Shown piece after piece: positions 1 to 39,568 of a DNA stretch of 39,568 nt. The notes under the pieces were generated by a model. It did no database searches. It saw nothing but the letters and a program-made list of their open reading frames with translations, and was not told the origin of the DNA. The DNA lies in the NCBI GenBank assembly GCA_903905685.1, contig CAIVHI010000319.1, positions 1 through 39,568 on the forward strand, given 5' to 3'. A program made the position numbers and the translations under genes. Numbering within the stretch: position 1 is the stretch's first letter; each line of letters opens with the position of its first letter. The stretch comes from an uncultured Bacteroidota bacterium (GTDB lineage Bacteria > Bacteroidota > Bacteroidia > Chitinophagales > Chitinophagaceae).

Positions 1-329
1 ATGCAGGAATGTTTGTGACGGTCGATTCGATGGTGCAGACTTTCCTTTATTCTTTTGTGTGTGCTCCAACTGCGGTTAAGGAAGTTGCGGCTGTAGCAAG
101 TCCCAAAATATTTCCCAATCCTGCCCATAATATGGTGAACGTGGAATGGACTACCCCGATTGACAATGTACAATTGGTAGATATGTTCGGCCGCCAAGTT
201 CGCAGGCTGTCTCTTGGGGGAGTGTCCAATACATCGATCGATGTATTGGGCCTGCCAACCGGCATTTATTTTCTCCGGATTACGAGCACGGCAGGTGCCG
301 TTGCCACCGCGAAATTGGAGTTAGAGTGA
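1..329 (+). CDS. 3' end of a gene for a secreted protein with a type IX secretion (Por) C-terminal sorting domain; the 5' part lies outside the window
   Basis: The frame is open to the window edge and stops at TGA 327-329. The tail ..KIFPNPAHNMVNVEW..VQLVDMFGRQVRRL..LPTGIYFLRITS..ATAKLELE follows the T9SS CTD pattern: xPNPa, D-x-x-G-R-x-V, L-x-x-G-x-Y-F-L, and a terminal K-hydrophobic strand. Confidence 0.75.
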   Translation, partial: AGMFVTVDSMVQTFLYSFVCAPTAVKEVAAVASPKIFPNPAHNMVNVEWTTPIDNVQLVDMFGRQVRRLSLGGVSNTSIDVLGLPTGIYFLRITSTAGAVATAKLELE

Positions 330-344
330 TTGCCCTAAAAATGG

Positions 345-375
345 AAGCGGGCGGAAATTGTTTTTCCGCCCGCTT
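345..375. terminator. Bidirectional hairpin terminator between convergent genes
   Basis: Inverted repeat aagcgggcggaaa (345-357) / tttccgcccgctt (363-375) with a 5-nt loop and A/T runs on both sides. It lies between the + strand stop at 329 and the - strand stop at 381. Confidence 0.55.
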
Positions 376-380
376 TCATT

Positions 381-1013
381 TTAGAACAGCCCGTGAATTT
401 GGGCATCTATCTTTTCTATAACCATCGCCAAGTCTTCTTCTTTTTCAGCGAAATTGCAATTGTCTACATCTATAACGAGCAAGGGGCCATCGGTGTAACC
501 GTCGATCCATTTTTTGTAGAAGCCGTTGAGGCGTTTCAGGTAGTCCAAACGGATGTTCTCTTCATACTCACGGCCACGTTTGTCTATTTGGCCCACCAAA
601 GTAGGCACCGATGCATTGAGGTAAATCAATAGATCGGGAGGTTGGAACAGGGTTTTGAGGTTCTGGAAGAAGGAAGAATAGTTCTCGAAGTCCCGCGTGG
701 TCATCAGCCCCATGTCGAACAGGTTGGGGGCAAAAATGCAGGCATCCTCGTAAATCGTCCGGTCCTGAATCACAGTATCGGTGCCCGATCGGATGGAAAG
801 CAAGTGCTTGATGCGGTTGTTGAGGAAGTAGATTTGCAGGTTGAACGCCCAACGCAGCATGTCGTCATAAAAATCTACCAAGTAGGGATTGTGTTCCACG
901 TCTTCAAAATGTGGTACCCACTTATAATGTTTTGCCAACAGTGTGGTGAGGGTGGTTTTTCCCGAGCCTATGTTTCCGGCAATTGCTATGTGCTTGATGT
1001 TGTTCACCCCCAT
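381..1013 (-). CDS. Deoxynucleoside kinase (dAK/dGK family)
   Basis: N-terminal P-loop AGNIGSGKTTL and a DRTIYED (DRS-type) motif in a protein of about 210 aa. The layout is typical of bacterial deoxyadenosine/deoxyguanosine kinases. Confidence 0.85.
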   Translation of the reverse strand: MGVNNIKHIAIAGNIGSGKTTLTTLLAKHYKWVPHFEDVEHNPYLVDFYDDMLRWAFNLQIYFLNNRIKHLLSIRSGTDTVIQDRTIYEDACIFAPNLFDMGLMTTRDFENYSSFFQNLKTLFQPPDLLIYLNASVPTLVGQIDKRGREYEENIRLDYLKRLNGFYKKWIDGYTDGPLLVIDVDNCNFAEKEEDLAMVIEKIDAQIHGLF

Positions 1014-1030
1014 GTTGGTGTATTGTTGAG

Positions 1031-2029
1031 TTAGTAGTAATTGATGCCAATCAGTTTGCGAGCCTCGACAATGGTTTTGGATGCACTATCTCGGGCTTTT
1101 TCTGCACCTGTTTTCAAAATACGGCGGATGCTTTGTTCGTCCTGCTGCAGCTCAGTGGCTTGTTCCCGAATGGGACGGATGAAGTTCGCCAAGTCTTCTG
1201 CAAGTTGTTTTTTAAGGTCTCCGTAGCGTATGTTGCAATTGTTGTAAGCCGCAAGATAGTGTGCTGCAATCTCGGGTGTAGCGGTTGCGTTGAGCAACAC
1301 AAAAAGGTTTTGGATATAATCCGGCATCACGCTGTTGGGCTCTTGCGGGCCGGCATCGGTTTTGGCCTTCATTATTTTCTTCCTTATCGTGGCATCGTCA
1401 TCGCACAGGTAGATGGTGGCGGCCTCGTTTTCGCTCTTGCTCATTTTACCGTTACCGTCCAAGCTCAAAATCTTTAAGGTCTCATGGTTGGAGCGGTACA
1501 CATGCGGTTCGGGGAACAGTTCCCCATAGCGGGTATTGAAACGTTGTGCAAAGTTGCGCGCCATTTCGAGGTGTTGCTCTTGGTCTTTGCCCACGGGCAC
1601 CTTTACGGCTTTGTGTATCAAGATGTCGGCGGCCATGAGCACGGGGTAGGTGAGGAGGCCGGCATTCACATTGTCGGGTTGTTGGCGCACCTTGTCTTTA
1701 AATGTTGGTACTTTTTCCAGTTCGCCTTTGTAGGCCATCATGTTGAGCATGAGGTACAATTCGGGAATCTCCGGAATGTCGCTTTGCGCATACAGCGCCA
1801 CTTTGTCGGGGTCCAAGCCTGCGGCTATGTTTTCGGCCACCACCCTGAAAACGTTGGCCTTTAGGCTCTTAGGGTCAGGGTGGGTGGTGAGGGAGTGGTA
1901 GTCGGCTACAAAAAAGTAACATTCCTGTTCTTCCTGCATCACTACATAGTTTTGGATGGCTCCAAAATAGTTGCCCAAATGCAGATTGCCTGTAGACCTG
2001 ATACCGCTTACAACGATTGCTCTGCTCAT
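1031..2029 (-). CDS. trpS: Tryptophan--tRNA ligase
   Basis: Class I aaRS HIGH-type motif (GNLHLGNYFGA) and a verbatim KMSKS loop. The 332-aa length and overall pattern fit TrpRS. Confidence 0.93.
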   Translation of the reverse strand: MSRAIVVSGIRSTGNLHLGNYFGAIQNYVVMQEEQECYFFVADYHSLTTHPDPKSLKANVFRVVAENIAAGLDPDKVALYAQSDIPEIPELYLMLNMMAYKGELEKVPTFKDKVRQQPDNVNAGLLTYPVLMAADILIHKAVKVPVGKDQEQHLEMARNFAQRFNTRYGELFPEPHVYRSNHETLKILSLDGNGKMSKSENEAATIYLCDDDATIRKKIMKAKTDAGPQEPNSVMPDYIQNLFVLLNATATPEIAAHYLAAYNNCNIRYGDLKKQLAEDLANFIRPIREQATELQQDEQSIRRILKTGAEKARDSASKTIVEARKLIGINYY

Positions 2030-2195
2030 AGCGCGAAGATAAGCTTTGTAGGCTATTTATATCCCGAACGCCCGGTTTGAGCGGCGGCGATTGATTGGGG
2101 TTTGCAATTAATTGATTGTAAATCAAGCACTAATGATACAGAGTAACACTGGGGACCGATGTTGGGGGGCATAACCGCTCCCGAGTGCGGCATGC

Positions 2196-4598
2196 CTATT
2201 TTACATCGAGCGGCACGGAGACCATGAAGCTGAAGTTGCGCCCGGGATTGAAAATGCCCATCCGGCCCGTGGTCAGGTTTTCATCCGTATACCGCAGGCG
2301 GCTCAACGAATTTTGGTAGGCTACATTCGTCAGGTTGTTTGCGGTAATGGTGAGGGTGCACCAATTTTGGTGTTTTGCACCCATGATGTCGGCACCCACT
2401 CCGGCATTCAATAAGGTGTACCCAGCACAGGGCGTCTCAGTGCCGTAGGCGGTGAAGACATTGTTTTGAGCCCAGTTCACATCCAAGCCCACTTTTGCAT
2501 AGGGGTTTTTCAAGAATTTCGTGAACGCCTTAGGCTGCGCCTTGAGCTCTACCAGCCAACGTGGTGGCGGCATATAAGGCAGGTTGTTCGTCCCTTCTAT
2601 AGATTGCGACAAATTGCCCCTAACGTAGGAGAACGTGTTTTCCAAGTGAAGCCACTCCAATAACGCCGGGTGGTAGTCTGCAAAAATCTCCCCACCATAT
2701 AGGTTGGCTGCCCCCTGGGTGTAGATGAAGCCCGAGTATTTGCCGGGATTGGCATAAATGGGTATGGAGTCCAGTTTGCGGATGTAGATGTAGTTTTCTA
2801 TATAGTTGTTGAACAATGCGGCATTCACCATCAGGTGCTTTGAGCTCCAGTTCACGCCCAAGTCGCATTGGTAGCTGTGTTCGGGGTGTAGGCCGGTATT
2901 ACCTATTTCGTAGCGGTAGGTGCCATCATGCACCCCGTTTGCCGAAAGCTCGGCGATATTGGGGGAACGGTATCCGCTTGCGAAATTGAATTTGAATATC
3001 GTATGCGCGTTCAAATTGTAGCCCACTCCCAAACTGCCCGAGATATTGGAGAAATTGTCTGTGAACGGCTTGAAAATCTCATAAGCCGATATTTTCTGCT
3101 TGATAGCCGGATCGGAATCTTTGCCATATGATTCAATTTTCCGCATGTCGTAGCGTATCCCGCCGGCCACCGTCCACTTGCCAATGTTCTTCTTGCCCAT
3201 GCCATACACCCCGCCATCAAACAGGTTGTAGTCGGGCACCAGGAATTCCGTGCCTTTGTTGAAGTTCCATTGGGTCATTCCGTTTACGCCCACGCTCACT
3301 TCCCAGCCGCTAATCATGGGCATGAAATACTTCAGGTCGTAGGTGGCGGTGCGTAACTCGAGCGAGAGTCCGGGTGCATCGGGCTCCAATACATCGTTGA
3401 ATTCCATGCGGCGGTTACGTTGGTATCCCAAATTGAAGCCGATACGGCCGCCGTTGCCCAAGTAGATGTTGTCATCCCAAACCAGTTTTTGGTGGTAAAT
3501 GTGTTGGTAGGGCACCGTCATGGCATAGTTACGGCCGTCGGCATTGGTTACCAACTGTTGTACATCGGTGTTGTGCAGGTTTACGTCTTTAAGGAAGGTT
3601 CCCGTAGCGGTGTCTCGCGTTCCCTCCGGTATGCCCGTTTTTTCGTTGAACGACGTATACGTGAGGCGCGAAGACCCCCAACTGCGGTTCACCCCAATGG
3701 TTGCGCCATAGTCAACATTCTGAAAACGGGTGTCGTATACGTATCCGTCATACTTGTCTTGGTAGTCGTGCGACATCTTGCCTGTACCATATACTTTCCA
3801 GCTAAAACCATGCTCATTGCCACCCAGATCGGCATGTAAAGCCGCAAGGCCGGAGTTGGTTTGGTAGTTGGTGGTAACGTTGCCGTTTATTTTGCCCTCT
3901 GGTATGTCGGGATTGGAAATGATGTTCACCACGCCCGCCAGCGCATCTGAGCCATAGGCCAACGAAGCGGGCCCTTTCAACACTTCAATACGGGTCACAT
4001 TGTAATCGTCTATCTCTATACCGTGTTCGTCGCCCCACTGTTGGCCTTCTTGGCGCACGCCGTCGTTGAGGGTGATGATGCGGTTGTAGCCCAAGCCGCG
4101 AATGACGGGCTTGGATACCGAAATGCCCGTGGTAAGTGCCGTCACGCCGGGGAGATTGGCAATGGCGTCAATGACATTGGTGGAGGCGTTTTGGTGCATC
4201 TCCTGTATGCCGATGCTCTGAATGGGCGTTATGCTTTGGCGTTCCTCGGTGGCCAAACTCAGGCCCGTAACCACCACCGCATTTTTTTCGATATAGCTCT
4301 CCGATAGTGTGAAATCCTTCTTGGTTTCCCCATCTATGGTTACTTGGGTATTGAGGGTGCCGTAGCTCAGCAGGTGCACCTCTACCAAATAGGTACCCTT
4401 GGGCAGGTTGCTGATGCGGTAAGTGCCGTCGCTGTCGGCAGCCGCACCGGTTTTCAAATCGGTGATTTCAATTACCGCACCTTGAAGTCCCAGACCCTTG
4501 CCATCCGTTATCTTACCCGACAGCGCATTGCCCGCCATTGCATCGCGGCAAAGACCGAGCAGCAAAAAAATAAGCAGGTATAAACGTATTGGTTTCAT
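2196..4598 (-). CDS. TonB-dependent outer-membrane receptor with an N-terminal carboxypeptidase-regulatory-like domain
   Basis: Signal peptide MKPIRLYLLIFLLLGL... A CarboxypepD_reg-like beta-sandwich (GKITDGKGLGLQGAVIE..GTYLVEVHLLSY). Plug motifs (IEVLKGPASLAYGSDALAGVVNI) followed by a long beta-barrel. The ORF track begins at 4631; I prefer the ATG at 4598. No SusD-like partner is adjacent. Confidence 0.9.
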   Translation of the reverse strand: MKPIRLYLLIFLLLGLCRDAMAGNALSGKITDGKGLGLQGAVIEITDLKTGAAADSDGTYRISNLPKGTYLVEVHLLSYGTLNTQVTIDGETKKDFTLSESYIEKNAVVVTGLSLATEERQSITPIQSIGIQEMHQNASTNVIDAIANLPGVTALTTGISVSKPVIRGLGYNRIITLNDGVRQEGQQWGDEHGIEIDDYNVTRIEVLKGPASLAYGSDALAGVVNIISNPDIPEGKINGNVTTNYQTNSGLAALHADLGGNEHGFSWKVYGTGKMSHDYQDKYDGYVYDTRFQNVDYGATIGVNRSWGSSRLTYTSFNEKTGIPEGTRDTATGTFLKDVNLHNTDVQQLVTNADGRNYAMTVPYQHIYHQKLVWDDNIYLGNGGRIGFNLGYQRNRRMEFNDVLEPDAPGLSLELRTATYDLKYFMPMISGWEVSVGVNGMTQWNFNKGTEFLVPDYNLFDGGVYGMGKKNIGKWTVAGGIRYDMRKIESYGKDSDPAIKQKISAYEIFKPFTDNFSNISGSLGVGYNLNAHTIFKFNFASGYRSPNIAELSANGVHDGTYRYEIGNTGLHPEHSYQCDLGVNWSSKHLMVNAALFNNYIENYIYIRKLDSIPIYANPGKYSGFIYTQGAANLYGGEIFADYHPALLEWLHLENTFSYVRGNLSQSIEGTNNLPYMPPPRWLVELKAQPKAFTKFLKNPYAKVGLDVNWAQNNVFTAYGTETPCAGYTLLNAGVGADIMGAKHQNWCTLTITANNLTNVAYQNSLSRLRYTDENLTTGRMGIFNPGRNFSFMVSVPLDVK

Positions 4599-4889
4599 AA
4601 TGGTTTGAAAAGCTCCGAAAAACATGGTCAAGTTAAGGCAGCAAAAACCGTGCTAAGATTGACTAACCGGGAAAAAATAAACCGGAAGTATATAATTGGT
4701 GTGTCGTTGCGGTCGGTAAAAAGGGAGATGACCGGGATTTATTTCTGAATCTTGTAATGCTGCCGGCACCATGTAGCTTCGGTGTTCCTAAATTCGCAAT
4801 GGCACCATTGCGTTGCGCTTTTGTTCGATGTCCAAATTTTTGGCTTAAGTTTGTTCCCAAAACATTTACACAAAAATCAAGTTTTTCAT

Positions 4890-6422
4890 ATGAAAATGGA
4901 TAAAGTTTTAGACAAACTCGGCATCGCCAAGCAGAACGATGGCGGCTCGACGGGGTCTAAGTGGTTGAAGGCGGCCGGCGTGAAGATAGAGTCTTATTCG
5001 CCTGCCGATGGTAAACTTATCGGTACTGCACAAGTGGTGACGCGGGAGCAATACGACCAAATTGTTGAAAAATCTCAAGCGGCATTTGCCGAATGGCGCA
5101 TGTGGCCCGCGCCCAAAAGGGGTGAAATCGTTCGTCTGGTAGGCGATGCGCTCCGCAAATACAAGGAGCCGCTGGGCCGCTTGGTGAGCTACGAAATGGG
5201 CAAAAGCCTGCAAGAAGGCTATGGTGAAGTGCAGGAGATGATAGACATCTGCGACCTCGCGGTGGGCATGTCTCGCCAACTGTACGGCCTCACCATGCAT
5301 AGTGAACGCCCCATGCACCGCATGTATGAGCAATGGCACCCGGTGGGCATTGTGGGCATCATCAGCTCGTTCAACTTTCCCGTTGCGGTTTGGAGCTGGA
5401 ACAGCATGATTGCCTTTATTTGCGGCGATACCTGCATTTGGAAGCCATCCCCCAAAACGCCGCTGTCGGCAATTGCCTGCCAAAACATCATTGGCGATGT
5501 GTTTAAGGAAAACGGCGTGCCCGAAGGGGTGTGCTGCCTTGCATTGGGCATGCAGGACGTAGGCGAATGGATGAGCACCGATACCCGCATTCCATTGGTA
5601 TCTGCCACCGGCTCTACCCGCATGGGCAAGATAGTGGGGGCTACCGTGGCGGCACGCCTCGGCCGCTCGCTGTTGGAGCTGGGTGGCAACAACGCCATCA
5701 TCATCTCGCAACATGCCGACCTCGACATTGCACTGCGTGCAAGCGTGTTTGGCGCGGTAGGTACAGCGGGCCAACGTTGCACCACCACCCGCCGCCTCAT
5801 TATTCACGACAGCATTTACGATACTTTCAAAAAGAAATTGGTGACGGCCTACAAGCAGCTTTCCATTGGTGACCCGCTCGACGAGAAGAACCACGTGGGG
5901 CCGTTGATAGACAAGGATGCCGTAGCCGCCTATCAAAACACGTTGAAGGAAATCAAGAAGGCCGGCGGCAAGGCCGTTGTTGCCGGCGGAGTGCTGGATG
6001 GCGAAGACTATGAAAGCGGTTGCTACGTAAAACCCTGCATTTTTGAGCTGGAAAACCACCACGAGATTGTGCAGCATGAAACGTTTGCGCCCATCCTCTA
6101 CCTGATGCGCTACGAGAACATAGAAGATGCCATAGCCATGCAGAACGCCGTGCCGCAAGGGCTGTCGTCGTCTATCATGACGCTGAATATGCGCGAGTCT
6201 GAACTGTTCCTGTCGCACAAGGGTAGTGACTGCGGCATTGCCAATGTGAACATTGGCACCAGTGGTGCCGAGATAGGCGGCGCATTTGGAGGCGAGAAGG
6301 AAACCGGCGGTGGCCGCGAAAGTGGCTCCGACAGTTGGAAAGCCTACATGCGCCGCCAAACCAACACCATGAACTGGAGCACCCAATTGCCATTGGCACA
6401 AGGCATAAAGTTCAATACCTAA
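4890..6422 (+). CDS. ALDH7-type aldehyde dehydrogenase (alpha-aminoadipic semialdehyde / piperideine-6-carboxylate dehydrogenase-like)
   Basis: Catalytic motifs ELGGNNA and GTAGQRCTTTRRL. The C-terminal GGEKETGGGRESGSDSWKAYMRRQT..LPLAQGIKF closely follows the antiquitin/ALDH7 pattern. Start moved from the track value 4782 to ATG 4890 (MKMDKVL). Confidence 0.85.
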   Translation: MKMDKVLDKLGIAKQNDGGSTGSKWLKAAGVKIESYSPADGKLIGTAQVVTREQYDQIVEKSQAAFAEWRMWPAPKRGEIVRLVGDALRKYKEPLGRLVSYEMGKSLQEGYGEVQEMIDICDLAVGMSRQLYGLTMHSERPMHRMYEQWHPVGIVGIISSFNFPVAVWSWNSMIAFICGDTCIWKPSPKTPLSAIACQNIIGDVFKENGVPEGVCCLALGMQDVGEWMSTDTRIPLVSATGSTRMGKIVGATVAARLGRSLLELGGNNAIIISQHADLDIALRASVFGAVGTAGQRCTTTRRLIIHDSIYDTFKKKLVTAYKQLSIGDPLDEKNHVGPLIDKDAVAAYQNTLKEIKKAGGKAVVAGGVLDGEDYESGCYVKPCIFELENHHEIVQHETFAPILYLMRYENIEDAIAMQNAVPQGLSSSIMTLNMRESELFLSHKGSDCGIANVNIGTSGAEIGGAFGGEKETGGGRESGSDSWKAYMRRQTNTMNWSTQLPLAQGIKFNT

Positions 6423-6442
6423 TAGCCGTATTTGATTAAAGG

Positions 6443-6482
6443 AAACCCCTGAAGTCCGTATTACCGGGCTTTAGGGGTTTTT
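6443..6482 (+). terminator. Rho-independent-type terminator after the ALDH7 gene
   Basis: Arms aaacccctgaag (6443-6454) and ctttaggggttt (6469-6480) are complementary with one mismatch, and are followed by a T-rich run. Confidence 0.55.
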
Positions 6483-6524
6483 GGTTTGATGGGGTCTAAC
6501 ATTTTTTTTCTATAGCTTTGGGTT

Positions 6525-8237
6525 ATGTCTGCAATCAACTTCAATACATCGAACCAGACCTATAGGCAACTCATGGGCAATGGGCTGCTGTTTCATGTGC
6601 CAAGGTTTCAGCGAGACTACAGCTGGACTGACGAAGAATGGGACGACCTTTGGGCGGATATCCAAGGTCTTTTTGGCGAAGACCCCGAGCCGGCGCACTA
6701 CATGGGCTACCTCGTGCTGCAATCAAAGGATAGTAAGAAGTTTGACATCATTGATGGGCAGCAACGGCTAACAACTCTAAGCATTTTCACCCTCGCGGTT
6801 TTGAAGAATTTCGATCTATTGATTGAGATGCGTATTGACCCCGAGAACAATAAAAGGCGCCAGGTACAACTTAGAGGTTCTTTCATTGGTTACCTCGACC
6901 CCGTAACGTTGATTCCGCAATCCAAACTCACGCTGAACCGCAACAATGATGCCTACTATCAAAATTACTTGGTGCCGTTGTTAAAGTCGCCCGTAAGGGG
7001 GTTGAAGTATACCGAACATCAAATGCGCAAGGCGTTCGAGTGGTTTGATCGGAAAATAAAGGAGGAGTACACGGTAAAGAAGGATGGTGCAATGCTCGCG
7101 TCCCTACTCGACCATTTGACCGACAAGCTTTTCTTCACCGTAATAACCGTAACCGACGAGTTGAATGCCTACAAGGTTTTTGAAACGCTCAACTCGAGGG
7201 GGGTAAAATTGTCGGCTACCGATTTGTTAAAGAACTACCTTTTTTCGGTGGTGCACCGCGAGGGAAACGACGGTTTGGAATTGGATAAGCTGGATGAAAG
7301 GTGGCAACAGCTGGTTGGGATTTTGGGTAGCGAGAGCTTTCCCGATTTTTTGAGGGCGCACTGGAATAGTCGCAACAAATTCGTGCGAGCTGCAAACCTC
7401 TTTAAAACCATTCGTGCCCAAGTGGCCAACCGGGGACAGGTATTCGATTTGATGCGGGCGATGGAAATGGATGCCAATACCTATGTGGCCCTCTCGAGGC
7501 CCGAAGACGACCAGTGGCATGCAGAACAGAAACGGTATGTAGAGGAGCTCTCCATGTTTCACGTGCGGCAGGTTTACCCACTATTATTGGCAGCTTATCG
7601 AAAATTTGACAACGCTGACTTTACCCGCCTGCTTAAGGCATGCAGCATCATTTCGTTCAGGTACAACGTCATAGGCAACCTACCTCCAAATGAGCAAGAA
7701 AGGTTGTACACCGGCGTGGCGGTACAAGTGCACGATGGAGTTGTTAACACGGTGAATCAGGTTTTGGGAAAGCTGAAGCCGCTGTATCCGGATGATGAAG
7801 CATTTTCTCGGCTTTTTTGCGATAAACAACTCAAAACCTCACAAGCCAGAAATAAACGCATTGTCCGGTATTTGCTATTCAAGCTTGAAAGGCGGGTTTC
7901 AGGTGGTAGCGATTACGATTACGACAGTGATGTTTTTAGTATTGAGCACGTGCTTCCGGAATCTCCAGGCCTTGGCTGGGAACAATTTGGCGATGCCGAC
8001 CATGAGGCCTTCGTTTATCGCTTGGGCAATATGACGTTGATGAAATTTAACGACAATCTGGAAATTGGGAATGCGCCCTTTGACGTTAAGAAAGTGAAGT
8101 ATGCGGAAAGCAAGTTCGAGATTACCCGCAAGATAGCTACAGACAATAGCGAATGGACAATGGCGCGCATTGCGGAGCGGCAACAATGGATGGCCAAACA
8201 GGCTACAGCAATTTGGAGAATCGCGCAGTTGGGTTAA
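6525..8237 (+). CDS. DUF262/DUF1524 two-domain protein (GmrSD-like; candidate type IV modification-dependent restriction endonuclease)
   Basis: N-terminal DUF262/ParB-like signatures FHVPRFQRDYSWTDEEWDDLWADI and DGQQRLTTL (nt 6753-6767 encode DGQQR). C-terminal DUF1524 HNH-like signatures FSIEHVLPES and YRLGNMTLMKFNDNLEIGNAPF. A spot count of line 6781 gives about 42% G+C, lower than neighbouring housekeeping genes. Confidence 0.85.
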   Translation: MSAINFNTSNQTYRQLMGNGLLFHVPRFQRDYSWTDEEWDDLWADIQGLFGEDPEPAHYMGYLVLQSKDSKKFDIIDGQQRLTTLSIFTLAVLKNFDLLIEMRIDPENNKRRQVQLRGSFIGYLDPVTLIPQSKLTLNRNNDAYYQNYLVPLLKSPVRGLKYTEHQMRKAFEWFDRKIKEEYTVKKDGAMLASLLDHLTDKLFFTVITVTDELNAYKVFETLNSRGVKLSATDLLKNYLFSVVHREGNDGLELDKLDERWQQLVGILGSESFPDFLRAHWNSRNKFVRAANLFKTIRAQVANRGQVFDLMRAMEMDANTYVALSRPEDDQWHAEQKRYVEELSMFHVRQVYPLLLAAYRKFDNADFTRLLKACSIISFRYNVIGNLPPNEQERLYTGVAVQVHDGVVNTVNQVLGKLKPLYPDDEAFSRLFCDKQLKTSQARNKRIVRYLLFKLERRVSGGSDYDYDSDVFSIEHVLPESPGLGWEQFGDADHEAFVYRLGNMTLMKFNDNLEIGNAPFDVKKVKYAESKFEITRKIATDNSEWTMARIAERQQWMAKQATAIWRIAQLG

Positions 8238-8368
8238 GCCATCCCGATTCGCAATTGGCCCTTTAGCGAGTATACAGGCTGTTGTGAACAGCCTGTATAT
8301 GCCAGGCAACCTCTACTTATTGAACGCCTTCGTTACCGGCGACGTAGATTCCACAATTCCGTTGGCTT

Positions 8369-9151
8369 TTGTACAATGACATTTTGTATGATGAGGACTT
8401 CAACCTAGTTCCGGAGGAGTGCGGGCGGTTCCAGATTGGGGCGGGTGCCGACGCGTGGCAGGTCTTCGGCAATGGAGGCAAGATAGCGGTGAACCACAAC
8501 GGCTACCTGGCGGTGTTTTTGAGGACGGCAACGGCAGGTACGTCGATCTACATCGACCCGATGGTAATAAACCACTTTCCAGCTGGATTCGCCGCATCAA
8601 CCACTATTACCCTTACGGCTTGGCCGTGAACATGACGGCGCACGTGCCGACGGCCAACGACCCTGCCGACCTCTTCTCTTCCTGTATCAGGCCAAGAAGA
8701 AGGACAAGGCCGACGGCCTGAATCTTGACCACTTCGGTGCCCATCGGTACGACCCGCAGTGGGGCACTTCCCGAGCCTTGACGCGGACCACCAGTTTGCG
8801 AGCGGTTACACGGGCATGGGGAACCATCCGGTCTTGGTTTCGGACCCGACGGGGAATGTGGCGATTGACGATCCAAGTAAAAACATTGGTGGCGACGAAG
8901 ACGGCGGCTTTCCAGAGGATTACATTGTTGCCGGCTCCGACGGGCGGCAGGGCACGACCAGCGGCAATATGCAGGATGCCATAGGCCCGACCGGTATCGG
9001 GGGGCAAACGTGCCTTTTCTTAAGCGATGCCACCTGCGGCCTTGACGTGACGCAGGCCAACCAGAGCGCGACCAACACGGCCCCGCCCGTAAGCTGGATC
9101 AAAACAGTGGAGGTTGTGTCTACATGGGCCCTTTGTTGGGGTGGCGTATGA
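8369..9151 (+). pseudogene. Orphan, multiply frameshifted RHS/YD-repeat C-terminal core fragment with a unique C-terminal tail
   Basis: Consecutive pieces of the RHS C-terminal core are spread over different frames. ..HNGYL lies in the 8369 frame. GGVFEDGNGRY and NHYYPYGLAVNM (the YYPFGxxM motif) lie in the 8419 frame. LYQAKKKDKADGLNLDHFGAHRYDPQWG lies at 8682-8765. HFPSLDADHQFASGYTGMGNHPVLVSDPTGN lies in the 8759 frame, followed by a unique tail of about 100 aa ending at 9151. One shift coincides with the G4 run at 8761-8764. No large RHS body is present upstream. Confidence 0.6.
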
Positions 9152-9318
9152 CGAGAACGGCAACCATTGGTCGTCTCCCGACCGGTCCGTAGCCGGCGTA
9201 CCGAACGTCGATTTTTCGTCCTCCACTCGTAAGCTAAGGTTCCTTGCCTCCCCGAAATCCTTTACTTCAGCATGAGTCGTCCTTATACCGCTCCCCGCTG
9301 TCGCCCTCAAGCACTGCG

Positions 9319-10737
9319 CTATCCCAGCAGTTCCGGCCGCTCCAGGTATACCTTCCTTACAAATTCACCAAAAAGCGTATTGGCCCAAGCAAACCACGGG
9401 CGGGAATAGGTGGCGGCATCGTCTTTATGGAACGATTCGTGCATGAAGCCGGTGCCGGCGTGGGTGGCTTGCAGCATGTCGAGGCACTGGTGAACTTCAG
9501 ACGGCGTCTCGGCAGTGATGCCGCGCATAATGATTCCCAAGGGCCAAATTCGGTCCATACCGGCATGGGGGCCGCCAATGCCCTCGGCGGCCTTGCCTTT
9601 AAAGAAGAACGGGTTGTCTTCACTCAGCACCAGCTTGCGGGTATTGTGGTAAATGGGGTCTATGGCCATATCGGGAATGAGGTAGGGTAACGACAGCAGG
9701 GAGGGCACATTGGCATCGTCCATCAGGTTGTAGCTACCCATGCCGTTGGTTTCGTAGGCATATACCGCGCCGTAGCGCTCGGAGGGTGCCGTGGCCAGTC
9801 GGTTGAGCGCGCCGCGCACTTCGCTTTGCAGCGCCCTGATGTCGGCCAGCAGGTCGGTGGCAATATAAAGTTCGGCTACCAGCTCCTCCATTTGTTGCAG
9901 ACTGTGGCGGGCAAAGAAATTGGACGGTATAAGATAGGGGAAAATCGTGGCATCGTCGCTGGGGCGGAACATGGAGCAAATCATGCCGTTGGGGCGGACG
10001 GGGTAGCCGTAGCCATCCAATGGCACCGAGTCTGTGGCATATTCCGTCATGCGCTTAAAGCTGTAGGGCCCCTTGCCGCCCATTCGTTGCTGCTCCCTAA
10101 ATGTGCGCACTATAGTTTTGGCCATCTCCAGCCACTCGGCATCAAACGGCGAGCGGTCGGCCGTGGCTTTAAAGTAGTGGTAGGCCAGCCTGATGGGGTA
10201 GCAAAGGCTGTCTACCTCCCATTTGCGCTCGTGAATGCCCGGCTGCATGGCCGTCACGTCATTCTTCCACTCGCTTACCTTGGTAGGGTCTTTATAGAAG
10301 GCATTGGCATAAGGGTCTTTACGCACATAGGCCGACTGCCGGTTGATGACCCCCTTGATGAGCTGCTGCAACGGCTTGTCGGCCTTGCACAGCGCGATAT
10401 AGGGAAACACCTGTGCCGATGAATCGCGCAGCCACATGGCATCTATATCGCCGGTAATGACATAGGTATCGGGTCGGCCGTTTTTATTGGTGAAATCGAC
10501 TGTGGTGTCGAGCGTGTTGGGGAAGCAGTTCTCGAACAGGTAGGCCAATTCCTTGTTGCCGATGCTGTTCTTGATTTCGCGTATCAGGGCTTCAACGGCC
10601 TCGCTTTTAAATTTGCGTTGGCCGTTGGGAATGCGCACCGTAGGAAATGTTGCCGTAGCGGCCTTGGCGAACCCAGGTGCCGCCAAAATGCCGGCCGTAG
10701 CCCAAGCCGACTGCCTAATGAATCTGCGTCTATCCAT
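9319..10737 (-). CDS. GH125 family (DUF1237) exo-alpha-1,6-mannosidase-like glycoside hydrolase with a Tat-type signal
   Basis: Twin-arginine signal MDRRRFIRQSAWATAGILAAPGFAKA. It also has the ITGDIDAMWLRDSSAQVFPY motif characteristic of GH125. Start moved from 10887 to ATG 10737. Confidence 0.85.
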   Translation of the reverse strand: MDRRRFIRQSAWATAGILAAPGFAKAATATFPTVRIPNGQRKFKSEAVEALIREIKNSIGNKELAYLFENCFPNTLDTTVDFTNKNGRPDTYVITGDIDAMWLRDSSAQVFPYIALCKADKPLQQLIKGVINRQSAYVRKDPYANAFYKDPTKVSEWKNDVTAMQPGIHERKWEVDSLCYPIRLAYHYFKATADRSPFDAEWLEMAKTIVRTFREQQRMGGKGPYSFKRMTEYATDSVPLDGYGYPVRPNGMICSMFRPSDDATIFPYLIPSNFFARHSLQQMEELVAELYIATDLLADIRALQSEVRGALNRLATAPSERYGAVYAYETNGMGSYNLMDDANVPSLLSLPYLIPDMAIDPIYHNTRKLVLSEDNPFFFKGKAAEGIGGPHAGMDRIWPLGIIMRGITAETPSEVHQCLDMLQATHAGTGFMHESFHKDDAATYSRPWFAWANTLFGEFVRKVYLERPELLG

Positions 10738-10987
10738 AATGAACGTTGAAATTGCAAAGTAGCAAAAAGGGGCGAAGGACGCTGCGCTTGAGGGTGAAAG
10801 CGGAGTTAGGAGTGCGGCATGTGTGTGGCTGGTGCGTAGGGGTGAACCGGTGCTTCGCCCGTTCCGGTGATGCTGCCGCAGGTACATGGTAAAATTAACC
10901 GGGCTTCCAGCCTGGGCATAATTCCATAGCTGGACACCTTCCTTTTAAGGCTGGTGACGATGTCTCCAGGTAGACACAAATTCCCCA

Positions 10988-11494
10988 CTACTCCAACGTT
11001 ATTTCCGCCTCAAACTGCAAATGCATTCTGTACTGGCGCTTGAAAATCTCCCTTATCTCTTTGTCAGACCCGTGAAAGTGGGGAGAGGGATGCTTGGAAT
11101 TTGCGACGATTGCTTTCCTTTTTTTGAAGCCGAAATAATATTCAGGTATTTCCAAAAGCATCCGCTTTACTGTGGCTTCTATTTGCCCCAGTCCTTCAGA
11201 TTTCCAATCCGCCCGCTTGGTCTTCAATTCCACAAACACCAGCCTATCCTCATATTGTAACATGGCGTCGCACCTGCTTTCCATCTCGCCGTTATCCCTG
11301 CAAATGTCGATACAGTTATCTATCGCGGTAAATTGAATGGTCTTCGGCGGCGAGGCGTTAACAACGGTCGCAATCCATTTTTCGCTATGGTCAATATTCA
11401 AGAATGCCGGACTTTTGTCGTCCCTATCACAAATGCCGAACCGCATTTCACTCGTAGTACACCTACATTCCGATTGAAAGAAATCAACCTTCAT
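10988..11494 (-). CDS. 168-aa Cys-rich protein with a PD-(D/E)xK nuclease-like core; partner of the upstream ATPase
   Basis: The ATG at 11494-11492 overlaps the ATPase stop (TGA 11486-11484) by 11 nt. The core hairpin is ..SRC-D76-AMLQYEDRLVFV-E89-L-K91-TKR, and nt 11230-11222 encode ELK. It is preceded by FTAID59NCID63IC and six Cys (C10, C12, C22, C61, C65, C75). I recognise no other family signature. Confidence 0.6.
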   Translation of the reverse strand: MKVDFFQSECRCTTSEMRFGICDRDDKSPAFLNIDHSEKWIATVVNASPPKTIQFTAIDNCIDICRDNGEMESRCDAMLQYEDRLVFVELKTKRADWKSEGLGQIEATVKRMLLEIPEYYFGFKKRKAIVANSKHPSPHFHGSDKEIREIFKRQYRMHLQFEAEITLE

Positions 11495-12704
11495 TTTCTT
11501 CTTGAATTTCTAAGAGTTGGTCATAAAGTTGGTTGGTATCGGCGAGCGATTGGTTCAGGTAATTTTTATCCGACGGAATTCCGTAATAGTCGGGGAGTTT
11601 CCTGATAGTCCCACCTTTTTCGTCAAATTCATAAATCACTACGTCATCAGGGTTCGTCATAGACATCGGTGCCACAATGGCATCCAACTTTTCTCGGAGT
11701 AGGTCTGATTTCAGTTCCCCATTTACCTGAAAAGCCTTGATCGACAAGGTGAGGTAGTCTATCATATAGGGACTATGCGTTGTCACCACCAACTGGTTCC
11801 AGGGCAGCAAGTGGTTGAACTGTAGCAAGCTGTACAGTATTTCCTTTTGGGAGGTCGGAAATAGGTTCTGTTCCGGTTCTTCCACGATATTGACGAAGCG
11901 TTTACTGTGGTATTTGGAATAAATCAAGGCTTTCCGTTGATTCCGTTCTTGCTTCGAAAGCCCGGAATCCAAATCGACCCTATCGATTTCCTGTTCCCGT
12001 CTAATCCGATATTCGGGCGATAATTCGGCTAGTTCGGGCACATGCTCAAAATGTACTTTCATAGCCAAATATCTGGTCACAAGGTAAAGGGGCACCAAGG
12101 ACTGGAACCCGCTGGAAGCAGTCAGCAAACTCAGATTCTTAAAGTCGCTGCCCGACAGGAAGGAACGTGAATCTTTATACTCATAAACCGTATTGCCAAG
12201 CGGCAATTCCAAAGCAAGTCCGTTCAAGCCATTTTGCGCCCTAATCAGCTCACGTGCAAAGGTGTCGAGCGGCCCAGGGAGGCCGGAAATGCCGAAGGAT
12301 TCCTTTATGGTGCTCAGGAAATTCCTTTCCGAAGGCACATACATTATTTTGGGCACGAGATAATCATGCCCGTCCGACTCCTTGGCATAATACCCTAATG
12401 CCTCACTGGCGCTGATAAAATATTTCTCTCCCCAATATTCAATAACGGTATCTTTTTTCCAATACTCCCTAATACCCTGCCATTCCAATTTATTTAGAAA
12501 GTCTTCTACATAAGTAATTTTAAAATCCCCCCTGTTTAACGCCTTCTCCATCCAAATAAACATCGAAATCAGCTTAGCCACGGTACTCTTGCCGCTGCCT
12601 TGATTGCCAATGAAGACGGTCACCTTTTTGATGTCGAGCCAGCCGCCGTTCTCCAAACAGCCTTCCTTGATGGGGCCGAAATTCTTGATTTTGATCTTGC
12701 TCAT
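11484..12704 (-). CDS. ABC/SMC-like ATPase of the AAA_15/AAA_21 type
   Basis: Walker A G33-NQGSGKST-41 follows an IKIKNFGPIK N-terminus. Also present are the signature-like ASSGFQSL, the Walker B/D-loop FVNIVEEPEQNLFP and the H-loop TTHSPYMI. Length is 406 aa. Spot counts of lines 11881, 12001 and 12421 give about 37-45% G+C, against about 57% for line 13741 in the GH92 gene. Confidence 0.85.
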   Translation of the reverse strand: MSKIKIKNFGPIKEGCLENGGWLDIKKVTVFIGNQGSGKSTVAKLISMFIWMEKALNRGDFKITYVEDFLNKLEWQGIREYWKKDTVIEYWGEKYFISASEALGYYAKESDGHDYLVPKIMYVPSERNFLSTIKESFGISGLPGPLDTFARELIRAQNGLNGLALELPLGNTVYEYKDSRSFLSGSDFKNLSLLTASSGFQSLVPLYLVTRYLAMKVHFEHVPELAELSPEYRIRREQEIDRVDLDSGLSKQERNQRKALIYSKYHSKRFVNIVEEPEQNLFPTSQKEILYSLLQFNHLLPWNQLVVTTHSPYMIDYLTLSIKAFQVNGELKSDLLREKLDAIVAPMSMTNPDDVVIYEFDEKGGTIRKLPDYYGIPSDKNYLNQSLADTNQLYDQLLEIQEENEG

Positions 12705-12901
12705 TGCCGGTCAAATTTACCGCTTTAGCCAAATATGCTCCCCAATAAATTCTTGGCCACATTCCGCGCCGCCTGGCTTTGGGTCATTTCAGACGATGCG
12801 AAAATTTGCCATGCGAACCCTGGGGCAAAAAAGTAGACAATACACTAAATATATTTTCGGCAGTCAGTTACTGCCGAATTGAAAGGCATTTTCTCATGCT
12901 T

Positions 12902-12930
12902 CAAACCGGGGTTTAACAAACCCCGGTTTG
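12902..12930. other. Perfect 10-bp stem-loop in the non-coding spacer upstream of the ATPase gene
   Basis: caaaccgggg (12902-12911) / ccccggtttg (12921-12930) with a 9-nt loop. A second 8-bp hairpin, ttcggcag/ctgccgaa, lies at 12866-12888. Neither has a clear U-tract, so the function is unknown. Confidence 0.45.
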
Positions 12931-13536
12931 GCGGAACATCGACTAAATTTTTATACCCACCAATTTGCAGCTACCTGCGCAAAAATTGCCCACCTCCCAA
13001 TTGCACAAACACCGCTTGCGCAATTGCCAACCCACGCCATTAGCGGGTGGCCATTATACGCCAACCCATTTCTCAACTAACCTCGTAGTTTTGTAAAACC
13101 CCACTACCTACGAAAAACGGGCGTGACCAGTGCACCCTGCCGACAAACTAAATAGGACAATATCACAGGCAGGGCGATAAAAATGGCATCAATAAATCCC
13201 GGACACTCTAACAAAGCAATACGGATGAGCGAAGCGGTAATGAACAGCCTGCCTGAAAAGCAATTTTTTACTGAGCTTGCGGTGCTCATTAATGAAAGTA
13301 GCAAATGAGTAGCATAAACGGTCAATTCAACACTAACACTGTTGTGTTGGAAAATCGGCACCGGAATAAATCGGGATAGCCTAAAAAGTGGAAGGGCGGA
13401 GTATGGTAAAAGATTGTCGTTTTGTAGACACGGCTGCACTCCCTATTTTCCCCCACTATAGGAAATTTCACAAGGCTATGGATATATTTGTAGATGCATG
13501 GCCACACTCCGTGCCCGCTTGAAAATCGATAGCCGA

Positions 13537-15783
13537 ATGAAACCATTGAAAAAGCTCCTTTATGCCGCCACTTTTTTCATCATTTGTTCGTTTGCCGTGG
13601 GCAAGGCAGAGCACTTGGTGCGCAATGTAAATCCGTTCATTGGCACGGGCGGACATGGGCATTGCTACCCGGGTGCTACGGTGCCGTTTGGGATGGTGCA
13701 AATAAGTCCGGACAACGGCACCGAGGGTTGGGACTGGTGCAGCGGCTACAACTATGGCGATTCCATGATAGCCGGCTTCAGCCATATGCACCTCAGCGGC
13801 ACGGGGGTGGGCGAGTGGTGCGACATATCGGTGATGCCCAATCCCGGGCTCATTCCCGATACGGGCAAGTTTTTCCGCGTCAAGTTCAGCCATGAAAACG
13901 AGGTGGCATTTCCCGGCTACTACAGCGTCATCATGAACAACGGCGTGCAGGCATCGTTCACGGCCACCGAGCGTTGCGCGTTCCATAAGTATTTCTTTCC
14001 CGTAGCCTCCACGCCCGTCATCAAGTTCAACTTGGGCTTCAGCATCAACTACGACAGCACTACCGAGACCTACTTCACCAAGGTAGACGACAGCACCTTT
14101 ATGGGCTATCGCTATTCCACCGGCTGGGCCAAAGCACAGCGGGTCTACTTCGCCGTCAAGACGTCCGAACCCATAGTGAAAGCCTTCATTTACGATGAAG
14201 GTACTCCCGCCATCAACAACTCCATGAGGGGGCATTATGTGAAGAGCCAATTGGTTTTCAAAGACTTGCAGGGTAAACCTTTGATGATGAAGGTCGCGCT
14301 GTCTACGGTGAGTCCGCAACGGGCATTGGTGACCCTGAAAGAAATTTCGGATTGGGGGTCGTTCGATGAAGTTCGAAAGACGGCTGAAAACGCTTGGGAA
14401 AAGGAGATGTCCAAAATTACCGTAAAAGGCAGCGACGACCGCTTGAAGCGCATCTTCTACACCGCCCTCTACCACACATGCATGGCGCCGGTGCTTTACT
14501 CGGATGCCGACGGGGTGTATAAAAACGCCAACGACAGCACCTTCAAAACCGCATCGGGCCAACGATATACTGTGTTCTCGCTGTGGGACACCTTCCGCGG
14601 CCTCAATCCGCTGTTCACCCTCACCCAAGGCCGCCGCAACACCGATATCCTCAACAGTATGCTGGCATTCTGCAATGAAAACGGCGAACTGCCCGTTTGG
14701 GACTTGAGCACTTGGGAGACGGGCTGCATGAGCGGCTACCACGCAGTGCCCGTACTGGCCGATGCCGTGCTTAAAAGCACGCCCGGCCTCGACCCCGAGA
14801 AAGCCTATGCGGCCATGAAAATCAGCGCATTCCAAAAAATTCGCGGCACGCAGGACTACATCAAGTATGGCTACCTGCCCCAAGACAAGGGCGGCTATAG
14901 CGTAACCATCACTTTGGAATATGCCTACGACGACTGGTGCATTGCCCAAGTGGCCAAGAAGTTGGGCTATCGCGACGACTATGAAATGTTCATGAAGCGC
15001 TCTGCAGCCTACCGCCTGCTGTTCGATAGGAAGACCGGCTTCATCCGTGCCAAGAATGCCGATGGTAAGTTTACAGAGCCCTTCAACCCCTATTTCTCGT
15101 CGGTAGACGAGAGCAAGGCCATGTACGAGGAAGGCAATGCTTGGCAATACACCTTCTTCGTGCCCCACGATGTGCAGGGGTTGGCGCGCATGATGGGTGG
15201 TAAGGACAAATTCATCGAGAAGCTCGACTCCCTGTTTACCGTGCCCTCGCAAGCTGAGGGCGAGCAGAGCCCGCCCGACATCAGCGGGCTGATAGGCCAG
15301 TATGCGCACGGCAACGAGCCCAGCCACCACATTGCCTACCTCTACAGCTTTATAGGTGCCCCTTGGAAAACGCAGGAAAAAATCCGCATGATAGTGGATT
15401 CCATGTATCACGACAATCCGCAGGCGGGCTATGCCGGCAATGAAGATTGTGGGCAAATGAGCGCATGGGCGGTTTGGAGCATGATGGGCTTTTATCCTGC
15501 AAATCCGGCCAGTGGCGAGTATGTATTCGGCACCCCCATGTTCGAGGAAATCTCCATCAATCTGGGTAATGGCCGCACCTTCAAGGTGACGGCTACGAAT
15601 TTCGGTAAAAACAAACCCTACATCAAGAGCGTGAAGCTGAATGGGATGCCCTACACCAAATCCTACATCCGTCATGCCGACATGGTGACCGGGGGCAAGT
15701 TGGAATTCGAAATGAGCGACAAGCCCAACAAGGCGTTTGGCGCCAAGCCCGAAGATTGGCCGTATTCGGCATCGGCACTGTAG
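13537..15783 (+). CDS. GH92 family alpha-mannosidase
   Basis: Signal peptide MKPLKKLLYAATFFIICSFAVGKA. GH92 hallmark NPFIGTGGHGHCYPGATVPFGMVQISPDN, plus HGNEPSHHIAYLY and AGNEDCGQMSAWAVW. Start moved from 13498 to ATG 13537. Confidence 0.9.
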   Translation: MKPLKKLLYAATFFIICSFAVGKAEHLVRNVNPFIGTGGHGHCYPGATVPFGMVQISPDNGTEGWDWCSGYNYGDSMIAGFSHMHLSGTGVGEWCDISVMPNPGLIPDTGKFFRVKFSHENEVAFPGYYSVIMNNGVQASFTATERCAFHKYFFPVASTPVIKFNLGFSINYDSTTETYFTKVDDSTFMGYRYSTGWAKAQRVYFAVKTSEPIVKAFIYDEGTPAINNSMRGHYVKSQLVFKDLQGKPLMMKVALSTVSPQRALVTLKEISDWGSFDEVRKTAENAWEKEMSKITVKGSDDRLKRIFYTALYHTCMAPVLYSDADGVYKNANDSTFKTASGQRYTVFSLWDTFRGLNPLFTLTQGRRNTDILNSMLAFCNENGELPVWDLSTWETGCMSGYHAVPVLADAVLKSTPGLDPEKAYAAMKISAFQKIRGTQDYIKYGYLPQDKGGYSVTITLEYAYDDWCIAQVAKKLGYRDDYEMFMKRSAAYRLLFDRKTGFIRAKNADGKFTEPFNPYFSSVDESKAMYEEGNAWQYTFFVPHDVQGLARMMGGKDKFIEKLDSLFTVPSQAEGEQSPPDISGLIGQYAHGNEPSHHIAYLYSFIGAPWKTQEKIRMIVDSMYHDNPQAGYAGNEDCGQMSAWAVWSMMGFYPANPASGEYVFGTPMFEEISINLGNGRTFKVTATNFGKNKPYIKSVKLNGMPYTKSYIRHADMVTGGKLEFEMSDKPNKAFGAKPEDWPYSASAL

Positions 15784-15798
15784 TTTAGGTGCCCGTCA

Positions 15799-16695
15799 CT
15801 ATCGGGTTTTGAAGACTATGGCTGTGTCGTTTTTCAGGAGGTTGGAGAACGACGTACCGGCATCCAAATCGTGCTTCAAGTGGCAGTCAAGCCAGGGTAT
15901 CAGGTATTTGTCGATGAGCTCATGCTGGGCTTCTCGCGTTATTTCGGGTTTGGGTTTGCAGGCGCCCTCGCCAAAGCCGCAGGTCACACTCTTGTCGGCC
16001 ATCAGGCAGTGGCTGCCTCCCTTAATGCCTATGTAGCATTTGGATGGGCTCGCCAAGGCTTCATACATAGGCAGTTGGTGCTTGTCGGGCGGCGTGATGC
16101 AGTCGTTGAGGCCAGCGAAAATCAATGCCGGTATGGCAATTTTTTTTGCTGCCGCAATGGCCGATGGGCCGGTTTCGGCGGGTGCAAGGGTGGCTATGGC
16201 CTTGATTTCGGGATGCCCTGCCGCCGCAAGAAAAGACGAACCGCCACCCATACTATGACCCATAACGCAGGTCATGGTGTCTACATGGCCATAAAGTGGG
16301 GAGCCCGGGTTTCGGCCTTCCTTTTGGAGTTGTTGCAACACAAAAGCCAAGTCTTGCCCTTGAGCATCGTGGTGGGGCGAGAAAGACGCCTCGGTGGTGG
16401 GCAACACCATGATGTAGCCATGAGGCACCACGGCCTCCCAAATGTTTTGGTAGGCATCCCACCGCATCACAAATCCGTGTCCAAAGGCAATTGCGGGTGC
16501 CTTGCCCAGCAAAGTTTTGGAGAAAGCGGTATTGTCGCCGGCAGTCTCGGCGGGGTAATACACCTCGCAAGTCACCTCCCTGTTCTGCCGCGCGGCATCT
16601 ACCATTGTAAGCGATACATGCCCAATGGGGTAGGGCTGTGCAAAAGCCGCGAGACAGCAACAAGCCCCAATCAAGCAGAGTAAAGCCGTTTTCAT
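15799..16695 (-). CDS. Secreted alpha/beta hydrolase of the dienelactone-hydrolase/cutinase-like (polyesterase-like) type
   Basis: Signal peptide MKTALLCLIGACCCLAAFAQ. Nucleophile elbow GHSMGGG, acid in FAGLNDCITPP and His in KGGSHC, in the same order and context as cutinase/PETase-like lipases. Start moved from 16848 to ATG 16695. Confidence 0.7.
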   Translation of the reverse strand: MKTALLCLIGACCCLAAFAQPYPIGHVSLTMVDAARQNREVTCEVYYPAETAGDNTAFSKTLLGKAPAIAFGHGFVMRWDAYQNIWEAVVPHGYIMVLPTTEASFSPHHDAQGQDLAFVLQQLQKEGRNPGSPLYGHVDTMTCVMGHSMGGGSSFLAAAGHPEIKAIATLAPAETGPSAIAAAKKIAIPALIFAGLNDCITPPDKHQLPMYEALASPSKCYIGIKGGSHCLMADKSVTCGFGEGACKPKPEITREAQHELIDKYLIPWLDCHLKHDLDAGTSFSNLLKNDTAIVFKTR

Positions 16696-17297
16696 GAAGG
16701 CAAAATTAATGGATTTGTGGGCGTGGGAGGGCGATGCAATTCGGATTTGATTTGCATGGGTTGAAAAATTATTTCCCATAAGGTCGAGGACATATCCTAA
16801 ACCTGCTGTACTATTGGTTGCTTTTAAAAAGGAGGTAAGACCCTTCAAAGACTTTAAAGAAATAGAATGCTCTGGATACGGGTGTATTCATTAAGGTATT
16901 TGGTTGGAAATACATAGAATTCCCATTGCTCAAGATTAAGCGGATCAACTGTTTGCTTAATCTCAGGATGCAGAAGGTAAAGCACATATACATCTGAATA
17001 CCTTTGAGGTTTTCCATCGAAGATGGAGGTGCTGCCGAGGTCGGCATGGAATACAAGTGGGATTATCGCGATAGGGGGTGGGAGCATGAACACAACCGGC
17101 GGGTATGTGGGGCAGCTATTTTTCCCGAGGAGTATTGACCATTTAACAGCATTGCTAAGAAAATACGGGGTGTCAGGATTAGCCTCCCTTTCAGAACGCT
17201 AACGGCGGTTACGCCCAACGATAATTGTTTGTCCAAGTCGCTATCCTAAGCCCCCAAAAAACACACCATCTAAATTGTTACGTTCAAAATGTTTCCT

Positions 17298-17305
17298 TAC
17301 CTTTG
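17298..17305 (+). promoter_or_regulatory. Candidate Bacteroidota -7 promoter element for the L31 gene
   Basis: TACCTTTG matches the TAnnTTTG consensus and lies 46 nt upstream of ATG 17352. A small hairpin gcatgg/ccatgc lies in the presumed leader. Confidence 0.3.
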
Positions 17306-17351
17306 CGCCTCAAAAAATGCATGGCGACTTCCATGCGCTAAAAAGATTTTT

Positions 17352-17621
17352 ATGAAAAAAGGGCTTCATCCTGAAAGTTACCGAATGGTCATCTTCAAAG
17401 ATACCTCCAACGATTATACCTTTTTGACGCGCTCCTGCGCTGCTTCCCGCGAAAAAATGGTTTGGGAAGATGGCAACGAGTATCCCGTCATCAAAGTGGA
17501 AATCTCCAACACTTCGCACCCCTTCTATACCGGTAAATCGATGTTCGTGGATACTGCGGGCCGCATCGAAAAATTCCGCAAACGCTACGAGAAAAGAGAC
17601 ATCGTCAAGGGCAAAGAATAA
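17352..17621 (+). CDS. rpmE2: 50S ribosomal protein L31, type B (no CxxC zinc motif)
   Basis: [67 protein letters not shown] follows the type B L31 pattern. Start moved from 17289 to ATG 17352. Confidence 0.9.
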
Positions 17622-17645
17622 TCTGCTCCACATTGACATTACGTC

Positions 17646-17677
17646 AAAAAATCCCGACTTTTGTCGGGATTTTTTTA
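17646..17677 (+). terminator. Rho-independent terminator after the L31 gene
   Basis: aaaaaatcccgac / gtcgggatttttt stem with a tttt loop, followed by a T-run. Confidence 0.75.
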
Positions 17678-17702
17678 TTAACATAAAAATATCATCAACA
17701 AT

Positions 17703-18911
17703 ATGACGCCCACCCACATCCTGTTCGACGACCACCGCCACACGGCCCTTTATCCGTTTACGCGCACGCGCCCCACGGGCATGGTGCGGTGCGGCATCCT
17801 CACCGCTGCCGAGCGTTGGGAGGCTCTCACAGGTAGGGTGCCCGGTTTCCTTACGCCGACCTACATGCAGGAGGTTTTTCCCACCCTTGCCGGTGCCGAC
17901 AATGTCTACATCAATGGTGCCGTTCATGCCGATGCCGCCCTGCGCGATGCCATTGGTGCCCTACAGCCCCACCACAAGCTCACGGCAGGGCAGCTCACCA
18001 TTGCGGCTCGCCTCCACACCGCTCCCCAAACTCCCGATGAATTGGCCGCCGCCATGCAGCCCCTCACCGAAGTGCCCTACGGTGGCAATGTCTTGGCGCT
18101 GAACCACATATGGGACATCTTCTCTTTTAACGACGCCTTACTGAGGTCTGATTTCGCCCTTATTACGGCCGGCCGCAAAAGCGCACCGGTGCCGCCGCAT
18201 GTGGTGGCCATGGGCGACAACCTGTTTATAGAGGAGGGGGCGCACATCTACCCCGGCTGCATCATCAATGCCGCCAAAGGGCCGGTTTACATAGGCCGCG
18301 ATACCGAGATATTGGAAGGCGTGCTCATGCAGGGCCCCATTGCCGTGTGCGATCATGCGGTGGTGAAAATGGGTGCGAAAATTTATGGCGGCACCACAAT
18401 AGGGCCGGGCTGCAAAGTGGGTGGCGAAATCAGCAATGTGGTGTTCTTTGCCAATAGCAACAAGGGCCACGACGGCTACCTCGGCAATGCCGTGATAGGC
18501 GAATGGTGCAACTTGGGCGCCGATACCAACAGCAGCAACCTGAAAAACAATTATGACACCATCAAAGTGTGGGACGAGCAAGCCGACGCGTTGGTGCGCA
18601 CCGGCCTCACCTTCTGCGGCCTCCTCATGGGCGACCACTCCAAGTGCGGCATCAACACCATGTTCAATACAGGCACGGTGGTGGGTGTCTCGGCCAATAT
18701 TTACGGCGGCGGCTTCCCCGACAAGTTCATTCCGTCGTTCGGGTGGGGTGGTGCCGAGGGTATGGTCACCTACGATTTCGACAAAGCCATAGAGACCGCC
18801 AACCGCATGATGGCCCGCCGAGGCCGAGGACTCTCGCCCGCCGAAGTCCAAATGTTCCAATACCTGTTCGACCGGACTGCCGCACAGCGCGTAGCCTTCA
18901 ACCATGCATAA
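17703..18911 (+). CDS. GlmU-family protein (sugar nucleotidyltransferase-like N-domain plus left-handed beta-helix hexapeptide repeats)
   Basis: Hexapeptide-repeat region (IEEGAHIYPGCIINAAKGPVYIGRDTEILEGVLMQGPIAVCDHAVVKMGAKIYGGTTIGPGCKVGGEI..). The 402-aa size and layout resemble the alternative bacterial GlmU-like family common in Bacteroidota. Substrate not inferable. Confidence 0.65.
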   Translation: MTPTHILFDDHRHTALYPFTRTRPTGMVRCGILTAAERWEALTGRVPGFLTPTYMQEVFPTLAGADNVYINGAVHADAALRDAIGALQPHHKLTAGQLTIAARLHTAPQTPDELAAAMQPLTEVPYGGNVLALNHIWDIFSFNDALLRSDFALITAGRKSAPVPPHVVAMGDNLFIEEGAHIYPGCIINAAKGPVYIGRDTEILEGVLMQGPIAVCDHAVVKMGAKIYGGTTIGPGCKVGGEISNVVFFANSNKGHDGYLGNAVIGEWCNLGADTNSSNLKNNYDTIKVWDEQADALVRTGLTFCGLLMGDHSKCGINTMFNTGTVVGVSANIYGGGFPDKFIPSFGWGGAEGMVTYDFDKAIETANRMMARRGRGLSPAEVQMFQYLFDRTAAQRVAFNHA

Positions 18912-18930
18912 CTCCAAAACAAGACCAACA

Positions 18931-19689
18931 ATGAGAAAGAAAATAGTGGCAGGCAACTGGAAGATGAACCGCACCCTGCAAGAAGGACACAGCCTCGTAG
19001 CCGGCATATTGGCCGGTCTGCCCGCACTTAGCAGCCATAAGCAAGTGGTGATTGCCCCAACCTATGTGCACCTCACCCAGACGGCCGCCCAACTGGCCGG
19101 TCATGCCCACATCCATACCGCAGCCCAAAATTGCAGCAACCAGGAATCGGGTGCATTCACCGGCGAGGTATCGGCGGGCATACTGAAGAGTGCCGGCATA
19201 GGGTACGTCATCATCGGCCATTCCGAACGCCGCGAGTATTTTGGCGAGACCAATGCGTTGTTGGCCCAGAAGACCGACCGCGTGCTGGCACATGGCATGG
19301 AGGTCATCTTCTGCTGCGGCGAGCCCCTCGCCGTGCGCGATGCCGATACCCAAAATGCCAACGTGGAGACCCAAATTCGCGAAGGGCTATTCCACCTCGC
19401 GGCCGAGGCCTGGAGCCACATCGTGTTGGCCTACGAGCCCATTTGGGCCATCGGCACGGGCCGCACCGCCAGTTCGCAACAGGCGCAAGACATGCACCAC
19501 CACATTCGCGCAGTAGTGCGGGCACAATATGGCGCCACCGTTGCCGACAACCTCACCATCCTCTACGGCGGTAGCTGCAAGCCCTCCAACGCCGCCGAGC
19601 TCTTCGCTTGTCCCGACGTAGACGGCGGCCTCATTGGCGGAGCGTCCCTCAAAGCCGATGAGTTTTTGGGGATAGTGGCAGCGATGTAA
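18931..19689 (+). CDS. tpiA: Triosephosphate isomerase
   Basis: MRKKIVAGNWKMN N-terminus, IIGHSERR, and the AYEPIWAIGTG active-site loop. Start moved from 18904 to ATG 18931. Confidence 0.95.
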   Translation: MRKKIVAGNWKMNRTLQEGHSLVAGILAGLPALSSHKQVVIAPTYVHLTQTAAQLAGHAHIHTAAQNCSNQESGAFTGEVSAGILKSAGIGYVIIGHSERREYFGETNALLAQKTDRVLAHGMEVIFCCGEPLAVRDADTQNANVETQIREGLFHLAAEAWSHIVLAYEPIWAIGTGRTASSQQAQDMHHHIRAVVRAQYGATVADNLTILYGGSCKPSNAAELFACPDVDGGLIGGASLKADEFLGIVAAM

Positions 19690-19715
19690 TGCTGCGGTAA
19701 CTACTTAAAGCAGTG

Positions 19716-19750
19716 CGCCCCCGTTTCAGGCTTGAAACGGGGGCGTTTTA
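19716..19750. terminator. Hairpin terminator between convergent tpiA and the TPR membrane protein gene
   Basis: cgcccccgtttca (19716-19728) / tgaaacgggggcg (19733-19745) with loop ggct, followed by tttta. Confidence 0.7.
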
Positions 19751-19939
19751 TGTAGCCTTCGCGAAGAGGGTAGATTTTTATGGAGGGCCGGCATGCGATT
19801 GGGCGGACTGGGGAGGTTGGGCTATAAACGTTCAATACCGTCAGGCTTCGGGCTTCAATGTCTGTCGGTCTATATACAAGACACCCAAGCCAGTGTTCGA
19901 CATGCGACAAAAGCGAGCCGGAAATATTCTACTTGGGGC

Positions 19940-21781
19940 CTATTCCCCTACTGCGTGCAGGGCATTCCGAGCTTGGAGAAAGTTGGGGTTGAGCCGCAAT
20001 ACGGTGTGCCAGCGGGCAGCGGCTTGGGCGGGCTGCCCGTGCAGGTAGTAATATACCCCTAAGTTGTAGTCCAATTCGGGAAGTTGGGGGTAGGTGGGCA
20101 GGAGTACCAATATGCGGTCGTAGCTGCGCGCTGCCTCATCGGGGTTCCCCATTCTGAAGCACGCCAAGCCGCGATTGATGAGTGGGGGGAGGCAGGTGCT
20201 GTCCAGCTTCAAGGCTTTGTCCAAATAGGCCACACCTTGCATCAACAACTGCACTTTACGAGCCGAGTCCTTTGCATCATCGGCCGCATTCACATATGCT
20301 ACGCCCAAATTGGCATTTACCAACAGGCTGTTCGGCACGGTCTTCACGTCGTGCTCATACAAAGTGAGGTCGTTCTTCCAGTCGGTATTGCGGGCCATGG
20401 TAGCTGTAGCGCACAGGAGGCACAGGATGAGTACGATGGCCCCAATTGGCTTTTGCAAATTGGGGCCATATTTTTCATGGCACCAATTTCCCAGGGCTAC
20501 CATGCAAATGATGCCTCCCATCGATGCATGATACAGGAGACGCTCGCCCATGGTGCCCCCTATGTTGATGAGCCAATTGTTCACCATCAGCAAGCTGAGG
20601 AAGTAGAAGGCAAGCCCAAACGCCACGGCACGTTGTTTTTTATAGGTAGCCCAAATGCCTACCAACAAGCCGGCATGATAAATTACAGATAACCCTACCA
20701 ACGGTGAGCCCAACGTTTTGTAGGGAATGGTGTTGTAGGAATAGTCGCAGGAAAGGGGGAAAGGAAAAAAGAGCAGGCGTAAATAGTTGAGGGGCGTAGC
20801 GATTACGGTTGCAGCTTTTTGCAATGGGGTAGCCAATGCATAGGGATTGTTCCAAATGTCGTTGTCTATCTCGGCGGCAGAGAACCCAACCACCTTTATC
20901 CGAATGAGTGCATAGAGCACTGCTACCGCATAAAAAGGCATGGAGCCTTTTAAGGCTTCAAGGGGAGTCTTGCCATTGAACCACACCATGGCAAGCGGCA
21001 ATAAGATGAGTAGGGCAAGCCCATATTCTTTGGAGAGCAGGGCGAACAAAAAGCAAATCGGCCCCGCAAAACCAGCCCACTTGTGCCGCACCCTGTTTGT
21101 GCCGCAAGCCAAAATGAAGGTGAGGCATATGAATGCCAAAGAGCATATTTCATCCCGGCTCTTTACGTTGGCCACTACCTCGCTGTGCACCGGGTGGCAG
21201 GCGAAAAGCAGGGTAGCCGCCAGTGCTGCCATAGGGCTCCCCCTGAAAACAACCATCCGCAGCATCCCCAAAAGGGCCACCAATCCGAGCCCGAAGAACA
21301 GCACATTGTCGAAGTGCCTGATGTGCATAGCATGAATCAAGGCATCCCGTTGCGCGCCTTTGTCGCCCGCATGGGCCACCACGCTGTCTACCGCATCTGC
21401 CGATACCGGCCCCAAAAACTGTTGTTCTATTGCAAACGTGGCTATCGACAATGGTCGGTAGCGCCCGCCGGCGAGCATGTTTTCGGTATTGGTCGTTTTG
21501 CAGTAGCTGTAAAAAGCGTCCTTCGAGAAAATGCCTTCCAAGCCTTCCAAGCCGCGGTAAACAAACTCGTTTTTCAGGATGACTATGTTGTCGTCGAGGG
21601 CATATTCATTCCCAATAGTATTGCCGTACAGTACAAACGATACTGCGAATACCAACAGCGCATGAACGCTGAACAGGCGGGTCCAATGCGCGGGCGGTGC
21701 AGCTATACTTCCCGGTATAGAAGCCGATGCAGTAAAGTCCGTCGGTCCGTTTTTTTGCGCCTGTTTCTGTTTGGAGGACAT
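19940..21781 (-). CDS. Polytopic membrane protein with C-terminal TPR repeats (TMTC/DUF1736-like, GT-C glycosyltransferase-like)
   Basis: YALDDNIVILKNEFV, GGRYRPLSIATFAIEQQF and HPVHSEVVANVKSRDE motifs in a multi-TM N-terminal part. The C-terminus is TPR-like (..YNLGVYYYLHGQPAQAAARWHTVLRLNPNF..). Confidence 0.75.
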   Translation of the reverse strand: MSSKQKQAQKNGPTDFTASASIPGSIAAPPAHWTRLFSVHALLVFAVSFVLYGNTIGNEYALDDNIVILKNEFVYRGLEGLEGIFSKDAFYSYCKTTNTENMLAGGRYRPLSIATFAIEQQFLGPVSADAVDSVVAHAGDKGAQRDALIHAMHIRHFDNVLFFGLGLVALLGMLRMVVFRGSPMAALAATLLFACHPVHSEVVANVKSRDEICSLAFICLTFILACGTNRVRHKWAGFAGPICFLFALLSKEYGLALLILLPLAMVWFNGKTPLEALKGSMPFYAVAVLYALIRIKVVGFSAAEIDNDIWNNPYALATPLQKAATVIATPLNYLRLLFFPFPLSCDYSYNTIPYKTLGSPLVGLSVIYHAGLLVGIWATYKKQRAVAFGLAFYFLSLLMVNNWLINIGGTMGERLLYHASMGGIICMVALGNWCHEKYGPNLQKPIGAIVLILCLLCATATMARNTDWKNDLTLYEHDVKTVPNSLLVNANLGVAYVNAADDAKDSARKVQLLMQGVAYLDKALKLDSTCLPPLINRGLACFRMGNPDEAARSYDRILVLLPTYPQLPELDYNLGVYYYLHGQPAQAAARWHTVLRLNPNFLQARNALHAVGE

Positions 21782-21817
21782 ACGATTTCGACTTCTATCC
21801 CAATGAAAACAAACAAA

Positions 21818-23731
21818 TTACCTGCCAATTACGGGTGCACCCACCACGCTCAACGCATGTGCCGCATCCTTATTTCCCGGGTCTATCTTCAATGACGATT
21901 GCCAGCAAGAGACGGCCTTGGGGTACTCTTTGTGGAGGTAGAAAAACACGCCCAAGTTGTAAAAGAACTCGCCCAGCCGAGGATACTTGGGGTAGTACGT
22001 CTTCACTACCTCAAAATCGGTTTTGGAGCTATCGGCATAAACCGTGTGCAGGCTGTCGAGTTGCCCCAATTTGAAGTAGGCCAACCCCAAGTTGAAATAG
22101 CCGATGACGTAGGTGTTGTGCAGCGACAGTACCTTTTTAAGCAACACCACCCCATGCTCCAATTCCTCCTTCTTCTTGGCCGGATTAGGTTCTATGTTCG
22201 ACATATCGATGTAGGACGATGCTACATTGGCATTGATGATGATGCTGTTCGGCGCGTTTTTCAAGTCGTGGGAGAACAGGGTGAAATTGTTTTTCCAGTC
22301 GGCGTTGCGGGCCACGGTCACCCAACTGCAAAGCAACAGTATCACGGTAGTGCCGCCCAATAGTACCAATCGGCCGGTTTCAGGCGACTTTATTTTTTGG
22401 AATCCCAAGTAAGCAAAATAGCCGAAAGCGATGGCGAAGCCTACCGATGAATGGTAAATAAGGCGTTCGCCCATGGTGGCACCGATGTCGAAAAACAGGT
22501 TGCAAACCAACATCAAGTGCGACAGATACATCCCGATGGCGAAACTCAACACGTTTTTGCGTTTCAGGTAGTAGAAGAATGCCCGCACCAGCCCAAGGTG
22601 GAATATCAGCGAAAGCCATACCATGGGGTGCAAAAAGTCTTTATAGGGAATCTGGTTGTAGGAATAGTCGGCCGACAGCGGGTAGGGGAAAACCAACAGG
22701 CGGAAGTAGTTGAATGCCGTTGAAATCTCTGTAGCCATTTTCTCCTTGTCCGACGCCAATGCATACGGGTTGTTGAGCAGGTCGGTGTTCGAGGCCTCGT
22801 TCATGGGAGCCACAATGTGGCTGCGTATGGCGTAATAAACTATGAAAACCAACAAGTAAGGCCATACCGATGTAATGCTTTTTCCAACCGAGAAGCCCTG
22901 AAACAAGTAGAGGGCGAGCGGCAACAGGACGAGCACCGTGATGGCATATTCCTTGGAAAGGAAGGCCAGGAAGAAGAGCACCATGGCTGAAATGAGGGAA
23001 ACCAACTTTTTCTCCTGCACATATTTGAAGGCGAAAATGTAGGTGAGGCACATGAACATCAACGACATGATTTCATCGCGGCTCTTTACATTGGCAATCA
23101 CCTCGGTATGTATGGGGTGTACTGTAAATAGGGCGGCTGCAAGTAGTGCCATGATCGGGTTGGACCTAAAGACGATAAACCGCAGGAAGTAAAGCAGCGT
23201 TATCATGGACAGCGTGAACCAAACGACATTGAAGAAGTGCCGTATGTGCATGTTGCGATTAAGGATCACCTCTTGCGGGCCTTTTTCGTCGGCATGGGTC
23301 ACAACGCTGTCGATAGCACTTTGGGGAACCGTGCCCATAAACTGCTGCTCTATGGCAAATGTGACGATGGAGAGCGGACGGTAACGCCCGCCTGACAGTT
23401 GGTTGCCGGTTTTGAACTGTTTGTAGTAGCTGTCGAACGCATCGGTGGTCAGGATGGTGGGGATGCCTGTAAATCCTTGATACACGTATTCGTTTTTCAG
23501 GATGACCGCAGTATCGTCCAAGGCATATTCATTGCTTACGGTATTGATGTAGAGTAAGAAAGATAGGACGGCAATGATGATGGCCTGAACCTTGAAACTG
23601 GAGAGCCACGCCGGAAAAAGGGAGTCGACGTCAACAAATGGAATCGGGTTGGAAAGGCTCGGTGCCGGCTTTGGTGTCGGTCTTGCCGGATTAGCAACAG
23701 GAATATTCTTCGATGTCTGTTTTTTAGCCAT
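21818..23731 (-). CDS. Tandem paralogue of the preceding TMTC/DUF1736-like TPR membrane protein
   Basis: It has the same motif series (YALDDTAVILKNEYV, GGRYRPLSIVTFAIEQQF, HPIHTEVIANVKSRDE) and a TPR tail. It is collinear with 19940-21781 along its whole length. Confidence 0.75.
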   Translation of the reverse strand: MAKKQTSKNIPVANPARPTPKPAPSLSNPIPFVDVDSLFPAWLSSFKVQAIIIAVLSFLLYINTVSNEYALDDTAVILKNEYVYQGFTGIPTILTTDAFDSYYKQFKTGNQLSGGRYRPLSIVTFAIEQQFMGTVPQSAIDSVVTHADEKGPQEVILNRNMHIRHFFNVVWFTLSMITLLYFLRFIVFRSNPIMALLAAALFTVHPIHTEVIANVKSRDEIMSLMFMCLTYIFAFKYVQEKKLVSLISAMVLFFLAFLSKEYAITVLVLLPLALYLFQGFSVGKSITSVWPYLLVFIVYYAIRSHIVAPMNEASNTDLLNNPYALASDKEKMATEISTAFNYFRLLVFPYPLSADYSYNQIPYKDFLHPMVWLSLIFHLGLVRAFFYYLKRKNVLSFAIGMYLSHLMLVCNLFFDIGATMGERLIYHSSVGFAIAFGYFAYLGFQKIKSPETGRLVLLGGTTVILLLCSWVTVARNADWKNNFTLFSHDLKNAPNSIIINANVASSYIDMSNIEPNPAKKKEELEHGVVLLKKVLSLHNTYVIGYFNLGLAYFKLGQLDSLHTVYADSSKTDFEVVKTYYPKYPRLGEFFYNLGVFFYLHKEYPKAVSCWQSSLKIDPGNKDAAHALSVVGAPVIGR

Positions 23732-23900
23732 ATCGCTTCAAGTAACGTCCAAATGTAACAAATTATGCTTTCTGCTCCCAACGGGAATGTCGTCAATTGT
23801 AGCATAGCCGTAAAAATCGTGCAGCGGGGGTATACCTACTACCTTCGGGTCGTAAAATGTCCGCAGGCGCGGGCGGATGCTACCGTAAGACCGTTGCGCA

Positions 23901-23940
23901 TAAAATAGCCGTCCCCCGTCGAACTTTATTAGACGGGGGA
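23901..23940 (-). terminator. Hairpin terminator after hbd
   Basis: tcccccgtc (23912-23920) / gacggggga (23932-23940). On the minus strand it is followed by a T-rich stretch (cggctatttta). Confidence 0.45.
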
Positions 23941-23965
23941 TGGATTCGAAATATGTTGCGGCTGC

Positions 23966-24868
23966 CTAGGCGAAGCGGGAGCTGACCACCAACTCCTTGC
24001 TACCTGGGGTATATTTGTAGAAGCCCTCGCCCGATTTGCAGCCCAAATACCCGGCCTGCACCATGTTCACCAACAGTGGGCAGGGGGCATACTTGGTGTT
24101 GCCCAGGCCATTATACAGCACATTGAGGATGGAGAGGCAGGTGTCCAGGCCAATGAAGTCGGCCAATTGCAGCGGTCCCATGGGGTGAGCCATGCCCAGT
24201 TTCATAATGGTGTCAATCTCATGCACTCCCGCTACGCCCTCGTGCAGGGAAATGATGGCCTCATTAATCATGGGCATCAAGATGCGGTTGGCTACAAAGC
24301 CGGGGTAGTCGTTGGCCACGCATGGGGTCTTCCCCAGTTTTTCCGACAATGCGTAAATCGTCTTGGTCACTTCGGCATCTGTGGCATAGCCATTTATCAC
24401 CTCCACCAATTTCATTACCGGCACGGGGTTCATAAAGTGCATCCCAATCACTTGACTCGGCCTTTTGGTGACAGATGCTATTTTGGTAATCGAGATGGAC
24501 GATGTGTTGGATGCCAGAATGCAATGCGGAGCACAATGTTCATCTAGTTTGCGGAAAATGTTGAGTTTCAATTCCACGTTTTCGGTGGCGGCTTCAACGG
24601 CCAGGTCTGCACCTGTTACGGCTTCGGCCATATCGGTATGGGTGCTGATGTTGGCAATTGCTGCGGCCTTGGCCTCAGCGGTGAGCGAGCCCTTGGCCAC
24701 TTGGCGGTCCATGTTTTTTTCGATGGTCAGCATGGCCTTATCCAATGCGGCTTGGCTAATGTCCATCATCCTTACCCGGTATCCACTTTGGGCAAACACA
24801 TGGCAAATGCCGTTGCCCATTGTTCCCGAACCTATTACCGTTACTATACTTACATTTCCCGATGTCAT
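23966..24868 (-). CDS. hbd: 3-hydroxybutyryl-CoA / 3-hydroxyacyl-CoA dehydrogenase
   Basis: Rossmann motif VIGSGTMGNGI at the N-terminus, HFMNPVPVMKLVEVI, and C-terminal MKLGMAHPMGPLQLADFIGLD. Start moved from 24940 to ATG 24868. Confidence 0.85.
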   Translation of the reverse strand: MTSGNVSIVTVIGSGTMGNGICHVFAQSGYRVRMMDISQAALDKAMLTIEKNMDRQVAKGSLTAEAKAAAIANISTHTDMAEAVTGADLAVEAATENVELKLNIFRKLDEHCAPHCILASNTSSISITKIASVTKRPSQVIGMHFMNPVPVMKLVEVINGYATDAEVTKTIYALSEKLGKTPCVANDYPGFVANRILMPMINEAIISLHEGVAGVHEIDTIMKLGMAHPMGPLQLADFIGLDTCLSILNVLYNGLGNTKYAPCPLLVNMVQAGYLGCKSGEGFYKYTPGSKELVVSSRFA

Positions 24869-24996
24869 GGTGTTGTTTTTGAGATTTCGTTGGTCAAAAG
24901 TAAAATTACTAACCGGGAACGGCAAATGTGTATCGGCCATCTTACCCCCAAGCTTTGAAATGGCGCCGATTTTGGTACTTTTGGATTTGCTGACCC

Positions 24997-25710
24997 ATGA
25001 AAAAGTTCGTTTTTACCTCCTTCTGGCTGCTTATAGCCGTTTGTAGCCAACTACATGCGCAAAACCGTTTTGGTTTGGAAGTGGGCGAGGGGTGGTCATA
25101 CCTCAAGTCGGGCCCAAATGCGGGTATCAACTACAACTTCAGTACCGACCCTGAGTTTTCATTCGGCGGCTACTACTTGCGCCGCCTCAATCGCACCATG
25201 TACGTGGGTGTTCGGGCCTTTTTTGAGCAGTATGCCTATACCTACAAAATGGAGTATACCGATACCGCAGGGCACCGAGGCGGCGAGATTGACGACAAAG
25301 TTTCCATGATCTTCATTGCCCCTACCTTCGATATTGCGGTAGACAGGCATCAAATTCTACATGCCTTCGCGAGCGGAGCCTATGGCATGTTGCAAAGGGG
25401 CACACAGAAGGATGCGGTGTTCAACTATCGGTATTCCTCCGGCGCACTAACAGGCTATGAAAACGACGGCCAGATATCGAAGAGCATGATGCGTTTCGAC
25501 GTGGGGTTGGTGGAACATGTTCGGTTGGGGGAATTGTGGCACCTCACCATCACCGAAGAATATGGCATCCCCATGGGCACCCAAACCCTTTTCAACAATC
25601 CGGTGAATACGCAAATCATGGTGAGTCCCAAGTATTTTGCTGTTCGGGTAGGGGTGATGTACAAATTCGTTTTCACGGGATGGCCGGCCAGATACGACGG
25701 CGGAGAGTAG
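24997..25710 (+). CDS. Putative outer-membrane beta-barrel protein
   Basis: Signal peptide MKKFVFTSFWLLIAVCSQLHAQ, then alternating aromatic/Gly-rich beta-strand-like segments. No specific family was recognised. Confidence 0.45.
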   Translation: MKKFVFTSFWLLIAVCSQLHAQNRFGLEVGEGWSYLKSGPNAGINYNFSTDPEFSFGGYYLRRLNRTMYVGVRAFFEQYAYTYKMEYTDTAGHRGGEIDDKVSMIFIAPTFDIAVDRHQILHAFASGAYGMLQRGTQKDAVFNYRYSSGALTGYENDGQISKSMMRFDVGLVEHVRLGELWHLTITEEYGIPMGTQTLFNNPVNTQIMVSPKYFAVRVGVMYKFVFTGWPARYDGGE

Positions 25711-25784
25711 TGCAACCACTAATATTGGTGCCCCAATTTGCTTTTACCTTTAGTTTAGCCCAAGACGTTTTATCTTTACACCCT

Positions 25785-26546
25785 ATGGATTTGCCCGCCG
25801 GGAAAAAAATTTACTTCGCTTCAGACTTCCATTTAGGCATTCCGGACCTGCGTACGAGTATAGAAAGGGAAAAGCGAATTTGTAAATGGTTGGATTCCAT
25901 AGCGGAAAGTGCAGAAGTGCTGTATTTGGTTGGAGATATTTTTGATGCATGGTTTGAATATGGCAATGTAGTGCCCAAGGGCCACACCCGGTTTTTGGGA
26001 AAGCTGGCCCAATTGCGCGATTCCGGCCTTGTTATTGAAGCCTTTACCGGCAACCACGATTTGTGGATGCTCGACTATTTTGAATCGGAATTGGGCATTC
26101 CCGTCCATCATGAGCCCATTCGTCGAACCATCAACGGGAAAACGTTTTTTATTGGACATGGTGATGGTCTGGGTCCTGGAGACCACGGCTACAAGATGCT
26201 GAAAAAAGTGTTGCGTAGCCCGTTTTCTCAGTGGTTGTACCGCCGTGTGCACCCCAATACAGGCGTGGGGCTCGCCGCTTGGTTCAGTGGTCTGGGTTCC
26301 AAACATGCAGATATGCCGACCAAAGAATTTCGCGGCCCCGACAAAGAATGGCTGGTGCAGTTTTGTTTGGAGACGCTCAACAACGAACATATCGATTACT
26401 TCGTATTCGGGCACCGCCACATTGCCATCGAATATCCGCTGCCCCAAAACAGCCTGTACATCAATCTGGGAGACTGGATCAAATTCGACAGTTACGGCGA
26501 GTTTGATGGGAGCGCGATGAAACTCAAATTTTATAAAGCCAATTAA
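25785..26546 (+). CDS. lpxH: UDP-2,3-diacylglucosamine diphosphatase-like metallophosphoesterase
   Basis: Calcineurin-like motif series in LpxH order: SDFHLG, LVGDIFDAW, TGNHDLW, IGHGDG, FGHRH. Start chosen at ATG 25785 (MDLPAGKKIYF), because the track ORF from 25536 overlaps the previous gene. Confidence 0.75.
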   Translation: MDLPAGKKIYFASDFHLGIPDLRTSIEREKRICKWLDSIAESAEVLYLVGDIFDAWFEYGNVVPKGHTRFLGKLAQLRDSGLVIEAFTGNHDLWMLDYFESELGIPVHHEPIRRTINGKTFFIGHGDGLGPGDHGYKMLKKVLRSPFSQWLYRRVHPNTGVGLAAWFSGLGSKHADMPTKEFRGPDKEWLVQFCLETLNNEHIDYFVFGHRHIAIEYPLPQNSLYINLGDWIKFDSYGEFDGSAMKLKFYKAN

Positions 26547-26561
26547 ATAATCCTATCTTTT

Positions 26562-27059
26562 ATGCAACGGGAAATAGTAGTCGTCAGACATGCAAAAACA
26601 GAGAGCGTTAGCCGCGCAGGGGACGATTTTTCGCGAACTCTTACGTCGGTGGGGGAGCGCGATGGAGAAGCCATAGGTAAGTTTTTGAAGGAACAGGGCA
26701 TTAAGCCCGATTTGATGCTTGTGAGCTCGGCCAAGCGCACCCGCCGAACAGCCAAAATATTGGCTACTGCATTGGATATTACCCCTGAGCACATCAAGTA
26801 TGAAGATAAACTCTATCTCGCTACCGATTCCGCAATAGAAACCGAGGTGATGACGGTACCGAACAACATTGCCACACTTGTAGTGGTAGGGCACAACCCC
26901 GGCATTACCGATTTCGTCAACGGGATTTCTAAAGATTTCGTTCTCGGTCACCTGCCCACATGTGGAGTAGTTGCCGCCAAGTTTGAGGCCGATACCTGGG
27001 CAGATTTTCCTGCCGCCGTAAAAAACATCACCCTCATCAAATTTCCGAAACATGAATAA
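26562..27059 (+). CDS. sixA: SixA-like histidine phosphatase (phosphohistidine phosphatase family)
   Basis: N-terminal VVRHAKTE (RHG-type catalytic motif) and VVGHNPG in a 165-aa protein. It overlaps the next ORF by 8 nt. Confidence 0.7.
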   Translation: MQREIVVVRHAKTESVSRAGDDFSRTLTSVGERDGEAIGKFLKEQGIKPDLMLVSSAKRTRRTAKILATALDITPEHIKYEDKLYLATDSAIETEVMTVPNNIATLVVVGHNPGITDFVNGISKDFVLGHLPTCGVVAAKFEADTWADFPAAVKNITLIKFPKHE

Positions 27060-28515
27060 TCATTTGGGCAAACCTGCAGCACAGACATTGGGGATACTGG
27101 AGAACCTTTTTGCAGGCCATTTTGGACGTAACCCAGAATCCGTAGTCACTTTGGGAGTGTCGGGGTCCGACCGTCGTTACTATCGCCTTACCGGTGGTGG
27201 AGACTCCGTAATAGGTACCTACAATATGAATGTGGCCGAAAACAATGCGTTTTTCTATGCCACGGAATTGTTTCGCCGGCACGGTATTTCGGTGCCCGAA
27301 GTGTATATCATCAACAAAGACCGTCGCGCCTATCTTCAGCAGGATTTGGGCAATGTATCGTTGTTCGACCGGGTTACCGGGGATGGTTATACCGATGAGG
27401 TGCGTAAATATTACCACCGCTCGCTACACCAATTGGCCAAGGTGCAATGGATAGCGGGTAGGGATGCCGACTACCGCCAATGCTTCACCTCCCGCCAATT
27501 TGACGAGAAGGCCATAATGGCCGACCTCCTATATTTCAAATACTATTTTGCCGACCTCCAAGACATTCCCTACAATAAGGCGGCCATGGCCGATGAAATG
27601 GAATTGTTGAGTCGCGACCTTGGCCGGGTGCAACCGCAAACTCTGATGTATCGCGACTTCCAGAGCCGCAATATCATGTTGCACGACGACAAGCCCTATT
27701 TCATAGACTATCAAGGGTTTATGCAGGGGCCACCGCAATATGACCTGGCATCTGTGCTTTGGCAGGCCAAAGCCCGTCTGCCCGAGGCTTGGAAGGAAGA
27801 CCTGCTCAATGGCTACATCTCCGCCCTCGGGGACCTTCATGTGCCCCGTATGGATGAAATCTATTTTCGGCGTGGATACGTCCAATTTGTCCTCATCAGG
27901 TTGCTTCAAGTTCTGGGTGCTTATGGTTTCCGGGGGTTGTTGCAACAAAAGACGCACTTCATCACCAGCATTGGTCCTGCATTGCAGCATTTGTCGCTGT
28001 TTTTGGAGAGCCATCCGCAAACCCCGCCTTATCCCGAGTTGCGCACGTTCCTCGAAAAGGTCTCTTCTGCCGAAATCCAGAAAAAGTATGCTGCGGCGGT
28101 GGCACCACAGGCACCCGCCCTTAAAGTATATATAGAGAGCTTCTCCTACAAAAACGGCATCCCTACTACCGACAGCCTCCATGGAGGCGGTTATGTGTTC
28201 GATTGTCGCGGGATAGAGAACCCCGGTCGCTATGAGCCCTACAAACAACTTACCGGGCTTGACGAGCCGGTGAAGCAGTTTTTGGAACGCGAATCGACGA
28301 TGCCCGATTTTATGAATCACGTGAATGCCATGGTGGGCATGCACGTCACCAATTTTGTGGAACGTGGGTTCGATGAACTGCGTGTCTCCTTCGGGTGCAC
28401 CGGTGGCCGTCACCGGTCGGTATATGCTGCCGAGAAATTGGCCAACTACCTGAAGTACCGCTTCGGGATTGAAGTTGTGCCGATACATACGAATAAGGAT
28501 AATTGGGTGAAATAG
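27052..28515 (+). CDS. Fusion protein: AmgK/APH-like sugar (aminoglycoside-type) kinase domain plus RapZ C-terminal domain
   Basis: The N-terminal part has the APH/AmgK catalytic loop YRDFQSRNIML and FIDYQGFMQGPPQYDLASVLW. From about nt 28084 the C-terminal part follows the RapZ C-terminal domain pattern: VYIESFSYKNGIP..GGYVFDCRGIENPGRYEPYKQLTGLDEPVKQFL..VSFGCTGGRHRSVYAAEKLANYL. There is no P-loop. Confidence 0.75.
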   Translation: MNNHLGKPAAQTLGILENLFAGHFGRNPESVVTLGVSGSDRRYYRLTGGGDSVIGTYNMNVAENNAFFYATELFRRHGISVPEVYIINKDRRAYLQQDLGNVSLFDRVTGDGYTDEVRKYYHRSLHQLAKVQWIAGRDADYRQCFTSRQFDEKAIMADLLYFKYYFADLQDIPYNKAAMADEMELLSRDLGRVQPQTLMYRDFQSRNIMLHDDKPYFIDYQGFMQGPPQYDLASVLWQAKARLPEAWKEDLLNGYISALGDLHVPRMDEIYFRRGYVQFVLIRLLQVLGAYGFRGLLQQKTHFITSIGPALQHLSLFLESHPQTPPYPELRTFLEKVSSAEIQKKYAAAVAPQAPALKVYIESFSYKNGIPTTDSLHGGGYVFDCRGIENPGRYEPYKQLTGLDEPVKQFLERESTMPDFMNHVNAMVGMHVTNFVERGFDELRVSFGCTGGRHRSVYAAEKLANYLKYRFGIEVVPIHTNKDNWVK

Positions 28516-29297
28516 TACAACAGCAGTAGGATGGTGAAAGAGTTGGCCAATCGTGCCACCACTTGACACCGTGTTTTGCCAACCCAAGTGGAGACTGTGT
28601 TTTGAACAAATGGGTCGCGATAGTTATTTCCATTTAGTGGGGTTGCACATTGTGCGGCTGCACGGGGGGCAATTGATTCCGGTGGCCCTTAAGTTACTTT
28701 TTTGGCCAATGGGAAGCCGTTATAGCATGGTGTAGCGACTCTTATGCCAATTGCCTGCAAGGCAGGATACAAAATGGTGAGCATTTGTTCTACTTTTTAG
28801 GGGTGGGCACCGGCGGCAGTTTGACCATAGTGCTTCGCAACTCCAACGGATGTTTCCAATCGGGTATTTACCCACTATATGTAGCCGCGGGTAAAGGTGC
28901 GGCCTCCTACATCGATTACGACCGAGATATGGATAAAGACTACTTGACCGACTCCATTCATTACGGGAGCCTGTATATCCATATCGATACCGTCAAACAA
29001 CGGATTTCCGATTCTTTTTCATTGGTGGCGAAATATCGTTCCGATACTACCACAGTGAACGTTACCCAATGGCAGTTTTTCGGAACCATACAGAATAGTT
29101 TGAGTGCCTCCCGGGCGTTCTTTGCGAGGTGCGGCGGGCCGTTTGTAGTATGTCGATTTCATTAGCCTATGGAATACGGAACTTCTAATACGGAACAAGC
29201 CGATGGATTCTTGCTGCGCGTATGCCTCCTTCGCAATAAATAGCTACCTTAGCGAAAGGCAGTGCCACTGATGGGTGTTGCACAATTTCTTCAACCC

Positions 29298-31568
29298 ATG
29301 GAGACGAAAAAGGAAAGCTTAGACATCATTAACGAAGACGAAGAGAAGAAAATCATTCTGCGCGAATACCGCGCCCTGTTGCGGGCATTGCGCGAACGCA
29401 TCAAGAAGGGCGATAAGGCCAAGTTGCGGCGGGCTTTCGAGATGGCAGCTGAGGCACATAAGGATATGCGCCGAAAATCGGGCATCCCCTACATCATGCA
29501 TCCGTTGGCTGTTGCCCGAATTGTAGTCGAAGAAGTTGGGCTCGGCATCACTTCCTCCATCTGCTCCTTGCTGCACGACACGGTGGAAGATACCGAAATC
29601 ACGCTTGAAGACGTGAAACATGAATTTGGCGAAAACATCGCCAAAATCATCGATGGACTTACGAAGATTTCGAATGTCGTGGATATCAAGGCCAACACCA
29701 CGGTGCAGGCTGAAAACTTCCGCAAAATCCTGCTTACCCTTGCCGACGACCCCAGGGTGATTTTGATAAAACTGGCCGACCGGCTGCACAACATGCGCAC
29801 ATTGGAGAGCCTGAGCCGGGAAAAGCAGTTGAAGATATGCTCGGAGACCACCTACATCTATGCTCCGCTCGCGCATCGGCTCGGTCTGTATCAAATCAAG
29901 TCTGAAATGGAAGACTTGGCCATGAAGTATACGCACCCGGAGGTTTACGTCGAAATTGCGCGATGCCTGAAGGAAACCAAGCGGGACCGTACCAAGTATA
30001 TCAACGAGTTCATCAAGCCCATTAAAGAAGAGCTCACCAACAGCAATTTCGAATTCCAGATTTACGGACGACCCAAGTCCATACATTCCATTTGGACGAA
30101 GATGAAGAACAAACATGTCACCTTCGATGAAGTGTACGACCTGTTCGCCATCCGCATCATCCTGAAGTCGGAGCCTGAGCGCGAAAAAGAGGATTGTTGG
30201 AAGGTTTATTCTGCGGTTACCAAATTCTATCATCCCGGTGCAGAGCGCTTGCGCGATTGGATAAGCGTGCCGAAGGGCAATGGCTATGAGGCCCTGCACA
30301 CAACGGTTATGGGGCCCGGTGGCCGTTGGGTGGAAGTGCAGATTCGCACGGAGCGGATGAACGAAATCGCCGAAAAGGGCCTCGCAGCCCATTGGAAATA
30401 TAAAGACGGCGCGCCAAGTGTGCAGGAAAACAAATTGGAGAGCTTCCTTCTGCACCTCCGCGAAATCCTGAACAATCCCGAAACCGACACCATCGACTTC
30501 ATACAGGATTTCAAACTCGACTTGTTCACCGAGGAAATCTATATCTATACCCCTAAGGGCGACATGCGGGTTCTGCCCAAGAACGCCACCATTCTGGACT
30601 TTGCCTTCGATATACATACCCACTTGGGATTCAATTGCATAGGAGCCAAGGTAAACTACAAGCTGGTGCCCTTGAGCCATCAACTGAAGAGTGGCGACCA
30701 AGTGGAAATCATCACTTCGTCCAAACAGAAACCGCAGAAAGAGTGGATTGACTTCGTCATTACAGCGAAAGCAAAGAGCACCCTGAAAAACTACCTGAAA
30801 GCAGAGCGCAAAAAAACCGCCGACGAGGGCAAGGCTCTATTGCAAGCCAAGTTCGCAGACCTGCACGTTCCCCTCAACCAAATCAATTTGGCAGAACTTC
30901 TGGCGCATTTCAAAAAGACGTCGGGTACCGAATTGTATTACGGAATTGCCGTGGGAAATGTGGATTTGCGGGACTTGCGTGAGTTCACCATTACGGGAGA
31001 AAAGCTGGTGGCCCCGTTGAGGGATGCAGCCCGTGCCGACCAAAAAGTCGTGGTTGAGGAAGAAATCGAGAGTGCGACTGCCAAGGCAGCCGTACCGAAA
31101 GGCACCGAAATATTGATTTTTGGCGACCAGTCGGACAAGGTACTCTATAAATTGTCGCAGTGCTGCCAACCCATTCCGGGCGATAACGTGTTTGGTTTCA
31201 AAGCATCCGACGGTATTCGAATCCACCGTACCGACTGCCCCAATGCGGCGCGGCTGCTTGCCAACTATGGGCATAAAATCATCAAAGCCAAGTGGGCGAA
31301 GAATAAGGAAATCTCATTCCTTACCGGTGTAAAGATTTTTGGGCTCGACGATGTTGGAGTAATACAGAAAATCACCAATGTGATTTCAGGAGACCTCCGG
31401 ATGAACATGAGGTCGTTGAGTATCGATTCGCAAGACGGGCTGTTTCAAGGCAACATCATGGTGTATGTACACGATAGGGAAGAATTGAACGCCTTGTGCG
31501 CCAAGTTGGGAGAGCTGGAAGGTATCCACAGTATTGAGCGGCTGGAGTCTAGTGCCGACCAGGGATGA
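29298..31568 (+). CDS. Bifunctional RelA/SpoT homologue ((p)ppGpp synthetase/hydrolase)
   Basis: HD hydrolase motifs (HPLAVA, LLHDTVEDT) and synthetase motifs (GRPKSIHSIWTKM, DLFAIRII, EVQIRT). These are followed by a TGS region (IYIYTPKGD..LPKNATILDFAF) and a C-terminal ACT-like region. Alternative starts are GTG 29262 and ATG 29271. Confidence 0.9.
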   Translation: METKKESLDIINEDEEKKIILREYRALLRALRERIKKGDKAKLRRAFEMAAEAHKDMRRKSGIPYIMHPLAVARIVVEEVGLGITSSICSLLHDTVEDTEITLEDVKHEFGENIAKIIDGLTKISNVVDIKANTTVQAENFRKILLTLADDPRVILIKLADRLHNMRTLESLSREKQLKICSETTYIYAPLAHRLGLYQIKSEMEDLAMKYTHPEVYVEIARCLKETKRDRTKYINEFIKPIKEELTNSNFEFQIYGRPKSIHSIWTKMKNKHVTFDEVYDLFAIRIILKSEPEREKEDCWKVYSAVTKFYHPGAERLRDWISVPKGNGYEALHTTVMGPGGRWVEVQIRTERMNEIAEKGLAAHWKYKDGAPSVQENKLESFLLHLREILNNPETDTIDFIQDFKLDLFTEEIYIYTPKGDMRVLPKNATILDFAFDIHTHLGFNCIGAKVNYKLVPLSHQLKSGDQVEIITSSKQKPQKEWIDFVITAKAKSTLKNYLKAERKKTADEGKALLQAKFADLHVPLNQINLAELLAHFKKTSGTELYYGIAVGNVDLRDLREFTITGEKLVAPLRDAARADQKVVVEEEIESATAKAAVPKGTEILIFGDQSDKVLYKLSQCCQPIPGDNVFGFKASDGIRIHRTDCPNAARLLANYGHKIIKAKWAKNKEISFLTGVKIFGLDDVGVIQKITNVISGDLRMNMRSLSIDSQDGLFQGNIMVYVHDREELNALCAKLGELEGIHSIERLESSADQG

Positions 31569-31572
31569 GTGA

Positions 31573-31620
31573 AAAAAGGAAGGGTTGGAGACCCCATTAT
31601 GGCTCCAACCCTTCCTTTTT
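31573..31620. terminator. Bidirectional terminator between the convergent RSH and slyD-like genes
   Basis: 18-nt arms aaaaaggaagggttggag (31573-31590) / ctccaacccttccttttt (31603-31620) with built-in A/T runs. Confidence 0.75.
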
Positions 31621-31639
31621 CTTATTTGCAGAAATTGGA

Positions 31640-32068
31640 TTATGCGATCTCTACCAATTCGATATCGAAAATGAGGTCTTTGCCGGCCAGCGGGTGGTTG
31701 GCATCGAGCACAACGGTTTCGTCATTCACTTCGAGTATAACGACAGGGAAAATGTTGCCGTCGTTGTCGCTCATCTGGAGCTCCATACCTACGGCAGGCT
31801 GCATGTCTTCGGGAAATTCGTCGATGGGATATTCTATCACCATTTCTTCGTTATGCTCGCCATAAGCGTCAGTCACAACAATTTCGACAACCTTTTTGTC
31901 GCCGGGAGACATGAGCAATACCGCATCATCGAATCCTTTGATTACTTGGCCATTGCCAACCACGAATTGGAGCGGAGCCCGGCCTTCCGAACTGTCGAAA
32001 ACGCTTCCATCACGAAGAGTACCGCGGTAGTGTACACTGACTCTGTCGCCTTTTTTTACTTGTTGCAT
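31640..32068 (-). CDS. slyD: FKBP-type peptidyl-prolyl cis-trans isomerase (SlyD-like, with an insert-in-flap domain)
   Basis: MQQVKKGDRVSVHYRGTLRDGSVFDSS..PLQFVVGNGQVIKGFDDAV..GDKK and C-terminal LDANHPLAGKDLIFDIELVEI. Start moved from 32146 to ATG 32068. Confidence 0.85.
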   Translation of the reverse strand: MQQVKKGDRVSVHYRGTLRDGSVFDSSEGRAPLQFVVGNGQVIKGFDDAVLLMSPGDKKVVEIVVTDAYGEHNEEMVIEYPIDEFPEDMQPAVGMELQMSDNDGNIFPVVILEVNDETVVLDANHPLAGKDLIFDIELVEIA

Positions 32069-32155
32069 TGTTTGACTACTTTTATGAATTAAGCACGCAA
32101 GGTAAGCTATTTGCTGTGACCCTGCACAAAAAAACGCGGCAGGCATTAAGGATAT

Positions 32156-33331
32156 ATGAAGTTCATTTCAATTTTTTTGGCCGCACTTTTTCCACTGGCG
32201 GCATTTTGTTTGGGCCATGCTCCAAAAACGGCTACACCTGCCGACTGTCTGCCGGGCGAGTATTTGCCGCTGCTTCAAGGCAAGCGCGTGGCACTGGTGG
32301 TCAATTCGTCGTCGGTGGTAGATGGCAGGAATCTCGCAGATTTTTTGCCAAGCAAACAGGTAAATGTAGTCAAGATATTTGTGCCCGAACACGGTTTTCG
32401 CGGCACGGCTGATGCCGGCGCCAAGATTGAAAGTACCATCGACAGTGCTAGCGGCTTGCCGGTTTTATCGCTATACGGTAGCCACAAAAAACCCAAGCCC
32501 GAGGAACTGGAGGATGTAGACGTGTTGGTTTATGACCTTCAGGACGTTGGGGTGCGGTTTTATACCTATATATCTACCATGCAGTACTGTATGGAGGCTT
32601 GTGCGGAGAACAAAAAGACCTTTGTTGTTCTGGACCGCCCCAACCCAAACGGCTTCTATGTTGACGGGCCAATATTGGATACGGCAAACCGATCGTTTGT
32701 AGGTATGCAACCCGTTCCTATCGTTTATGGCATGACTTGTGGCGAATATGCCGCCATGCTAAAAGGTGAGGCGGCATTTGCACACGCAGCCAGCTTGGAA
32801 CTGAAGGTAGTGCAGTGCAAGGGCTACGTCCACAACATGAAAATTGACTTGCCAACGCCTCCGTCACCCAATCTTAGATCCGCCGCTGCAATACATTCAT
32901 ATCCTTATCTGTGCCTGTTTGAAGGTACCCCCGTGAGTGTGGGCCGCGGTACAGACCACCCTTTCGAACAATACGGATGTCCCGATTTTGAAGGGAAATA
33001 TCCGCACGCCTTCACTCCCCGAACCGGAGCCATTGCGAAATCGCCACTTTACGAAGGCAAAGCGTGCTTCGGGAGGGAAACGGGCACTGATGCGGAGATT
33101 TTGGCGCAGCTTGAACATGGTGGATTAAATCTCGAACCCTTGATTGATGCCTATCGCAACTACCCGGACAAGGGAAAGTTCTTTTCGACTTTTTTCAAAA
33201 AGCTGGCGGGCACTACAAGTTTGGAGGAGCAAATTGCTGCAGGGATAACGGCCGAAGCAATTAAGGCAACCTGGTCGCACGGGTTGGAGGGTTTCAAAAA
33301 GGTGCGGGAAAAGTATTTGCTGTATCCCTGA
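32156..33331 (+). CDS. DUF1343 family protein (NamZ-type exo-beta-N-acetylmuramidase-like)
   Basis: Signal peptide, KRVALVVNSSSV, VKIFVPEHGFRG and VLVYDLQDVGVRFYTYISTM match DUF1343/NamZ signatures. Confidence 0.8.
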   Translation: MKFISIFLAALFPLAAFCLGHAPKTATPADCLPGEYLPLLQGKRVALVVNSSSVVDGRNLADFLPSKQVNVVKIFVPEHGFRGTADAGAKIESTIDSASGLPVLSLYGSHKKPKPEELEDVDVLVYDLQDVGVRFYTYISTMQYCMEACAENKKTFVVLDRPNPNGFYVDGPILDTANRSFVGMQPVPIVYGMTCGEYAAMLKGEAAFAHAASLELKVVQCKGYVHNMKIDLPTPPSPNLRSAAAIHSYPYLCLFEGTPVSVGRGTDHPFEQYGCPDFEGKYPHAFTPRTGAIAKSPLYEGKACFGRETGTDAEILAQLEHGGLNLEPLIDAYRNYPDKGKFFSTFFKKLAGTTSLEEQIAAGITAEAIKATWSHGLEGFKKVREKYLLYP

Positions 33332-33544
33332 CCCGCAACCGACAAAATATAAACCCCCGGTTTTTTAACCCGTAATTGCATTGCAATGCTCGTTCAAAAA
33401 AAATATTTGTCCCCAAAACCGTCTGTGGTGCAGTGTTTTGGCGAATAGGGGCGGTTGCCCTCCAAAATATATTATTACTGTGGTTGTGATTCGGAATTAT
33501 TCTCTAATTTAGTACCTTCAACCGAATAAAATTAAATTTGCGAT

Positions 33545-33952
33545 ATGAAACGTTTCATCATCACCTTTGCAATGCTTGCCGGGATAGCTTCGGCTGCATT
33601 TGCCCAAAACGCACAAGTAGCCGGCAATCAAGCCGACGCAGCACAAGTGGAAGCCTCCAAAAAGAAGATGGCCGAGCAAATGGCTGAGCGTCACACGCGC
33701 GAGCTGCAGCGTCAGTATGGCCTGACCGAAGAACAATACAAAAAGGCATACGAAGCCAATTTGGTGTTCTCTGCCAAGATGGTCAACAACCGCAATCCGA
33801 CCAACAAGACGGTTTCTCCAACGGAGATTCAGAGCATTATGGACGAGCGCGATGCCAAGTTGAAAACCATCATGACTCCCGACCAATACAAACAATACGA
33901 CATGGTTAAGCCCTCCACCGGAGCACGCAACAACCAGTCTGTAAACAGGTAG
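33545..33952 (+). CDS. Small secreted/periplasmic hypothetical protein
   Basis: Signal peptide MKRFIITFAMLAGIASAAFAQ. The charged helical body has repeated LTEEQYKK / TPDQYKQY-type motifs. Confidence 0.5.
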   Translation: MKRFIITFAMLAGIASAAFAQNAQVAGNQADAAQVEASKKKMAEQMAERHTRELQRQYGLTEEQYKKAYEANLVFSAKMVNNRNPTNKTVSPTEIQSIMDERDAKLKTIMTPDQYKQYDMVKPSTGARNNQSVNR

Positions 33953-33963
33953 TTTTCGATTTT

Positions 33964-34008
33964 CAACGGATTAAGCCCGAGCCAATTTGGCTCGGGCTTA
34001 ATCCGTTG
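33964..34008 (+). terminator. Long perfect hairpin after the small secreted protein gene
   Basis: caacggattaagcccgagcca (33964-33984) is the exact reverse complement of 33988-34008. The stem is about 20-21 bp with a 3-nt loop and no U-tract. Confidence 0.55.
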
Positions 34009-34202
34009 ATTGCTATTGTGGCCATTGACTGGCTAGTCAAGTAGGGAGTCTATTGTGCCACACCCGGTTCAGGTTACGGCAATATGAACCGATGTTGTAC
34101 CAATTGACCCACAATTTGTAGATTTACCTGCGGGTAGATATACATTCCGATATTTCGTATTTGACTAAAGGTGTTCTTCAATAAAAGGTAAAATTTAAGT
34201 GT

Positions 34203-35552
34203 ATGGCAGCAGCATGTATCGTTTTCGCAGATATTGTCGGCTTTTCAACCAAGCGTACGAGTCTACAGCGGGAGGTGATAGACTCGTTCAATAAAGAATT
34301 GCGCACTTTTCTATCGCAATTTTTCGACCCATTGACGGGTGAGTCGGAAGTTATTGCATTGCCGACAGGCGATGGTGCTTGTCTGTCCTTCCTCTTAGAC
34401 AACGATCGGCGCCGATGGAATGAGAAAACGATATTCGAATTGTGCATCCTGTTGCATAAGTGGGCGTACGAAATGAGTACTCCGGAAAACTCCGTGCAGT
34501 TGCGCCTCGGGGTGCATATGGGCATTGTCGATATCGTGCTTGACCTCAACAATAAAAAGAACGTTGTGGGCGATACCATCAATTTTGCTGCCCGTGTGAT
34601 GAGTGCCGCAAAAGCACGCCAAACGTACATTTCAGACACCGTTTTCAACGAATATGTAGGGGTGGCCACCCAATCGCTGGGTATAAGGGCCGGCGGTAAA
34701 GATTATCGTGTCCGCTTCGGCAAACCGGTAAAAATCTTCGCGAAGCACGACCGGGAGCTCACCTTGCATGATATGCTGTTGGAACCGCATGAGCGATTTA
34801 TGGATGCAGCCGGTGAAGAAGATGCACTGGGTGCCGGCGGCAAGACAATCCAGATTGAAAGGTTGGAATTCGAACCCGAGATGGTATTCGTTAATGGTGG
34901 GGTATTCAAAATGGGCAGTAAGGATGGCCAAAATTCCGAGAAGCCCATACACACAGTGGAAGTGGGCGACTTCCTTATCGGAAAATATCCGGTTACGCAA
35001 AAGCAGTGGAAGGCAGTAATGGGCAACAATCCCTCCAAGAATAAGGACAACGATAATCATCCTGTTGAACGGGTTTCGCTCGCGGAGGTGCAGGAATACA
35101 TCAAAAAACTTAATGAGAAGACCGGTAAGAGATACCGCCTGCCCACTGAGGCCGAGTGGGAATATGCGGCCAAAGGCGGAGATGCGAGCCAAGGGTTTAT
35201 ATATGCCGGTGGCAACGATTTGAAGGAAGTGGCTTGGGACTCTGAAAACAGCAAGGGCTCTACCCAAGCGGTGGGACTCAAAAAACCGAATGAACTTGGA
35301 TTGTACGATATGACCGGCAATGTTTGGGAATGGTGTAACGATTTTTATGACGAAAAATATTATTCGGTGAGTCCGGAGAAAGACCCTAAGGGTCCTGCCA
35401 ATGGCGACAACCGCGTAATAAGGGGTGGCAGTTGGATCAATTTCCCAGCCCGATACCGCACCACCGACCGCTACTTCAATTACCCCGGCGACCGTCGCAC
35501 TTACTTGGGGCTAAGGCTAGCATGCTCGTTAGACTATCCTATGGGGCTGTAA
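34203..35552 (+). CDS. Fusion protein: class III adenylate/guanylate-type nucleotidyl cyclase domain plus non-catalytic FGE/SUMF1 (formylglycine-generating-enzyme-like) domain
   Basis: The cyclase core starts at residue 5 (CIVFAD10IVGFS) and continues with LPTGD57GACLSF, LRLGVHMGIV and VVGDTIN127FAAR131V. The C-terminal half has MVFVNGGVFKMGS, HTVEVGDFLIGKYPVTQKQW, NHPVERVSLAEVQEYIKKLN, YRLPTEAEWEYAAKGG, GLYDMTGNVWEWCNDFY and RVIRGGSW. It lacks the FGE Cys pair, and no signal peptide or TM segment is seen. Confidence 0.85.
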   Translation: MAAACIVFADIVGFSTKRTSLQREVIDSFNKELRTFLSQFFDPLTGESEVIALPTGDGACLSFLLDNDRRRWNEKTIFELCILLHKWAYEMSTPENSVQLRLGVHMGIVDIVLDLNNKKNVVGDTINFAARVMSAAKARQTYISDTVFNEYVGVATQSLGIRAGGKDYRVRFGKPVKIFAKHDRELTLHDMLLEPHERFMDAAGEEDALGAGGKTIQIERLEFEPEMVFVNGGVFKMGSKDGQNSEKPIHTVEVGDFLIGKYPVTQKQWKAVMGNNPSKNKDNDNHPVERVSLAEVQEYIKKLNEKTGKRYRLPTEAEWEYAAKGGDASQGFIYAGGNDLKEVAWDSENSKGSTQAVGLKKPNELGLYDMTGNVWEWCNDFYDEKYYSVSPEKDPKGPANGDNRVIRGGSWINFPARYRTTDRYFNYPGDRRTYLGLRLACSLDYPMGL

Positions 35553-35618
35553 GTTGGGGGGTATTCCGGTTGCCGATTTCCGAATGGGGCAGAGTGGTGG
35601 AAGGCCATTTTGTTCAGG

Positions 35619-36599
35619 TTACCTCATCATTTCCTCGTAGACGTTCAAATAATCTTGGGCAATTTTTTCGTGGTGGAACCGCTTGATATTTTGGCGACCG
35701 GCCAGTACCAGCTCATCGTAGCGGCCACGATTGTTGGCCAGTTCCATAATGGCCTGCCTGATTTCTTCCACGTTGTGTGGGTCTACCAGCAATGCCGACG
35801 CTTCTGCTACTTCCTTCATGGCGCCGCTATTGCTCGTAATTACAGGTCTACCCACCGACTGTGCTTCGATGATTGGCATGCCGAATCCTTCTACAAACGA
35901 AGCAAAAAACAGCATGTCGCAGGAAACGTATCGTTCGTTAATCCCTTCGTCGGTAAGCCCATTGTAAATCGTGTAAGAGATGCCATATTCCTTCAGGCGA
36001 TTGATAATGGCTTCGGCTACAAATGCTACAATGTCTAAGTGAACGTTCAGACCGCGCACCGCCTCAATAAGGTTGGGCAGGTTTTTATGTTGTGCCGAGC
36101 CTATTTGCAATATGCGGGGTATGGGGTTGATGTTTACCTTCGGAACGTACTCGAATATCGGCTTTACGGGGTCGTAAACAATCTTTATTCGCTCTGCGGG
36201 GTAGTCGAAATTTGATAGCAGGTGGTCTTTCGTAAATTGGGAAATGGCTGTTACGTAGGTGGCGTTTCTTAATGGGAAATAAAACCAAAAATAGTGGTAG
36301 AGGGCGTGTTTTAACTTTTGACTACGGATTTTTTCATAGTGAACGAGGTCGTGAATCGTCAAGAGGTTTTTTCGTCCCGGTAGGCCTATCAACAAAAAAT
36401 GAACATCGCCGGTAACATGGTTGATGTCGCCGGCATATTTGCGGATTCGCAGAATGTTGGCGAGCCGCGAGTGGGTAGGGTCGAGGTTGTAGTCTCCAAT
36501 TTCGATTCTACCCTTTAGGCTCGCCTTAATCAAGTTGAATATCCCTTCAATCGAAAATCCGGTTTTTCGTGGTTCCCGGTTGATGTATACTACTTTCAA
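35619..36599 (-). CDS. GT4-family glycosyltransferase
   Basis: MKVVYINREP start (TTG initiation codon at 36599-36597) and the GT4 E-x7-E region FASFVEGFGMPIIEAQSVGRPVITSNSGAMKEVA. Confidence 0.8.
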   Translation of the reverse strand: MKVVYINREPRKTGFSIEGIFNLIKASLKGRIEIGDYNLDPTHSRLANILRIRKYAGDINHVTGDVHFLLIGLPGRKNLLTIHDLVHYEKIRSQKLKHALYHYFWFYFPLRNATYVTAISQFTKDHLLSNFDYPAERIKIVYDPVKPIFEYVPKVNINPIPRILQIGSAQHKNLPNLIEAVRGLNVHLDIVAFVAEAIINRLKEYGISYTIYNGLTDEGINERYVSCDMLFFASFVEGFGMPIIEAQSVGRPVITSNSGAMKEVAEASALLVDPHNVEEIRQAIMELANNRGRYDELVLAGRQNIKRFHHEKIAQDYLNVYEEMMR

Positions 36600-36900
36600 G
36601 ATTTGCAGAAATTATAAATTTAAAGCCGAAAATGGAAAGGTTGCATAGGTACCGCCCATCGTTTTTCCCGCAACTAAGGTAAACCGATACCGGTGGAAAG
36701 GCAAATTACGTTTCCAATTCCATCAAAAGCCTTGCCCATCAACTCGGGTTCTGCGCCATTTTTTTAGTGACACTGCGTCATGGTGCCTATTTTACAGGTC
36801 ACGGGATAGAACTGGCCATGGGCATACACGGTTCGGAACGCCTAAAATTTCATTTCATCTACAATAGGCCGCAACAAGAAGGCTGGATGGGGATGGAAAA

Positions 36901-39240
36901 TTATGCGTGTTGCATCACCCTCGGTTTCAGGTTTTTCTTTGGCAATTTGGCGCTCAAAGCCTTTTCCATAGTCAGCCGGGCCATCAGGTAGCTCACCGTA
37001 GATTCTGCGCCTTGGTTCAGGTTCACATAATTTTCTTCCAAGCCATCGTAGCAGCCGCCGGTTGCAGGGTTGTAAATAATTTGGTGCAGGTGATTGTGAC
37101 CTAGAAACCAATTGAAGGCCGTCTCCATCTTCTTGCCATACCCTGCATTCTTGAAGAGGTCGTCCAGCTTGTCTAATGCCAGAATGGTGTAGGCAATTTC
37201 AATGGGTTGCTCGCCCCCGTTGGTCCTTTCGTCTTGGTCGGATTCCCTACTGAGCCAGTTCTTATTGGAAATCGTCTTTATGCCGGTAGGGGTAAACGTT
37301 TTATTAATCAGGAAATCGAATCCCGATAGGGCAATATCGCGGTAGGTTTCATTGCCCACAACCATCCAAGCGCAAAGTAAGGCTTCGGGTAAGATGCTGT
37401 TGGCATAGGTGAGGTACCCTTCAAACCACTGCCATTTTTCATCGGCCTCATGACGGTACATCTGCACGAGCCGGTCTGCAAACTCGGTAATCAGTTTGGT
37501 ATTTGAGGCCGACGGACTGTCGAGGTGGCCGTAATACAAACCCTTTATGATGAAAGCCATAGCCCTTGTTGAATGGATTCCGTTCAAAATCGGCATAGCC
37601 CGCGTAAGGATGGTTTCGGCAAGCACCACGACTTCTGCCGGGAGAATGGCACGCTTGGATATGCAATAGCCAAGGGCCCAAATGGCCCGCCCGTTGGAAT
37701 CGGCCAAATTGGTGGAGAAGTTTTGGGCTGTAAATTGGCCCGATTCGTCCACATAATTCAGGAAGTTTCCTCCTGGCTGCAGACAGAAGGCAATAAAATC
37801 CAAATAGATTTGAAGTAATGGTAAACTATCTGCGTCGTCGGTAAGTTCAAAGTATTGACACATGGCTATCAATGCCCGGGCATTGTCGTCGAGCGTATAG
37901 CCGGAAGTGATGTCTGGGCGGCTTAGAAAGGCGAACTGCACGATGCCGAAACCGGTAGTCATACGTTTGAGGTGCGCCAAATTTATTTCGGGCACATTGT
38001 ACTTCCGTAATTCAAATGCTCCCATCACTTTTTCAAACAGGTGCACGTGGGCAATGGCCGAATTTTCCCAAGCCGTTGCAGCCATACGGTGTAGTCCGTT
38101 CAAGCTGATGTTCATGCGGTATTGCCCATCTGCCAGTAATAGGTTGACCGCATTGGCCAGTTGTTGGGGATTTTCGAAATCGATGATAATACCGGCATCG
38201 TTTTGCAACACCTCACGTGCATGTGGAATGGGAGTGGAGACGATTGGACATCCACAACCTGCGGCATACGAGAACGTACCACTTACGGCTTGGTTGGGGT
38301 CTTTGGAGGTAAACAGGTAGATGTCGGTAAGTTGCAGGTATTCCAACAAGATGGGGAGCGGCAGGAAGCTGTCTACAAAACGCACGTGTAGTTGCAGCCT
38401 CAACTCTTCAACAATAGCGCTCAACATCTCGCGGTAAATTTCTCCGTCCTGCCTGATGATGGAAGGGTGTGTTTTGCCGATGATGAGGAAAAGGATGTCG
38501 GGGTTTTCGGCAATCACCCTTGGCAAGGCCTGAAGGGTGGTCTCGATGTTCTTCCCGGAACTCAACAACCCAAAGGTGGACAGCACCGTTCTGCCCGCCA
38601 CACCATACTTGTGTTTCAAATGGGTTTTGTCGGAGAAGGAAACCAAGTGCGTGCCATGCGGAATGACGGCTATTTTGTGCAAGGGTATGCAGTATTCTTC
38701 TGTCAGGATCGTAGCCGATGTGTGGGTCATCACCACTATATCCTGTGATAGGCTTGCTATCAGCCGAACATTGGTTTTGAAGAGGATGTCTGCACCCGGC
38801 AATACGGTATGGAAGACGGTCACGATGGGCTTCGATAACGCTTTCAACAATCCGATGAAGTGCGCCTCGTTGCCTTGAAAAAAACCGAATTCGTGCTGTA
38901 CTACAACCAAGCCTATAGATGCCTTGCCGTTGATGTGTTCTGCCAAATCTCGATAACATTCGGCATGGCGGGTATTCCAAGTGCAGGTCACGTCTTTGCC
39001 ATAACGGTGCTGTTCCGTATCGGTCTCGAGAGCGCAGATGCTTATTTTGAACGCCCCCATAAATTGCGTACGTAGTGCCCGAATGATATCTTGCGAATAG
39101 GTGGCTATGCCGCATTCACGTGGTGGGTAAGACGTGATGAACAGGATTTCGGGAATCTGTCCGTTTTTGGAACTTAACCGGTTGGATCTTCCTGCACCGG
39201 CGTGTAGGTAAGGCTTTGATGGCCCAATTTGAACTATCAT
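36901..39240 (-). CDS. Large fusion: N-terminal GT4-type glycosyltransferase plus a C-terminal domain of about 380 aa, possibly an (alpha/alpha)6-toroid glycosidase-like fold
   Basis: The N-terminal ILFITSYPPRECGIATYSQDI and a GT-B-like body cover roughly the first 400 aa. The C-terminal half is rich in regularly spaced helices with W/Y/N/G motifs (..DDNARALIAM.., ..DSNGRAIWALGY.., ..YANSILPEALL.., ..VNLNQGAESTVSYL). The fold assignment is tentative. Confidence 0.7.
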   Translation of the reverse strand: MIVQIGPSKPYLHAGAGRSNRLSSKNGQIPEILFITSYPPRECGIATYSQDIIRALRTQFMGAFKISICALETDTEQHRYGKDVTCTWNTRHAECYRDLAEHINGKASIGLVVVQHEFGFFQGNEAHFIGLLKALSKPIVTVFHTVLPGADILFKTNVRLIASLSQDIVVMTHTSATILTEEYCIPLHKIAVIPHGTHLVSFSDKTHLKHKYGVAGRTVLSTFGLLSSGKNIETTLQALPRVIAENPDILFLIIGKTHPSIIRQDGEIYREMLSAIVEELRLQLHVRFVDSFLPLPILLEYLQLTDIYLFTSKDPNQAVSGTFSYAAGCGCPIVSTPIPHAREVLQNDAGIIIDFENPQQLANAVNLLLADGQYRMNISLNGLHRMAATAWENSAIAHVHLFEKVMGAFELRKYNVPEINLAHLKRMTTGFGIVQFAFLSRPDITSGYTLDDNARALIAMCQYFELTDDADSLPLLQIYLDFIAFCLQPGGNFLNYVDESGQFTAQNFSTNLADSNGRAIWALGYCISKRAILPAEVVVLAETILTRAMPILNGIHSTRAMAFIIKGLYYGHLDSPSASNTKLITEFADRLVQMYRHEADEKWQWFEGYLTYANSILPEALLCAWMVVGNETYRDIALSGFDFLINKTFTPTGIKTISNKNWLSRESDQDERTNGGEQPIEIAYTILALDKLDDLFKNAGYGKKMETAFNWFLGHNHLHQIIYNPATGGCYDGLEENYVNLNQGAESTVSYLMARLTMEKALSAKLPKKNLKPRVMQHA

Positions 39241-39251
39241 GATTTTAGATT

Positions 39252-39568
39252 TTACTTGGTTATATAAAGCATCAATTCCTGAATGAGCCCCGATAGCGAC
39301 ACCGACGCAAACGCTATTTTGTCGTCGGCCGCGCCGTAGTATATGAAGAGCCTATCGGCAATCACGATGGCTCCTGTTGGGAAGCATACGTTGTTGACGA
39401 CTCCCGTCATCTCCCAGTCGCTTTGAGGCACAAATAGCGGGTATGGCAGGCGGGAAATTTCTTTTTGGGGCTCGTCGAGGTCGAGCATGGCGGCACAGGC
39501 GGAGTAAACATAGCCGTTTACGGTATCGTGCACGCCGTGGTATATCATGAGCCAGCCTTGCACGGTAG
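39252..39568 (-). CDS. GH130-like (DUF377) beta-mannoside phosphorylase/hydrolase family protein, C-terminal part only (gene continues beyond the window)
   Basis: The frame is open to the window end. ..GWLMIYHGV..YSACAAMLDLDEPQK..VNNVCFPTGAIVIADRLFIYYGAADDKIAFASV follows the GH130 C-terminal blade pattern. Confidence 0.7.
   Translation of the reverse strand, partial: TVQGWLMIYHGVHDTVNGYVYSACAAMLDLDEPQKEISRLPYPLFVPQSDWEMTGVVNNVCFPTGAIVIADRLFIYYGAADDKIAFASVSLSGLIQELMLYITK

Follow-up and report, generated by a model that had tools for sequence, protein, structure and literature searches.

The question raised by this locus is whether two overlapping genes lodged between mannosidase genes in an uncultured member of the Chitinophagaceae form an anti-phage module and, if so, which one. 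The window, which is the whole 39,568-nt stretch of DNA that we analysed, contains both minus-strand ORFs at the positions given by the initial annotation. Gene A (11484..12704, minus strand) starts with ATG and encodes a 406-aa ABC-type ATPase, and gene B (10988..11494, minus strand), also with an ATG start, encodes a 168-aa protein predicted to be a divergent PD-(D/E)xK-fold nuclease. The A stop joins the B start in an 11-nt overlap (11484..11494, minus strand; GAAAATGAAGGTTGA), the TGA of A at 11486-11484 lying within the first codons of the B ORF, whose ATG is at 11494-11492. Homologue searches returned full-length homologues for both proteins, the best E-values being 1e-129 and 1e-77, showing that these ORFs are not chance reading frames. 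The overlap is kept in 81 of 87 homologous loci and is of the 4-nt ATGA type in 65/87, which supports the earlier proposal that A and B are carried on one transcript, as a single operon with translational coupling.

The length of B depends on the choice of start codon, automatic gene calls elsewhere giving 152- or 144-aa versions. The upstream ATG, and with it the 168-aa reading, is backed by conserved positions within residues 1-23 (M1, F5, F19, G20 and D23), and overlapping starts in homologues also favor it. An exact-sequence look-up found no record of the window B protein, because the public contig of a sister strain has a deleted allele and gene callers chose other starts.

The initial annotation presented the pair as an undescribed module that could be placed in no named system, and proposed a search of both proteins with PADLOC and HMMs. 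That search overturned the claim of novelty: the pair is real, and both proteins match at full length the candidate PDC-M29 already held in PADLOC-DB v2. A aligns to the PDC-M29A HMM with an E-value of 1.3e-140 (467 bits, with residues 1-403 covering positions 1-409 of the 410-position profile), and B to the PDC-M29B HMM PDLC04563 with 4.3e-51 (residues 1-167 on profile positions 1-163 of 164) and to a second PDC-M29B model, PDLC04564, with 4.4e-27. The two genes are adjacent and co-oriented in the order A then B, which is the PDC-M29 arrangement; components, order and strand are the same, we see no architectural difference, and the locus belongs here. PDC-M29 corresponds to cassette CAS_00123, or FAM_00005>>FAM_02872 (Table S8, Payne et al., bioRxiv 2024, doi 10.1101/2024.01.29.577857), and is one of 145 predicted "phage defence candidates" (PDCs), which were put forward as candidates because they are embedded in type I RM, BREX or DISARM loci (Payne et al., doi 10.1101/2024.01.29.577857). 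The window copy differs in its setting, lying between two glycoside hydrolase genes and not inside RM, BREX or DISARM. The locus therefore adds one more copy to a candidate already catalogued; it is not an undescribed system. The literature that we searched contained no experimental evidence of defence for PDC-M29 and no tested PDC-M system, and the name PDC-M29 appeared in none of its main texts; a later study assayed other PDCs, of which 4/8 protected.

The class assigned earlier to the ATPase, ABC/AAA_15/21, is borne out by Pfam matches above cutoff to AAA_15 (E 5.8e-15, 56.2 bits, cutoff 32.1) and AAA_21 (E 7.2e-9, 36.6 bits, cutoff 27). All of the motifs that had been read in A are present at the residues named: the Walker A motif GNQGSGKST with K39, ASSGFQS at 196-202, EEPEQNLFP at 275-283 and THSPYM at 309-314. 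The P-loop, read from the sequence as G33-N-Q-G-S-G-K39-S-T41, lies at 12582..12608 on the minus strand. Residues K39, S198, G199, E275, E276, E278, H310, S311 and P312, among most others of these motifs, are invariant or nearly so both in 40 and in 79 homologues; within Walker A the invariant positions are G33, G36, G38, K39 and S40 in the 40 homologues and G33, Q35, G38, K39 and S40 in 79/79 pairs. A thus has the features of an ABC-type ATPase, namely Walker A, a signature (S-G-x-Q), Walker B with an acidic pair and an H-loop. The AF2 model of A (pLDDT 88.9) gave 89 Foldseek matches in the PDB at E<=1e-3, with Septu PtuA at the top (8eea_A, E 2.8e-9), and resembles the ATPases of Septu PtuA, retron I-A PtuA and retron Eco8. 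The nearest ATPase structures in the PDB are all defence proteins, and the model shows A to have an ABC ATPase fold closest to that of Septu and retron PtuA. One loop of A (GIPSDKNYLN, in the region of residues 373-384) is invariant and is left disordered by the model.

The nature of B is less direct, as the protein of the window matches no Pfam or NCBIfam family. Its AF2 model (pLDDT 94.8) orders the secondary structure as b53-57, b77-81, b84-91, a97-115 and b125-132, which follows the beta-beta-beta, helix, beta order of the PD-(D/E)xK core, with an N-terminal beta-rich region in place of the usual first helix. In the putative catalytic hairpin (11222..11269, minus strand) D76 stands just before strand 77-81, the E89-L-K91 triad closes strand 84-91, and a helix and a strand follow. 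Position 76 is D in 75/79 homologues and E in the remaining 4/79, and E89 and K91 are present in 79/79. Across 70 divergent representatives D23, N46, E89, K91 and Q104 are invariant, and D59, D76 and N132 reach at least 90%. The family is a large one that has no Pfam model, comprising at least 878 representative clusters at 50% identity, and the best 150 of the 878 are all stand-alone proteins of 101-186 aa. When 70 members were compared with Pfam, sub-threshold matches recurred to PDDEXK_9 (9 members, with the best E-value of any B member, 1.5e-4), NERD (6), SduA_C (5), HSDR_N_2 (4), NucS_C (3) and Hjc (1); seven PD-(D/E)xK-superfamily models make up 29 of the sub-threshold matches, and other families are mostly singletons. 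One IMG annotation is worded 'Holliday junction resolvase-like predicted endonuclease'.

The Foldseek comparison that had been proposed for the B model was run: no match in the PDB or BFVD reached E<=1e-3, all TM-scores were 0.40 or lower, and weak matches included PD-(D/E)xK nucleases, the best of them Nt.BspD6I (probability 0.85, E 0.09, TM 0.34). Such nucleases are scattered only among these weak matches, which makes this result suggestive only. PDB searches with two B-family profiles (A1 and A4) returned nothing relevant, and the ribosomal protein eL13 (E 0.15) and eIF3b (E 1.1) that they did return are regarded as chance matches. When the B profile was compared by hhalign with two-sequence alignments of HsdR N-termini and YhcG-like proteins drawn from the fetched loci, the probability was 0.1, a value that says little because these templates were too shallow. 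The 'textbook' restriction-endonuclease hairpin of the initial annotation is therefore sound in its conserved D...ExK and its topology, and overstated in that no significant Pfam, PDB-sequence or Foldseek match accompanies it. Taken together, the modelled topology, the conserved D...ExK and the recurrent sub-threshold PD-(D/E)xK matches point to B being a divergent nuclease of the restriction-endonuclease fold.

The other residues that had been singled out in B, D59, D63, D76, E89-L-K91 and six cysteines, are all there, but D63 is variable and few of the cysteines are conserved. Close relatives keep only C10, C61 and C75, and among the 70 divergent sequences only C75 reaches 90%, so that being Cys-rich is no trait of the family. 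A cysteine metal cluster was dismissed as a family feature, since C10 and C61 do not occur in every member and C12, C22 and C65 vary.

The association of A with B is strict. In all 85 loci with room to test, A lies directly upstream of B on the same strand, and the reverse check, starting from A, found B downstream; with the overlap noted above, this upholds the expectation that the two would be conserved as neighbors. The distance matrices of A and B correlate (Mantel r 0.475, a value reached by 0/2000 permutations). Paired loci span Bacteroidota, Chlorobiaceae, Nostocales, Desulfosporosinus, Deltaproteobacteria, Thioploca and Limnohabitans, B being found mainly in Bacteroidota. The spread is patchy, with 129 matches in 185,579 species genomes for the pattern used, and the flanking genes are different at every locus compared. 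We found no B in phage records or IMG/VR viral contigs, and the only plasmid copy of the cassette is a distant one; the idea of a phage- or satellite-borne cassette was dropped on these grounds.

Among characterized systems, the closest likeness is to PtuAB of Septu and of retron I-A (Ec78/Eco7, Ec83), which are likewise two-gene operons of an ATPase followed by a nuclease, and whose PtuA chains are the structures closest to A, many at probability 1.0. In these systems the nuclease is carried by an oligomer of the ATPase, which also controls it (PMC12673091, PMC12819146). PtuB, however, is an HNH protein, whereas B has no HNH Pfam match and no PtuB match, PDC-M29B models being its only PADLOC matches at E<=1. 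The ATPases differ as well: with the NCBIfam PtuA model, for which the cutoff is 500, A reaches 29 bits, its PADLOC PtuA matches are partial (2.8e-12), and the TM-scores of its model are only 0.29-0.44, with 0.41-0.44 for the closest PtuA chains. HEC-02 also combines an ABC ATPase with a separate nuclease of the PD-(D/E)xK superfamily (NERD, the domain weakly matched by 6/70 B members); it is experimentally active and its defence requires both genes. The match of A to HEC-02A is weak (E 3.1e-8) and confined to the N-terminal part, B has no match to HEC-02B at E<=1, and B is much smaller than the HEC-02 nuclease and of another family.

PARIS is the best-understood model for such an architecture, AriA holding AriB sequestered and letting it go when a trigger is detected, and AriA is the second-best PADLOC match of A (2e-17, residues 1-92). 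That match is limited to the P-loop region, and the effector AriB is a TOPRIM/DUF4435 protein, whereas B has no AriB or TOPRIM match. Phages or satellites are also frequent carriers of PARIS; the PDC-M29 family, by contrast, is absent from the viral collections searched and, with its single plasmid copy, is without the mobile-element carriage known for PARIS. Gabija and OLD do not fit either, A being a 406-aa protein that has no TOPRIM domain and whose GajA and Old matches cover the ATPase motifs only; in addition, the cassette has no helicase gene. The suggestion that the pair follows a logic like that of Septu and PARIS is supported.

The genomic surroundings of homologues speak to defence in part. 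At two loci (L021 and L052) the gene order is hsdM-hsdS-x-[A-B]-hsdR, which places the cassette inside a type I RM system; at another (L025) a Septu PtuA lies upstream and hsdR downstream, at a fourth (L082) DSR2 is directly upstream, and at two more (L003 and L005) the cassette sits in islands with restriction-like genes. However, housekeeping genes are most of the cassette neighbors in 31 loci, and several copies are solitary. The proposed association with defence islands therefore applies to the copies within type I RM or beside DSR2 or Septu, and not to the many that stand alone among housekeeping genes.

In the window, the cassette lies as described between a GH125 mannosidase gene (9319-10887) and a GH92 mannosidase gene (13498-15783). 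G+C is 45-46% over 11001-13500 and 54-59% in the flanking 500-nt windows, so the contrast given earlier was right in direction and overstated in range (37-47% against 57-65%). In a distant relative (L167) GH92 and GH125 are divergent, 82 nt apart, and have no cassette between them, and neither A nor B was present at any of 80 GH125 loci of relatives; the best GH125 relatives, L167 among them, are only 54-67% identical. The exact ends of the insertion and any target-site duplication could not be located, and the short direct repeats detected there are probably fortuitous. The atypical G+C and the cassette-free adjacency in L167 support the earlier view of horizontal acquisition; judged by these sequence comparisons, the cassette is mobile and appears to have been inserted between two genes that a relative has side by side. 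Two other features of the neighborhood had been reported. The GmrSD-like gene is confirmed at 6525-8237, 2.75 kb from the cassette, and belongs to the experimentally validated HEC-06 family. The RHS remnant is confirmed in part: three stitched frames span the whole TIGR03696 profile, but with 28.1 bits (E 2e-6) they stay under the cutoff of 32.5; this RHS core near the cassette is degraded.

The intergenic region 5' of A (12705..13497, minus strand; 793 bp) is low in G+C (45%), is shared divergently with GH92 and has the same sequence in the sister strain. A TAAATTTG box (12719-12712) lies 7 nt ahead of the A start codon, and the region further includes a stem-loop (12856-12878) and a perfect 13-nt palindrome (12902-12930). 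The upstream sequences of other loci do not resemble it, Rfam and tRNA scans of it were empty, and sigma-70 promoter and terminator scans did not rise above shuffled background. In Bacteroidota the -7 consensus is TAnnTTTG, and on this consensus the region presumably holds the candidate promoter of the module.

The explanation that we favor, and hold to be on balance correct, is that the locus is a horizontally acquired, chromosomal copy of PDC-M29 in which a PtuA-like ABC ATPase sensor and a translationally coupled nuclease effector of the PD-(D/E)xK fold protect against phages. By analogy, A would most likely act as a sensor keeping the nuclease effector B in check. A mechanism can be modelled on Septu PtuAB, PARIS AriAB and HEC-02: A would oligomerize, bind B and keep the nuclease silent while the cell is uninfected; a phage-derived cue (perhaps a phage protein, abnormal DNA or falling nucleotide levels) would alter the nucleotide state or assembly of A; B would then be set free or activated and would cut phage or host DNA, or host tRNA, halting infection, possibly at the expense of the cell. 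We infer complex formation, trigger, substrate and anti-phage phenotype of PDC-M29 in this scheme, the A-B interaction, trigger and substrate purely by analogy. A more specific version, which we put forward tentatively although it has a good deal to recommend it, would make PDC-M29 a functional anti-phage system whose PtuA-like ATPase controls an unclassified family of ~165-aa PD-(D/E)xK proteins, that is, a Septu-like system whose HNH effector has been replaced, with the GIPSDKNYLN loop as a docking or release switch and with a new substrate and trigger.

The sister strain bears on this reading and on its main alternatives. Its B gene carries a 29-nt frameshifting deletion (window positions 11410-11438) together with 4 amino-acid changes, and its A protein is unchanged, the A gene differing from that of the window by only 2 synonymous changes. 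A broken B beside an intact A fits a cost of the effector, and is equally what would be expected of a costly B if the pair were a toxin-antitoxin-like addiction or stabilization module, B being a toxic nuclease and A its ATP-dependent neutralizer, with the retention of itself or of the DNA around it, and not phage immunity, as its main role. The conserved order of neutralizer before toxin with translational coupling, the many solitary copies in housekeeping surroundings and the Pfam label of AAA_21, 'putative AbiEii toxin, Type IV TA system' domain, would agree with such a module. However, repeated placement inside type I RM operons and beside DSR2 or Septu suits immunity better, and plasmids and phages, the settings in which addiction modules flourish, almost never carry the cassette. 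We consider addiction unlikely, and since the boundary between toxin-antitoxin and abortive infection is blurred, it overlaps with the defence explanation.

The frameshifted B of the sister strain could also be taken, with the degraded RHS core in the neighborhood and the 793-bp upstream region that has no match at other loci, to mean that the cassette itself is real and the copy in the source lineage is non-functional, the decaying remains of an element gained by horizontal transfer. We find this improbable, as both ORFs of the window are intact and full length and keep every family-invariant residue, and the two A genes are separated by synonymous changes only. ABC/SMC-type ATPases paired with nucleases also serve in repair, and several loci lie amid core metabolic genes, but a housekeeping role in DNA repair or recombination like that of SbcCD, RecN or OLD-like ATPase-nuclease pairs, with no part in conflict with mobile elements, is very hard to reconcile with the patchy distribution (129 matches in the 185,579 species genomes), flanks that vary from locus to locus, atypical G+C, absence of the cassette at 80/80 relatives' GH125 loci, loss of B in the sister strain, copies within RM systems, and nearest ATPase structures that are all defence proteins.

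If the defence reading holds and the system is active, PDC-M29 would add one effector type to the ABC-ATPase immune systems (Septu, PARIS, Gabija, HEC-02), and a role could be assigned to a family of small nucleases that Pfam does not cover and that is found chiefly in Bacteroidota, a phylum whose defence systems are much less studied than those of E. coli. The gain is incremental, because the family is already catalogued and its architecture is familiar. Three experimental handles come with the locus: the candidate catalytic set of B (D23, D59, D76, E89, K91 and Q104), the invariant, model-disordered loop of the ATPase, and the intact and naturally broken nuclease alleles present in two sister strains.

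Both proteins of the cassette have full-length matches in PADLOC-DB v2, protein A to PDC-M29A (E 1.3e-140) and protein B to PDC-M29B (E 4.3e-51), and these matches settle the identity of the pair. The initial annotation had read the sequence accurately and rightly inferred the kind of system; its description of the module as undescribed does not stand, since the pair equals the PADLOC candidate PDC-M29. PDC denotes a phage defence candidate, one of 145 single- or multi-gene candidates that were predicted from genes found inside BREX, DISARM and type I RM systems and added to PADLOC, and Table S8 of that study labels cassette CAS_00123 (FAM_00005>>FAM_02872, with the number 110 beside it) 'Assign as candidate PDC-M29' (Payne et al., bioRxiv 10.1101/2024.01.29.577857). 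We found the name PDC-M29 in no main text of the literature searched, and a later study assayed eight other HEC/PDC candidates, of which 4/8 were protective, M29 lying outside that set. The pair already has a catalogue entry, though only as a prediction, and the locus in the window is a new genomic copy of it. Septu, PARIS, HEC-02 and Gabija were rejected as its identity in the PADLOC search because B is not the partner protein that defines any of them.

Gene A (11484-12704, 406-aa ORF) and gene B (10988-11494, 168-aa ORF) lie on the minus strand and, exactly as the initial annotation had placed them, overlap by 11 nt, from the ATG of B (11494-11492) to the end of the TGA of A (11486-11484). 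Automatic gene calls put the start of B at internal codons, giving 152 aa in database entry P0001 and 144 aa in the sister-strain contig L087, so public annotations of the family may be truncated. The conserved N-terminus (M1, F5, C10, F19, G20, D23), together with the conserved overlap with A, shows on comparative grounds that the upstream ATG is the true start. A search for the B motif in 185,579 species genomes gave 129 confirmed loci, and 80 of them were retained; when the 80 were pooled with earlier loci and limited to those with room upstream, an A homologue (36-52% identity) stood directly upstream of B on the same strand in 85/85, which bears out the proposed co-occurrence of the two genes as neighbours. 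The reverse check, from A homologues, located a 167-aa B gene downstream. The stop of A overlaps the start of B in 81/87 loci, 65 of them by the 4-nt ATGA type, and pairwise distances of A and B are correlated (Mantel r 0.475, with 0/2000 permutations as high). Hosts are mostly Bacteroidota, with further copies in Chlorobiaceae, Nostocales, Desulfosporosinus, a deltaproteobacterium, Thioploca and Limnohabitans, and the neighbours of the cassette vary between loci. The B family comprises 878 clusters at 50% identity (E<=1e-3), the best 150 of which are all stand-alone, at 101-186 aa, and none is a fusion.

Protein A is assigned to Pfam AAA_15 and AAA_21. The SMC/ABC-like motif set previously read from it is present in full (GNQGSGKST with K39, ASSGFQS, EEPEQNLFP and THSPYM), its core residues being invariant in 40 database and 79 genomic homologues. 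The AF2 model of A (pLDDT 88.9) matches 89 PDB chains at E<=1e-3, with TM-scores of 0.29-0.44; the best is Septu PtuA (8eea_A, E 2.8e-9), followed by the PtuA proteins of retrons I-A, Ec78 and Ec83 and by the retron Eco8 ATPase. These matches make A, as modelled, an ABC ATPase that resembles PtuA but differs in its inserts. Of the low-confidence stretches in the model, the longest (residues 374-386, pLDDT <50) overlaps the motif Y-Y-G-I-P-S-D-K-N-Y-L-N (residues 373-384, encoded at 11553-11588 on the minus strand), in which six residues are invariant across the family (G375, P377, D379, N381, L383 and N384). Residues 374-386 are a candidate protein-protein interface, and the motif may be where B or a second A subunit docks.

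Protein B belongs to no family in Pfam or NCBIfam, both of which we scanned. Its D59, D76, E89-L-K91 and six cysteines are present as described. All 79 paired homologues share D59, E89 and K91, and position 76 is occupied by D in 75/79 and by E in 4/79; the 70 more divergent representatives have D23, N46, E89, K91 and Q104 without exception, and D59, C75, D76, L90 and N132 at a conservation of 90% or more. 'Cys-rich' therefore fits the window copy but not the family, in which C75 is the sole cysteine that stays conserved. The AF2 model (pLDDT 94.8) has the element order b53-57, b77-81, b84-91, a97-115, b125-132, with D76 just ahead of strand b77-81 and E89-x-K91 closing strand b84-91. A b-b-b-a-b order with D and then ExK on these strands is the canonical arrangement of the PD-(D/E)xK core. 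PDB profile searches with the B family returned nothing relevant, and Foldseek with the model against PDB and BFVD found no match at E<=1e-3; weaker matches included Nt.BspD6I (probability 0.85), Can2, RecU, the R2 endonuclease and OkrAI, along with a phage 'restriction endonuclease', NERD and PD-(D/E)XK entries. In Pfam scans of each of the 70 divergent members separately, the recurrent families, all from weak matches of individual members, were mostly of the PD-(D/E)xK superfamily: PDDEXK_9 in 9/70 (best E 1.5e-4, none significant), NERD in 6/70, SduA_C in 5/70, HSDR_N_2 in 4/70, NucS_C in 3/70, and Hjc and HSDR_N in one each. The invariant motif, the core-like order of the model and the weak fold and Pfam matches make a divergent PD-(D/E)xK nuclease the best reading of B, short of proof; the restriction-endonuclease-fold hairpin first proposed for it holds as a conserved motif in a core-like model, but no sequence or structure match reaches significance.

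Several characterised systems suggest how such a pair might work. In PARIS, six AriA sequester three AriB until ATP-dependent sensing of a viral protein frees AriB, which cleaves tRNA-Lys. The PtuB nuclease is borne by PtuA in both Septu and retron-Eco7, the latter of which degrades tRNA-Tyr upon infection (PMC12673091, PMC12819146); in HEC-02 the ABC ATPase and the NERD nuclease are both needed. The best-supported model for A and B is a sensor and effector, whose complex, trigger, substrate and phenotype we infer by analogy: oligomers of A would hold B inactive, a phage cue would lead A to release or activate it, and B would then cut DNA or RNA. What the analysis itself establishes is the architecture of the pair, its coupling, the ATPase fold of A and the conservation of the candidate catalytic residues. 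An addiction module of the toxin-antitoxin kind is a rival that overlaps with the sensor-effector model. The cassette could instead be a decaying remnant, against which both ORFs are intact in the window. A housekeeping repair pair is unlikely given the patchy, mobile distribution of the cassette.

The genomic context of other copies is in part one of defence. Independent re-verification confirmed the order hsdM-hsdS-x-[A-B]-hsdR in loci L021 and L052, Septu PtuA upstream of the cassette and type I RM hsdR immediately downstream in L025 (5641-13480), and DSR2 directly upstream in L082 (3885-10486; Prosthecochloris vibrioformis DSM 260). L021, L025 and L052 each have an extra small ORF (146-234 aa) just ahead of A. 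Locus L003 contains an integrase, an HD-CE/HATPase protein and an NgoFVII/PLD restriction-like gene, and L005 several nuclease and helicase genes. However, of the 123 ORFs that adjoin the cassette most closely in 31 loci, few match models of RM or other defence genes and the majority are metabolic, and the copies in L001, L088 and L090 are solitary, so the suggested association with defence islands holds for some copies only. This agrees with the remark that embedded candidates are less associated with other defence systems (Payne et al., bioRxiv 10.1101/2024.01.29.577857). The cassette was absent from the phage records and IMG/VR contigs searched and occurred on one plasmid only.

In the window the cassette is flanked by GH125 and GH92 alpha-mannosidase genes, one per side. 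Locus L167 (about 61% identity) lacks the cassette and has divergent GH92 and GH125 genes 82 nt apart, versus 2.6 kb in the window, which supports a probable insertion into the GH92-GH125 intergenic region; A, B and GmrSD were found in 0/80 GH125 loci from metagenomes, L167 among them. G+C is 45-46% across 11001-13500 versus 54-59% in adjoining windows, atypical as had been noted, although the values first quoted (37-47% versus 57-65%) differ. The GmrSD-like gene reported nearby is present at 6525-8237 (plus strand), full-length with GmrSD_N and GmrSD_C domains, and matches PADLOC HEC-06 (E 7e-233, residues 1-567), a family with experimentally shown phage protection (Payne et al., bioRxiv 10.1101/2024.01.29.577857). 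This second defence gene and the cassette are 2.75 kb apart, with the RHS remnant and the GH125 gene in between. That remnant, a degraded RHS-associated core at about 8480-9151 (plus strand), runs through three reading frames with two frameshifts (..YYPYGL.., ..FGAHRYDPQWG.., ..GNHPVLVSDPTGN..), after which comes a variable tail some 90 aa long; once stitched it matches the whole TIGR03696 profile (28.1 bits, E 2e-6), but just under the cutoff of 32.5 bits. It resembles an orphan toxin tip. Between A and GH92 lies an unusually long intergenic region of low G+C (12705-13497, 793 bp), in which we found no coding, Rfam or cross-locus similarity; its features are a stem-loop of 9 bp (12856-12878), a 13-nt palindrome that is perfect and encloses a 3-nt loop (12902-12930) and, 7 nt ahead of the ATG of A, a TAAATTTG box. 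Antisense to GH92 there is a 735-aa ORF at 13468-15675 (minus strand), most likely no gene but a shadow ORF that the G+C-rich coding strand produces.

The closest public contig, L087 (ENA ERZ19026132, scaffold_788), has the same synteny and is distinct from the window. Its 793-bp upstream region is identical and its gene A differs by 2 synonymous SNPs, leaving the protein identical. Its gene B (L087:11200-11700) carries 6 SNPs, 4 amino-acid changes and a 29-nt deletion (window 11410-11438) that takes out the region around the invariant D23 and breaks the reading frame. The putative nuclease is a pseudogene in L087 and the ATPase is preserved, a single case of the selective loss of B expected of a costly or toxic nuclease. 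In a Bacteroidales MAG (L060:8748-10348), A is broken across two frames, with a fragment of 311 aa, and the match to B is confined to residues 5-120, apparently another decayed copy of the cassette.

Follow-up and report, generated by a model that had tools for sequence, protein, structure and literature searches.

The window (the whole stretch of 39,568 nucleotides analysed here) carries on its forward strand a gene for a two-domain protein that we read as a soluble class III nucleotidyl cyclase in which a C-terminal, non-enzymatic binding domain, of the type of TvpA (Treponema denticola variable protein 1), probably governs output. Since a cyclase predicted to be active and a non-enzymatic lectin-fold domain occur in one protein, binding of a ligand by the latter would probably be turned into a nucleotide signal by the former. 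Cyclases and FGE/lectin-fold sensors are each known in bacterial signalling and immunity, and a direct two-domain fusion of them is rare. The gene and its upstream boundary are:

34203-35552, forward strand: open reading frame of the cyclase-FGE-like fusion; orthologues have the same length and 65-89% identity.
33964-34008, forward strand: perfect 20-bp hairpin, terminator-like, 3' of the upstream DUF4890 gene.

The reading frame is complete and encodes a 449-aa protein (P0001). An in-frame stop lies six codons upstream of its start, so an N-terminal extension is impossible, and the maximum Kyte-Doolittle hydropathy is 1.2 (19-residue window), so that neither a transmembrane segment nor a signal peptide is indicated, in agreement with the initial annotation. 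The fusion protein is accordingly predicted to be soluble and cytoplasmic, and a secreted or periplasmic location was ruled out on the same grounds. The hairpin divides the DUF4890 gene from the cyclase-FGE transcription unit and the downstream gene, a GT4 glycosyltransferase, is convergent, an arrangement in which the cyclase-FGE gene is monocistronic.

The following features define the cyclase half of the protein. Conservation counts refer to the clade of its nearest cyclase relatives, which is described below and comprises 76 members.

34203-34787, forward strand: class III nucleotidyl cyclase domain, residues 1-195 (Pfam core 4-148), recognised by Pfam, AF2, Foldseek and clade conservation.
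34230-34232, forward strand: codon of D10, the first metal-binding Asp (FADIVGFS); Asp in 76/76 clade members.
34359-34373, forward strand: L53-P-T-G-D57, Leu at the purine-specifying Lys/Glu position and the second metal Asp; Leu in 64/76, Asp in 76/76.
34560-34595, forward strand: N120 (specificity Asp/Cys position) to N127 and R131 (transition-state pair), in NVVGDTINFAAR; placed by HMMER alignments to 5oyh/6sir, 3et6 and 1ybt, and by conservation.

HMM searches confirmed both domain assignments of the initial annotation. Guanylate_cyc (PF00211) covers residues 4-148 (E 7e-10; 39.2 bits, with the cut-off at 21.9) and FGE-sulfatase covers residues 224-440 (E 3.5e-54); the cyclase domain thus starts at residue 4, where the initial annotation had given residue 5, with no N-terminal sensor in front of it. 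The AF2 model (monomer, from a mixed alignment of 133 sequences) has a mean pLDDT of 92.7, mostly 90-98 in the cyclase domain, and a pTM of 0.65 that makes the domain-to-domain geometry uncertain. In Foldseek, residues ~1-195 match the guanylyl cyclases 3et6 and 5oyh with target TM 0.73-0.75, and a clade-specific C-terminal beta extension of the domain bears a K181-H182 motif. The two metal-binding Asp and the Asn/Arg pair are retained at the positions that had been assigned to them, and D10, L53, D57, N120, N127 and R131 are invariant in 9/9 full-length orthologues. Across the clade, D10, D57, G123 and R131 are found in 76/76 members, N127 in 74/76, and K181 and H182 in 69-70/76. With all two-metal and transition-state residues present, the domain is apparently an active cyclase. 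It might instead be a nucleotide binder or dimerisation scaffold that is not a cyclase in vivo, the FGE-like domain alone giving the protein an adaptor or binding function; conflict systems do include inactive cNMP-cyclase domains (PMC7159879) and the Pfam score is modest (39 bits), but retention of the catalytic residues in all orthologues and in 74-76 of the 76 clade members would not be expected of a degenerate domain, and we consider this very improbable.

The base-specifying positions are Leu53 and Asn120, neither the Lys/Asp pair associated with ATP nor the Glu/Cys pair associated with GTP. HMMER alignments put N120 opposite Cys/Asp566 of rhodopsin guanylyl cyclase and opposite the equivalent Cys in 3et6. 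L53 lies four residues before D57, the spacing that the N has in N-T-A-G-D of Rv1900c; since the HMMER alignments open gaps immediately ahead of the LPTGD motif, the equivalence of L53 to Lys/Glu rests on motif spacing. The initial annotation had described an unusual specificity pair, and on alignment the pair is indeed non-canonical. However, Leu is present in 64/76 and Asn in 71/76 clade members at these positions, so that the pair is a signature of the whole clade, not a peculiarity of the fusion protein, and by itself it does not predict an unusual product. A canonical purine-specifying pair marks substrate class, not membership of the class III family. Rv1900c has N/D at these positions and reportedly shows adenylyl cyclase activity all the same, and Rv0386 is said to carry a non-canonical Gln/Asn (Q/N) pair.

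The second half of the protein and its tether comprise three features:

34872-35522, forward strand: non-catalytic FGE-sulfatase/C-type-lectin-fold domain, TvpA-like, residues 224-440; Pfam, with TvpA 2y3c as best PDB match.
35421-35450, forward strand: RGGSW followed by INFPA, the site of the Cys-x4-Cys copper site in active FGEs; a 3-residue deletion and no Cys, from alignment to 6muj and 5nxl and from cysteine positions.
34788-34871, forward strand: inter-domain linker, residues 196-223, with low conservation and low model confidence.

TvpA (2y3c) is the top PDB match of the C-terminal domain both by sequence (E 1.8e-33) and by fold (Foldseek rmsd 1.6 A, target TM 0.73, 34% identity). Residues ~224-440 also match FGEs (E about 1e-19), and the matches from a viral fold library were all generic, to FGE-like and tail-fibre lectin folds. 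All four SUMF1 structural motifs listed in the initial annotation are present, and its proposal of a non-catalytic, binding-type module lacking the Cys pair stands. Cysteines occur only at residues 5, 60, 81, 378 and 441, leaving none between 378 and 441, and the segment that reads LCHDSYC in the S. coelicolor FGE corresponds to the Cys-free 3-residue deletion. An active FGE or an enzyme of the EgtB/PvdO type was ruled out by the missing Cys pair and by NCBIfam equivalog scores far below their cut-offs; no sulfatase gene was found among the scanned genes of the window. A sensor made by fusing an FGE-type domain to the C-terminal side of a signalling or effector domain is a well-established arrangement (PMC7159879), and relatives in which a Pkinase or peptidase domain is joined to an FGE domain share 50-58% identity in the latter. 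The linker is 12-30% identical among orthologues, compared with 66-82% for the domains, except in the orthologue that is 89% identical overall (P0002; linker 83%), and its pLDDT falls below 50 at residues 205-217.

The active sites of class III cyclases are formed only across a dimer interface. Given this and the flexible tether, a ligand would most likely act by favouring the formation of cyclase dimers or changing their orientation; judging by what class III enzymes have in common, a multivalent or oligomeric ligand on the lectin-fold domain could, for example, bring cyclase dimers together. We would expect a 3',5'-cyclic NMP as the product, with a base that is not predictable from the Leu53/Asn120 pocket; the receptor reading it would act in trans, its gene lying elsewhere in the genome. 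Immune modules as a rule stay together with their effector, and a product read in trans would be atypical of them.

The nearest relatives of the cyclase domain form an unnamed TIR-linked clade (35-47% identity over the whole cyclase domain), seen by exhaustive search of representative sequences; a homologue search with the 206-aa cyclase domain returned none, and a profile query returned only proteins of <=360 aa. E-values reach 1e-42 for clade members, as against 1e-6 to 1e-9 for PDB cyclases. Clade members share with the fusion the N-terminus M-x-A-A-x-I-x-F-x-D-I-V-G-F-S, the LPTGDG motif, the Leu/Asn pocket and the AKH motif. Their architectures are cyclase followed by an orphan domain 'X' (which has no match in Pfam and PDB sequence searches), cyclase alone, and TIR-cyclase fusion. 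In a related-loci search with a 15-sequence alignment as query, a ThsB-like or other TIR gene adjoins the cyclase in 12/13 of the closest loci and in two others (L023 and L024); one further relative has the cyclase fused to TIR beside a STAND-WD40 gene. Unlike the fusion family, in which an FGE-like domain is present and a TIR partner is lacking, the clade shows an adjacent or fused TIR in most members checked for context and an FGE domain in none. On this evidence, the cyclase module of the fusion would come from a clade whose members are otherwise TIR-linked. No description of a TIR + cyclase defence family was found in the literature.

These relationships bear on an immune role, in which this one gene would serve as both sensor and effector against phages or MGEs: an invader protein would be recognised by the lectin-fold domain, and the cyclase would either be the effector itself (by depleting NTPs or making a toxic cNMP) or trigger an unlinked effector, leading to abortive infection. 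Such a role is suggested by the TIR-linked relatives, whose contexts often include type I R-M, integrase or transposase genes, by the proposal that FGE/TvpA-type domains are antigen sensors in conflict systems (PMC7159879; PMC10907252), and by the rarity and patchy occurrence of the cyclase-FGE architecture. The surroundings of the gene itself argue against it. Its G+C is normal (0.498, where the window as a whole has 0.508; 1350-bp windows show an sd of 0.032, and the gene falls at the 42nd percentile), so that the lower G+C than core genes reported by the initial annotation did not hold, and a horizontal-transfer island deduced from it was ruled out. Its neighbours are of a housekeeping kind, and no integrase, TIR or effector gene was found among them in any of the six cyclase-FGE contexts whose neighbours are annotated, so that the absence of an adjacent effector, noted at the outset for the window, extends to five other distinct contexts. 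No TIR ORF was found in the window, in six other loci (L001-L006; TIR HMM) or in L025, and PADLOC gave no significant system match in the window. The fusion is also probably not a DGR target, though a template repeat far from the gene may exist: Pfam scans of the window and the called genes of orthologue loci contain no reverse transcriptase, the window has no TR/VR repeat involving 35200-35552, and the segment equivalent to the TvpA VR is conserved like the rest of the protein among orthologues. We regard the immune role as tentative and rather doubtful.

A physiological role would have a conserved endogenous cytoplasmic peptide or metabolite bind the FGE-like domain; regulators encoded elsewhere, whether of the Crp/Fnr type or otherwise cNMP-binding, would read the resulting cAMP or cGMP. 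The conservation of the gene points in this direction. In the syntenic pair formed by the window and L001, which share the order DUF4890-target-GT4, the fusion protein is 88.6% identical, whereas NamZ, DUF4890 and GT4 are 72.6%, 81.6% and 68.1% identical, respectively; a downstream DinB_2 gene is likewise common to L002 and L006. This pattern indicates strong purifying selection and local synteny, and in the lineage of the window the gene behaves like one that is stably inherited and strongly constrained. The context is that of a core genome, with RelA/SpoT, FKBP, NamZ and glycosyltransferase genes in the window, and the non-canonical pair is compatible with adenylyl cyclase activity, given the N/D pair of Rv1900c. 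Nevertheless, the cyclase domain groups with TIR-linked proteins and not with characterised physiological cyclases, and the fusion is very narrowly distributed, with about 10 clusters (90% identity) among 5.8 billion proteins, the sole taxonomically labelled contig being a Bacteroidetes MAG; the architecture is neither common nor already characterised. Neither the window nor L001-L006 yielded a cNMP-binding gene, in a search of limited sensitivity and with a window of only 40 kb; a survey of co-occurring genes likewise found no TIR, cNMP-binding or other effector gene adjacent in the contexts examined. We consider a physiological role possible, if on balance doubtful. Being better conserved than housekeeping neighbours and lying outside defence islands, the fusion is as likely to act in physiology as in immunity.

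A more specific possibility, which we consider unlikely, is that the fusion branched off from a TIR + cyclase defence family and works independently of TIR, its TvpA-type domain directly sensing an invader or a conserved cellular danger ligand and so switching on a Leu/Asn cyclase that yields a cNMP other than cAMP or cGMP. If so, it would be a one-protein pattern-recognition-to-second-messenger device. If its role is physiological, an immune-type module would have been kept under strong constraint in a core-genome setting. The favoured reading, a cyclase probably controlled by its binding domain, makes the protein an unusually simple test case for the gating of a dimeric cyclase by a lectin fold. 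The Leu/Asn clade has no characterised member, so identification of the product would assign a nucleotide to the whole family, including the TIR-linked members, which resemble a defence module.

Among known systems, the Pycsar and Pucsar cyclases (PycC and PucC) are also class III-like and have a non-canonical base pocket; they are short, stand alone and produce cNMPs as signals in immunity (PMC11224242; 10.64898/2026.08.12.744502). The initial annotation had drawn an analogy to Pycsar, which proved weak: the best PADLOC PycC model matches the fusion at E 1.3e-4 (19.2 bits), other PycC models give E >0.01, no named Pycsar cyclase is among 35 PDB sequence matches or the 50 listed Foldseek matches, and the nearest relatives are a different, TIR-linked clade. 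Pycsar and Pucsar cyclases have an adjacent CNBD-TIR or transmembrane effector, whereas the fusion is adjoined by DUF4890 and GT4 genes and has a sensor domain fused instead. In view of the weak HMM matches, the lack of an effector and the absence of named Pycsar cyclases from the PDB and listed Foldseek matches, the fusion was not assigned to Pycsar.

The C-terminal domain shares its non-catalytic FGE/C-type-lectin fold with TvpA. FGS/C-type-lectin sensors of conflict systems likewise place this domain C-terminal to a functional domain, the 'syntax' described in PMC7159879, but the fusion lacks the vWA, STAND or MoxR partner of DGR and conflict-system sensors. With SUMF1/FGE it has the Pfam family, fold and structural motifs in common; it differs in lacking the two copper-binding catalytic Cys, in a loop shorter by three residues, in its predicted cytoplasmic location and in being joined to a cyclase. 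Canonical class III cyclases (Chlamydomonas GC 3et6, rhodopsin-GC 5oyh/6sir and M. tuberculosis Rv1900c 1ybt) share the fold (target TM 0.73-0.75 to 3et6/5oyh) and carry the two metal Asp and Asn/Arg in the motifs where they are expected. In sequence, solved cyclases are only distantly similar to the fusion (17-18% in Foldseek alignments; best E 2.8e-6); the canonical pair is Lys/Asp or Glu/Cys, whereas the fusion has Leu/Asn, no N-terminal regulatory domain, and the clade-specific motifs LPTGDG, D-x-N-x3-N-V-x-G and AKH. Finally, mycobacterial cyclase-STAND-TPR proteins of the Rv0386 type, like the fusion, join an N-terminal class III cyclase to a C-terminal sensor or regulatory module. That module is of the NTPase/TPR kind in the Rv0386 type and FGE-like in the fusion, and the Rv0386-like layout occurs within the clade itself, in P0129 (cyclase + AAA_16 + TPR) and L015 (cyclase + TPR).

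The target is the longest open reading frame at 34203-35552 (+), encoding 449 aa, and no N-terminal extension is possible because an in-frame stop lies six codons 5' of its start. Pfam recognises Guanylate_cyc at residues 4-148 (E 7e-10; 39.2 bits, cut-off 21.9) and FGE-sulfatase at residues 224-440 (E 3.5e-54), in agreement with the two domains named in the initial annotation and with its placing of the cyclase at the extreme N-terminus. The metal-binding Asp (D10, D57), the transition-state pair (N127, R131) and the residues proposed to specify the base (L53, N120) stand exactly where they had been claimed, and all six are unchanged in nine of nine full-length orthologues (65-89% identity). 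Hydropathy never exceeds 1.2 in any 19-residue window, which matches the claimed lack of a transmembrane segment or signal peptide. Judged from its sequence, this cytoplasmic two-domain protein has an intact class III catalytic core, and an inert cyclase domain seems very improbable.

The assignment of Leu53 and Asn120 to the base-specifying positions is supported for N120 by HMMER alignment to solved cyclases, in which it pairs with the residue that sets specificity in rhodopsin guanylyl cyclase (Cys/Asp566) and with the equivalent Cys of the 3et6 cyclase. L53 precedes the second metal Asp by four residues, as does the N in N-T-A-G-D of Rv1900c; it is placed by motif spacing because HMMER inserts gaps just upstream of the motif. 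An exhaustive search with residues 1-206 against 1.84 billion cluster representatives returned 1906 matches, the closest of which (E 1e-42 to 1e-20, 35-47% identity to the target cyclase domain) share with the target a cyclase beginning at residue 1-3 (M-x-A-A-x-I-x-F-x-D-I-V-G-F-S), the motifs LPTGDG and D-x-N-x3-N-V-x-G-x-T-I-N, and a terminal A-K-H motif. In an alignment of 76 clade members no substitution occurs at the metal Asp, G123 or R131, and N127 is found in 74; Leu53 is present in 64 and Asn120 in 71, so the Leu/Asn pocket is a clade signature under selection. The pair is non-canonical, as proposed, but it is not a peculiarity of the target alone. The C-terminal modules of clade members comprise two orphan families of ~190 aa, transmembrane plus extracytoplasmic segments, TPR and AAA_16+TPR, with FGE confined to the target's cluster. 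To our knowledge, no member of this clade has been characterised.

The final structural model was built from a 133-row alignment of orthologues, cyclase-clade and FGE-domain relatives (mean pLDDT 92.7); the nine orthologues alone gave a model that was not usable (pLDDT 49). Confidence below 50 is confined to the linker (residues 205-217) and the C-terminal tip, and the linker, the sole fast-evolving part of the protein, is flexible. In Foldseek searches of the PDB, the N-terminal domain resembles the guanylyl cyclases 3et6 and 5oyh (target TM 0.73-0.75), while the C-terminal domain has TvpA (2y3c) as its top match (E 1e-20, rmsd 1.6 A, 34% identity, target TM 0.73), with true FGEs, PvdO and PorK ranking behind. 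Treponema denticola TvpA is also its best sequence match (E 1.8e-33). TvpA belongs to a diversity-generating retroelement, as its variable, ligand-binding protein. The 'LCHDSYC' segment of the S. coelicolor and T. curvata FGEs, which holds two copper-binding Cys, is replaced by a three-residue deletion, and the only Cys of the target (5, 60, 81, 378, 441) lie at other sites, bearing out the claim that the FGE Cys pair is absent. Sequence comparison thus identifies the C-terminal domain as a non-catalytic, putative binding domain of TvpA type.

Membership of a diversity-generating retroelement was considered for the target and rejected: a repeat search of the window found none touching the 3' end of the gene, reverse transcriptase is absent from the window and from the orthologue loci, and the counterpart of the TvpA variable region varies no more among orthologues than the rest of the domain does.

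The fusion is rare. Both domains occur in nine of the best 120 matches from a collection of 5.8 billion proteins, all nine metagenomic and of 436-449 aa, the others among these best 120 having the FGE domain alone in common; one GTDB representative, an uncultured Bacteroidetes MAG (L006), holds a member. The closest FGE-domain relatives (P0013-P0018, ~50% identity) include 774-aa dockerin + PPPDE peptidase + FGE proteins as well as Pkinase + FGE proteins, indicating that the same FGE module has been shuffled behind several enzymatic heads. Neighbours of the orthologues vary by lineage: the L001 locus shows synteny with the window, a DinB_2 gene lies downstream in both L002 and L006, L003-L005 show KdpD, a histidine kinase and a Na+/H+ exchanger, and L025 has a beta-propeller gene. 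In none of these contexts (L001-L006, L025) does an effector-like, TIR, cNMP-binding or mobility gene adjoin the orthologue. The sole defence-like gene seen near family members is a HepT/MNT (nucleotidyltransferase) toxin-antitoxin pair at L002 3586-4210, ~4 kb away.

Within the window, the target is preceded by genes for RelA/SpoT, an FKBP isomerase, NamZ and a DUF4890 protein and followed by convergent GT4 glycosyltransferases and a GH130 fragment. The remaining genes are largely housekeeping (TrpRS, dNK, a TonB receptor, aldehyde dehydrogenase, TIM, GH92, GH125), with these further features:

33964-34008, 3' of the DUF4890 gene: hairpin with a perfect 20-bp stem (12 G-C pairs) and 5-nt loop, terminator-like and unusually long
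6525-8237 (+): GmrSD-family type IV restriction endonuclease amid housekeeping genes (GmrSD_N E 5e-39, GmrSD_C E 1e-27)
10988-12704 (-): 406-aa AAA_15/AAA_21 (AbiEii/OLD-like) ATPase and an overlapping 168-aa ORF without Pfam match
19940-21781 and 21818-23731 (-): tandem paralogues of 613 and 637 aa, each with a C-terminal TPR, the second matching PMT_2 glycosyltransferase; they give direct repeats of 70-76% identity spaced 1917-1923 nt
27052-28515 (+): 487-aa protein joining an APH-type phosphotransferase to a RapZ C-terminal domain, a pairing not known to us

The genes at 10988-12704 lie in the lowest-G+C part of the window (0.45) and could therefore represent a small insert with a defence or toxin-antitoxin function; both the ATPase there and the GmrSD enzyme lie more than 20 kb from the target. 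Neither a TIR nor a cNMP-binding gene was found within the window, consistent with the claim of no adjacent effector; expression is monocistronic, with no partner gene in cis. The one observation that failed was a G+C below that of core genes, as the target gene has 0.498 against 0.508 for the window (42nd percentile among equal-sized windows). Compared with L001, the target is 88.6% identical, NamZ 72.6%, DUF4890 81.6% and GT4 68.1%, and it is therefore more strongly constrained than its housekeeping neighbours. Strong purifying selection, a core-genome context, normal base composition and the lack of an effector all point to a conserved physiological signal; the more specific reading as an ordinary physiological cAMP/cGMP signalling enzyme we hold to be possible but less likely than not.

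Relatives of the cyclase domain present a different context. A scan of a genome collection gave 17 loci, including the cyclase-FGE orthologue L006 and 13 close relatives (L007-L018, L020; 35-44% identity). Nine of the 13 carry a 156-aa ThsB-like TIR gene (PF08937, E 1e-16 to 1e-24) directly upstream on the same strand, in Ignavibacteria, Cytophagia, Anaerolineales, Verrucomicrobiota, beta- and gammaproteobacteria and Armatimonadetes, and three more have weaker TIR-HMM matches in adjacent ORFs (E 1.6e-5 to 6e-3). Type I R-M genes and integrases recur around these relatives.

TIR genes linked to clade cyclases (the first nine loci hold the two-gene TIR + cyclase-X module)
L009, 4676-6322
L010, 6517-8161
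L011, 4628-6413
L012, 45-1503
L013, 6521-8158
L014, 6500-8152
L016, 6518-8188
L017, 6517-8161
L020, 6357-about 7456
L023, 6001-8287: stand-alone cyclase (316 aa), then TIR-domain gene; Nmad2, thymidylate synthase and an HMUDK-like kinase nearby
L024, 6001-7904: stand-alone cyclase (256 aa), then TIR-domain gene; transposase fragments
P0290 (JGI 3300047160), genes 344-1426, 1451-3391, 3072-4463: TIR_2-cyclase fusion adjoining a STAND (AAA_16/AAA_35) NTPase gene and a WD40 beta-propeller gene
P0299: second direct TIR_2-cyclase fusion, of the same cyclase clade as the target

In the two-gene module the partner of ~386 aa combines a Leu/Asn cyclase domain with a 190-aa orphan domain X (motifs ALIQLTG, FWVFMP, YFGASFxDW, IHVSPYVW) that has no match in Pfam or PDB sequences. 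PADLOC 2023 does not recognise this cyclase partner, and we did not find the module in a 2025 survey of Thoeris types, which does not mention a nucleotide cyclase effector. The module has the appearance of a defence system based on TIR, of which we found no description, and may be a more interesting lead than the cyclase-FGE fusion. Descent of the target's cyclase from this TIR-linked clade, together with the literature on FGE-type sensors (PMC7159879), points to immunity; the more specific reading of the target as a single-gene immune effector we judge doubtful.

Somewhat more probable than not, in our estimation, is a molecular model in which a non-catalytic binding domain gates an intact class III cyclase and the cNMP is read in trans. 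Gating would be achieved most simply if the binding domain governed whether the catalytic domains form the dimer that they require; the product would be a cyclic NMP, of unpredictable base, acting in trans. The immune and physiological alternatives each add specific assumptions, and both overlap with this model.

The cyclase-FGE fusion is rare and uncharacterised; its two components are already known, as is the concept of joining an enzyme to an FGE sensor. The likeness to Pycsar suggested in the initial annotation is weak: PycC models match the target only weakly (E 1.3e-4), and named Pycsar cyclases are absent from its PDB sequence matches and listed fold matches. A 2026 preprint distinguishes two clades of immune cNMP cyclases, one STAND-associated and the other that of Pycsar/Pucsar (10.64898/2026.08.12.744502), and the target's clade could belong to the former.
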